This document shows positions 1 through 64,000 of a stretch of DNA of 64,000 nucleotides, one piece after another (positions within the stretch are counted from its first letter, which is position 1; every line of letters begins with the position of its first letter). The notes beneath the pieces are model-generated. The model had not been told where the DNA came from. It was given only the letters and a program-made list of their open reading frames with translations, and made no database searches. The translations under genes were made by a program, and so were the position numbers. Source of the stretch: Hydrolagus affinis (lineage: Eukaryota). The stretch spans positions 62,001-126,000 of the forward strand of contig JAAILG010000201.1 in assembly GCA_012026655.1 (NCBI GenBank), read 5' to 3'.

Positions 1-99
1 TTACAGATGAATAATGAGTGTATAGTACAAAAATACTGTTTCATGTAAAGATTTCAGAAAAAGCTTGAAGGCAATTTAAGAAGTCAAGTTGTGTATGTA

Positions 100-3000
100 A
101 ATTAATCCTTTTGACTTTATTCAATATTAAATATCCATAGTGCATTTAAATTACAAACAGTTCATTGGATTACACTGTGCATGGAAATCAAAGTACAAAT
201 ATTACATATCAAAAATGTACACATTTTGTGGACAGAGACCTGATTTCTTTAACTGTGATACGTAGTCAATTTCATAATATTTGTATTAAATTACAAAAGA
301 AACCTTGTACTTATGACTTTGTTACATTATTTCCCATTTACAGACAGAATTAAACATTTATATACATCCAGTACCATTAAACATTAAGTTACATTTCTCA
401 AATGTGCAAGGTAAAGCAAATGCATTGAACAAAACAATCTGGTATTTTCAATGATTTAAAGTACATTTGAAATAATTTAGAACAAGCTGATGAAGACAAA
501 AGGATACTTTTAAAAATGTTTGTTTTCTCAAATATATACAAATAAACTTCAGTTTAAGCTTGAATCCCTACAAATTCCAACATAAAGAAAATATTTTTGG
601 AGCATGCACTGTTTGATCATTCAGGCACATTTCTATGGCTCGCTTTTACAAATGAGGCTGACAGTGGGTCGAACTTGCTGGTTCATCTAATGATGCAATA
701 CATGAAAAATAGAATAATTAGTTCATTACTAATCAGGGGCATATGGAATTCCCTCTGTACAACGGTGAGCAAAACTCACAAATCAGACCCCCTTGTTACA
801 ACTCTGAAAATATTTGTTAATTTCTGTAGTCCTATGCACCTTAAAGTGTGCATTTGTACTGTTTTAGACTTAGCATAACTACACACATGCTATCTTAAGA
901 ATGCTCAGTGCTTATGGATGGTGGAGGAGAAATTTGTTTGAAACAAATCACCCCAACAGTTCTATTTGTTCTGAAAACCCAATTTTATCAACTAGAATAA
1001 CAGATGCCAAAGTCAGGCAGAGACTGAAAATGATGCTTATACAATTTCGATCTGTTACATACATGCAAAGTGTATAGATACAAAAATATGAAGCAAGGAT
1101 CTTCAGCCTACCATAACATGCAGGGGAACGTAAAACAATCCATAGGTTCAATGCTGTTCCTTCCCGAAACATCCCAGGACAATAACGAATTGCTGAACCA
1201 ACATGTATAAAAAAAACTTCCCTCGGCTAAGCAAAAACAAGTACTGCTTTGAGAAAAATACACTGGACTCATTATAATCAAAGCTAAGAATGTTGCAAAG
1301 AGATCAGCTGGACTTTTGATAAAAACAAAGTTTTCAAAAGTTCTGTATCCCTGTATAACAAACTATTTTAGTATAATCTGGGACAAATCAAAGCAAGGGA
1401 TATTGTAGTACCTATTCAAGGTGAGTTTATACATTTGATAGTGAACATCGGTTATAAATTGAAATATTGATTCTATACTGTAGTTTTTTTTGCTCGTTTA
1501 TAGAAATCATACAGCTTTGTTTAAAAAAAGGGTTTCCTTATTGCACATAGATGCTTCCATCTACCAATACTGAAAAAATAACAACTTCTAATGTTAACAT
1601 TTAGCTAGTACCTCAACATTATAATGGACTATTTAATCCCAACAGGTATTATTTCTATTCTAGGACAAAGGACATTTAGTGTTGCAACCAAGGTAGCTTC
1701 AAACAATATCCACATCATGTTTAATTATAAGAGTATGGATGCTGCGTTCTGTGTTATGCTAAACTAGCAAAATGCTTCATGCATTAGTTGTCCTTTCTGA
1801 TGCATAATTGAATGGACCAGAAAACCTATTATGTGACAAAAGAAATCCCATCATCCTCAAATCACGAGGTGGGGCCAGAGCTGCAGGCCTGCAGTATTGT
1901 AAACCACTGACGAGAACAACAGCATGGCTGATTTCCTTAATATGTAAACTGTTGTATTGGTGCGAGTTACAAATCATGACATTGCACTAAATTGTCTCAA
2001 ACAATTATAAAAACGAATTTTCTTCCTGTTGAACTGTTTTTGCCAACAATCTAAAATAATTAACAACTGAACCCCCCAATTTTTCTACAGGAGAAATGGG
2101 ACTCGGGTTTATCACGTTATCTGGTGCTGCTGTGTCAGTCCAGAAAGCCAGGACAGGATCCCGAAACTTCCAAAATAGGCATTCGTCCTCGCCGTTTACT
2201 GAGTGGATTGACTACCATTATGTGGAGGATAGCAGTTCTTAGAAGAAGAACCAAGGTTTAAAGGCATTGCAATTATTTGCAATAACCCATGTCTTAGACA
2301 TGTAATGGTGGTAAGAGCCCAATTGTTTCTACATTTCCCCTAAAATAAAAGATACACTAGGAAAAAGCATTAAGTGACGCTCAATCAAGGACTTGTACAG
2401 ATAAAGAACAGAGTAGAAACCTGGATCTAAAATGATCTCAGCCGGGCTCCTGCTTTCTACCCTCCCTCACGTTACAAATATACATATTCATGATTTAAGG
2501 ATCACTGTTCAGATCTCATGTACATTAGTTCACTGCTGCTCACAATGTAGAGAATCACTTGAGAAGTCACCGTCAAATTGAGTCACCATCATATTTAATG
2601 AAACGTTTGTCAAGTGAAACACTCATGAGTCATCTCTGCATTACTATTTTGGTACTCAGCAAAGCCCTGTCACTACACCGAATCATTTACTTCAGATGTA
2701 TTCACTAAATCATAGATGCACTCGCTACCTTTGAGGATGTGTGTGACAACTCATCACTCAAATGGGTTGCAGAACGAAAGGAACACTGGCAATATTGGAA
2801 CTAGGTACAGTATATGAACATTGTAAACTAAATCTTACATAGTCGTCACAATGTAAATCAATATCCCAAAACAAGTATTTTTTTTTTAAAAAAGAACCAA
2901 ATTGATCGCTCAGCTGTAGTGTTTGTTTCACACACATTTGTGCTTTCTCTAGTGTTTCCAACATGAACATCTTGCATCGATTCAGATTTCTTAAATCAGG

Positions 3001-3795
3001 GCAGGCTGACTACAACCCTTTCCAGTTCATTACTGCTGTACACATATCTTATATTCCAATTCTATCTACAAAGCAGCAGATGGGAATATTCTAATCATAT
3101 GCACGTGAAAATGACAAGCCATCATAAAAAGCATCCCATCCATGTTCCTACTCACTTTGAATGGTGATCTTTGTGCATGATATTCACGGAGATCATTTAA
3201 AGTAAGCTACACAATACCAGAATACATTAAAAATCACTGGACAATTCCTACATAAACAGCAAACTGTAGTTTCTGGAACAATCAACATCCTTTTAAATCT
3301 AAATATTTTGCAGGAAGTATTTCAACTTGGAATCTAACTTAAAAGGTTTGGAACATCTTAATTCTCCCACCACCCCAGCAAACATTTCCTATTTAACTAT
3401 ATCACTTTGTACAGAAAATTGCAGATAAAACTACAATTTGTTTAGCAACATTAAAGAAAAAATAGTGAACATTTATCAATCCTATGTTCTGTCAAACTGA
3501 AGTTATAGGTAATGGATTCTTCAGGGGACAGGAAAGTATTGCGTACATCGGCTGGTTTTTCAAACCATTTTAAACCCACCTTCATCAGAGACTAATAATT
3601 GGTCAATTGTGATAGAATTTAAGATGTATATTACATTTAATGTTTCAATTCCAACATTTAATACTCCTTTGTGAATTTACGATGGTCTTCTTTGCTCATG
3701 TACGCAGATCCTTTTTGATGATTTAAAATATCACAATATTTGTTACATTTTCTTCTTTTTATAAAGTTAGATACCATCCCCTAGAGAATCTGGGT
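100..3795 (-). other. LMTK2: Probable LMTK2 3'UTR (~3.7 kb)
   Basis: Follows the stop codon, no recognisable interspersed repeats, TGTA-rich near the distal end, ends near AATAAA at 116-121. Confidence 0.6.
116..121 (-). terminator. Canonical polyadenylation signal AATAAA
   Basis: Plus strand reads TTTATT at 116-121. Preceded on the minus strand by multiple TGTA elements. Confidence 0.6.
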
Positions 3796-3824
3796 TTAGT
3801 CCTTTTCTCCATCTTCACTGCTTC
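3796..3824 (-). CDS. LMTK2: LMTK2 exon 14 coding part (GSSEDGEKD-stop)
   Basis: ttttcctttatttatag acceptor. C-terminus matches the mammalian LMTK2 ending as I recall it. TAA at 3796-3798. Confidence 0.94.
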
Positions 3825-6800
3825 CTATAAATAAAGGAAAAGAAAAATCATTAAATAACATAAGATTAAAAAGTGAGAGAATAAACTAATTTGGTAGTGT
3901 TATATTCTAGCATACACGTCGAGGTGAAAGGAGGTTGCACACTTAATTCAATTCAACCATGTCTTCCCCTCTCTCTTTCAAGAGAATCATAACTACTTAA
4001 TGCATAATAACTACTTAATGCATAATGTTAAAAGCTCCAGTTACATTACTCAATACCCAACCTGAATCCTAGATTTTACAATTATAGACTTCTTCTACAG
4101 CAGTGGTTTCCAAACTGTGGGGGGGGGGGGGGGCGGGGTTCGCTTTTCAAAGTTTGGAAGACACTGTTCTACAGGGTGTTTCACCTGCTTTAGCCAAACT
4201 ATACACTGCTTGTGATAAACAGCTTTAGCACCATGATTGCAGCATATAATAATAATCCTTGCATTTGATATAGCGCTTTTCACATCTTCCATGACTACAT
4301 TGACGAAAGGCATAAAAGACTCCCATTTCCAAAACCTAATATACTTCACCATGAACTCCACATGAAACACCATAGTAAACAAAGCACTATTTCAGTTCCA
4401 TAATAAAATATTGAGTTTCCTTAAGAAGTCCCAGCTACTAAATCCAAGTTGCTAAAATAAATGGAAGCATTTGTTCAAACTTTGATGAGATTTTTATAAG
4501 ACAATAGTTGTATTGTATTTTTTTATTTAAAAAAACACAACTTTATGTTACTGCTAAACCCCACTTAATGTCCTGGTTTGGTTTTTGAAAAGTGCAACTT
4601 TAAGCGAAAAGACATTTTCCATAGGAATGAATGTAAAAACTGAATTTAGGTATTTGTGGACATTTTTTGTCAACATTTTTGTAAAAAAACATTATACTTG
4701 CTCCCTGATTGCCTGCCCGGCTCACTCACTCATTCCCTGACTGCCTGCCCGGCTCACTCACTCATTTCCTGACTGCCTGCCTGGCTCACTCACTCGCTGC
4801 CAGCCTGACTCACTCCCAGGTCCTAGCGCCGTCGTGCCCCCTTTCCACCCACGCGAACGACATGATAGCAAACATTGCAACGTTAAATGAATATATGTTC
4901 CCAATGTATCAGCAATTAAATAACATTAAGTGGGGCAACGTTAAGCGGGGTCTACCAGTGCTTCATAATGAACAAATAATTTATTTTGAGCACATTCAAT
5001 TTTCTTGAATTTGTGAAAAGTGCTGAGTTCCCAGTTCATTGTGTTCAGTAATTATTTTCTATTGCAGATACCAAACACCTGCTGCACTCACAGCATGCAC
5101 ATGTTCCAATCTCACAGCCTTGATAAACAAAAAAAAGTATTAGCATCTAGCCAGAACATGCACAACAACAAAATAGTCTGTGTCAACTCAAAATAGATCT
5201 ATACTGAAGGGCAGTGAATGTACGTTACTCCAATATATTTTAGAAGTTATAAATTTGCTGAAAATCTTATTCTGCATGGCTTATAAAATCTATAAAACAA
5301 ACAAAGGTGTGCGCCCTGTTTATTTGTTACACAGCTGGTCTTAAATGCATTCAGCTTTTATACAGGATAGTTCACTGACCAGCAACAAAGCTATATTCCA
5401 GCCAGTTAGGCTTAGGACTTCCAAAAACTTCATCTATAAATGTTTAATGAGTTTTATTTCCTAACCAAATTTAAAGTTTTACTTTATTTATGCTGTAGCA
5501 GATAGTTACAAATCATGCATTAACACAGTATGAGGACAGCAAAAGTGAGAAGCTTATTTATGATGATATTTTGTGTCCTTTTTCCTCTGTGTTCATTGAA
5601 GGCAAAATAGTAGTCGAGTTTCCAAACATGACTAGCCTTACTCAGGCTCCGGTTCAAACAGCTAACTGCACGTTTACAGCTAGCTACATATGAAACCTAA
5701 AGCAGCCAAGATGAGCCCTGCAGTTCCTCTCAGTTGAGCAACAGATGTGCTTCCGCCTAACCATAACAAAGTCATTCTCTAATCCCAGAGTAAAATGGCT
5801 TGCACATTGGGTAGATCTAAAATTAAACTGAGTGATGGAACGGTCCTCAGTTAATAGATACATTAGGTAAGAAAACACATCACGTCATCACTCCCCCTCC
5901 CTTTCTACTTTCAAAACCTATTGCAAATGATCGATCCAATTGACAGTGCCTTAAGATGAACAGCTTCTTTTTCTATGTATTCTTAGTACTAATTTGCACA
6001 AACTTTAGCTTTTTATATGTAATTAGCAAGTAATTTAACAAGAGAAGCACATACCTCCTTGCTCAATATCTGAATCTGTGAGATGAGTAAGGGAGAAGTT
6101 CGCAATGCTGGAGGGAGAGATAGAAAAGCGAGAATACGACGATGTGTCTGTCCACTTTTGCTCGGAGGTTCTCAAAGCCGGTGGAGGTGAAAAATATCTT
6201 GAAGAGGGGGGAGGAGGGGGCTTTGAGGCAGCGAGATGACCTGCTGTTTGCGTGATAAATGATGACTCATGAGAGGACACCGAGAAGTCGTCTTCCCATT
6301 CAAATCCACAACCTAAACAAGAAAAGCAATTTAGTCTTGTGTATATATTACTCTAAATATTTTTCACTTAAGAATTCTTGGTTAGAAGTGGAAATAGGTG
6401 TATATTTGAGGTTGCAAATTAAGAGGACATTCTTGTGTGCCCTTTGTAAACTTATACCAAATCTTACAGTCCTTATGTAAAAATAGAGGGGGCTTTATTC
6501 TGCATCTGTGCACTCTTCATCTAAATTTGTAAAGCTTGTCTCCATCCACCTCATACCCAGACGCTCAGCTTTTAAAATGCTTTTAAACATCTACCATTTT
6601 GACTGCACTGTGGCCATTTCCCTAATCCCACCCATTTCACCGCCCACCCATCCCCACCCCCACTGTAAAGTGAATTGATTATATTTTCTTCTCTTACAAT
6701 GAAGTGTTTTGAGCCCATATCTGTAAAATGATTTTAAGATGTTTAACCTCTGTGAAAGGCAAGTGAAAAGTATTGTACAATGCTACATTTCATCCTAGTT

Positions 6801-9800
6801 AATACACAAACAATGAACTGTAGGTTAGTCATGTCTAGCATCACCAAGAATCATACCGTCTTCATCAGTGGAACTCTCGGAGTTTGAGAATCTATTGGGA
6901 TACTGGAAGCCAGATGTGATAGGACTGCCAGAGTCAGAAACCTGATTATTTTCAGCTGCTGAATGCTCTCCTAATTCTTTGGTTGGAGTCTCCTTAGAAC
7001 CAAAAAAACAATCTGTCATTCAGATTACCATGTATAGCAATTTCTCAATACAATAATTAAACATTGATCTCATTATCTGACCACTGTATGAAATGCTGTG
7101 ACTGTGAGGCTAATGGTGAATCAAATATCCCAGGTTTGTGACTCACTACTAGGAACACATCAATTGAGGAAGATTCAAAGTGATTTAATTTCGCTTCTGT
7201 TAGTTTTGAGGAGGAATAACGATAACTGACATTACTTTGGCCTCTCACTTGAGCAGTAGAATACACAGCTAATGGTTCACAATTACAAAGCAATCACTGA
7301 AGTCATTGAGGTTGAATTCTAAACATAAAGCAACAGAAAGCCACCATTCAAAGAGCATGACGCAGAGAATGAGAATATGTTATTCAGCCCATTAAGTGCA
7401 TTCTATCCACAGATCATGCAATCATAGAATTTTTCAGCACAAAAGGAGGCCATTTGGCCCATCGAGTCTGTACCAGCTCTTTGAAAAGAGCTATTCAAAG
7501 TCAATTCCACTCTCCAGCTCTCTCCCCAAATAACCATCCATTGGATCATCCAGATCATGCAAAATCTCCGCAGTGCAGACCCCATCTTCTTGGAAAAAAT
7601 GCATTGATATCACTTATTGAGCAAAATTTGAAAAAGAAACTCAATTTAAAAAAATTATATTCATATCTACACAATACAACCTGGAACTGCTATCCATCAG
7701 ATGACGTTTTCCTCTTTCTCCAAAACCCAGCAACCAGTTAATCTAAAAACAAAAGGTTTCACCAACCAATTTATCAAATCATTATTTACCTGATCAAACA
7801 GGAAAACAGTTACATCATCAAAGAAAGAGACCATCTTCTTTAATCTTGTGTTTTTCTCAACCGCCTTTAGAGAACCACCAGACTTGGATGCAGTGACTTT
7901 CAGCAAACTTTTCAGGGACCTTCCATCGTCATTTTCAGTCACCACTATTGGTACAGGGTGTACTGTATCATCTTCACTCTCTGAACTTGGACTATTAATA
8001 GAAAAACTTCTGTAGTCATCGTCTGAATCATCACTGTTTTCATCTTCTTCATCTGCATCCATTCCATCTTGTTCCTCTGATGGGTTGAAAAATTCTGATT
8101 CATCCAACCTGCCAAGATATCGTCCTTCAATATCAGGTTCCTTCAGCCTATTTCCTTCAATGGTGTAAGATAACAGTTTCTTGATGTCCTTCTCAACAAC
8201 TATTGCGTAATTCTGTTCAGAAACCAGAGAGCTAACAGCTTTGGGGTCAAACAGGCCTCCTGGTACAGATACTGATGCACTACTGTTAACCTCACCCAAA
8301 TCATCCAGAGTTTCATCAGATTTTTCAAGCTTAGTTAAATACTCTCCAGTATGAACATCAAGTGAAAATTCTTCTTTGTGATCTGCAGGATGCACTTGTG
8401 ATCCATTATTCCTTTTTAAGGTCTCTTCCAATGCTTGGCTTGATCGTTCTTCATGAAAATCCAAACTGTTCAAAATGTTATCATGACTTTGGTCAGAGGT
8501 AAAAGGATTAATCTTATAACTGACAGCACATGCAAGGTTGGTTTCCTTATGAAACTTATCAGCATTCTCACTATCCATTCTTTTATCTAGTTCTGAGTCA
8601 TTATCAGAGAAATAAGCAGAGTCTCGATGAGAATTCTGGTGACCATTAATTAATGCATTTGATGCCACCTCCCTGGCAATGGCTTCTACTCCAGCTTGTC
8701 CATCTTCGGCTGAAGCTGCAATGAGCTGATCTGTAGGAAACGTGTTTGTGAATTGGCCATCAGGAACACTGAGGGTGGATGATGTTGGAACAGCAGTTGG
8801 ATTTGAGCACTGGGAAGTCCATTCAGGAGATTCTAGATTTTCAGTTTCATAGCCACTGTCAGGTTGCCTAAGAGTTGGCTTTAGTTTTTCTGAAACTGTA
8901 CTTTGTGTTTCTAAAGCCCCCAACACCCTATGTATCTCCAGGGAGTCTAAAGAATCTGGTGTTTCCATGGACTGTTCTGAATTGAGTTGCATCAAAGACA
9001 CATTACTATCTACAGGACTAGTTTGAGTCACTAATTCTGAGGAGGACATGAGAGCCAATGAATCAACATTTGTAAAACCAGTAGAGGGGTTAGATGCAAT
9101 CTTTTCTGGTGTTTCTATGAACAAGTGACCTGAAGACATGGGGACTAATAATTCAGGACCTTTAGAACCACTCAAGGTTTCAGGTAGACCAATATTTGCT
9201 AGTGTTTGCTCAAACAGTGAAGGTGCAGATATTTCGCTAGCATTTTGAACCAGTTTGCCTGATGCATTTTCATTTGTGCCATCTATACACAGAACTTTAC
9301 TCAAAGCAGGAGCATTAACATTTGAGGTGCTTATTTCAGCAGCTACCTTCTGCGTTGCTGATTTGATTGTGATAACTTCAGCTCCGCTTTCCTTTGTCTT
9401 CACACAAACGTGATCTTCTGTAAGGCTTTGCGTTTTGGCAATATTGCACACATTAGCAGGGGCACTTTCACTGCACTGAGCAGGTTCTTGGCAGCGTACA
9501 TGAGGCAAAGTGACATCATCACGTTTGTGGATGAAGCCATCAGTAGTGTCACATTCTAACCCTGAGGTATCATACATTATACATTCGTTATCTAACTTCT
9601 GACTAATCTGTTCTTTACCCTCACTTATAAAAATGGAAGGCAATGGTACTTTTTCTATTAATGGCTCTATAGACCTGCTGCTTGAACATGCTTGTTTAGG
9701 CAAGGAAAGTTCACCGTCATGCTCCAGATCACTGGTTAACATCTGGTCCACCGCAGAGTTAGCAGTGTCTTGTGGCATCACAGAATGAATGCCAAAGTCC

Positions 9801-12513
9801 ATTAAAGTGTTTGATTTGTTTCCTAAATGTTCCACGCTCGAGTCACTGTGCGTCTCACCTGAGGATGAAGAATCCATTAAAAGTTTATTTTCTTTCAGGA
9901 AAACAAAATTAGAAAACAGTTTTTCCTCATGTAGCAATCCCACATTACCATGGTCAGTAATGTTCTCCATGTAAACCAGGTTTGTTTCATCTTCTAGAAA
10001 GTGATCAGTATTCAATTCAAAAGGTGTCGGTTGCATTAAGGACTCCATGGGAGTTTCTTTACCCGAAGCTAGAACAGTTGTATTTTTTCCTTTAGGATCA
10101 TTATGTTCAGGTAGATCATGCAGTATGATCTGATCGGGCTTCAAACAGCCTCCGTTTAACCCAATGTCTTCCATTCTACTGTCACAAAATATATTTGTGT
10201 GACAGGGGCTTTCAGCATTATTAGAAGCATATGAACCAAACAGACCTTCATTTATATCAGACTTTGGGAAGCCAGTATTGTAGTGTGGGAAAAAATCTAC
10301 ACCTGTACTCGATTCACCTTCCAAGTCCCCGAGACTCTTAAAGAGTTGCAAATCCTTAGTCGGAGGAACTTGTTGGTCTCTCTGATTTGGATGGCCTAAA
10401 GTTTCATCATTATAATCATCATCAAGTTTACTTTCACCTTGTTCCTCCAATTGTATATAGTATTCACCTCCAACTGAAGGATTCTGGACATCAAGAATAG
10501 GGACAATTCCTGGTATAAGTGGAGATGAAACGAGCTGGCTTCCATCAACCCGTGCTATGGTGAGTGCTTCATCTGAATTACTTTGAACTGAGAAAACATT
10601 TTTCTCAAAAGCAACTGCAGGGAAGAAGATACTCTGATAATTTACTTTGGCTCCTTCATTTCCCGGCCTGTGGTCTTCAAAATGATCATGTTTTGCAGTC
10701 TCCCACACATACTCGAAGCTTAGCCCTTTACTCGTTTCAGTAACAGTGAGGATATCATCCATCTCCTGATTTAGTCTATCAGCCACAAAGTGTTCCAGGA
10801 TTGGAAAGGATGAATTGCAAGTCATAGCTTGCCGGCTGCTAGTGTTGGGCTTCAGTGCATTCCACCTTATTTCAAAGTCATCCTCACATTCCTTCTGACT
10901 CTGCATTCGAAGATAGGTCAGCAGCCTATGAATCTCTTCCGATGTTGGTCTCTTGTCTGGAGTTAACCAACAGAATTGCAGAACTTCGTACCTGCAAGAC
11001 AGAAATTTTATATTATTAACATGACTCTTTATACTCGGGTTATAAGAACATAAAGCTACATTTAACTGGCCTTTAGTATGCAATTATCCCAATTCTTTGA
11101 GCCGGTTTGAGACGCCTCAAAGATGTGATAAGGTGCTGTATCAAATGGAAGAATTATTATAATTCATCTGGCACAATGGTCAGTAGTTTTTCCAATTGTA
11201 CAATCAATGCTATCCAATTTTATAATTCTGCACAAAACATTTTTAGGTATTAAACAAGGAGAAAAGTGAAATTATGTTTAAATACAGTTCTTAATGTAGT
11301 AACCAGGAGAGTTGTTTTTCAAAGCAACCTTCCAGTTTTCATTCCTTTCTCTGAGAAAGCTTTGTTGCCATCAAGCAATTCCCGCAACCCTTACCCAAAA
11401 AGCATTTTGCTCCCTTAGAAAAACATGCACCAGAAACTCATGATGTTGGGATTTACAAATCCCAACCTCATGAGTTTCTGGTGCATGTTTTCAACAGCAA
11501 CAACTTGCACTTATTTAGCCTACGCCGGGTAGCGTCTCAGAAAACGGGTTGGGCGGTGGTGGTTTTAATCATGGTTGAAAAGGGGGAAAGTTTTTAGGTG
11601 GAACTTGAACAGGGAGAGAAGGGTCAAGGCAGAGGGATTGAGGGAAAATGTTCCAGAATTTGGGGGTGTAGTGGCTGAACCCGCGATGGGGCGTAGGATG
11701 AGAAGAAATCAAGCAGAAGGTGCCAGTTGAGCGGAGGCACCGGGTGTGAATTGGACAGGTAGGGATGTGCCAGGGAGTGAGTGGATTTGAATATGTGTGT
11801 GAGGATCTTGAACTCTTCTACAGAAAATGTGTGTGCGCGCTCATTGTAAAATCTTAGTTTTTAAAAAAAAAAAAAGGGAAATGCTTTTATACCAGTTACA
11901 CTATTAATACAAGGATTTCATCCCTCATTGCTTTGAAACCAACAAGCTGTTTTCTGCTTGCACTCTGGGATCAGATTTGGATGTGTATCAATAAGAGATC
12001 TTCATTGCCCACATTGCACATTTATGTTTTAGACGTCAATGGAGTGTGTCATTATATTTCTGTTACCCATGCATATGGGTATGCATATGCCACATGTTTT
12101 CTTGATTGGAGTAAAATTATGTTCACAGTATAGCTGCCATGAACCGAGAACACACAATAGCATTATCCCAATTCTCATGTGACTACCATATCGATATAAC
12201 TCAGTATAAAATTAGACATCACTTTAGCTGCTAACAAACTTCTAGAGTATTCAATGTTTAAGATGGTTACTTTACAAAAAATACATGCAATTAGTTATTA
12301 TACGAATCTAATTTTTTTGTTGTTATATTAACCTCTACTTTATTGATTATTTTCAACAGAACATTTTGGCCCTTTAGAAGTTTAAACTCTAAATACATAC
12401 ATAGATGTCTCACACTGTTTGGTTTCCTAGCAACAGACTTTCACCTACTGAAGCCCTATGACAAGTGCAGGTATATAACAGTGCAATTAAAATATATTAT
12501 TTTTTTATAAAAC

Positions 12514-12555
<42 letters not shown>

Positions 12556-15500
12556 CAATAAAACCAATCAATTACCATCTGTCAGAATGAGTCAACTCCA
12601 GCTGTGGTTTTGAGAGTTTAATTTGCTCTTCCTGTATAACATAGATTAGCACCTCTTTGTCAGACAGCTGAGAGTAGGGTTGGCAGGCATTCTCAAACAA
12701 CTCCCATAATACGACACCCAATGACCTAAAAAAGGTAAAAGTGAAAATGTCAGATTTGATCACTCACAATATAATTCTCTATCAAAGACATTAAACGAAC
12801 CATATGTAGTAACCAATGTCACAATTCTACCAGAAGACAGATGTATTTACGGTTTTAATATTTTCCTTTCTGTACAATCAAAGGCAGTTTAGCTGTGTGA
12901 CATCTTATATAAGTGCTTGAGTAAAGTATTGGAAAAAGGCCAGTCAGCTCATCCTCCACTGACTGTATTGGCTTTCAGATTTTCAGTATTCTGCTAAAGG
13001 ATCATCAGAACAACAATTTTTCAGTTATTTGTTTTCAGAGCATTGACAAAATACTACAAATGACTCCCACAGAAAAATGGGTGGAAGTCAGATATTGTAT
13101 ATTTGCACTACAGGTAATTTCTCCCTCCCAACCTCTTGCAGCAAACGAATGAACTGAAAACTAGACATGTCTTTGCTAGTTTCAAACAGCATATTGTTGT
13201 TATTGGTAGTAAGGATACTGTTACAGTAAGAGAAAGCCAGGGAGAATTTAAATCATAGTGGCTACATCTCAAAAGGATTCATTCCTATGGCGTTTGGTTG
13301 ACAGTTCACCAGTCATTGCTGACTCTGAGGCCACATCCAAACAGCAACTGGTTGCAGCGTAACATCACACCAATCTGCCTCTTTTGAATTTCCAGGACTG
13401 ACTGGAACTTCAAAATTGTCGCCCTCTCCCCACAATGATCCACATCAATGGGCTAACCATGTCCTGCTGTTAGTGTTGGCGTGCTCCCTCCACCTCTATG
13501 ACTTCCCTACCAACCTGTCCATTCCCTTCACTCAGTGGCCTGTGGCTGGTTCCATCCTATCCATCCTACCATTGGCGGCAAGCCTTCAGTCACTCTGCCC
13601 CCATTCTTTGGAATTCCATCCCAGAACCGCACCAGCTCACATCCTCCCTAGCTTTCTTCAAGTCCCACCTCAAGACCCTCTTCTTCAACCATGCCATCGC
13701 TCAACCACTTTCCCCTTCTTCCCTCAACGATCCCGACCCCAGCTTGGGTCAGAAACACTGACTGTCCAACGCCTTGGGACATCCTTCCAACGTGAAAGGT
13801 GCTACATAAATTTAATTTGGTTGTTTTTATCATTGCAGTTGATAGCTGAACTTGCCCATTGAGCGAAGTACAGAAATATGGTTACAAAAAGCGTTTAACA
13901 TTGATGAGCATAGGCTTACCAAATATTACTCTGTTTTGTCTGTTCTGCTATTACCATACTCCCATAGACATCACCTACAAGCTCAGGTGCAATCCAGCGC
14001 AGAGGGATATTCTGCCCATCATTGGTTCCATAATCCTCCTAAATTTTATCGAGCGGGGAGAAAGATTTAAAGAAAAAGTAGTTTCAACTTACTGCTAGGT
14101 AAACAGAGGCGTGCAGAGTAAGGAAAGTTATCCAACATTTTGCCCTGCCGGAAATCAAACCCAGGTCTCTCGCTTGCGAAGGTGAGTGCTCTAACCACTG
14201 AGCTACAGGACACCATATGAATTTGTATCACATTTCACAATAGAGACATATTTTGCTTTTAAATTCTAGTTACACATAGACATTTTACATTTATGTAGCA
14301 AAAGAAAAGTGAAATTATTTCCACAATAAGCAACACAATAATTGCAGCACACATTTTACCCCTACATTTTAATTCTCCTGCCTACACTGAGCTAGGTGTG
14401 CATTAACATAGATATCCTAACAAGCTTTTTCAAAAACTTAAAAATGTTCACTGTGATCTGTTGGGAGCTCGAAGGTGACTTAGGAAATAGTTACACAGTA
14501 AAACATTTCAGAACAAATACTCAGTTCCCACACACTAACAAGTTAAATGGTAATATGTACTCAAATTCAGAGACAGCTGTGTGACAACCTTATATATAAT
14601 CTGAAAATGCAATTGGACTTCTTCTGCAGTTATTTGAGAAACAAAGAAATTGCATTTTTTTAAAACATGTTTAGCTTATGTAGAAAGAATGCAAGTACAA
14701 ATATGGTTTTGCTGACAATTTTACTCTGCCCAGAATCATCCTCATCAGGTGCATTTACACAAGTCATCTTGCATGTCATTCTAACCACTTGCAATAGATG
14801 ACCTTTATCTATCCTTGGCTAGAAAATAATATCTGGTCCTAAGAGGCATTTGCTACCACCCCATCAATTTAACAATAGCCGTATATTTTCAAGGATTAGC
14901 AATCAGGGTGGTGTCGATGAATGGTCGGTATTGAATGGATATCTGTTTGATATTCAAGTAAAATACAAGGGAAAAGAGCACCATTTATGAACAATATCAA
15001 TATTTAAATCCTAGAGCAAAAGAAAGATATGACATTCACCTATATAGGTTTTTAAAATAAAATTTTTGAATGAAACAATATTTGGTCAGTTCCTTGCTCA
15101 ATTTGTAAAGTGCCAAATTTAGTGCATAAAAGATTTTGTGCTCAGAATAATGTAGAATTTAGCCTTCGAGTCACATAACCTGCTTTTAGTTTGCTGAGCA
15201 TTGAGATGAGCACTGAAAGAAGCGTGTGTAAAAAAATATTTAAACCACTTACCCTGTATCTGCTGAGGCCTATTCCATAATCTCCGACTTTTACAGTCAA
15301 GTCTGCTGTGAGGAAACAGCTTCGTAGTGCTAAGTCACTGGCAGGACAGAGACGGAAACAGGAAGCAGGAATGCCCAAATGGAAAAGGCGAACAGTGGAG
15401 AAATAAAATGTCAGTCAGAGCTCCGATGCACATTGGATCAATAACTGACCGTTGGTAACAATTATCCTAATAAGGGAACTGCATGCAGACAGACTCACCT

Positions 15501-18500
15501 ATCCTATGGCTTATAAAGTATTTTCAGCCAATCAGGATGGTTTATACATACGTTACTTAGAAGCTTATAAGATTTTCACGATAATAGATTGGCTGCTGAG
15601 ATATTTAGCATCATGTATAATAGGTTTAATTTAGTCACAATGCTGCATCGCAGTACTGGATTTGTTCCGAACAGAGCATTACTCCCTTCCCCCAAGGGAG
15701 AAAAAATACATTGGTTTTACAGGAAGCGGCAAATGGCTTTATAAATGACTGCATTCCCCTGATGCTGACAAGACGCAGCAGACAAGACTCAGACAAACAC
15801 TGAGACATTCAAGTGCAATATAATGATCAGTAAATGTTTTGAGAATAGTAACTTTGATTTTAATCTAGACTGCATAGTTGCATTGGTGGTACTACCTATA
15901 AGAGGTCTGAAATGTATAGTTCTCAGCATTTACTTCCAGTGTTTAGTCGTTCGCAACAAATCACAGACCCACAAGGTACTTCCATAGTGCTGAGCAACAT
16001 TACATTGAAGGTCAGATGCAGATCTAGTGACGTTAGAAGGCACACAGTTCAATTTCCAGCCTCTCAACATTTCACATCAAGTGCTAGGTGTCAAGAGTAT
16101 CGAACCAAGAGCAATAGTATCTATTTCCCCCAGGTTTAGCATCCCTCCATCTATCAATGAGCTGCAAAGAATGAACCGATTTTGGACTATGTAGAATCAA
16201 AAGGAATTGTCTAATTTTCACATTGAAAGAAAACACTTGCAAGATTATATTGTCAGTTGCACTCTATAGTTTCTTAAACTTTAGGAATAATAAAACAAGT
16301 TCATTAATAATTATATTAGCAAAACATTAAATCAGTGCACTTTACAACCCTGTGAAGAACTTTGAACTCCTTCGATGTGTAAGGCACTGTAATAAATGTA
16401 AACCTTCCTTCATAAGGATTATTAGAAATATATAGAAAACTATCAGCAGGTACATTACAAAATAACTGGTAGAAAAACTTGTACTATTCTTGAATGTTTT
16501 CTGAAATTCAATATATTAAAGTGTGTAGAGCAATGTTTTCATACCATGGCAACATTGAACTTTTAAAAATTAGGAGTAATTGCATGCATTGCCCTGGACT
16601 CAAACACTGACCAGCTCCTGACTGCCATCCTGTGGTACAAAATGTGTTGAGCTATTTCCGCTACAGTACAGTATGATACCTGCCAAAGCAGACACCCAGC
16701 TTTTCATTTTTTAGAGGAATTAATCAGATTTACTGGGAACAGATCTTCCTATCATCTAATCCACCAACCCTGGCTAGTCATTCATTGAACCATATCCCAG
16801 AATGAATTAATATCTTTATGAAAGGAGGGCTTGGGGGAGCCAGCAGGGGTAAGTAAGTAATCCTTTAGTTTATATAGCGCTTTCCACATCTTACCGACGT
16901 CCCAAAGCGCTTCACAGAGTTTGGGGAAGGAAAGTAGGAAAATTAACTGTATATTTGTGGGCGAAAACGCGGCAGCCAAATTGCACACAGCAGTGTCCCA
17001 CAAACAGTCGTGAAAATAGGTAAGGAAGGAAAGCAAGGGGAGTACATTTCCTTCATTGTGAATTCTTTAAATTGGTTACCTAAGTGAAGGTGCATTTCTT
17101 TTTTCAATGCCTAAGAGAATACTTAGCAAAGACAAATTTGTAATTTTATTTGACCATTTACAAAAGCACTAAAGTTTTTTTTAATGCAATTGTTTTTAAG
17201 GTTAGGCCAAAAACACAACTCTGAACAATACTCAAACGTACAGAAAACGTGCTACTGTCGATCTATATTATTTTATCTTTCAAGGTGTGAGAGTGAAGTA
17301 CAAAGTTAGCATTTCAAAAATATATATGCTACAGGCAGCAAGCTTCACTTACAGAATCTTAATTGGTTACCTCACTAATTTAACCCAGCAAAACACTTGT
17401 TGTCACATATTTATCATTAGTACATAGACAACATACTGAGAAAAACAAAATACTATTCTGTATATACTAATATAAAATATATACCTCTACCCCCACACTC
17501 TGGAATTCCATCCCACAAACCCTTCGCCTCGCTTCCTCCCTTGCCTCCTTCAAGGTCGGTCTCAAGAGCCTCCTGTTCAATCGTGCCTTCTGTCGCCCTT
17601 TCCCCTCTCTCCCTCCCCCATGCTCGGGTCTCGACCCCTGACTGTTCAGTGCCTTGGGGTGTCCTCCCGATGTGAAATAAATGTAATTTTATGGTTGTTG
17701 TAATACAAATTACACATTAGAAGTCACACATTGCATTAGAAGTCATTTTGTTTCATAACAAAAATGCAACTCAGGTCTAACATCCAAAAGTACTAGTGCT
17801 GATCATGCTCTTAAAGTTGGAGGTGAGGCCTAAGGCTGAGAAAGAATAGAGAATTTTCCATTTCACAATGCAGTTCTTGGCTCAGCTGTTCAGTTTTGAA
17901 AGTGCTGTAATGTTTGTCTATTTTATTTGAAATATAAGTGACTATAAGAAATTTTTGCTGCTAATAAAAATATATTTTATAGATAAATTCATCCTGCTGT
18001 CATTTTTCACTTAAATATTAAACAGATTGTCCTGCAAACAATTGGGCCACTATGTATGCCTTACGACCCAATGGACATTATAGTGTACAGGCTCGCATTG
18101 ACTGGGAACTGACAGATGTCAGAAAAGTTTTTTGTCGTATCAAAATAGTCTGAAGTGACAATATTTCCCATTTCTTAAAATCTCTTCCTCCTTTTCAATC
18201 CTTCCTCCCCAAAGGAAAATAATGGATTTGCTCCAAAACACTTGTCGCTGGGAGGTGAGAAATCCTGGTTTAAAAAGTTTTTTTTGCCTATTGTGGGGAA
18301 TATGACATGGGAACTGAGCAAAAGTCACTCCGACATACTGAGAATTACAAAGCACTGGACCTCATCATTAACACTGGGGAGTAGTACAGCAATGAGTAGA
18401 ACATCTTAAATGATTACCAGAATTGCTTCATTTAAGTGATGACTTTCCTGCCATAATTTAAAACTTGTTCCATAATGAAAGGTTCGCATGCTAACCTGTC

Positions 18501-21500
18501 CACGTACCAAACTTGCAAATAGCATATCAACAAAATGTAGTTTTTGGACATATAGCTCCAAAATTCCATAAAGAAAAAATAACTTAAGAAAATAAGATTT
18601 TATGCATACAATTATAGTAAAAATGAAGCCCTTGTTTACACAAATATACCAGGATTTCAGACCAATTAAGGCAACATCCCTGTGACATTTCCTATACATC
18701 AGCAATTGTGTGCGTAAGTGCAGAGAGTGCATTTTACAACTAATGGCAGGTCCAAGTAATCTGAAAAGCAGATGGTTAGTGCAGGAGAGGTGCAAAGTTT
18801 AGCTGCTTCAATTCACCACTAGCAACAAAATCACTGATGCTGGAGCTTTTCCACATACTCAGACAGCATCAGGATATTGTTGCCAGAAATGAACATTTGC
18901 TATAGCAACCCAGAGAATCCAACATCCACAAGTACTAACAGCTTTCCATTGCAGGTTTCAGAAACAGATGGCAAACTAATTATTTGGACATGAGGCACTT
19001 GGGTGGGAGATTGTTGAGTGCGTGAGGTGGGGGAGAAAGGAGGGACTTGAGGTCTTAAGCATGTTGCATTTCAGCTTGGTACATACACTTCCAGTTTAAG
19101 AAACCTGACATTAGTAAGGATATTTGTTCAATCTTGCTAATACAAAGCAATCTCTTGTACCAATGGCAAGTTCACACATCTAACAACAATTTTTTTTAAA
19201 GTTTATGAAATACATTCAAAGCCATACAAATGAAAAAGTAATCCGTTAAAATTAGGTATCTTCAAGGCAATCATTGCCGATTGCTTTGGAATCTAAAAAA
19301 ACTAGAAAATCAAGTGGTATCAGAGTTGCCTTTGGACTTCAGAGCAGTGGGAAATTCATCAATATGATCGGAGACCTTTGCTTCAGTGTACTATAAAAAA
19401 TTCACTGTAAGATGATCTTTTACATCAAAACTGTGTACTCATCGTGTTTTGGCAGCCATCAGCAAGTGAGAAAATAATTTATGTGCGTTGTGTAATTCAA
19501 TAGGCTGGTCTCATTCCAATTATGTTGAAGACATAAGGTTAAACGAAGAGCAATCACTTCTTTCGATTCCAGGCGAAATATTTGTCGATGTAAGTTTTGA
19601 CAGACAAGCATTTGCTACATTGAAAAATTCTGGTTCACACTACCTGGCCTTATTTTGTGCTAATGACAGTTATCAATACCTTGTCTGACTGCAAGATCAT
19701 ACTTACAGACCAAATACGAATATTAAGCCATCACTATTAAATAACACAAACTTTATTTCTGATGCAATGCTACACCACTGCTGGATTATGTATGTGGCAT
19801 GTGTGGTTAAAATATACTTTATCGTAAAACTCAATTCTTATTGGTTAACGTATAATTCCTTTATATTGCAGCATTTATTTCCCATTATAATGGCCATATT
19901 GACCTGTATGTGATAAACCAGTTCCATGTGCCTTTCACTTAGGTTATCATTCCAAGGAATGTTAACAAAATTCTTAAATTTTAAGTTAATTTTCACGGGA
20001 GCTGAGCAAGCATTTATCCAATTAAGCAGACCCCTCACCAGCTCAGCTGAAGTAGATAACATGAAACTGATACAACACAACAACTATAAAATTACATTTG
20101 TAATGCACCTTTCACAAAGGGAGAACATCCCAAGAGCTAAACAGGATCCAAGTGTGGGAGGCAGGGTTTGCATGAGGGATGACAGAGGGGCTAGGAGGGC
20201 AGCTGAAGGCACAGTCAAAACAATAACAAAATTTCATTTGTAGAGTGCCTTTCACATCAGGAGGATGTCCTAAGGGGCTGAAAAGTCAGGGCCCGAGCAT
20301 GGGGGCAGGTGACGGTGGGGGGAACAAGGTTGGGATGAGGGAGGGCAGATTCTCATTATCTGAGATAGTGGCTATCACAGATAATAATAATGAATATCTA
20401 TTGCAGATACTTGCAGATCAAAAATGAACTGAAATATATATTTCTACAAAATAGTTAACAAAATGCTGATTAATTATACTAGTTTTCTCAATACACTTAA
20501 GAAATAAGATCTTCATTAATTTATAACATTCCCCCATTATATTGGTTCAAAACAAACATAACAAGTAAAACATACAACATCTTATTGAATACTCTTATCC
20601 TGCTGAATAGAAATATACAGGTAGCACAATAAATCTTGTGAGTTGTGTTTCAAGGTTTAAGATAAATGAATGTTTAGCATATTCAAATCCTGGCCTTGAA
20701 TTGGGTACTATGAAGATAATGAGAATTAGCACAACATGGTGCGTTATGATGCAAAGCGCTCTTGAGACACTGTCCAGCGTGGAGGGCTTTATATAAATCA
20801 AAGTAGTTGTTATTATAATCTAACACTCGATGAAATGAAAGAACTTATCCTGAGAAAAAAAATCTTAACATTTAACAAATTTAAACGAATACAATGCCAC
20901 TAGAACAATTTTACTAGAGAAATTATACTAGTGAAAATATTTAACTTTATAACTAACTAACTATAGACAATCTGGTACGATTGCAATAACTCATCCGAGT
21001 CTGATAGTCTGACGGATACAACAGTGAATTCAACAGTGAATACAACACAAAAAAATGTGTCTTTTTCTGAACAGATTCACAAAAGAAGAATCTATTTCAA
21101 ACTATAGTGGAGTCAAAATGCCAGTCAGGCTATAAACCATGCCAGCTGTAAACATTTATCTTATAAAAGGTACTTTTAATGTTTATTCAGTTGGTTGGCG
21201 TCTTTGGTGGTAGAGACTTGGATTAATGATTCTGTTGTGGGAACACCATGTACATAGATTGCTAGTCTATTAATGGTTACGCTTTATCACAAAAGGAAGA
21301 AAAAAAATGCAACAACTCTCATTGAAAGTTAAGTGGCTATTCGAGAACAGCACTGTCACTAACATTTAGTGTGTCTGATTTTTAATATGATTGGGGAAAA
21401 ATTTAACTTGGGTCCAGATTTATTCTAGTTATGTAGCATTTTAGAGCAACAATTTGGCAAATTAGTGGATAGAAACTTAATTTTAAAGCCGGTTTTCTGT

Positions 21501-24500
21501 AAATTTGTTTTAAGAACAGTAAAATTATTATTATCAATATTAATTGAATTAATATTATAGAAATATACCTGTGTACAAAGTTGTGCTTGTGTAGGTGTGC
21601 AAGTCCAGCAGCAATCTCACACGCCATCCTCTGTAGCTGTAGCACCTCTGAACCCCCATAGCTTGGGTCTTGTTGCTGACTGCGCAGGTAGCCTTTGATG
21701 TCACCCTGTGAAATTAAAGCATTATATATTAACCTTCAGTAATAGTATTTCTGCATTGAACAGCTCCCTGAAACAGATCTGTTATGTGTCTTCTATGTTT
21801 CTGAAGTTATATGTTAAAATAACATCACCTCAACAAGGCTTCCATGACCTTTCACTTCTCCACTCAAACCAGTTGGTGAGACTCACTAAGACTAGAGCCT
21901 GAACAAAAAAAATACACACACCTTTTCAGCACTATAGCTTGGACAGCGAGTACAAACGGTGAATGTGAGGGCAGTCACATCAAGGTTTTTTTTTAAAAAA
22001 AAATCTTGTCTTCTGAGTGTCTTTCAGATAACAGTTAGAAGAATTAAGAACCTAATCCCAGGGAGTGAAAATTCTGCCCCAACCTCACACCCACTTGTGA
22101 TCTGGTTGCAAACAACATGGTGGATTATTTCTCTGTGAATTAGGAAGGCATTTTGTACAAGTGAATGAAATAATCAAAATGGGTTTAGCAGAGGGTTAAG
22201 CGCTCCATTGAGATCCATTTTAATGCACAATTCAGAGCATCTAACGTATGCTTTGAATTACAGTCCAATTCAGCTCAGCCCAGCACAGAAAGAAATTCAA
22301 GAAACTCGGGCAACATTCAGATTTGAAAAAGGAAGAGATACAGACAAATTTAAAACCTTAGAGTCAGCAAGTACCCACACCTGAACTACATGCAAACAGT
22401 CACACAACATACACACACATACACCATCTAACATTGTTCCCTAATTATCTGAACCTTTAGTATGGTGGATTGTCCCTAAACATGCAAACTGGCAGATTGG
22501 ACCAATGCGCACAAATAAAGAGACAAATAGTTTGTAGATATCACAAGATTGGATATATAGGAAGAGAAGGAAAATAAATTGAAATATCAATACAGATTAG
22601 TAGAAGAGATAAGAGCTACCATATATAGCAGCAAAGCCTAATTCATTAGAAGTGCAATTAAACTATCTGAAAATGAACAAAGACCAGAGTCAACACTTCT
22701 CATAAGGTAACCATTATTAGTCATTCTGGATATTAAGTCAGCAATGTAAGCATCAAGTGCAGTTTTTGTTTTTAAAAAAGCAGACATTTTTTATATTTAT
22801 ACAACATATTTTATTGTTATAGCTAAGATTTTTTTGTGGACATTTTGTTCATAAAAATAAATTAAATTGGGTTACAAAACACTAAATCCTTGGCAACAAA
22901 ACTGGTAACAACCTTTGGTTAAAAAAAATTTGATACAGTACTAGAACGGAAGGCATATATGACCGATAGATGGCAGCACCAGGTAACACATTTTAATACT
23001 GTTTAATTTGAGTGGAATACAGTGCATCAACATAAGGCATGGTGGGTCTAATAATAATAATCCTTGAATTTTGACTGCGTGTTTTCCACGTCTTCTAGAT
23101 GTCTCAAAGCACTTCACAGAATATACTGCAAAGCGAATTGACTGTATATTTGTGGGTGAAACGCGGCAGCCAGATATGCACGGCAGTGTCCCATGAACAG
23201 TTGTGGATTGAAATGAGATGTTTAGTCTCCCCACAGCTCTTGAAAATCTAGCTAGTCACTTAAAATTTGAAAAATATTTACCAGTTGTTGTACAGTTTTA
23301 AAGGCACTTTTTATCTGAAATGCCCTAACTGCACTCACATCTGCATATTCCACATTATTATTACCATGTGAATAATAACTTGCATTTGATAGAGCCTAAT
23401 CACATCTTCAAGACTTCAAAGTACTTCACAGAATGTACTGTAATATACTATGTATATTTTGTGGGTGAAAAGTGGCAGCTAATGCTATAGAACTGTAAAT
23501 TGTATTGTATGATGTAAAATACAACAAAAAAAAGCCTTAAATAGGCAAACGATTTACAGGTATAGTTAATGCGCTACAGCAAAAACAAAGCCAAGATTCT
23601 GCAGTCCAGCTCTTGGGTGTAGCCTCACACAGAGAAAATAAGTGAAGCATGGTCAAAGAGATAGGTTTTTAGGCGGCTTTTGAAGACAGATAGATGGAGG
23701 GCAAGAGGGAGAGATTGGGAACCCATGCCACATTACTGTAGTAATAATTACCCTTGCATTAAATATAAGCATTGTATCACGTCTTTGAGACGCCTCAACG
23801 CACCTTGTGCAATAGATGTTTAAACAAAATTAAAGCTTTCACAAATCAACCACACTCTTCATTAAAGACTAAAAATCAGTTATCATTTTGCAGCCATTAA
23901 TATTTTGTATGATATCTGAAGGAAAGTTCACTTTTTTTAAAAAAAAACATGTGCCTCCAATAATTATGTTATGGGGATTCTTGAATTAAAAACTGAAAAA
24001 CACTAAGGTCGAAGATTATACTGTGTTCTTACCACCAGAAATCAGCAACTCCCACCGATGTCAAAGAATATAGAAAATTTGCACTTTTTAAAAAAATTCA
24101 GTTCCAAAGTAACTTTAAGCCAATGTTTTGTTAATGGCAGCATAGGTCATAAATACATTGTACAGTTTGCCTTAGATGGCAGCGTGCAGCTGTTTATTTT
24201 TTTCCCGCTAAAATAAGAGAAGCTGACACTCAGCAAAACAGCAACTGGTGGACTGCAGTTTCCACCAAATGAGAAGCCTTACATATTTGTACAAAATGCA
24301 CTGAGTCAGCGTTTCCCCTTACAGAAGTACTCGTTTACAACTCTTATCCATCTTCTTGCCAAAAATATCACACACAGCAGTAATAGTGGCTGGATGTTAA
24401 AGCACACTTGTTTAAAATGTCTTTCCAACATATTTTCTGGTGTATACTTTTAAATTTACTTACTTTTAACTCTGCCAGCAACTTAACATTTTTCATCATC

Positions 24501-27500
24501 TAGCCATCTACCTAGCTATAGGTAGATGGCTACGCCGCCCCAACCGCGGCCTCGTCAATCACGAAACTCACACATCCACAGTTTTCTTCCTTGCTAACCA
24601 CCCCTTATAACCCTTGCTTATCCACGGGTTTTAACACTAACACAAGCTTTTAGTGCTGGGACCCAGTTGCATCAACCAGCTTCAATGTCGCTTCGCATTA
24701 GCGTATAGTGCTAGGACCCAGTTGCGATATTGCAATCAACCAGTGACAATGCTTCTCTCTTAGGACTAAGGTAAATACAGTGACATGAATTTATTGTCGC
24801 TTCTCTGCATCCTCTCTCTCTGTGTGTGTGTGTAAGTGTATCTGTCTCTGACTAACATTCTCTCTATTTCACCTTCTCTTCCCCCCACACCCCCCTCGCC
24901 CACCCACCCTTCTCTCTCTCACCTTTTCTCTGACTCACCTTCTCTTCCCCTCACTCCCCTTCCCCCACCCCCCTTCTCTCTCTCACCTTCTCTCTATTTC
25001 ACCTTCTCTATATAGCTAGTATTAATGTATTGTGTTTAAAAAAACCTTGTCAAACTGAAACACCCAATAAATAACTCATCTTCATGGTTCAGCAACCAAA
25101 CACAATTCAAGAATGTAAATACACGAGCCACCCTGCAACAATTCTTCCTCAGTAAAATTTAACGAAATAACAAAATGAATGCAGATAATTTAATATGATG
25201 TCCACAAATTTATGCTAAAATGACTGTACAATAAACAACTTGGATTATATAGCACTCCTCACACAATATAAGCCCCATTACCTGTGAGCTTTAGTTGTTT
25301 CCTATCTGAATCAATAATAATAATACAGTAATAACACCTTGCATTTACATAGAACCCATCACATGCGGTAGTGTTCCAGAGCAAGGGGAGCAAAGAAAAA
25401 GCCATTACAATAATCATTCAGAATATGTTATTTACTATACATATTTAAAATAAATCACTTTATTGGATCACAAAACATTTATATGGTAACTTACTTTCAC
25501 ACGCATTTATTAAGAAAGACCACATTTATTTTACATTTGGAAATGAATGGAGCTTAATTTGTGCAACTGACAACTTCCACCATACAAACTGGTAAAATAT
25601 CAGTGTTCTTGCGTGGTGAGTCTTTGAACTATTTTGTCGTAGCTCAGTGCAGCCATAATTTTCAATGGAAGCAAGATGAGATAAATATAGTACATGCGAT
25701 AAGTAGAGGTTCAAGTAAACAAGAAATTAATATGTCTGTCAAAATAACAGTATTTAGCATGGAGAAATCAAATTACCCATTAGTAAGGAATATTTAATGC
25801 TCTAAGCATTTTAAACTTTCTTAGAATCTTAATTGCCTGCAAGAGCAAATTCAAAGCACTATATCAAATGTAAGGATTATTATAATCCTTAAATTAGTTC
25901 CATATCTAGTCAGCAGAGGGAATTGCACTGCAACAGTTGAAAGTTTGTCATTTTTATTTTCTGCTTACCGATTTATATGTGTGGTGAAACTTTACTAACA
26001 TGTCAAACACCATACTAGTTCTGTTCATTTGTAATTTATCCTAAAAATGGACTGCGTACAGAAATGTTAAAAAAATGAAATGTTGTCTCTTCATATTAAC
26101 TCACCCATGATTTCTAGAAAGTTTTGTGACATTTATCGTATCAGGGTGTACCAGCCACATTTGTAAACAGAAAAGTCACCCACCCAGCATTTAGGAATTT
26201 CCTCATCATTCAAACAATATCAAAAACTATATAACCAATAAATTAGTCTACATTTCTTCTGAAAATAACTAAACTACACTAAATGCCTCCTCAATGATCA
26301 CACATCAATTCTTGTATATGATTTTACAACTTAAAAATGAGAACAATTCAAATAAAAACAGAATAGATTGGAGAGGAAGAAACAATGGGGAACCAGTGCT
26401 CAACAAAACTGTTATTAAGCAGGATGTTTTGACAGGTAGTGCTAGCTTCAAAGGCATTGGACATAAATTGATGAACTGCATGAAATGGTCTCTAATACAT
26501 CAAATACTCAGATTCCAGTCATTTCAGCTACATTTTATGATAGCTTTTTAAGCACATCAAAATCCTGGTCACCAAACAAAGTATACATCTACCTGATAGC
26601 TGGTCTGTGGCAAGTAAGCATCCGTATTTGCCTGTACATCTCAAAATCATTAGCATTGATTTAGGTTACTGGTTTCCAATATAGAATATGGAAACATTTG
26701 CTATTAGAGTGCAAAAAGTATTTTTCCATACCACCCTGAAGTAAGTTTCAATACAGTCATAAACCCAGTGAAAGTTGAAACCTGCACTTGTTAGTTGTCG
26801 ACCAACTGGCGGGGTAGAGAGGGAAAGGAGTGGACAATTGGAAACCTCTCAAAAGCCGAACTGTCTCAAGCATGATAAGCCTGGCCAAGAGAATATGGAG
26901 CTCAGTTGAATTTAACATTAGAGCTCAGTAAATCCTAGAAGCAAGCTTTGCACTTATAGCATCACCTAAATCCTTACAGCTTTGGTACAAACACCCAATC
27001 TCCCATAATGCTTTTTTTTTTTAAAAATCAATCTTTACACAACTGTTGCACAAAAATAAGTACTCTTGTGGTCTATTATCTTTGCAAAACAAATCTGGTG
27101 CTTCAAGACGGATAAATTGAACTATGCTCTGTTTATCTAGTAACCTTAAAGGTATAGTACATTTCTTAAGGGGCCTTGGTTTCTTAGTTTTCACTGGCCT
27201 GTCTGACTAGTAAATTTACCTCCCCTTTTCTAAACAAATGTTAACATGTGAAATCTTCTGAATATGCATCTTTATATCAACAACAACAAAATTATACTTG
27301 TAGAATGCCTTTCACGTCAGAAGGACGTCCAATGTTTCAGATCTGAGCTGGGGTCGAGATCGGAGAGGGCGGAGGGAGAGGAGGGGATTTGGGGTGACCG
27401 ATGGGACCGTCAGAGGGTCTTGAGGCAGGACTTGCAGGAGGCTAGAGAGGTGGAGGGACTATGGGTTGGAATTCCAGAATTGTGGGGCAGAGTGACTGAA

Positions 27501-30500
27501 GGCTCGCCCGCCAATGGTGGGGCGGATGGGTGGGGAGATGTGGAGCAGGCCTGTGCCTGCTAAGTGGAGGGGGCGGGCATGCTGGTAGGGGGTTAGGAGC
27601 TTGCAGAGGTAGGGTGGGGCGAAGCTGTGGAGGGCTTTAAAGGCGAAGACCAAGATCTTGAATTGAATCCTCTGGGTGAGCCAAGGTCAGGTCACACATA
27701 CTGGCTTTAATCCACAAATTCTCATTCAACCAGTTATTCCCTGTTGCTCTCCTCAGATTCTCAAACTCTGCATCTTTGCAACAAATATCTCAGGAACTTG
27801 TCAGAGTACATTTCCCAGACCCAAACTTTCATTTTGTGTCTACAACACAAAATCAACCATACAACTTCAACCACCTGCTGCTTGCTGATCCTTTCTTCTA
27901 GATTCCTATTCAGATATTTACTGCAATTCTGCTCATCTAGTGCAGATGCAATTTTCACATTTTCATGGCAGTACTGTATATAGTTTTCCTGACCTATTTG
28001 GTGCTTCAAATATAAATAGTGTGATCAGAAATGATTACAATACCAAAGAATTAAGATGCCTGCATTTGCACTTGGCAGGACAAGAATATGAAAAGTTAAT
28101 CCAATTAGAGAGGTATGATTAAAAACTGTATAAATATCCTCAATAAACAGATGCGCAGCTTAAAGCCTGCAAAGGGTTCAATAAATGAACATTAACAATG
28201 CAAAAGAGGAATTTTATCAATATGAAGTACTCCACAGAAGATAATTCAGAAAATTGCTAGAACACTAAACTCTGGACAATAGCCTTGAAAATTAATCTCA
28301 CCAACAGCTGACTGTTTACTTACCAGCTGACAGAACTCAAAGACCAAAAGGTAGGGGACCGTGTCAACACACTGTCCCAGGCAGTGGAGGACATTTGGAT
28401 GCTGCAAAACTCTAAAATGAGAAAAAAACACATTAGATTTGCACTCTTAAAGGGCACAGAATGATATGGTATAACACACTTCTAAATACAATCATTCACA
28501 GTTAATTACTCAAAATAAACACAATAAAATGGTTCTAAAATTCATTCGTCCAAAAAAGACCATGCTATTGTGGAAGACTTCCGATGAAGGGAAAAAAAGA
28601 TCCAAAATACACGATATTTAAGTAGTTTCCAACTCCTATTACATAGAATTCAAATCCAAGTGATGTGGGATGCTGTCACATGATCTTAATTTCCACAGCA
28701 TCGTATTGATCTGTAAACCATCCAATCCTGTGGGCATCTGGTTTAAGCCACAAATTAAGTTGTTCTTTTTAAAATAAACATAGGAGCTTACATCAGAGAC
28801 TCAGTGCTGTGGATACAATATTAGCTGGGTAAGCTTTGGTGAAGCAAATGGGCCTTTCTTAGGAGAATGGTATTAAGTGGAACTGGGAAGTGTCCATATG
28901 TCAGCACTGGCTTTTGAGCACATGGAAACAAAATTAAGGTATTTAAAAAGAATATGGACATTTAAATATTAAGTGTTACAGAGAAAGGGCAAGGAATAAG
29001 AGAAGACTAAAAATACAAGAGCTGTCATATTCTAATAAAATAGCAATACACGCTCAAATGATCTACCCAAAGACTTCTGAGGAAAGCAAAAGTTGAAAAT
29101 AATCACAAGTACAAACCACAAATAATAATACTTAACAAGGAACGACTAAAAGGCATCGATGTAAGCTGTTACAATGTTCAACAACAACAAAATTACAGTT
29201 GTAGAGTTCCTTTCCCATCGGGACGACATCCCAAATAGTTGATCTGTCAGAGGTTAGTGTTGTGATGAGGGAGGGTAGAGAGGTAGGAGGGTGACTGAAG
29301 GCACGGTCGAAGGAGGGTCTTGAGACTGGTCTTCAATGAGGCAAAGGAGGGAGCAAGGCGCAGCAATTGTGTGATGGAATTCCAAAGTGTGGGGGCAGAG
29401 AGGCTGAAGGCCAGCCACTAACTGTAGGGCGGGAGACATGGAGCAGACTGGAGCCTGCTGAATGGAGGGTGCAGACACGTTGATAGGGATTCAGCCGGTC
29501 AGAGAAGTAGGAGGCGGCAAGGCCATGAAATATCTTGAATTTGATACTCTGAGGATTGGGGAGACAGTGGAGCCGGGCGAAGGTGGGGATGATGGGGTTG
29601 CGGAGCCTGGTGCGGGAGAGGAGATAAGAAGTTTTAGATGATCTGAAGCTTGTGGAGGGAAGAGTTGGGGAGCAAACTAGGAGGGAGTTGCTGCAGTGAA
29701 CCATGAGGTGACAAATGCATGTGTTCACTCTTAAAGAATGAAGCAATTCCTGTATTAAGTGTATAGGCAAGACTGGACTCAGCTGTGATACCCAGCAGTC
29801 AGGCAAGCCTGCAGAGAATCATTTCAGCTCATTACAAAAACAAATTTGAACAAGATGATCAAAAGCAACCAGTGTGTCAGGATACACTTTGAAATAATTC
29901 ATTGTTGCTTTAAAGAAGAGAAAAATGGACAGAGGAGAGAAAAAAAAAGGAAAATAAAAAATTACTATTTCTTCTCAGATTGTAATAAAATTCTTTATGT
30001 GAATGCGTTAAAGCCATGCCACACCCAATGTGTTCAGAATACAACTCATTCACAAATTAAATCAACTTTGCACAGAACTTCTGCAAAAGCAATTTTAACA
30101 CATTCTACCTAATGTGAATGTGCATTCCAAACTCCAAACGGAGCAAATATTAATTAAATTACACTGATTTCTTGGTCTAGTACTAGAGGTTAATAAAATA
30201 ATAAATAATAATAATCCCTGCATTTGATATAGCACTTTTCACGTCTTCTAGATGTCTCAAAGCGCTTCACAGAATATACTGTAAAGTGAATTGACCGTAA
30301 AATTGTGGGAAAACTCAGCAGCCAATTGCACACAGTAGTGTCCCACAAAGTCGTCGGTTGAAATGATAAATTTTATTATTGTTTTTTTTGAAGGGATTAT
30401 CATTAGGCATTGGAGTAAGGATACTTGCCCATACAGTAGGATTAATCTGTTACATTCTTCAATGACACATCTATATATATATAAAATTTAGAGTAGCATT

Positions 30501-33500
30501 TTTAAATCTAAATATTTAGATAGACAAATAAACACTGCAACTCCAAGGCTTTCAACACAGAACTTTATGGCACAGGAAACTTAAAACCTCATATTTTAAG
30601 TTACGCCATACTATATACCCCATTGCTTCACATTCTTTGCTTGCCCTGAAAATCCTCTTCCAAATCTGACTGCCTTTGGGCAAAACACTTAAATTTTCCC
30701 TCCTTCCCCTCCTGCTCAGTGATCCCCACCATTGATGAGCGAGTTGTTCAACCTCCATTGCAACTGTAAACTGTTGATCCCAGAAACCGATTAATCAGCT
30801 CCTTAAATCAACGAAGTGTAATTGCATTTGATTATAGTTTAACCAACCCTAAATAGCAGTGAAATACAGAACGCCGCCAACCACATTCTCACCCATACGA
30901 AACTTCGCGCCCCGATAACCCCAGTCCTTGCCAAACTTTAGTTCCATGTCATAGAGCGGATCAACTTCAGGATCCTCACTCTTGTTCTTTAAATCCCCCC
31001 ACTCTTTGCACCACTCTACCTCTCTAACCTCCTTTCTCCTCACAGCAGTGCCCGCTCCCTCCACTCTACTGGGTCCAACCTCCTCCTGGTCCCTCTACAG
31101 CTCCAAGCTCCATGACTTAATCTCTCACATTCGCTCCCGACTCCACTAGCTCCCCACAACCCAGAGGATTCAATTCAAGAGCTCAGTCCTCTCCTTCAAA
31201 GCCCTCCATGGCCTTGCCCCACCCTACCTCTGCAACCTCCTAACCCCCTACCAACCTGCCCGCCTCCTCCGCTCAGTGGGATCCGGCCTCCTCCATGTCC
31301 CCCGACCTAACCGCACCACCATCAGTGAGCAAGCCTTCACAAGCTTTGCCTCAAGACCCTCCTCTTTGACAGTCCAATCGGACAAACCAAATCCTCTCCT
31401 TTCCCTCCACCCTCCCCGATCACAACCCAGCTCGGGTCTGAAACATTGACTGTCCAGCACCTTGGGACGTCCTCCCAATGTGAAAGGCACTATATAAATG
31501 TAATTTTGTTGTTGTTGTCCCCCGAATCATGTAAAGTTACAAACTTAAGTCATTAATGTTTCTATTCAGTTAGAAAAATACACACTAACCTATACGGTTC
31601 TCCATTTTTAAGAAATTGTTGTTGTTCCTTTGCACTTGCATTAGCCTTCAGTTCTTTTATAATCACCCTCACTAGATTGGAATCCTTGAAGATCTCCCCG
31701 AGAAGAACCTGTCAGAAACATGTAGAATAGCAGATTATACATTTTTGTGTCTTCCTACTGAAGAAATGATTTCCCATGAACATTCTGCTATCACAAAACG
31801 TGGTCAAGGACACATAGGCAGGCAACAGAGGATGTTTTTACATTGGCTTGCCAACTCCACGTAACAGTGCTTCCATCCTCAGGAAGGGAAGGCAATAGGA
31901 AATAGATGTAAATCTGGAATATCATAACATAAACTTGTCTGATTGGGAAAAAACCTTCCAAATCAAAACATTTATGATGTATTTGAAAATCAAAACATAT
32001 CATTTCTAATTGGGAATTACAAGTAATCCACAAAGGTAAATTGTTTTAACCCTGCAATGTTAAATTAATAATTACAATATAAAACAAATTATTAAAACCT
32101 TCATAGATTGACATTGTCTCATTATTATACAGCAGTCTCTGCCTGACACAGCTTACACTACTAGTTCAAATTATTCTCTCTAAGAAAATAGTAAAATCTT
32201 GGGCACAACAAGCTGCTATCTTAGTCTAGAAAGATACTTACGTTTAATAGAACACATATGAACATTTAATGACTGACCAGGACCCAATAATCTTGCTAAC
32301 AATTCCAATGGAGAAACCCAAGTAGAGAAAAGCTGAATTTAAAAGGATTATTTGGGATTTATTTTCAAATATTTTCTTTAGAAGAAAATTTTCAATAATT
32401 AATCCTAAATGCCATTTTCTTTACAGTTGTTCCTAATGCTTTTGCTTCTGCTAGGAAAGTGAATTGATTGTACATTTGTGGGCGAAATGCAGCAGCCAAT
32501 TGCACACTGCAGTGTCCCATAAACAGTCATAGATTGAAATGACCAATTTATTATTCGTTTTTTTTCTTGGAGGATTATTATCAGGCATGCGTGTAGAATA
32601 AGGAAACTTGCCCAAGCTAACCACTGAGCATTCAGTGACAAATACCAATGTTATTCACGGCGTGCAGGGCGCGATATAAATCCAAGTTGTTATTGTTATT
32701 GATTATCTGTACCCATTGCAATTATGCTTGCAACCGAAGGTTCAAATATGGAATGCAGATTTCAGTGATATCACTCACAAACCATTTAACATGCCATAAA
32801 GACCGTGTGTACATCTTAAGCAAAACTGCCATACACGTGTGATCAGCTTGTTTAGGGCATACGTCATATGGTAGAAGATAACCCCCAAAAATATGCCCAT
32901 GACACTCCCCAATACAAGACCTTTCTGATGATTGGGGAGTGTCACAGGCATAATTTTTTTCAGTCAATCAGTTATCGTATTATTAGTGGACAGACACCAA
33001 CAGACATTTTGTCATATTAGTACAGACTACATACTTATAATATAATAATAATCACCACTTAGTGGGTGAACAGCACATATTAAATGTAGTATTGAGTAAT
33101 TATTCACTAGAATCTTGATAGAATGATCATCTATGATTTATGAAAGAAACACTTACCTTGCCAAACCATCCATGTCCAATTTCCTGGATATAACTAAGAT
33201 GCTGACGTGAAACTGATGCCGAGGCCACACCTGCAAACCCAACAGGGATGGAATTTATAAACAAAACAGAAAGATTTCAGTCAGAACAGCTTTTTTTTTT
33301 AAGTATAATTTTAGATTTTTAAATCTCCAGTTTAAAATGAAGCAAAATGAACAGTCATGTATGTGCCGTGGTAGGGGAGGGAAGAAAGAGGGAAGGTTGC
33401 ATAGGGTCAATAATGACCACCTTCCTGAGACCAGAAACACAAATATCTCATTAAAACAAGAAAAAGATTTACTATATATACACAAGTCATAAGAGAGCAC

Positions 33501-36500
33501 AGAATGCAGCCACTGCAGCATCCCACAAAAAAGGACAAAATTTGAACATATGAAGTTGCAACCTTATGTTAAATTTAAAACCGATCTCAGTACTGTGAAG
33601 ATTTGGGTTACAGTACTTACAATCTGCATTCTGCTTGAGAAGCAAGAAATATATATATAATATATAGGTATATAGAATATATTTTAAAAAGGTAATAAAG
33701 TCAAAGCATTGTGGGACGTTTTCAAAGCTAGTAGAATTGTTTCAAAAACCACATTCACAAAAAAACAGGAATTTTATGCAATCAAAGATTTGTTGTCTTT
33801 CAACACAAATACATACATCCTATTTGCTCCAAAGGAAGCCTCAAAATGGCAACTGCATATACAGGATGTTTACAGTGAAACCATGCCAAAGGTCACAGCG
33901 TCAATCATTATCACAACAGAGGGTTTCAGATCAGAAACAGGAAGTTCACTATCATGTAGAGACTAAAGGAAAAACAGAACATCTGTCCAAACCAAATTAT
34001 AACATGTTCCTGCCTGTTTACACTGCAGGAAACCTGTTTAATTAGCACAACACGTAACTTTACACATCACAACAAAGTTCTGCATTGGATACAAAATCTT
34101 CTCCCACCCGATCTTGTCAAAGGATGACGTGATTAATCCAATTATCAGCACAAAAAGGGTTTAAACAAAACTACCAATGGGAAATTGCACTTTTTTTTTA
34201 ACCATATCATCTCCATCAAGTTCAACAGTTCCAAAGTGAACAGCCAAAATAAAAGCACCACAATGCTTCAATTGCAGGCACTTTCACAAGAACAAATGCA
34301 ATGTTTTGTAGTGAAGCTTATTTATTGTACAAACGTGCAGAATACCTGCCAAAGAACTAGTCAATTCACCAAACAAAGTCACAGAATAAAATACTTCTAC
34401 TTATTTTAAATATAAATGTAAGGATTAGCAGTTAACTGTCAAATCCATTTTGCCGGACTGGATCTCCCCCCATTAATCTGGTTAGCCAGGGGGTTGAGAG
34501 TACTGTGGAGAATATTAGGACTTTCTCATTCATTCAAGTTTTACTTTATGATTATCCCCATCTTTGATATTGAGGCTTATGAAGCGTTGTTGAGAAGTCT
34601 CAAAGCACTTCACAGGATTTACTGTTAATTCTGTTAATTGCAGTGATTACTTATGGATGAATGTGGTAGCCAGTTTGCACACAGTAACATTCCACATTTA
34701 TGAAGTGAACACTGGAACAAACTCCTTTGTCTTTTTGACGAGTGCCACAGTACCATTACCATCAGCTCCAAAAGGTAGAGAGCACTTGGTTTAACATCCT
34801 TGCCAAAGAACTTCTGACAATGCAGCATTCTCCCAGCACTATACTAGTGTCAGACAAGACTCTCTAGAAGAGATGTTTACAGTATTCTAGCCAATAATAC
34901 CCAATACTAAAAACAAGACACTTAGGGGACACTGTTGCATCAAAACTGGCTGCCGTCTTCACCCACAAAGACAGTGGCTACACTCTACCCTTTGAAGTGC
35001 TTTGAGACATGTTGACAATGTGTTAAACTGTTATATCAAATGCAAGCATTATTATTTATAGCGTGAAAGACCCAGATTGAAGCTACAACCTTCGGACTCA
35101 GAGGAAAGTGTGCTACCAGGTCAACGAAGTGAAACTGCAACCTTATATGAACTTCAGTGTTGAAATTCGCAAGATGTTTCCTAATTCGCAAGATGTTTCC
35201 TTGAAAAATGTAATGAAATATTCTTGACAAATCCTGATAAACATTTGACCATCCACAGCAGTTCCGGCAGGGCTCCATCACCGAACAGATCGACTTACAC
35301 TTGCATTCAAATCCCTTCAATCTCTGCTGCTCCCTACCTCTATGACCTCTTTTCAGGTCCCGCCTGAAAACCTTCCTCTTCGACCGTGCTCACAGTCACC
35401 TCTTCCCCCGGCTCAGAGTCAGGCTCTGCCACTGTTAAGCGCTCTGAGACGCTACCCTGCGTGGAGGGCGCTATATAAGTGCAAGTTGTTGTTCCAATCT
35501 GGTCCAATAATTTTTTTTAAAAAACTTCAAAAAATCCTGTATAAAACTACTCTTAAATGACATTGATGCTTTAGATTTCATTGACATTGCATTGCAGGGT
35601 TTCTGTCTCAAAGCACATATCAAGCTGAAAGTATTCATTTTGAAGATTACACAAATTGAGGTTTAGAGCACATCACTTTGTGAAACAATGCGTGCTGATA
35701 GAAATGATAAGGTTACTGGTTTTAATTTCTTTTAGCAAACTTAATATTTACCAAATTGTAAAAACAAACAACAACAACCTTACTTTTGTATAGCGTCTTT
35801 CACATCGGGAGGACATCCCAAGATGCTGAACCTACTTATTTAATTATTCATGCATTTCCAACCAATGTAAAACCAATAATTTACAGGGCACTGACTCCAA
35901 GAAAACTGCCATTGGCCTATTTAATGAGTGCGAAGGTACAAGGGAATTTACCAAAAGATGTAGAATAGCTCATACCTTGCATTTTGAATGACAGCAGTTG
36001 CGTCGGAGCAGGCAATGCAACATTTGGAACTGCAAGTGTATAAACTTCAGCAGGTGCATGAGGTGAAGGAGTGTCTTCTGCAGGAGGTATGAAGTCATTC
36101 TCATCTTCAAAATGATCTTCAAATTCCTGCAACAAGCAATTCAAAAAGATCAATTCTGGTGAGAAGGAAAATAATGAAAGGCATTCCAACTCCATGAAAA
36201 TGTACAGCAATTAATTTGTAAACACATAAGTGTTTAAATCAATTGCACACAATACAATAACAAAAATACATCAAAAAAATTGCCTAACACTTCACTATGT
36301 AAAGCCAACTGAATAGAATAATAAAATATGCATTAGCACTCACTTTAGGAAGAAAAAAATCATTTGATAGCTAAAATGTTCACAATGATTTGCTGATAGA
36401 TGCTGAAGTAGATGGGAATCTCAGATGAATGAAAAGCAGATCGTAGCTTTTTTTTCTAAAGTCAACAACTTGTCTAAAATATCATGCAACAATCCTCTAA

Positions 36501-39500
36501 AGAAGTCATTTATAATCACTGTGCAAAATAAATTACATTTGAATTGATAGACTGAATGACTCAAAATAATCTTTCATGGAAACTGTTCACAGTTGAATGA
36601 AATGAAATAAAATGAAACCAAAAACCAAGTACAGTACATTTTATAGGCTCACCTTGAAATTTATTTCAGGGTCTTTACAGCAGGATACGCAGTTCAAAAC
36701 CACAATGATCAGAGCGACTAAGCTACACACACAAAGTATCAGGAGTGCCGGGGAGAATTCACCAACAGCTGCTTCCCCTGGAAACCCAAATTACAATTAA
36801 TTTCTTACATCTAGGTTAAACAGATCCAAACAAAATCATAGTAAGAAAACATGCATGAGTTAAATAAGTTAGTTTGTCTGATAGTCTAATGCTTAACACC
36901 ATGTATAACATGAATGTACAGATATTCTATAAATTAGAATTATATAGAATTATAAATTAGAATGAGCTACCTAGGGAGGCAGATTGTACCAGCAAATTCA
37001 AGAGGGAATTTGATAAATATTTAGCCATCAGAACTACATTTGCCTTTCACAGTCCTATTTACTCATGTATGCACGACCCTTCACATCAGAACTGGGGCAT
37101 GTTGGGGAGAGGCTTTTTAAGGACTAACAAAGAGGGAGGAGGAAGTTGGGCAAGGAAGACAAAGGAGAAAATGGGGTAGAGTACAGGAGATGATTGGAGT
37201 TGGTTTAAAACAGTTACTGGGGACAGTTACCTATAATCTCCTGTCTTCTACCCAATTTTCCCACTTTGTCTTCGTTACCCTGCCTCCCACCTCTCTGTCA
37301 ATTCTTAAAAGCTTCTGACTCCCAACATGCCGTAGTACTGAAGAAGGGTCATGGATCCAAAACATTGACTCACTTTCCGTTCTTTATAGATGATGCCTGA
37401 CCTGCTGAGTGTTCCCAGTAGGGTCTGTCGATATGGAAATTTTCCGATATCAATATATCGGTTTGCCCGTATCGATATATATCGATATCGCGGGGTTTTT
37501 TTGTCCTGCGCACGTGCATTCCGGTGTGCGCGCGCATTCGGATATCAACAAGGTAAGTTGAAAAAGACAGCATTTTACCGATATATCGTCGGAAACGGTA
37601 TATCGATATTTTCGATATATCAATTTTTTTCCAATAAATATATCAATTTTTTTTAATTCCAATATCAGCATATCGATATGAAAATTATATCGGATATAAC
37701 CGATATATCGATATATCACCAGACCCTAGTTCCCAGCAACTTCTGTTCTGTTACAGATTTCCAGCCTCTGCAGTATGTTGGATTTTGCTCTATAACAAGC
37801 TGTCCAGCCCTCATTTAGTGTTAATCCTCAGGAATTCTGCACAATTCCAACATCTTCAGTTCCTAAACATTCAAGTTTTGTGACAATTCATGCCACTCTC
37901 CATATGAGATATGGACATCATAGTTATATGCAGTACTGTACATTAATTTGTTAGGATTGGTCTTTCCTATCCGAGTCCTGTAGGTCAGTGTTTGGAGCAC
38001 TCACCTTACAAGCAAGAGACCTGGATTCAAAATCATTTCAATCCATGACTGTTTGTGGGACATTGCTGTATGCAATTGATTGCTGCGTTTCTCCCACATA
38101 TGCTGTTGCTATATAAATCAAAATTGTTGTAGTCAATTCACTTTGTAGTATATTCTCTGAAACCAGACATCTAGAAGATGTGAAAAGCGCTATATAAAAT
38201 GCAAGGATTGTTATTATTATTTATATGAATCCAGTGACACAAACAGCTTAAATACTGAATTCTATGTGCCATAAGATCTAAAGGTTTGTTCATATCTACA
38301 CATGGCCTAACTCAAAAGGTAATTATCCAAGCATCTAACTGTCAATACTAATTGAATGTACATATTGCAGGAAACCAACTTGCCCAATCGTATGACTCAT
38401 ACTAAAAGCAAACATCAAATTGCAATTTTCTTTTAAAAGACCCCCAGGAACAAAAGGATGCATTCAGGTGGATCATTCTTTTAGATTGTAAATTGTACAT
38501 CATTTCCTCACGGCTATAGCTGTGCCGTGTAAACAAAAGCAATATCAGGGTTTCCAATGAAGCGTCCAAAGATGGATTCAGAACTGATCAAATAATATTT
38601 ACTGCTCTATTACTGGTGAAAGTGCTCAACATTGATTATGTTGTAAGAAAGACTAGAACATAAGTACTGTACAGAAAAAGAGAACCATTAACTCGCAGTA
38701 GCCATTTATCCCAGGGTATTTATAGACTATCTTGTAAATTCTACCATACTCAATATTGTAGCATAGATGTAAAAGTATTCAAGCAAGACACCGGGGATAA
38801 ATTAAATTGAAAAATAAATTATCCAATTTCCTCCCCACCCTCTCCTCTGTAGAAATTCAGTGACTAAAGTACTCAACAGACATCTGACACATGCTCAGAA
38901 ATCAATGTCAATTAAAAACGTGACTTTATTCCCATCAGCAGGTCAATGCTGGAAGTGAAGCAATGGGAGGGGCACCTGCCTATTTATTGCTGGATTGTGA
39001 CCCACAGTGGATATCAGAGCTTTGCGCCAGCTCCAAATAGAACACTCATATAATGAAGTTTCAATTCATAAATTTACAGCAATCCATGCTATTTGCAAAT
39101 ATCATGGAAATACGGTGCACATTTTCAGTCAATGATTGAACTTAAGAAGGTTGAAATGTGCAGCAAGAACTTGGACTTTGTACAACTTTAATTTATCCAC
39201 TGAATAAATGCTCACATTACTCCAATATTTTTTCATCCTAAAAGTCAATTCATATATTTCTACTGACCGGAGGGGAAAGGAAATCAGCCGCCAAATTCTT
39301 TCAGCAGTAATTTCCAGATAGCCATCATTAGAGGTATCTTTGGATAATTTTCTACTTGAAACGCTTTGAGACTGTCTTCCCAACATAAAATCCTCTAAAT
39401 AAATCTTTCGTTGAACTTCCTGGCCAGTAACTGATTCACTGTCAACATATCTCAGGTCAATCAGGAGATTCACCCAAAAATCTTAGGAATGTTCTGGCAA

Positions 39501-42500
39501 ATGAAAAAGGGTTAAGTACCTCAACATGCTGCTACTCTACATTTTTCTTGGTAAATTGTAATTTTGTTGCATTTTTAAGGTGTTCTGAAGCTAATACTAA
39601 TCCTTATATTTGGTGGTGCCCTTCCATGCTTCAAGACGTCTCAAAGCACATCACAGAATATATTGTAAAGTGAATTGACTGTATAAATCCATCAATCAAC
39701 TAACAACCGGGTTCCTACTTACAAGCTGTCGTTGATTGACATGACCATTTATTATTGTTTTTTTGGAGGGATTATTATTAGACGTGTGGAGTAAGAAAAC
39801 TTGCTCAGGGTTTTGCCCTGCCTGGAATTGAACCCAGGTCACTCGCTTATAAGGAGAGTGCTCTAACCACTGAGCTACAGGACTTCACTTTAAAACACTT
39901 TAAGACAGATAAAATGTCAAAGATGACTAAGTTCAAGCACCTTAATTTATATTATTCTTTTGGGTGGATCCTACGAACATGCACTCCAGAAGAGGAGAAA
40001 CACATTGTGCACCACTCCCTAAAATTGCTTCTATTGGAAGTTATGACAGACCAGCTGAGATCATTTAACTGGGTGTAGACCAGAGATTGCAGCTAGAATT
40101 GGTTCTGGCCAGTATGACTCAGCACCACAACAGTCATGCAGCTATTCAACAAAAACAAGTCAATCTGCATTTTAACAAGTTCAATCAATGTAAAGACAGA
40201 AGTACTCTAAAACCTGCATACAGTAGTAACACATTTTAAACTTTGCTCGGTCAGTATGTATAATGTCATTCATTGATTAGTAGGTGGTTCTCATTTACAA
40301 CCAGTTTTTCCAGTCCTGGTTGTAAGAGCACTGCAAATTAAGTCAAGCATAGACCACTAGTTTTAATGTTTGCCACCCATTTTTCATAGTAACAGAAATA
40401 CATTTAACAGTAATTATCATAACAAACTATCTGAAGCAATGGAAAAAGTTCAAACACAAAGCTAATTGATTCAGAGAAAAATAAATTGGATTAAGATTAA
40501 TCTCTGATCCAGTTCCTTGAACACCATAACTCTAATTCGTTTGAGATTTATAATCCTCATATGACTAAAATCAGTTTTGTCCACAGCCAATTAGTTAATG
40601 GTGGCTGATATTTTAAGAAACTAATTAATAAAGTTAATGCCAGATTCAAACTCTATCCACCTAAATTAAATCCCACAATGAAATCCAATCCTTAATCACA
40701 CATCAAATAAATTAAGTTTATGATGGATTTTTGCTCAAGATTTTACAAAGCTTACAGAAAGTGTCTAGGTTAATAATGCATTTATGGAAAAAGAAAATTG
40801 ATTTAGGTTTTTCACAAACACAATTAATGTTGATATGCACAGATAGATGTATGTTTTTGTTTCAAACCAAATATGAATTAATAAAGCATGACTAGAGGCA
40901 AAGGAACCAGAAACATTGCACACCAGTGCAAGTACTGTATTGCAATGCCATCCAGTTTTATGAATGCAAAACATTTTAAATATATCTAGAAAAGTTGGGG
41001 AAATAATATTCAGAGCTCTGCCATGGTATTCTTCCCTCCCACTCTTCACGGATCACAGAAAAGCAGCTGAGAAAACATCATAAATAGTTAAAAATGAAGA
41101 GAAGGCAAAATGTGTAATTAACTTTAAGATGAAACCAATGGGAATCAGTCCACTGATCGAGAGTAGCATTGAATAGATTTTAGCAACAAAAACAAATTTA
41201 CATTTGTATAGCAGCAAACCATTTAGGATTATTTTTAGAAGCTCATTGTAAAGGACATACATTAAAAACATATATGAACAATACTGAAAGCAAGACCTTC
41301 CTCAAGTACAATTCAATCACATTACAATTAATTATTTCTCTAGACTGTCACATTACTAACTGAATGTTTCACTGTACTACATTTAGACACCAATATTTTA
41401 ATTAAAAAAGGCTTTTTCCTTAATTATCTTTCCTTGTTTATTCAACTTATTAAAATAGAAACCAGATGAAATCCACCATCTTTCCAAGTTCTATACTCAG
41501 CCATAAACTGTATCTTCAATACCTAATGTTGCAATTAAATCGTACTCTGAATCATCATAACTCAGAACAAAAGACCTAATTTAGGTGGATAGAGTTGCAG
41601 AGTTCTGGATGATAATAATAATCCTTGCATCTGATATAGCGATTTTCACATCTTATCGACGTCTCAAAGTGCTTCACAGAATATACTGTAAAATGAGATG
41701 ACTGTATATTTGTGGGCGAAACGTGGCAGCCAACTGCACGAAGCAGTGTCCCACAAACAATCGTGGATTGAAAATGACCAAATTGGATTGAAAAAGCCGA
41801 CAAGGAACGAGTTTCCGTAGTCAAGCATTGAGGTGACGGTTTTGGTGGCCTGAAGGGCTAACAGGTTAGATTTAAACTATGATGAGAAGCTAAACCATCT
41901 AACTTGCTCATTAAATCTTCAGTTACTGTAACCTTAGTTAACTGTTTACCCATCTCTTCTTCAATCCTCATTTACTTAGCTCAGGTGAGTTGCTGTGCCA
42001 AGAATTGTAGGCCTATATTACTGCAGGCTCAGTACCATGTAAACTCGACTTACATATGATTTAATGAATTAATGAATTTATTTATAGTTTCAAAATCATT
42101 TTCACAAGGTAACACATGATACAAAGCTCAATGGTTGTGCCAGTTTGAGAGGATGCAAATTCTACCCCAGAATTCTCAATAAACTGTAATCTAAATTGAA
42201 TCTGATTTGTCTGAGGAAAGTGCATCTAACCATTTGCAAATCAACCCACGTGACATACAACTAAATCCAAGCAGCTGGTTCACCAGTTTGATCCCAATAA
42301 GGTTTTGGAGCCAATCCTTAAGTGTGGTTTAAATAATTTTACATTTAACAGAAGAGTGGGCCCAACATGTTTGTGGGACAATATGCATCTTAATACTGCA
42401 ATACAGACTTAGCATGAAACTAATGGTTAAATCATGACTGACCGCTGTAAACTGAACTCAAACTAATTACTGTACTCGATTTTAAATTCATACTGTACTC

Positions 42501-45500
42501 GATTCATACAAATTCAATCCACTGTCACAGCATATGATAAAAATGACCAAACTGAAACAAAGACTAGGCAATTATATAAACATTTGTATACTAGCTATTG
42601 TCAGTAGCTTAGAAACCATTTCAGGCCTAATATTTTTTGAAAGCACAAGTTAATTGTTATTCAACAATAACATGAATGTAACAGGTCAGTAACTTTCTCA
42701 GACTTATTGGCGCAGGACTAGTATCACCTTAGAAAAATATGGTATCCTATGTATTTATTAATGTAAGATTAAATAATAGTTAAATAATTAGAAATGGCTC
42801 CGATTTCATGTTCATGCATTAAGTACATCATTATTTAGTACAATTCATAATAATAAACCTTGCATTTTATATAGCACTTTTCACATCTTATCACTGTCTC
42901 AAAGCACTTCACAGAATATATGTTAATTGACTGCATACTATATTTGTGGGCGAAAGGCAGTAGCCAATTGCGCACAGCAGTGTACCACAAACCGTCATGG
43001 ATTGAAATGACCAATTCTATTTTATTATTGTGGATTTTTTGGACGGATTTGGGGCCGCTCTTAGCCACGAAAATAGCAAGACCTTTTAAATAAAGATAGT
43101 ACAGTTAGTGGTCCATCCAGTATCATGATAGAATTTGAATGTTATGTTTCCAAAGTTGAATACCCCACCAACATATTGTTTGTTCGGGAACACAATGACA
43201 AAGAGGCACTTTGGAAAATTATTCAAATTTACGCACTGCCATGATGCAGTTGCTATTTTTGAGAGAGAACTGCTAATAGAATTTTCTTTAGTCATTTCTT
43301 CCATTCTGGTCTGCCAAAGTTCTCTCCCAGTTAGTTCCCAAATCACCATCAAGAACAGTAAAGGCAAAGCCTTGAATCAGGGACTATGATGACAATCATA
43401 TTTTCATAGAATTATACAGCACAAAAAGAGGACATTCAGCCCATTCATTGCATCTGCGCCAATTCTTTGAAAAGAGCTGTCCAAATCAATCCCACTCCCC
43501 AGCTCTCTCCCCGTAGCCCTGTAAACCTGTCCTCCCCAAATAATTATCTACTTCTCTCTTAAGAGTTGTTAGCAAAACAGCTTCCACCACCCCTTCAGGC
43601 AATGCAGATCCAAACAACTCACTGTGTGAAAACATTTCTCCTAACCTCCCTTCTGTTGCTTCGAATAACTATTTTAAAACGGTATCCTCAGGTTACCGAC
43701 CCACCTGCCAGTGGAAATAGTTTATCCTTGTTTACCCTATCAAATACCCCCATAATTTTGAAAGTTACGAGGAGCTTTTGAAAACTACCTCTAAAGAGCA
43801 CCTTTCACTTTCAGAGGACGTCCCAAGGTGCTGAATAATCGAAATCAGGACAGGACCATAGGGTGGGGTGCAGGGTTGAGATGAGGGAGAGCAGATAGGT
43901 AGGAGGGAGGCCAAAGGCACAATCTTGATTTGGACCTCGAAGGAGGTAAGGAAAGGAGCAAGGCAAAGGGATTGTGGAATGGAGTTCCAAAGCATGTGGG
44001 CTGAAAGCCCAGCCACCAATGGTAGGGCGGGAGACAAGTTGCAGGCCGGAGTCTGCTGAATGGAGGGAGCAGACAGGTTGATGGAGGGTCAGCATGTCAG
44101 AGAGGTAGGAGGGGGCAAGGCCATGGAGAGCCTTGAAAGTGAGGACAAGGATTTTTAATTCTATAATCTTGAGGGATGGGGAGCCAGTGGAGCTGGGTGA
44201 GGATGGGGGCGATGGGGTCATGGAGCCTGGTGTGAGAGAGGACACGAGCTGCAGAGTTTTGGATGATCTGCAGCTTGTGGAGGGAAGAGTTGGGGAGGCC
44301 AACAAGGAGGGAGATTCCGTAGTCAAGCCTTGAGGTGTATATATGAGGGTTTCCAGCAGTCTGAGGGATGAAGCAGTGGCTGTAGAAAGTTGTCTCTCAT
44401 ACATTACTTGATGTCTGACAGGAAGTCATGGAATCATCAACAACAAAAAAATTACATTTGTATAGTGCCTTTCACATCAGGAGTATATCCCAAGTATCAA
44501 ACAAGACACATAGGTTCCTGACTGGCTTGATGAGGTGGAGTGTGAATCCGTCGAGGTTGTCAGATTATCCAAGTGCCCAGATGACATCCAACTCTCTCTC
44601 TGCTTCCACCCTCGATTCCAGGACAAATGACATCCTGACAGACGGCACTGGCGTGAGCAAATCAGTAGGGCCTCTGTCTTGTTGACATTCAAATGTAGAA
44701 AGTTAGCTCTCATCCAGTTAGTCTGTCAGGATAACAGTGGTCCTGGAATCAAGGGTGGAGGCAGAAAGATAGTGTTGGGTGTCATCCGCATTGTCACCAA
44801 CAACAACAAAATTACATTTACAGAGTGCATTTCGTGTCAGGAGGACGTCACCAAGAGAGAGCATATAGATGTTGAAAAGGAGATGGCCAAGGAGTCGTGA
44901 GAGACGCCACATGTGGGCTGGAGGAGAAGCGGTTTGTGGCAACAAAGTAGAAACAGTGGGAGAGATAAGGTTCAAACCAGGCAAGAACAAGTCCATGAAG
45001 ATTGAGCTGAGAGGAGAGGTGATGTAGGATAGAGTGGTCGTCAGTGTCGAAGACAGTACAGAGGTCAAAGGAGGACAAGGAAGCAGAGAGAGCCTGGTCG
45101 CAGATGTTCAGAATGTCATTAGAGACTTTGACCAGGGCTGTTTCTGTGCTGTGGGCAGCATGGAAGCCAGATTGGAGGGGTTCATAGACAGAATGCCAGG
45201 AAAGCAAACAGCAAAGCTGGGACATGATGACTTCTTCCAAGGCCTTGGAGACCAAAGGGAGGTTGAAGATGTGGCGGTAGCTGGAGAATAGGGATGGGTC
45301 CAGCAAAGGTTTTTTCAGGATAAGGGTGATGACAGCTGTTTTTAAAGGGTGGGAACATTGCCAATGGATAAGGAGAGATTGATGATATCAGTTAGGAGAG
45401 AAGCCAGGATGTGGAGCTGGGAGGTGAGAAGAGATGTGGGGATGGGATCGAGAGAGAAGGTAGTGTGCTTTATTTTAGAGATGATGGAGGTGGTGGTGGG

Positions 45501-48500
45501 GGAGGGAAGAAGAGATAGGCTCAAGAGCAGGGCATGAGTGGGACATGAAGTGGAGGTGATGAGGGGGGTTGCAGTGAATGGTGTAGAGGTAGCCGAACAG
45601 ATCCCCTTGATTTTGGATTCAAGGAAATCCAGCATCTCTTCACATTTGGAGGAAAGGATGGGTGAGGCGTGGGAACGTGGACGGAGGAGGCAGATAGTGG
45701 TAGATAAGAGGAGCCTGGGGTTATCCTTGTCCTCCAAGTTTATCTTGGAGTAGAAGGAAGATTCATGGAGGCAAGAACAGAGCGGCACTTCTTGGTGTGG
45801 TCAAGCCAAATCTGCTGATGGACAGTTAGTTTGGATTTGGTCCAGGTGCGTTCAGCGGCTCACACTTGTGCCTTGAGGGATTGGAGATGGCTGGTGTACT
45901 AGAGCAATTTACTTCATCACAAGTATACAGTCAATTCACTTTACAATATATTCTGTGAAACGCTTTGAGAAATCTAGAAGACATGAAAAGCACTATATCA
46001 AATGCAAGGATTATTATTATTAGCATTATTATTATTATCATCAAGTCCTGGATGACAGCCAAATTTCTCAAGCTGAATATCAGCAAGACCAAGGCCCTCC
46101 TGATTGGCTTGCGCCATTGCTTCTGCACCTCAGGCACTGGCAGCATCAGCATCCACAGATGTACACTCCACCTCACCAAGCCAATCAGGAACTAGGGCAT
46201 CTTGTTCAACCCTCAATTGTCTTTTCTCCCCCACATCCGTGCCATGACCCACTCTGTCTTCCCCTACCGCCACAACAATGTGCGATTATCACTACCTCAC
46301 CCCTGAGGCAACCAAAACCATCAAACACACATTTGTCATCCCAACACTCAACCATGGGAACCCCTTGTCGGCTTCCCCAACTCCTCCATCCACAAAGAGA
46401 TTATTTTGGGCTTGAATGCACAGAAACTCTTCTAGTACATTTTAGTTCATCTTGTTGGAGATCATCCAGAACTCTGCAGCTCTTGTCCCCTTCCGCAGCA
46501 AGCTCTGTGACCCCATTAATCCCACTGTGACCCCACTGACCCGCTCCACCATCAGTGGCTCTTTTAGCCTTTCTAGACACACCCTTTGGAATTCCATGCC
46601 ACAGTCCCTTCGCCTTGCTCCTCCTTCCAAGGCGTGACTCAAGACCTTCCTTTTCAACCTTTATCCACCCTCCTACCTCTGTGCCCTCCATCAATCCTAA
46701 CCCCTGCCCCTCCCCCACCACACATGGGTCCTGATCCCTGACTGTTCAGCGCCTTGGAACATCCTCCTGACATAAAAGGGGCTCAAAACAAAAGCAATTT
46801 TATTGTTGTTGCTGCCTTCCCTGATCCCCACCATCACTCATCTCGAGTCTGGAGCACTGATTGTCCAGTGCCTTGGGATGTCCTCCAGACAAATGTAATT
46901 TTGTTGTTGTTGGCCAGGAAACTGGGAGAAATTCACGTTCACACAGGCAGACAAGGCCTTGATTTAGCATCTCATCAGAAGGATTGCACCAAGCGGTTAT
47001 ACACAGATTAGTTCACCTTTTTGGAGATCAGCTCTCTGATGACACAGCAGCAGCATTCCTGAAGGAGGAGTGGTACATTCCCAAGGCATACATTGCATTT
47101 CTGGTTCACCTATGTGTAAAGTGGATCGTACACTCTGATTACATAATAGGAGTTCTTTTGTGCTGTTTACCTTGGGGTTCATACCTGTGGTTACCGGTTT
47201 AGAATCGGATGCTAATTATTGCGTTGAACACAACCTGAGAAGCTAGTGGTTGTCTCCAATAATCTTTCGAGCATTTTGGGGCACTTTAAATTTGTATCTT
47301 CTTTTTTCAATTTGTTCTCATATTTTAATGTTGGGGGAAGCTTATTCTGGTCTCTTTACTCTGTCAAATTTCTAATATGGACTATATTATTCAGAGTGCT
47401 TATTTTTTGCTGTATTCGGTCCTAATTCTCCTTATCCATTCTATTGTTCCAGTGTGATTGTTTCATTTTATTAAGTAGATTTTGACTCAGGCATGAGAAA
47501 AATCCTTCCTTCATCTGAATCACATGCTCTTAGTCTAGAAAAGATTTTCTGGTTTACTGTACTGTGTGCCCTGCTACAATTAAATATAATTTTAATAAGA
47601 TACATGATCTTCAAAAACGCAACAAAGGCTAACTTGGTGCCATAAAATTATTTTGTTGCAAGATACAGAAACCGAACCAAATGCTACACCACATAGGTCT
47701 CACACAAGTCAATTTCAATTATTGTAGCAACAGCCTTGTAAACGTTAGCTGCCAAGTGCAGCAATGGCAATTCTTTCTGCCTTTAATAACTTCTGTATCC
47801 AAATATCAGCCAACATGTAATTCAATGCTCATCAACAACGATAACATCAGAACACAAAATACATCAAGCAATAAATCAATTTATGTATCAATTTCCGAGT
47901 ATTCCCTTTTGAAATTATAGTACGTAATGAAACACACAGAGCACTATCAAACGGTTGTACAAATTGTAAAACTTGTGTGGTTAGTTTTTCAACTGGCCCT
48001 TTGCCCCTTGGTTGAGCACTTGACCTATTACTTCTAGCTTGCAGAAACATCTTGTGCCAGCTGGCCTAGAGTTGACTCATTCCTTCTCGTTCAAAGTACA
48101 CAATCCCGTGTGCTGATCCAACAACATTCCCACCTTGCAACGTCAACATAAAGCTGATGCATCTAAAAATGCTCAAAATTGATTTTCCTTCTGATACCGT
48201 GCTCCCCTGTGTCTTTATGCCCTAATTTGATTTTGAAGGACTGAAGCATCAGTTCAGGTTTGGTTGCTGTTCACAATCACCATCTGATGCAATTTCTGCT
48301 ATGCTAGGGTTTGAGATGGTTGGGTAGTAGAAGCACAATAAGCAGTGAAAATATTCAATTTCTAGATGTACGAATAGAACACAAGCACAACCAATAAGCA
48401 AAAAAAATGTATTGACAATCAACAAAGCATTTGATTTTAACAGTATGGACATAGACTTCACTCAACAAGCTAGCTTAGATCTGGCCAGTGAAGCTTTCCC

Positions 48501-51277
48501 TTTACATATACTGTACTTTGTAAATATACAAACGGCAAGAATAGCAACTGGCACCAACTATCGTCTTGGGATGTCCTCCCGACATGAAATGTAAAATGTA
48601 AAATGTAATTTGTTGTTGTTGTTGCATATGTTACATCCACAGTTCAAAATGAACACTTACAGTAAGATTAATACAACAAGACCTCTAAAATCCTATGAGA
48701 CAAAATTAGGTACCAATATTATTTGCATAACAATTTCACAAAAATTAATCTCAATATTGGAATTATACTTTAAACCATATTGATTAGGCCATACTGCACA
48801 AAACATCCATAGTGCACCAAATAGCTTTCAGCCACTAGATACCTCCGCCTCGCCCCTTCCGTTAGATCACAACTGAAGCCAATGTCTTCAACAATGTCTA
48901 CAGTTACCACTTCCCTTACCCGGCTCACCATCAGAATCTTCCACTGTTAGGTGGTCCGAGATGCTACTCCCAACATAAAAGCAAGCTGTTGGTGTTGATT
49001 CTGATATACTTCAGCACCACACAGACAGTTGGTATGGAAATGGGTTTCAAAGAAATTATACTTGCTAGAATAATCATTTTACCAAAAATGTCTTAACAGA
49101 ACTGCTAGGTTCTAAAAATTAGGTGTTCTGGAATAAAAGTTACAGAATTGAGTTGTGGCCGAGTGGTACTCCAGATCTATAATAGTGAAGCAGCAAGCAG
49201 GTTATACATTTGGCTCACCAGTACAAAAATTTAGGCTCATTCAGCAGAAATAAAACTTGTAATTCAATTTTCAAATAAGTGCACTTGTTTTTTGAGTTAC
49301 TACCAACATGGTAGAATTTGCACCATAGTCCACAATACTGAGTATTTGGGATATCACAGAATCATTAGAACTTGCACCTACAATACAAATTTACGCTGAG
49401 ACTCGGATCGATAATTGGTGTTTGAATTATTGCCCTGCCAGTACTGAAAGGAACGCATCTCAGTCTTGGTGAATACAGAAAGGCTTAAGGTACTCCAGGT
49501 TGATCAATGCATATTTTTTTGGCTGCTATCGTGTTAAAACAAAAAAGGGTCAAAAGCATTTTTTTGTAAATAACTACCATCCAGAACATTTGGTAGATAT
49601 GCATGCAGCAGCTGTGAAAATTGACTGTTCCTCAAATACAGTACTATTCACCTTGGAAAAAGGAATTCATTGTATTGATAATAATAGCAGTGAACTCATA
49701 CCCAAGGCCGATAACATCAACAACAACAAAATTACACTTGTATAGAGCCTATATTGTATAACAACAATATGAATTTAACATATCCTCATTGTATATAACA
49801 AGTTCTAAAGAATAGTGCGCAAATAATAGATTGTTATTAAAAATGTAATCAGATACTTTTTCCTTTCAAATGTTTCAATAAACAAGACTATCTGTATAAA
49901 ACAATGCTTCAAGCTCTCATCCAATATTTAAAAGTTAGTCTAATTGTTAACAGAAAATAAAGTGTGTACTTTGACACAAAAATTAAAAAAAATTACATGT
50001 AAAGAATGTGACAACCCTGATGCAATCACTTATCAATTGCCATACTGGAAGGCCAGAGGGTTGTCCCACTGTCTCAGAGAAGGACGAAACAATTCAGATC
50101 ATCTCAGTCATGATCTGAACAGATTTCAGATCAGGGAGATAGATTTTCACTTGAATCCCTTGTCTTTAAGAATTATTTTAAAAGAAAATAACTTGTATTT
50201 AACAAACTGTATAGTGTTGAAATTATACAGTATTTTATTTTGGTACAGCAGCTAAACTCCAAATTTAACAAACATTTTTTATGTAGAAATAAACATCTCT
50301 GTATCTCACTGCTCAAGTACGTTCCTGTTCAAACTAAAATGGCATTTGAGTTAAATTCTCTTTCAAAAAGAGAATTTCAAGGTGGCACTTAGCAAATGTC
50401 TTCAAAGTTCCTGTACACCCATTAGATAGCACACGCCAACTACTAACATAAAGCCTAATGTGTAATTTACAAATTTATTTTACATAAAGTATATTACGTA
50501 GAGAAACTCAGTAATTAGGATATCTTTGGGAAATGGTCAAAGATAGGATTTAATGATGAAAAGGAATCAAAGCAGATCGATTGGGAAAGGAAGTTCCAAA
50601 GGTGAATGAGTATTGGCTGAAGGTGTCAATAATAGCACAGTTGAAGGAGGCCTGAGCCAGCTGAGCAAAAGGGGCAGGCAGATAAATAGGATACTTTACT
50701 CCAGTTGCCTCATTCAACTGTACTGTAGTTCAATCACAATTATTTTCCAGCACAATAAATCACAGCACATCAAAACATTCTGAAATGCACCACCATTGCC
50801 TGTACTATTATTACACATATAATAATAGGGGGTAATAATCAGCTTTTAAAAATGCAGTCACTCAATCCAAGTGGCACGCAACTGTGCACAATTGGCTGCA
50901 GTGTTTCACCCAGAAAATCCAGTCAAACCACTTTATAGTATATCCTGTGAAGCACTTTGAGATGTCTCAACTTCATAACANNNNNNNNNNNNNNNNNNNN
51001 NNNNNNNNNNNNNNNNNNNNNNNNNNNNNNNNNNNNNNNNNNNNNNNNNNNNNNNNNNNNNNNNNNNNNNNNNNNNNNNNGTTATACACATATACGCACA
51101 AATATCTTATTCCATAGAATTAAAACTAAATACAACAATGATGGTGAAAGTGAACGCGACGCTTTGTGAGGCGAAGCAAACAGTCACCAGGTACTAACCT
51201 GCACCTGTTTCCGGAAGTGGAGCACCTCGAACACTGCGCAACGCCAGCAGCAGGAGAACAACACCACGTATCGCCAT
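3796..51277 (-). CDS. LMTK2: Lemur tyrosine kinase 2, complete spliced CDS, 14 exons, 1583 aa: join(51199-51277,36653-36777,35976-36126,33157-33230,31590-31708,28324-28411,21569-21705,15253-15337,13920-14038,12576-12725,7790-10991,6857-6992,6055-6312,3796-3824)
   Basis: All introns are GT-AG and phases join to 4752 nt with no internal stop. The translation carries LMTK2 hallmarks: [91 protein letters not shown] and C-terminal GSSEDGEKD. Confidence 0.96.
4551..4958. mobile_element. Tc1/mariner (pogo/Tigger-like) MITE remnant with an internal tandem repeat
   Basis: Left end CTGCTAAACCCCACTTAATGT vs right end (rc) CTGGTAGACCCCGCTTAACGT, 17/21 identical. TA flank on the left, TG on the right. 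Tigger-like internal TTCCATAGGAATGAATG. Confidence 0.6.
4702..4797. repeat. 32-bp tandem repeat x3
   Basis: Unit TCCCTGAYTGCCTGCCCGGCTCACTCACTCAT starting at 4702, 4734 and 4766. Confidence 0.9.
6055..6312 (-). CDS. LMTK2: LMTK2 exon 13 ([10 protein letters not shown]...[26 protein letters not shown]), includes the W-acidic kinesin-light-chain-binding-type motif
   Basis: gtttag acceptor, G|GTATGT donor, 258 nt. Confidence 0.95.
6857..6992 (-). CDS. LMTK2: LMTK2 exon 12 (ETPTKELGE...SESSTDED)
   Basis: Within ORF 6825-7019. tctaag acceptor, G|GTATG donor, 136 nt. Confidence 0.93.
7790..10991 (-). CDS. LMTK2: LMTK2 exon 11, giant exon covering the kinase C-lobe end, the long acidic/Ser-rich tail and the PP1-docking KKMVSF at 7823-7840
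   Basis: Core of the 1128-aa ORF 7697-11083. ttgcag acceptor before [11 protein letters not shown]|GTAAAT donor after FLFDQ, 3202 nt. Confidence 0.96.
11420..11491. repeat. Near-perfect palindrome, 35-bp arms, 2-nt loop, one mismatch
   Basis: AAAACATGCACCAGAAACTCATGATGTTGGGATTT-AC-AAATCCCAACCTCATGAGTTTCTGGTGCATGTTTT. Confidence 0.95.
11492..11820 (-). mobile_element. Degenerate L2 3' fragment abutting the palindrome
   Basis: Tail caacagcaacaacttgcacttat and purine-rich L2 3' body. Confidence 0.65.
12514..12555. repeat. Compound (AT)n(AG)n microsatellite about 20 nt into intron 10
   Basis: Direct reading. Confidence 0.95.
12576..12725 (-). CDS. LMTK2: LMTK2 exon 10 ([17 protein letters not shown]...THSDR)
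   Basis: Within ORF 12572-12763. tttttag acceptor, TG|GTAAT donor, 150 nt. Confidence 0.96.
13485..13828 (+). mobile_element. L2 LINE 3' fragment
   Basis: [14 protein letters not shown]...[11 protein letters not shown] peptide and tail gccttgggacatccttccaacgtgaaagg. Confidence 0.85.
13920..14038 (-). CDS. LMTK2: LMTK2 exon 9, activation segment ([39 protein letters not shown])
   Basis: atttag acceptor, TG|GTAAGC donor, 119 nt. Confidence 0.95.
14085..14212 (-). mobile_element. 5' half of the tRNA-derived SINE (tRNA-Ala-like head)
   Basis: GTCCTGTAGCTCAGTGGTTAGAGCAC A-box, CTTCGCAAG loop and GGGTTTGATTTCC B-box-like motif, followed by SINE body. Confidence 0.85.
15253..15337 (-). CDS. LMTK2: LMTK2 exon 8, catalytic loop and DYG ([28 protein letters not shown])
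   Basis: Within ORF 15142-15378. tgccag acceptor, AGG|GTAAGT donor, 85 nt. Confidence 0.96.
16855..17020 (-). mobile_element. SINE 3' half
   Basis: ggcagccaaattgcacacagcagtgtcccacaaacagtcgtg body motif. Confidence 0.8.
17488..17700 (+). mobile_element. L2 3' fragment
   Basis: ctctggaattccatcccac...gccttggggtgtcctcccgatgtgaaa, then (TTG)n. Confidence 0.8.
21569..21705 (-). CDS. LMTK2: LMTK2 exon 7 ([10 protein letters not shown]...[20 protein letters not shown])
   Basis: tcacag acceptor, AG|GTATA donor, 137 nt. Confidence 0.96.
23050..23220 (-). mobile_element. SINE 3' half
   Basis: (AAT)n tail plus body motif. Confidence 0.82.
24800..25010. repeat. CT-rich low-complexity tract with CTCACCTTCTCT units
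   Basis: Repeated ctcaccttctct/ttcaccttctct motifs and a short (TG)n. Confidence 0.8.
27278..27680 (-). mobile_element. L2 LINE 3' fragment
   Basis: [14 protein letters not shown]...[16 protein letters not shown] peptide and (TTG)n tail. Confidence 0.88.
28324..28411 (-). CDS. LMTK2: LMTK2 exon 6 ([29 protein letters not shown])
   Basis: Within ORF 28246-28431. ttttag acceptor, CTG|GTAAGT donor, 88 nt. Confidence 0.96.
29179..29712 (-). mobile_element. L2 LINE 3' fragment
   Basis: RLHCLP...IKFKIF peptide and (TTG)n tail. Confidence 0.85.
30200..30432 (-). mobile_element. SINE lacking tRNA head
   Basis: Tail and body match the other copies. Confidence 0.85.
30880..31518 (+). mobile_element. 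L2 LINE 3' fragment
   Basis: ttcaaagccctccatggccttgccccaccctacctc motif and (TTG)n tail at ~31505-31518. Confidence 0.83.
31590..31708 (-). CDS. LMTK2: LMTK2 exon 5, beta3 Lys and alphaC region ([39 protein letters not shown])
   Basis: tgacag acceptor, AG|GTTAG donor, 119 nt. Confidence 0.96.
32455..32620 (-). mobile_element. SINE internal fragment
   Basis: Body motif gcagccaattgcacactgcagtgtccc...aaggaaacttgcccaag. Confidence 0.8.
33157..33230 (-). CDS. LMTK2: LMTK2 exon 4, kinase Gly-rich loop ([24 protein letters not shown])
   Basis: tttgcag acceptor, AAG|GTAAGT donor, 74 nt. Confidence 0.96.
34560..34860 (-). mobile_element. Highly degenerate DeuSINE
   Basis: Tail, body and Deu-core remnants in reverse orientation. 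Confidence 0.5.
35976..36126 (-). CDS. LMTK2: LMTK2 exon 3 ([21 protein letters not shown]...SFKMQ)
   Basis: Within ORF 35917-36210. ttgcag acceptor, G|GTATG donor, 151 nt. Confidence 0.95.
36653..36777 (-). CDS. LMTK2: LMTK2 exon 2, transmembrane helix and Cys cluster ([41 protein letters not shown])
   Basis: ttccag acceptor, AAG|GTGAG donor, 125 nt. Not in the ORF track; translated by hand. Confidence 0.95.
37070..37790 (+). mobile_element. Penelope-like element remnant with an inverted partial copy, interrupted by the hAT MITE
   Basis: ~37070-37200 is an inverted copy of ~37230-37350. It continues with ctgaagaagggtc...gatgatgcctgacctgctgagtgttcccagc, also seen at 52000 and 52680, a terminus I recognise from chondrichthyan Penelope-like repeats. 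Confidence 0.6.
37419..37728. mobile_element. Non-autonomous hAT MITE, 310 bp
   Basis: TIRs TAGGGTCTGTCGATAT and (rc) TAGGGTCTGGTGATAT, 14/16 identical. Perfect 8-bp TSD GTTCCCAG at 37411-37418 and 37729-37736. Many CGATAT subterminal repeats. Confidence 0.92.
37974..38222 (+). mobile_element. tRNA-derived SINE, internally deleted, plus orientation
   Basis: gtcctgtaggtcagtg head joined to atttcaatccatgactgtttgtggga body, with (ATT)n tail. Confidence 0.85.
39595..39885 (-). mobile_element. Near full-length tRNA-derived SINE
   Basis: tRNA head at ~39815-39885, body ccttactccacacg...aaattggtcat-like, degenerate tail. Confidence 0.85.
41610..41785 (-). mobile_element. SINE 3' half
   Basis: (AAT)n tail plus body motif. 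Confidence 0.83.
42848..43032 (-). mobile_element. SINE 3' half
   Basis: (AAT)n tail plus body motif. Confidence 0.83.
43405..43765 (-). mobile_element. CR1-type LINE 3' end (shorter copy at ~7423-7530)
   Basis: catagaa...acagcacaaaaagaggacattcagcccat...ctttgaaaagagct is shared between the two loci and resembles chondrichthyan CR1 3' ends. Confidence 0.65.
43790..44390 (-). mobile_element. L2 LINE 3' fragment
   Basis: [25 protein letters not shown]...IGGWAFS is L2 ORF2 C-terminus, followed by the L2 tail. Confidence 0.88.
44715..45900 (-). mobile_element. L2-clade LINE ORF2 (reverse transcriptase) fragment, degenerate
   Basis: ORF-track peptides [10 protein letters not shown]...IINLSLSIG and [15 protein letters not shown]...[25 protein letters not shown]...[14 protein letters not shown] are typical L2 RT motifs. 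Frameshifted, with a nested short tail at ~44797-44850. Confidence 0.9.
46040..46912 (+). mobile_element. L2 LINE 3' fragment(s), plus strand, with duplicated tail
   Basis: [21 protein letters not shown] peptide; tails ending (TTG)n at ~46810 and ~46910. Confidence 0.82.
50981..51080. other. Assembly gap (100 N) in intron 1
   Basis: Run of exactly 100 n, typical of a placeholder gap of unknown size. Confidence 0.99.
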
Positions 51278-51870
51278 TCTCGACAGGGCCCCGCACAGAC
51301 GGACTGGCGACTTTTAAATCAGCCCGTTAACTGACGCATCGAAAAAGAGACCGATGTATATCGATGTCCCAGACGCTCCCAGAATTTAGGCGAATGGCCC
51401 CAAGCGGGGAGCGCGACAACCGCGTTTCTTCTTCAGGACCTGCGACACCGCTGAGCCGAGTGTGTCTCCGGTTGGCTAGCGCCGCGCCATAAAAACGCAT
51501 CCTCACATTAAAACAAAGGCTTCGGAGGCCGCTCTGGAACTCGCGAATGTCTTAAAACGCACAGGTTCTCGGCAACGCTCCACGCACTGCTTTGTCCGTA
51601 TTTCACCGCTGTCCGCAAGCCTGTCTGACGGCCGCCATGATACGTCGCGCGCGCGTCGATGATGTTGAGGACGGGGGGGAGAAACGGTCGTTCCTCCTCC
51701 TCCCGCCCACGGCCCGTGATTGATTGACTGCCAAGCGACCAATGGAATCTGGTGTTGTAGAGGTTGACCCGGTTATCAACCAATCACCTCTGGTGTGGGC
51801 GGAACTTCTGGTGACGCTATTCCCCTGCGGGGCAGAGCTGCTGCGTCATTCGCCTGGCAACCGAGGGAGG
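51150..51870 (-). promoter_or_regulatory. CpG island / TATA-less LMTK2 promoter
   Basis: Sharp rise in GC and CpG content around exon 1. GC boxes at 51702-51708 and 51797-51802, CCAAT at 51739-51743 and 51780-51784, CRE half-site TGACG at 51812-51816, YY1-like GCCGCCAT at 51631-51638. Confidence 0.85.
51199..51277 (-). CDS. LMTK2: LMTK2 exon 1 coding part ([26 protein letters not shown])
   Basis: ATG in strong Kozak context (A at -3, G at +4) inside the CpG island. Donor G|GTTAGT, 79 nt, phase 1. Confidence 0.9.
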
Positions 51871-51999
51871 GAGTAAATTGGGAACCAGATCCTGGAGTTG
51901 AGGGTGTGTTGCTATGGGTCAGGTGCTGGAACCATGGTGTTATATTCTGATCCACACACCCCACTATGTGGAGGGGGAAAAGGTCAACCCTAAACAATA

Positions 52000-52105
52000 C
52001 AGAGGCTGATGAAGGGTCGCGGACCTGAAATATTAACTCGCTTTCCTTTCTCCATAGATGCTGCCTGACCCCTGCTGAGTGTTCCCAGCGATCTCTGTTT
52101 TTGAC
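52000..52105 (+). mobile_element. Penelope-like terminal fragment with hammerhead-type core
   Basis: CTGATGA-AGGGTC-GCG-GACCT-GAAA followed by ccatagatgctgcctgacccctgctgagtgttcccagc. Confidence 0.6.
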
Positions 52106-52574
52106 TCAGAGGGTGTAGTAGTATTGGTCGAGGGTTAATACCAGTGATGAGAGGTTATAGATTCTGATTCATCCCTGTTAAATTGCAGAAAAGCAGGTTT
52201 AAGACAATGATAAGATTGCGAAACCCAACTATAGTTTTTAGAAGTATAAAGGGAAGGTTGGAAACAGTGTTTTAGATAAAAGACTTTTAGGATGTGGAAC
52301 ATACATATATAATATACACATTACAGTATATGTTACAAAGTGCTTTGAGATGTCTTGATGTAATAAGTCCTACATCAAATGCAAGGATTATTATCAAAAC
52401 ATCTTTTTACATTAAATGTTTAAATGCAAGTTATTATTCAGCCAAATCTATTATTTCAAGTGGAATTTGTTGGGAGTTGAATAATGAATTTTTTTTTTAA
52501 ATACAGGAAAGAACGGGTACATTGAATTAGAGTGGTTAACTTTAGTTGGGAACTACTAAGGCAGAGATAATGGT

Positions 52575-52790
52575 AAAACAAATTGATGGGAACACTCAGC
52601 AGGGGTCAGGCTGCATCTATGGAGATAGGAAAAATTAGTCAATATTTTGGGTCAACAACCTTTCTTCAGAACCCAGTTCTGACGAAGGGTCATGGACCCA
52701 AAATGTTGACTGACTTTCCCCATAGATGCTGTGTGGCCTGCTGAGTGTTTCCAGCAATTTCTGTTTTTGGTTGGACTTCTAGCATCTGTA
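52575..52790. mobile_element. Inverted pair of Penelope-like terminal fragments
   Basis: ~52575-52672 is the reverse complement of the unit at ~52674-52790. Confidence 0.6.
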
Positions 52791-52829
52791 ATCTTATTGT
52801 GTTTTGTTTAGAGGTAAAATAATGCTCCT

Positions 52830-53125
52830 TATGTGCTGAAAGTTCCAAGGCACTGAACAATCGAAGACAAGGGTCCTGAGGTGTGCCTAGAAGGAGGCAG
52901 ATGAGTGAGCGAGGTGAAGGGAATGTGGGATGGAGTTTCAGAGAGTGGGGGCAGAGAGTTGAATGCCCAACCGCCGATGGGGTAGAACAGGTTTGGGACA
53001 TGGAGGAGGTCGAAGCCTGCTGAGCAGAGGGAGTGGTGGCTTGATCAGGATTTCCCAGGTTACAGAGGTAGGAAGGGGCAAGGCCATGGAAGGCCTTGAA
53101 GGTGAAGATGAGTATTTTGAAGATG
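52830..53125 (-). mobile_element. L2 3' fragment
   Basis: [19 protein letters not shown] peptide. Confidence 0.82.
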
Positions 53126-53129
53126 AAGA

Positions 53130-53400
53130 ATCCTTGCATTTGATATAGTGCTTTTCATGTCATCGAGACATCTCAAAGCACTTCACAGAATATACTGTAA
53201 AGTGAATTGACTGTATTTTTGTGGACGAAACGTGGCAGCAGTGTCCCACAAACAGTTGTGGATTGAAAATGACCAATTTATTATTGTTTATTTTTGAGGG
53301 ATTATTATCAAGTTTGTGGAGTAAGGAAACTTGCCCAAGGTTTCGCCCTGCCTGGAATTGAGCCCAGGTCTCTCTCTTGTTAGGCGAGTGCTCTAACCTG
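53130..53400 (-). mobile_element. Near full-length tRNA-derived SINE
   Basis: Head remnant, body ctgtttgtgggacactgctg, and tail gcactatatcaaatgcaagga. Confidence 0.88.
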
Positions 53401-56400
53401 TACATAGCCACATTTTGATTGCAGCAGCTCCACTCCCACGTCTTTATTCCTCTCTAAAGGTTTATGGTGGGCTGGAGAGGGGGGGCAGTGGGGAGGGAAG
53501 AGGAGCCTCCATTTCACTCAATCCTCTGAGGGTTTGGAGTAAACCTTGGGACGTCCTCCTGACGTGAAAGGCGCTCTATAAATGTAATTTGTTGTTGTTG
53601 TTGTTCGGGGGCCAGTGGAGCTGCGCGAGGGTGGATGTGATGGGTCACAGAGCCTGGTGCAGGAGAGACATGAGCTGCAGAGTGAGTTCTGGTTGATTTG
53701 CAGCTTGTGGAGGGAAGAGTTGAGAAGGCTGAGAAGCAGGATTACACTGAAGCAAATGATTAAGAGGTGATGTTCGCAAAGTTTTCAGGATCCTAAAATA
53801 AGCTTTAGATAAAATGGACGCCAATAATAAGTTTAATGTAGTCAAGAATTCCACAAGGAGGTCAAGCTCAAAGAAGCTGAATAAGTGCTTTAGATTTAAC
53901 TACAGTATATATGAAGGACAGATTGCCCACGATAGCATAGTGCACAGTGTTGCTATTTCATGAGGGGTTTTGGAGAGGGGAGAAGATAATGAGAGATTGT
54001 GAACAATTGTATTTAACAAAAGTGTTCATTGTCTTATTACCAACCTGATTGACCTAATGATCATTTCCACTTTTATGCATTCCTATGTTGTGTATTTCAT
54101 ATTTTTCAATCTCCGCACGACCTCAGGTACTGGTATTGTATTCATAAATAATAGATCTACGCCTTTTTCCTTTTGTTTAGTGTGGCCCTTTTAAGTGTTG
54201 CCAACACAGTTCGACATTATTTGCATTCAGTTAAAATGTCATGGGACTCTCTCACCCCTCCCCCCACCCCCTGGCTATATTTCCTTCATTTGTGTGTATT
54301 GGGGGGAGGGTATGGGGAAGAAGAAGAGATTAGTTGATAGCTTATTGATATTTTATTGGGAAGCATAGATTTGACAGAGGTTTATAAAAAGGCATGTGCC
54401 GATGCTAAAAGTGGGATTGCGTTTGAAGCCAAGTACATTTATGATGACCTTTCAGATCCCAGAGTTCAGTTCCAAAGCTCCAATGGTGCACCACATGTAC
54501 AGCATTTTGTTAGGCTGCCAACATCAAGGAAATGTTTGGAGTGAGATTCATGATCACAGTAAGTGAGATCCTTTACATGCCCATTTGAACCAAAATAAGT
54601 TTTATTTTTCACAGTGAGATAAAGGAAAATCATGTTTCAACCCTCATTTAATCTTGATAAGACAAATCAAGAACGCTGAAAAGGAGATTTCTAAGCAATT
54701 GGTTTACTGGATGTGTGGTGGAATAATTCAGAACAAATGAGGTATGGTTGACCCGTTATAACATCAAACCATCCACAACATAGACAACTATGCCCCAATC
54801 ACCTCCAATTTCTGCTGATTGTAGGCTTTTATGGGGATGGATTGGAAAGAATACTGTACTGATACTGAAAGGGGTAGCAGAATCATTGCCAGAGACTGGC
54901 GGCAATTGAACAAGTTGGGCCAGGGTACTAGATGCACTTAATCCGCTTGTGTATTAATGGGAATACATGGGTTGACATTAAGAAGGTATGAGATCAAAAG
55001 GGCCTTAAACCTCTTTAGTGATTTGTGTTATCATCAAACCTTTAAATCTAATCCAAGGGCAGGAATTGGATGGACGAAGTGAAGACAAGCTCTTAAAGTG
55101 TTCTTTTGAAATATATAGGTGCCATAATTATGTTAATTTAAAATGTAATCATACACTTAAGTGCACAAAATGTGAAAATAGGGGTGTGCTGTTGCTATTT
55201 TCACCTCTCAGACTTCAGTTTTACCCACAATGGAACAAAAGATTCTTTCTGGCATCTGTCAGGATCTTGAATAAGTCTGAGGAGTCACAACCCGAATGGG
55301 CATCTGTCACAGCTCAATAATTCATTTACTCACACTAAATAGTGTACAGGCTTTCACAGCAGGCTTAAAAGACAGATCAAAATCATTTCTGACCTATTCG
55401 TAAAACATTCTGTTTCTTATACACTCAGACTTACACCAGGAATTATTTTCAAGTTCAATAAGCTTTAAATGCATTTCATGAAAACACCCCTTACCTTTTG
55501 AGCATCGTGGGTCAGGAGTAGTTATGTTGCAAGTTGCATTCTCCTTGGGGCATAGAAAACTGGAGAAAAGCTGGATGCTTTTGCTTAGAACCGGTTTACA
55601 GAGCCACAGAAACATGGATAATCCTTCCATGACAACTGGTGCACAATCTAGGGAAAGTAAAATTGAAATGCATTTTTTTAAAATAAAGGCTGAACTGAGG
55701 GATGCTTTTAGTTAGTGCAACAACAACAAATTAATACTTGTACAGGGATGGAGTTCCAGAGGTTGGGGGCAGAGGGGCTAAAGGCTCGCCTGCCAATGGT
55801 GGATCAGGGGAGGGGTGGGGGCGGGCAGAATGTATGGGTGAGTGCAGCCATATTATATAAAAATATAATTTTACAATGTAATGTTCTGCTCTCAAAATGT
55901 GTTTGGGTATGTTTGGAAAGTTATGTACGATTTGTGTCTCCTGCTAGCACTAGCAGTGAATTTATGCATCTTGTATTTGATCCAGTGGTACATTTAGGAC
56001 ATCAGAAAACAGAAATAATGAGCCAATCTCCTGACCAAAGTGGAAATGAAACATCATATTTGAAGTTGGAAGACTGAGACATTTCAAATATATTTGACTT
56101 GGAGAAATGTTACCGTTTTAAACTTTAGGGAACGAGAAAATGTTTTTAGCACAGGGACAGCAGTAAAGCTTCAAAAAAACTTTTAAAATTAATATTGTAC
56201 ATTGTACAGTATTGTACTAAAACAACACCATATCATGCTAGTAAAGAATGAATGGCTAAAGTAGCCAAATTCCTAAATCAATTAATACTGCCAAATAAAA
56301 ATTGATTCCTTCATAACATCAAACCAGTTATCAAATCAGCAAAAATACTGATAAATAAATTTTATCCTTTCAAAAATGATTGTGAATTAAATCTGCTAGT

Positions 56401-56979
56401 TATTCATCAAAATGTAATTTTAAATGTTTATGATTTTTCTATCACCTAATCACAGTGTATTTTGCTAAACCTGTCTGCATTAGAATGTGCAGTACTGTAC
56501 TTTCAGATGGATGCCACCTATCTGATATGAGCTGAAATTGCAGTTTCTCACTCCTCATCTGTGTTATAAAGAGAGATTAAAGGGAATAACTCACCAGTTT
56601 ATGGTGCTCGTTTCATCAAAATAGCTCAGGACTGTGGCCAAAATTTTGTGTCATATGCAGTGAATTTTTGCAGCTGAATGCGCCAGCCCCCAGTCCTGCA
56701 CTTGTATAGTATGTCACCTTAGACTACGTTTTCATATTCTGGGTAAATAAAAAAAGTGCGGGAAACACTTTACAAATTTTGAAAACTCCCTGTCTGTCGA
56801 CCTTCCCAACTCCTACCTCCATAGGATGCAGATTAGATACAAATATAATTTTGTTATATTGAGAGTAACATTTTGCTGCTTATCTATATTTTTCTCTTCT
56901 CATTCAAAGAAACTAAATCTGAAGAAATAACACATCATAGATTATACAAAAAATGTATTAATGTTTTCTTCTACAATAA

Positions 56980-57622
56980 AAAGAACAGCTTTTAAAAGAT
57001 GCAAAATGCAGTTTCAAATCAGTGGTCTCATCCAGGAATAAGTACACATCTGTGTCCTCAACATGTTTCTTCAAATATGTTTCACGTTCAGGAATAACCT
57101 TCAAATACGTATTAAGATGCCAAGGATGGTGTTGGAATAGCTGTTTCCTGTACTTGTACAGAAACTCTTGTAGCTTCTTACAGCAGCTTCTTCAAGCGGT
57201 ATGTCTGCTCTCATCAAACACTGCACAAATACCAATATCAATTCATTCCTCTCTAGAGGACACAGTGGCTCAAGCAAGTTGTCAGAGCAAGTTGTTTTTA
57301 AGGTCCAGATCCAACTAGTAAGGAAAAAATAAAAATTGATCTTCATGATGTATTTGTCATTAGAAATGTTCTGTCAAATGCAATTTTAAAAACAAAAAGG
57401 TGGGAGATTAACTTGTTATCAGAGAAATTAAGATTTTCTTTCAAAATTAAAGTGAAAGCAACTAATGATCCAGTTGCATTTAACATAGATATGTCAGAAG
57501 TACTTTACCTTCATTTTTTTCATTATTGCTGCTGCCATGCGTTCACATCAATGGTGTACTTGCGAACATGGTCAATTATGTGACAGCAAATGCGGCAAAA
57601 CAACTGCCCCTCTTCATAAGAG
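56980..57622 (-). pseudogene. Degenerate CGGBP1-like hAT transposase gene with a predicted intron at 57315-57508
   Basis: Minus-strand peptides in colinear order: [23 protein letters not shown] (BED-type finger), *KQLALTTCLSH, RNELILVFVQCLMRADIPLEE, KLQEFLYKY, VYLFLDETTD. Frameshifts and stops are present. Confidence 0.75.
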
Positions 57623-57624
57623 TC

Positions 57625-57932
57625 ATCATCCTTGCATTTGAGTTTGATATAGCACATTTCATATCTTCTAGACGTCTCAAAGCGCTTCACAGAATACACT
57701 GTAAAGTGAATTGACTGTATATGTAGACTGAACACGGCAGCCAATTGCACACAGCAGTGTCCCACAAACGGTCATGGATCGAAAAGACTTAATTTTTTTT
57801 TGAGGAATTATCAGGCGTGTGGAGTAAGGAAACTTGCCCAAGGCTTCTTCCTGCCTGAAATCGAACCCAGGTTTTTCGCTTGTCATCCATAACTATGTGA
57901 AAAGCGCTATATCAAATGCAAGGATTATTATT
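57625..57932 (-). mobile_element. SINE (minus, 57625-57885) plus a short plus-strand SINE tail (57895-57932), at the 5' end of the CGGBP1-like relic
   Basis: Standard SINE body and head remnant, followed by an inverted tail gtgaaaagcgctatatcaaatgcaaggattatta. Confidence 0.85.
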
Positions 57933-58309
57933 AAGTCAAACAAACAGATATTGCAATAAACATTTTGTGAATGCCTTTTACATGACAGTATTTGCAAAAA
58001 TAACTTGCAATGCTACAGTACTGTACTTAAAATGCAAGGGCAACTATGTCCAGATAGTGGCAGCAAACCACAACAAAGAACATAACCTCTGCTCCTGTTG
58101 TTGAATACACAGTATTTACACATTCTTTATGCGATCTACAAGTTTGCTAGTTCCACACTTTGGCTTCCTCCTGGCTAATGAGAAAAGGAAATAGAGTTAA
58201 AGACTCTGGCAATACTGAGGAGATATTTATATTCAACATGCTGTAATTAGAGATGAACAATAAATCATAGATGACATTTTAATATGAATTTCCTACCTAT
58301 AAAGAGGCA

Positions 58310-58525
58310 TAATAATAATCCTTGCATTTTATGTAGCACTTTTCACGTCTTCTGGACGTTTCAAAGTGCTTCACAGAATATACTGTAAAGTAAATTGACG
58401 GTATATATTTAGGTAAAACGTGGCAGTCAACTGCACATATCAGTGTCCCACAAACGGTCGTGGATTGAAATGGCCAATTTATTATTGGTATTTTTAGGGA
58501 TTATTATTAGGTGTGTGGAGTAAAG
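58310..58525 (-). mobile_element. SINE lacking tRNA head
   Basis: (AAT)n tail plus body motif. Confidence 0.83.
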
Positions 58526-58529
58526 GATT

Positions 58530-58772
58530 GTTGACATGACCTCAGGAGAACCTCCCTTCACTTTTCTAATAGTGTTAATGGATTTTTGACATTCACCTGA
58601 ATAGACAGACTGGACATTGGTTTATCATCCAAAGGACAATATCTTCAACAATGCCCCCACCCACCCAGCAATGCATTAGAGTATAGCACAGACTGTGAAT
58701 TCAATCCCCCATGTGGGGTTTGATCCCACAACCTTCTGACTCAAAGGTGAGAGTGCCACCAACTGAGTCAGT
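58530..58772 (-). mobile_element. Older DeuSINE 5' part (tRNA head plus Deu domain)
   Basis: Head ctcagttggtggcactctcacctttgagtcagaaggttgtggga plus degenerate Deu core. Confidence 0.65.
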
Positions 58773-60389
58773 ATGAATCAAGGCAATGGAAAGTCAAATC
58801 TGGAACTGGTGCTGTTTTTCTTTGATTCACATTGATGGGTTAAAGGATGCTTTTTTTTCTCCTATCAAATGATATCTCTCATTTTGATTCCTCCCAAAAA
58901 GTCAACAATTGCGCTGCTATATCTGAGATATCTGCTTCCAATTTTATCTCTCAACTTGCATTTCAATTAATTCAGAATAATGGAAGACACTTGGTATAAC
59001 TCAAAATGTTGCATCCCTGAATGGTAGGAGTCTTGCCATAGTTTTAATCTGTGGAACTGGATGACACTATCCTGTAACATAAGACATAATGATCTGGTCA
59101 CTGTCGACTCCAGATTCAAGTTATTAGGATATAATGTAAACGCTTTTAGATTTCTCCTGTAACAATATATATGTTGCCTTTACCGAATCAGCCTGACTTA
59201 ACATTTAATTCCAAATTTGGACTTTAAAAGAACTCCTGGTTAGTCTTATCTTAAACCATCGACTCTCACACCAGGAGTAAAATTTATAATAATTGAAAAT
59301 TATTTCTAGTAATGGAAGAATCTACCCTAAAACATATCTTTGTGATCATGTTCTTGGTCAAGACCTTTAAATCACATCTCCATTTTTCCCTGCACAGTGA
59401 TCTTCGTCGACTTTATGAATCACTTTGAGACATTCATCCAATCTGAAAAGTGATATATACTGTAAATACAATTTTTAGTTGAGGTTGAGGTGCTCCAATA
59501 AACGTCAAGTGTGCCATTGTAATCACATGACGGTCTTGGAACATTCATTGTACTGTATTGCCTTTCTGCTGTTCCGTATTTAGATTTCTTAATCAATGAC
59601 AAAACAAAATGTCACCAACACATTAGAAAAAAATCAAGGTAAACATATGGAAACACTTAAAATCAAGCCCTATGTTCTCAACATTGAAAAGGCTGTGTTT
59701 GCAGCCCAAGAGTCACATTCAGCTGGCAGCATAGCAACGTCACTTGCAACAGCTGTGCATAGTGGGATACATCCATTTCAAGCTGCTCCTCTGTTTATTT
59801 CCGTGAACACGATTATTATAAAATTAGATTTTATTTTTTAAAAATCACTCTTTTCAAAGGCCGTTCAAACTCAAGTTTACTGCCAGAATAAAAGGACTCG
59901 GTGTATTGGATACGGGGGTCAAGAGCAGCAAGTCAGGTTGGCGTGTGAGCTGACTTGGGTCAAGGAGCAAAGATTAGCTTTAGGAGCTCAGCTGAGAACA
60001 GCAGGAGCAGGTTGAGTTTGGCCTTGGAGTGAGAATTGAGAGAGTACATAATTAGTACCTCATATGCAAGCATGTATCAGGTACCCAGCAGACCAAAATA
60101 ACGCTACTTAGAGTGTGCAAATTATAACAACAATTTGTAATTTTATAGCACCTTTCACGCGGGGTACCTACTATCGTGGAGTGCTGGAACTATTCCTAAT
60201 ATGCAGATTTCTGGGATTCACTGTGTTTAGCTGCTTTCAGTTCATTGTTTTCTTTTAAACATTGAAGCTGTGTACACAGACATAACAGTATAATTTGTGG
60301 GTTAGCTACAGGAACGTATCATTATCATTTCAGTCACTTGCGCTTTGAATCAATGATTTAATAATAGTCACAGAATCTCTTTCAAAACA

Positions 60390-60740
60390 CTGTACAGCTG
60401 ATAGACATTGCAGTGCTGACACTAACGAAACATACACTGCATTGCTGGCAGTACCATCCTTTGGAATGAGATGTCAAACTGAGGCCCCATCGGACTGTTC
60501 AGGTAGAAGTTAATGATTCCATGGCACTACAGAAAACATAAGGGAGTTTCTCCCCGTGTTCTGGCCAACATGTCCTCAGCTACAATTGAGCATTCACTTC
60601 ATGGCTGTTTGTGGGCATTGCTGTGTGCAAACTGACCGCCGCATCCGCCTACAAATACGCAGTCATCACACTCTATAGTAGATTCTGCGATGCTCTTCGA
60701 GATGTACACCTGACTTAAAAGGCGCTTTTATTGCTTGTTG
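60390..60740 (+). mobile_element. Older DeuSINE copy with recognisable Deu domain
   Basis: cctttggaatgagatgtcaaactgaggcccc...ttcaggtagaagttaatgattccatggcacta...ccccgtgttctggccaaca resembles the Deu-domain core of SacSINE1/AmnSINE1, followed by the shared body and tail. Confidence 0.75.
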
Positions 60741-62639
60741 GTAAAGCAAAAGTATTTAATTGTAGAGTGGAAAGAAATTTATGGCGAAGGGAATATGCTA
60801 CAGTAAAGTGCTCGAGGATGTGTAATGGACATTTCTATGCTACAGAAGATCCAATTCGAGAGCTATTATGAAGTGAAGATGACTGTTAAGGACTATCAGT
60901 CAAGGGGGAGACATTATGGGAAACAGTTGACTTCAAAGAGTAGATATTAGACTGGATATTGTGCAATAGACAGAGAAACTAGAGGAAGAAAAAACACAAA
61001 GATTAAATAGTGGAGTCCTGTAATAATAATAATCGTTGTATTTGATATAGCGCTTTATCACGTCTTCGAGCGTTTCAAAGCGCTTCACAGAATATACTGT
61101 AAAATGCATTTACTGTGAAATACACCCACCAGCAGAAAATTACACTGAGTTCAATTTTCAGAAACAATTGCCCTGGACAGCAAAAGCCTTCTCTGAAAAA
61201 AAAAGTTAGGCCAGTGAGGGATCTTCGGTTCTTTAAATAACTGTGATTCATCTCCTGAGTTACAGGCACATACCCTTTAAAGTTAAGTCTTGCTCTTGTA
61301 ATCTCTACATGAGCCGAAACGGTACAAGAAGTGCTGCTCACTCACACGACATCTGATAGTCTAGTCTGCCTGGAATCCTCTTTCATTGCAGAATAAAGCA
61401 CAGCAGAGCAGGTCTTCCAAATTCGCTGATAAATCTGAAGCTTGTCCTGTCCTAAATAAAGAAACACGACAGAGAGAAGGAGAGAGGAGTGGATCAAGCT
61501 TGCAGATTGAAGAACAACATGTGGTGTATGATATATAAAAGCGTGTAATGCAATGGAGAGGAGTCAGCAACAACTCTGAGAGCAGTCAGGATGTATTTTA
61601 TAAGGCCGGGTCAGGACAAAAACACTTAAAATTTGACTCATTAGGCAATCAACAAACTCCATTTCTCTCCTATGCCTTATAAACAAATCTTTCCCTTAAT
61701 TGCTTATAGACCTGGACACAACCTGAGCACAATTACAAATTAGGATTTGTCCCAGGACACAAAAACAAAAACAAAATCACATTTGTAGAGTGCCTTTCAT
61801 GTCAGGAGGACATCCCAAGGCACTGGGGCACACATACATATAAGAAAATATCCCAGTCGTTGTTTTATTCAATGTGTCAACGTAGATTGACTGCATCTCT
61901 TATCATATCAATCATCAAGGTCCTAGCTGTTGCACTTGACTACACTATTGTTGTCGCTTGATAATGAAAAAATTATATTTTTAAAAAATTTGGCTACACA
62001 ATTTGTACTTGGGACATGCTGTGTGAAATTGCTGCATTTCACCCACAAAATACAGTCACTACACTTTAAAACATATTCTTTGAAGCGCTTTCAGATGGAT
62101 CAATGATGTCATAAGACTCTATATCAAATGCAAGGATTGTTATTATCACAGCCTTAATTGGGTTTATAGGAAAAAATATAACTGCTATTAGTGGCAGCAC
62201 ATTTAAATCTCATTGACAACCATTGACTCAATTTATCTTCTTTCCCTTTTCATCAACAACAGTATATTATTTAGATAAAGCTTTAAACATTTCGGAGTCA
62301 CACAATTCTCGTTATCTTTGTGTTTCTAGTATCAAATAAATCATTTAGAATCAATTCAATCTTTCTCTGTCAATTGTCCCTCATCTCTTATTACCCCCAG
62401 ACAACATATCTAAGAGACTCTTTTTCAATCGAATGTCAGTGATTACTAATATTATTATTGATAATAATACTACTATTAATAATAATCATTGCATTTGATA
62501 AAGAGTCATTGACATCCAGCGGACATCTCAAAGTGTTTCACAGAACATACTGGAAAGTATAGTGACTGTGTTCTTTGAAGGCGCACGCCCAAATATTGTA
62601 GGGCATGAAGGGGGAAAAACATACTTATAGATGATTATC

Positions 62640-63400
62640 TGTCTGAATAAGAAGTGTCACGGGGAATGAATCCTGGGTCAAACAGGAGAGAATTGAGCAG
62701 CAGCAGCACCTCATAAGCTAGTTCTTTATACTGTATATAATTGACCTGGATTCTCTACTGAGGGAAAGGAGGTGAGAGACAGGTGACGTCAAGCTGAGAG
62801 GAACTGTGGAATCTGAAGGGGCAGCCAAAGTCATACAAAGTGATCTCCACAGGATAATCACTTTGGGCTGAGGTTCAAGGCAAAGGAACTGCCCGTTGGC
62901 AGTAAATATAGGAGACATGGAGAGGACAGAATTTGCCAAGGGAGAAGTTGAAAGAGAACCGGGGATGTTTATTAACTCACGACTCAACGTGTGCAAACAG
63001 CCTGAGGCAGCAATAAACAAATCAAGGGGGTCACATTGCCAAATCAGTAGAGTTAAAATTCTCAGAAGTCCTATTGAAAGTGTTCCAATTATGCTACTCC
63101 TGGAGGTAGTGTACAACATAGGTGGCAATCCAACAGACTTTGACTTGAGACTGACCCGGGGAGAGCAGCGAGTGATAAATGAAGGAGCTGAATAATCCTT
63201 GAAAAAGAGACATCTCTGAAGAGACCTCAAGGAGCTATGCAGGATGCTTAACAAGACAGAGAAAGCAGCAGGGCAAGAGGGTGTATGTTATTAATTGTGG
63301 ATATGTTTAGGAAAGGCATCAAGGAATATTTTTTTTTGCAGAGGGTACATGCTGAAACAATTCACTGTAACGTTGAGGCTAGGATATTGGATTACGTTAA
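62640..63400 (+). mobile_element. CR1 LINE ORF2 C-terminal fragment, degenerate
   Basis: Plus-strand GDVKLRGTVESEGAAKVIQSDL and EREPGMFINSRLNVCKQPEAAINKS resemble CR1 RT motifs ADDTKLGG..LQ.DL and ERDLGV....L..S.QC.AA..KA. Confidence 0.7.
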
Positions 63401-63659
63401 GAGAAAGCTCCACGCTAGTAGGATTGGTATTCTGGAAGGACAAGATTAAATAAGGCTAAAAGGTATATGAAGTGAAAGCACTATATTAAATATTAGGTTT
63501 GTTGTTACAGTATTATCATTTGCATCATTGTACCTCTATATGTATTTTATCAGCTCATTAAATAGATTGGAACATTACTAAACAATTCCTCACAAAATTA
63601 CTCAACAAACCTTGGTTGTGCGTAAGCTTCAATGAGATAAAATTGATTTTTTTACTACA

Positions 63660-63925
63660 GTTTGTGAGACGTGTTTGTGGGGAGAGGGAGAGAGGTGGCC
63701 GTAAGCACGGTCGAAAAGTTTCAGTTGGGAACTTGAAAAGGGGAGAGGGAGGGCAAGGCATGGGTTGGGCAAGAGTGTCCCAGAGTTTGGGGGTATAGTG
63801 GCTGAAAGTATGACCACTGGTGGAGGGGCGGAGTGTGCGGGGAACGGACAGGAGGCTGGAGTCAGTAGAGCGGACATGCCTGGTGGTGGATTGGGGATAA
63901 GGCATTGTCTGAGCGGGTGCCATCC
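63660..63925 (-). mobile_element. L2 3' fragment
   Basis: RSTDSSLLSVPRT...TFSHYTPKLWDTL peptide. Confidence 0.75.
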
Positions 63926-64000
63926 ATAAGATAAGACGTCAATCTTAGGACCCATCTGCCTGTTCAAGTAGATATTAAAGATCCCATTGCACTCTTTGAA

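Follow-up and report, generated by a model that had tools for sequence, protein, structure and literature searches.

A probable relic of a multicopy, intron-bearing hAT transposon family with a CGGBP-like N-terminus in the chimaera Hydrolagus affinis

The window analysed here is the whole stretch of 64,000 nucleotides (64 kb) of Hydrolagus affinis DNA described above. Towards its far end, on the minus strand, lies a broken gene fragment that can be followed from a zinc finger to the beginning of a catalytic domain. The initial annotation had described it as a CGGBP1-like hAT transposase gene that contains an intron and has decayed, broken by frameshifts and by a SINE. This description is borne out in part. 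What lies there is the decayed fragment of a hAT-type gene, interrupted by an intron, in which a BED-like finger, the helical part for DNA binding and the first acidic motif of the catalytic domain (DETTD) can be recognised. The reading frames change across the relic, and a SINE, three copies of which were aligned, lies on its 5' side. In the direction of the gene, the features are as follows.

57934 to 58011, minus strand: possible N-terminal leader remnant (..FCKYCHVKGIHKMFIAISVC..), directly 5' of the SINE, with no start codon visible; a weak candidate.
57628 to 57935, minus strand, oriented like the gene fragment: tRNA-derived SINE, defined from three aligned copies, its tail boundary uncertain by about 5-10 nt.
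57547 to 57627, minus strand: block 1, the core of a BED-type finger, 27 aa, frame mod 0, placed by tblastn of Callorhinchus milii paralogues.
57509 to 57547, minus strand: end of exon 1, 13 aa, in the shifted frame mod 1, placed by alignment of P0002 and P0005.
57315 to 57508, minus strand: intron-like gap of 194 nt, GT..AG, with a pyrimidine tract ahead of the AG; part of a repeated DNA unit.
57185 to 57314, minus strand: block 2, where exon 2 begins, with the helical DNA-binding part, placed by tblastn of P0002, P0006 and P0005.
57018 to 57184, minus strand: block 3, frame mod 2, KLQEFLYKYRKQ...NTYLKVIPERETYLKKHVEDTDVYLFLDETTD, placed by phmmer and by tblastn of P0001.
56958 to 57017, minus strand: unrelated tail past the breakpoint (LKLHFASFKSCSFYCRRKH, then a stop at 56960-56958), with no counterpart in P0001.
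56770 to 56879, no strand assigned: piece of a very abundant interspersed repeat near the relic's 3' side, outside the hAT family.

All peptide strings quoted in the initial annotation are present on the minus strand, as seen when the minus strand of 55400-58600 was read and the pieces were translated. ADIPLEE at 57208-57188 and DETTD at 57032-57018 lie exactly where they had been placed. The finger string of 23 aa is also there, at 57615-57547, but its outer end had been set at 57620, which is off by 5 nt. As had been implied, RNELILVFVQCLMRADIPLEE (mod 1) and KLQEFLYKY (mod 2) occupy separate frames. Along the minus strand the order of frames is mod 0, mod 1, then, across the intron, mod 2, mod 0 or mod 1, and mod 2 again, with stops in addition.

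Block 1 runs on in its own frame (mod 0) into VNAWQQQ, followed by two stops. Block 2 reads LDLD (mod 2), then either P*KQLALTTCLS (mod 0) or TLKTTCSDNLLEPLCPLERNELILVFVQCLMRADIPLEEA (mod 1), and ..LERNELILVFVQCLMRADIPLEEA terminates at 57185. Another frame then takes over, in which KLQEFLYKY...KKHVEDTDVYLFLDETTD extends to 57018. Block 3 is the predicted linker and first strand of an RNase-H-like catalytic domain, with the DETTD motif. This motif presumably marks the position of the first catalytic Asp in hAT transposases with DUF659 or DUF4371 regions.

Compared exhaustively by phmmer with a set of 1.84 billion representative proteins, block 3 has a single match (E 4.2e-6, 73% identity). The matching protein, P0001, is a 160-aa protein of Callorhinchus milii with the UniRef name 'DUF4371 domain-containing'. 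It extends 109 residues beyond DETTD and matches Pfam DUF659 with an E value of 2.9e-5, under the curated cut-off. In tblastn on the window, P0001 aligns to block 3 at E 1e-11. Searching with P0001 leads to P0002, a 147-aa protein of the same species that contains all three blocks in order. In tblastn of P0002 on the 64-kb window, block 1 is matched at E 5e-10 and blocks 2 and 3 jointly at E 8.6e-14, and nothing comparable is matched elsewhere in the window. Because of these P0002 values, the phmmer value of block 3 and the lack of a comparable match elsewhere in the window, the similarity is regarded as real homology.

The family in C. milii comprises at least seven proteins, P0001-P0007, of 117-161 aa. 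Five of them, P0003-P0007, were found by a search with P0002 and by a five-member profile, and all come from C. milii; P0003-P0006 are 53-69% identical to P0002. In tblastn on the window, block 1 is matched most strongly by P0003 (E 2.3e-12, 89% over 28 aa), followed by P0002 (5e-10), P0007 (9e-10), P0005 (1.7e-8) and P0004 (2e-8). The end of exon 1 corresponds to residues 52-63 of P0002 at 75% identity (E 0.69 alone, colinear with the rest) and is matched by P0005 at 82% in tblastn. For block 2, residues 68-98 of P0002 align at 57.5% (E 8.6e-14 jointly with block 3), P0006 aligns in three pieces and three frames (1.7e-5), and P0005 aligns over WIWT..DNLL (4e-4).

Several of the paralogues are themselves damaged. 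P0006 is without CxxC, a Cys is displaced in P0004, and P0005 is RefSeq XP_007903228.1, a model titled 'LOW QUALITY PROTEIN: CGG triplet repeat-binding protein...'. The paralogue models also differ in the frame used for the same linker. No full-length transposase of the family is among the proteins retrieved, all paralogues having 117-161 aa; the word-index searches covered proteins of 0.55-1.75 times the query length, a range in which full-length transposases may be missed.

Domain and structure searches add little. In Pfam at E <= 10 the three window pieces have no match, and no zf-BED (E <= 10) or Hermes-DBD match is found in the window pieces or the paralogues. No C-terminal hAT dimerisation domain (PF05699) is detected by Pfam in the window pieces or in P0001-P0006. 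P0002-P0006 have weak, unrelated Pfam matches in single members only. Among PDB sequences block 2 has no match, block 1 has only weak zinc-ribbon and Hermes-BED rows, and the paralogue profile A2 has two chance rows. HEAT-repeat clusters of the ESM Atlas that came up with block 2 were dismissed as noise (low recognition). An AlphaFold2 model of P0002, built from a seven-row alignment, reaches a pLDDT of 55.9 and is too poor for use; Foldseek of this model against the PDB gives nothing at E <= 0.001, the best E value being 1.2.

Between the end of exon 1 and block 2 lies the gap of 194 nt. The initial annotation had described a GT-AG gap of this length, and it is indeed present, with GT at 57508-57507, AG at 57316-57315 and a pyrimidine tract. 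P0002 reads ..AAAIKKKIVDLD.. across the gap without extra residues. In the mod 1 frame, exon 1 closes on a whole codon at 57509 and exon 2 opens with LDLD at 57314, so that the splice would be in phase 0; this agrees with P0002, which has ..CERKAAAIKKKIVDLD.. unbroken. A phase-1 splice into *KQLALTTCLSH, as had been proposed, does not hold up, since neither homologous exon-1 frame gives it. From mod 1 the splice leads to LDLD in phase 0, and from the BED frame (mod 0) it would lead into WIWTLKTTCSDN. The KQLALTTCLS frame is homologous to P0006, and is entered by a frameshift within exon 2 and not by the splice.

The gap thus fits an intron of the family gene, and the protein models suggest that it would be spliced. 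Paralogous contigs cover 57320-57484 at 5-9 times the flank depth in one DNA run (X1) and at 13-20 times or more in another (X8). Because of this raised depth over the 194 nt, the gap is assigned to the repeated unit and was not inserted at the locus. In several paralogous contigs, stretches of the intron and of the exon-1 end are left out or replaced. The initial annotation had looked to RNA reads across the 57509/57314 junction; none is found in two RNA runs (X13 and X14; 27-30% of each read, 3'-biased).

The fragment has decayed in several ways. Exon 1 contains one frameshift and exon 2 contains two or three; stops occur in every frame. At the start of exon 2, one or two frame changes are counted, depending on which paralogue serves as reference: block 2 has two relative to P0006 and one relative to P0002, with stops in mod 0 and mod 2. 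An additional frame change lies between ADIPLEEA and KLQEFL, and block 3 has small in-frame gaps relative to the paralogues. In the finger, CRIC and the first His are kept, and the stretch that in the paralogues carries the next His (..DEH.K..KH) is deleted. After TID about 8 codons are gone, where the paralogues have ExxKSxKx, with a His, between TID and CER; a frame change accompanies this loss. The predicted codons for the distal His of the finger are therefore missing from the relic.

Loss at the 3' side is more severe. For residues 52-160 of P0001, tblastn gives no match in the window, and the DDE domain is reduced to its first motif. One paralogous contig of X8 ceases to align at 57019. 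The C-terminus of P0003, LKLHFCIF, resembles the tail that the window has beyond DETTD, and the junction may therefore be common to another copy. Together with a depth that remains raised at 56880-57017, the ending of P0003 indicates that a truncated derivative may be what multiplied.

On the 5' side, the SINE adjoins the finger. It begins at about 57628, close to the 57625 given in the initial annotation, and a span of 8 kb contains three copies, this one included (repeat families D1-D4): they lie at about 53126-53380, 57628-57935 and 58314-58560. It separates the possible leader remnant from the BED finger, and the RIVLYP stretch that is conserved in the paralogues is missing here. At 57895-57935, at the 5' end of the SINE, there is an inverted SINE tail where the copy at 53126-53440 has its full tRNA-like head. 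This suggests that 57628-57935 consists of two SINE pieces head to head.

Beyond the SINE, 57934-58011 may hold a further remnant of the same gene. Its local alignment to the N-terminus of P0006 scores 35, a value reached by 0 of 300 shuffles (18 comparisons in all). The alignment to P0004 scores 26, which 42 of 300 shuffles reach and which is not significant, and this stretch is absent from the tblastn results of the paralogues on the window. The resemblance of the leader is suggestive only. A little farther out, about 100 nt 5' of it, FVVVCCHYLDIV at 58042-58077 (minus strand) shows a non-significant resemblance to the finger cores of P0005 (tblastn E 1.1) and P0007 (E 4.2), and may be a chance likeness or a scrap of a second copy.

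Copy number and transcription were assessed with Logan contigs of two DNA runs, X1 and X8, and with raw reads of two RNA runs, X13 and X14, both single-cell and poly-A, all aligned to 56000-57625 at a likeness of at least 80%. X1 carries the window exactly, five pieces among the matches listed having 0 differences and a depth of about 4-6. X8 carries it with about 1% differences, in the relic and its flanks alike; differences between X1 and X8 number 3/358 and 3/159 in the relic and 4/308 and 3/259 in the flanks.

Over the pieces and the intron, DNA contigs pile up 3-20 times. Summed over 56990-57099, 57265-57374, 57430-57484 and 57540-57594, depth is 15-46 in X1 versus about 5 in the flank, and 250-830 in X8 versus 10-55. 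Between 57100 and 57264, only single-copy depth is seen at the 80% threshold. The additional contigs include 7-8 distinct paralogous contigs with common variants, for example 57076 T>A. Summed contig depth is not the same as copy number, and is read here only as pointing to several to some tens of diverged copies.

Among the RNA reads aligned, none is at least 95% like the locus (0 of 78 in X13 and 0 of 68 in X14, or 0/146). In X14, 19 reads from 15 starts fall at 57039-57097; all carry paralogue variants and diverge from the window beyond, and therefore a paralogue is transcribed, while the locus itself is not seen. The RNA sample covers about 27-30% of each run and comes from 3'-biased libraries, and so does not prove the locus silent. 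Most aligned RNA reads fall on the high-copy repeat at 56770-56879. The summed depth of this repeat is about 1600 in X1 and 41000 in X8, against flanks of 5 and 10-55, and its other copies continue unlike the window on either side. It probably represents the conserved tail of a LINE or SINE family.

The label 'CGGBP-like', given by the initial annotation, is consistent with the NCBI name of P0005 and with the nearest ESM Atlas cluster of P0002. That cluster, 'CGG triplet repeat-binding protein 1-like' (score 0.96, 192/256 features), may be P0002's own cluster. The next clusters are zf-BED, the Hermes DNA-binding domain and the FAM200/ZBED5 RNase-like families. Both the name and the cluster are leads for the label and not tests of it. 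Searched against 955 candidates, the paralogue profile A2 finds only C. milii proteins at E <= 0.01, with no amniote CGGBP1. CGGBP1 itself is without a Pfam match according to the portion of Yellan et al. 2021 (PMC8097297) drawn on here, and therefore the Pfam blanks are not evidence against the label.

Several features are shared with the CGGBP-type hATs and the CGGBPs, the 'hAT-19' subclass, as described in the consulted portions of Yellan, Yang & Hughes 2021 (PMC8097297) and Frith 2022 (PMC9004415). In both, the N-terminus combines a BED-like finger with a helical DNA-binding part behind it, proteins of <200 aa are annotated from short copies that have an intron or are truncated, and the family has many copies and is lineage-specific. 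Kept in the window are the CxxC, a Leu placed two residues ahead of its first Cys, the first His and, within ADIPLE, the Pro, residues of the kind that the same part of PMC8097297 gives as conserved. Unlike CGGBPs, the copy in the window is broken and codes for no protein.

The portion of Yellan et al. 2021 (PMC8097297) used here defines CGGBPs through the InterPro/Panther CGGBP1 model (zf-BED together with the Hermes DNA-binding domain), derives CGGBPs from CGGBP-type hATs that are mainly hAT-19, and reports many independent domestications. It discusses CGGBP-like hATs for bony fishes, lamprey, coelacanth, insects and fungi; its main text, the supplementary species table aside, makes no mention of Callorhinchus, sharks or chimaeras. 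The consulted part of Frith 2022 (PMC9004415) supports a hAT19 origin of CGGBP1 and reports a scan of the C. milii genome, and lists no chimaera hAT19 fossils. In the part of Morbia et al. 2024 (PMC11575156) used here, CGGBP1 is treated as derived from coelacanth-type CGGBPs.

A second likeness is to hAT transposases with DUF659 or DUF4371 RNase-H-like regions (FAM200, ZBED5 and ZMYM6 types). P0001 shares block 3 at 73% and matches DUF659, and the Atlas structure rows of P0002 are proteins of this group (TM 0.46-0.54). In contrast to the group, the window ends at DETTD, the DUF659 score of P0001 is under the Pfam cut-off, and PF05699 is not seen in the members found. With the BED domain of Hermes transposase (PDB 8eb5) the finger block aligns over query residues 5-32 and chain residues 39-66, at a non-significant E of 0.14, and ribosomal zinc-ribbon proteins score just as high; no Hermes entry appears in the profile search or the fold search.

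The initial annotation had also spoken of an undescribed family. No describing paper was found in the literature searched, but the proteins are already present in UniProt and RefSeq. Holocephalans possess an intron-bearing hAT family of CGGBP type, whose protein fragments in UniProt and RefSeq are mostly named 'uncharacterized'.

Homology, colinearity, the breaks, multicopy status and the presence of the intron within the DNA repeat are shown. In all likelihood, 56958-57627 on the minus strand is a non-functional relic from a multicopy chimaera hAT transposon family. The transposase of this family would have begun with an N-terminus of CGGBP type, in which a helical DNA-binding part comes after a BED-like zinc finger; one intron would follow the finger. 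The relic would retain about the first 150 codons, as far as DETTD, the catalytic core and the dimerisation domain being gone. Its copies would have spread through cut-and-paste transposition of the intron-bearing element or of a deletion derivative, and their decay would have been neutral.

Three other explanations can be considered. A chance likeness of the peptide blocks in AT-rich non-coding DNA has next to no probability: the window pieces themselves are without a significant Pfam, PDB or Atlas match, which would fit chance, but three colinear blocks align to one 147-aa protein (E 5e-10 and 8.6e-14), seven proteins align to the same place, and block 3 reaches E 4.2e-6 against 1.84e9 proteins. 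A single hAT insertion could instead have been domesticated here, as a CGGBP-type regulator upstream of a gene of LMTK type, and have decayed later. The fragment does lie on the same strand as the kinase gene, has an intron and is cut near the end point of CGGBP-type proteins. It is, however, one of many copies; frameshifts (1 in exon 1, 2-3 in exon 2), stops and a SINE break it, and the finger ligand region is deleted. The divergence between X1 and X8, about 1% in relic and flanks, makes no constraint visible, although the numbers are tiny. Local domestication is therefore very improbable. The once-domesticated CGGBP gene of the initial annotation falls for the reason which that annotation had itself named, namely that the paralogues and the contig depth make this one of many decaying copies.

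Alternatively, the locus could be a dead member of a host family of short domesticated CGGBP-like genes, as in coelacanth, that spread by gene duplication. Its members would consist of a BED and Hermes-type DNA-binding domain, cut near DETTD and with an intron, and the others would still bind DNA. Six of the seven paralogues are the DNA-binding N-terminus only and have <200 aa, which is the CGGBP architecture in the consulted portion of Yellan et al. 2021 (PMC8097297). P0003 ends LKLHF.., like the window's tail, and depth is raised at 56880-57017; these two points suggest copying of a truncated unit. Transcription of a paralogue is also seen (19 reads and 15 starts in X14). On the other hand, several paralogue models are damaged or differ in their linker frames, unlike what purifying selection would leave, and P0001 goes 109 residues into the catalytic domain. 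Because P0001 reaches that far, the source is taken to be a transposase and not a short gene. On balance, a host gene family is unlikely. A more specific proposal, slightly less probable still, is that chimaeras possess an expanded CGGBP-like gene set of their own, in parallel with the 62 genes of coelacanth, and that this set arose from a truncated, intron-bearing hAT derivative cut just past the first catalytic motif; the window copy would then be a dead member that records the shared truncation point. If true, this would be an independent domestication of CGGBP in the oldest living branch of jawed vertebrates.

For the transposon relic, which is the preferred reading, transposition is a presumed means of spread, because neither TIRs nor target-site duplications were found around it; the repeat analysis that gave families D1-D4 and D6 shows no TIRs either. 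A comparison of 56000-57017 with 57936-58700 for inverted 12-mers with at most 1 mismatch gives 4, all of one palindromic motif; ten shuffles gave 1-11. This motif (58010-58027, 56484-56501 and 56201-56218) was rejected as marking element ends, 56330-56769 being single-copy. The near-palindromic motif, with a TACAGTACTGTA core, is found four times around the relic, at 56201-56218, 56484-56501, 58010-58027 and 60795-60812 (repeat family D6).

The locus can make neither a transposase nor a CGGBP-like DNA-binding protein, because it is truncated, has frameshifts and stops, has lost finger codons and is interrupted by a SINE. It has no gene-level role, and is an ordinary genomic fossil and not a lost host gene. 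The locus itself is of little weight, being a transposon fossil with no sign of function, and has a modest value as a record. The family could join repeat libraries, so that such pieces are masked and not called as genes, and it widens the known taxonomic spread of CGGBP-like hATs.

Elsewhere in the window, an exon at 15145-15378 (minus strand) encodes a kinase catalytic loop, DLALRS..GDYG. Its best PDB match is LMTK3 (6seq, E 6e-6), which puts a gene of LMTK type about 42 kb to the 3' side of the relic and on the relic's own strand. In translation, this exon has Ser where Asn is usual. At 43800-46700 and 52690-53139, both on the minus strand, open reading frames with reverse-transcriptase-like and LINE-tail-like translations are, judged by eye, decayed LINE copies.
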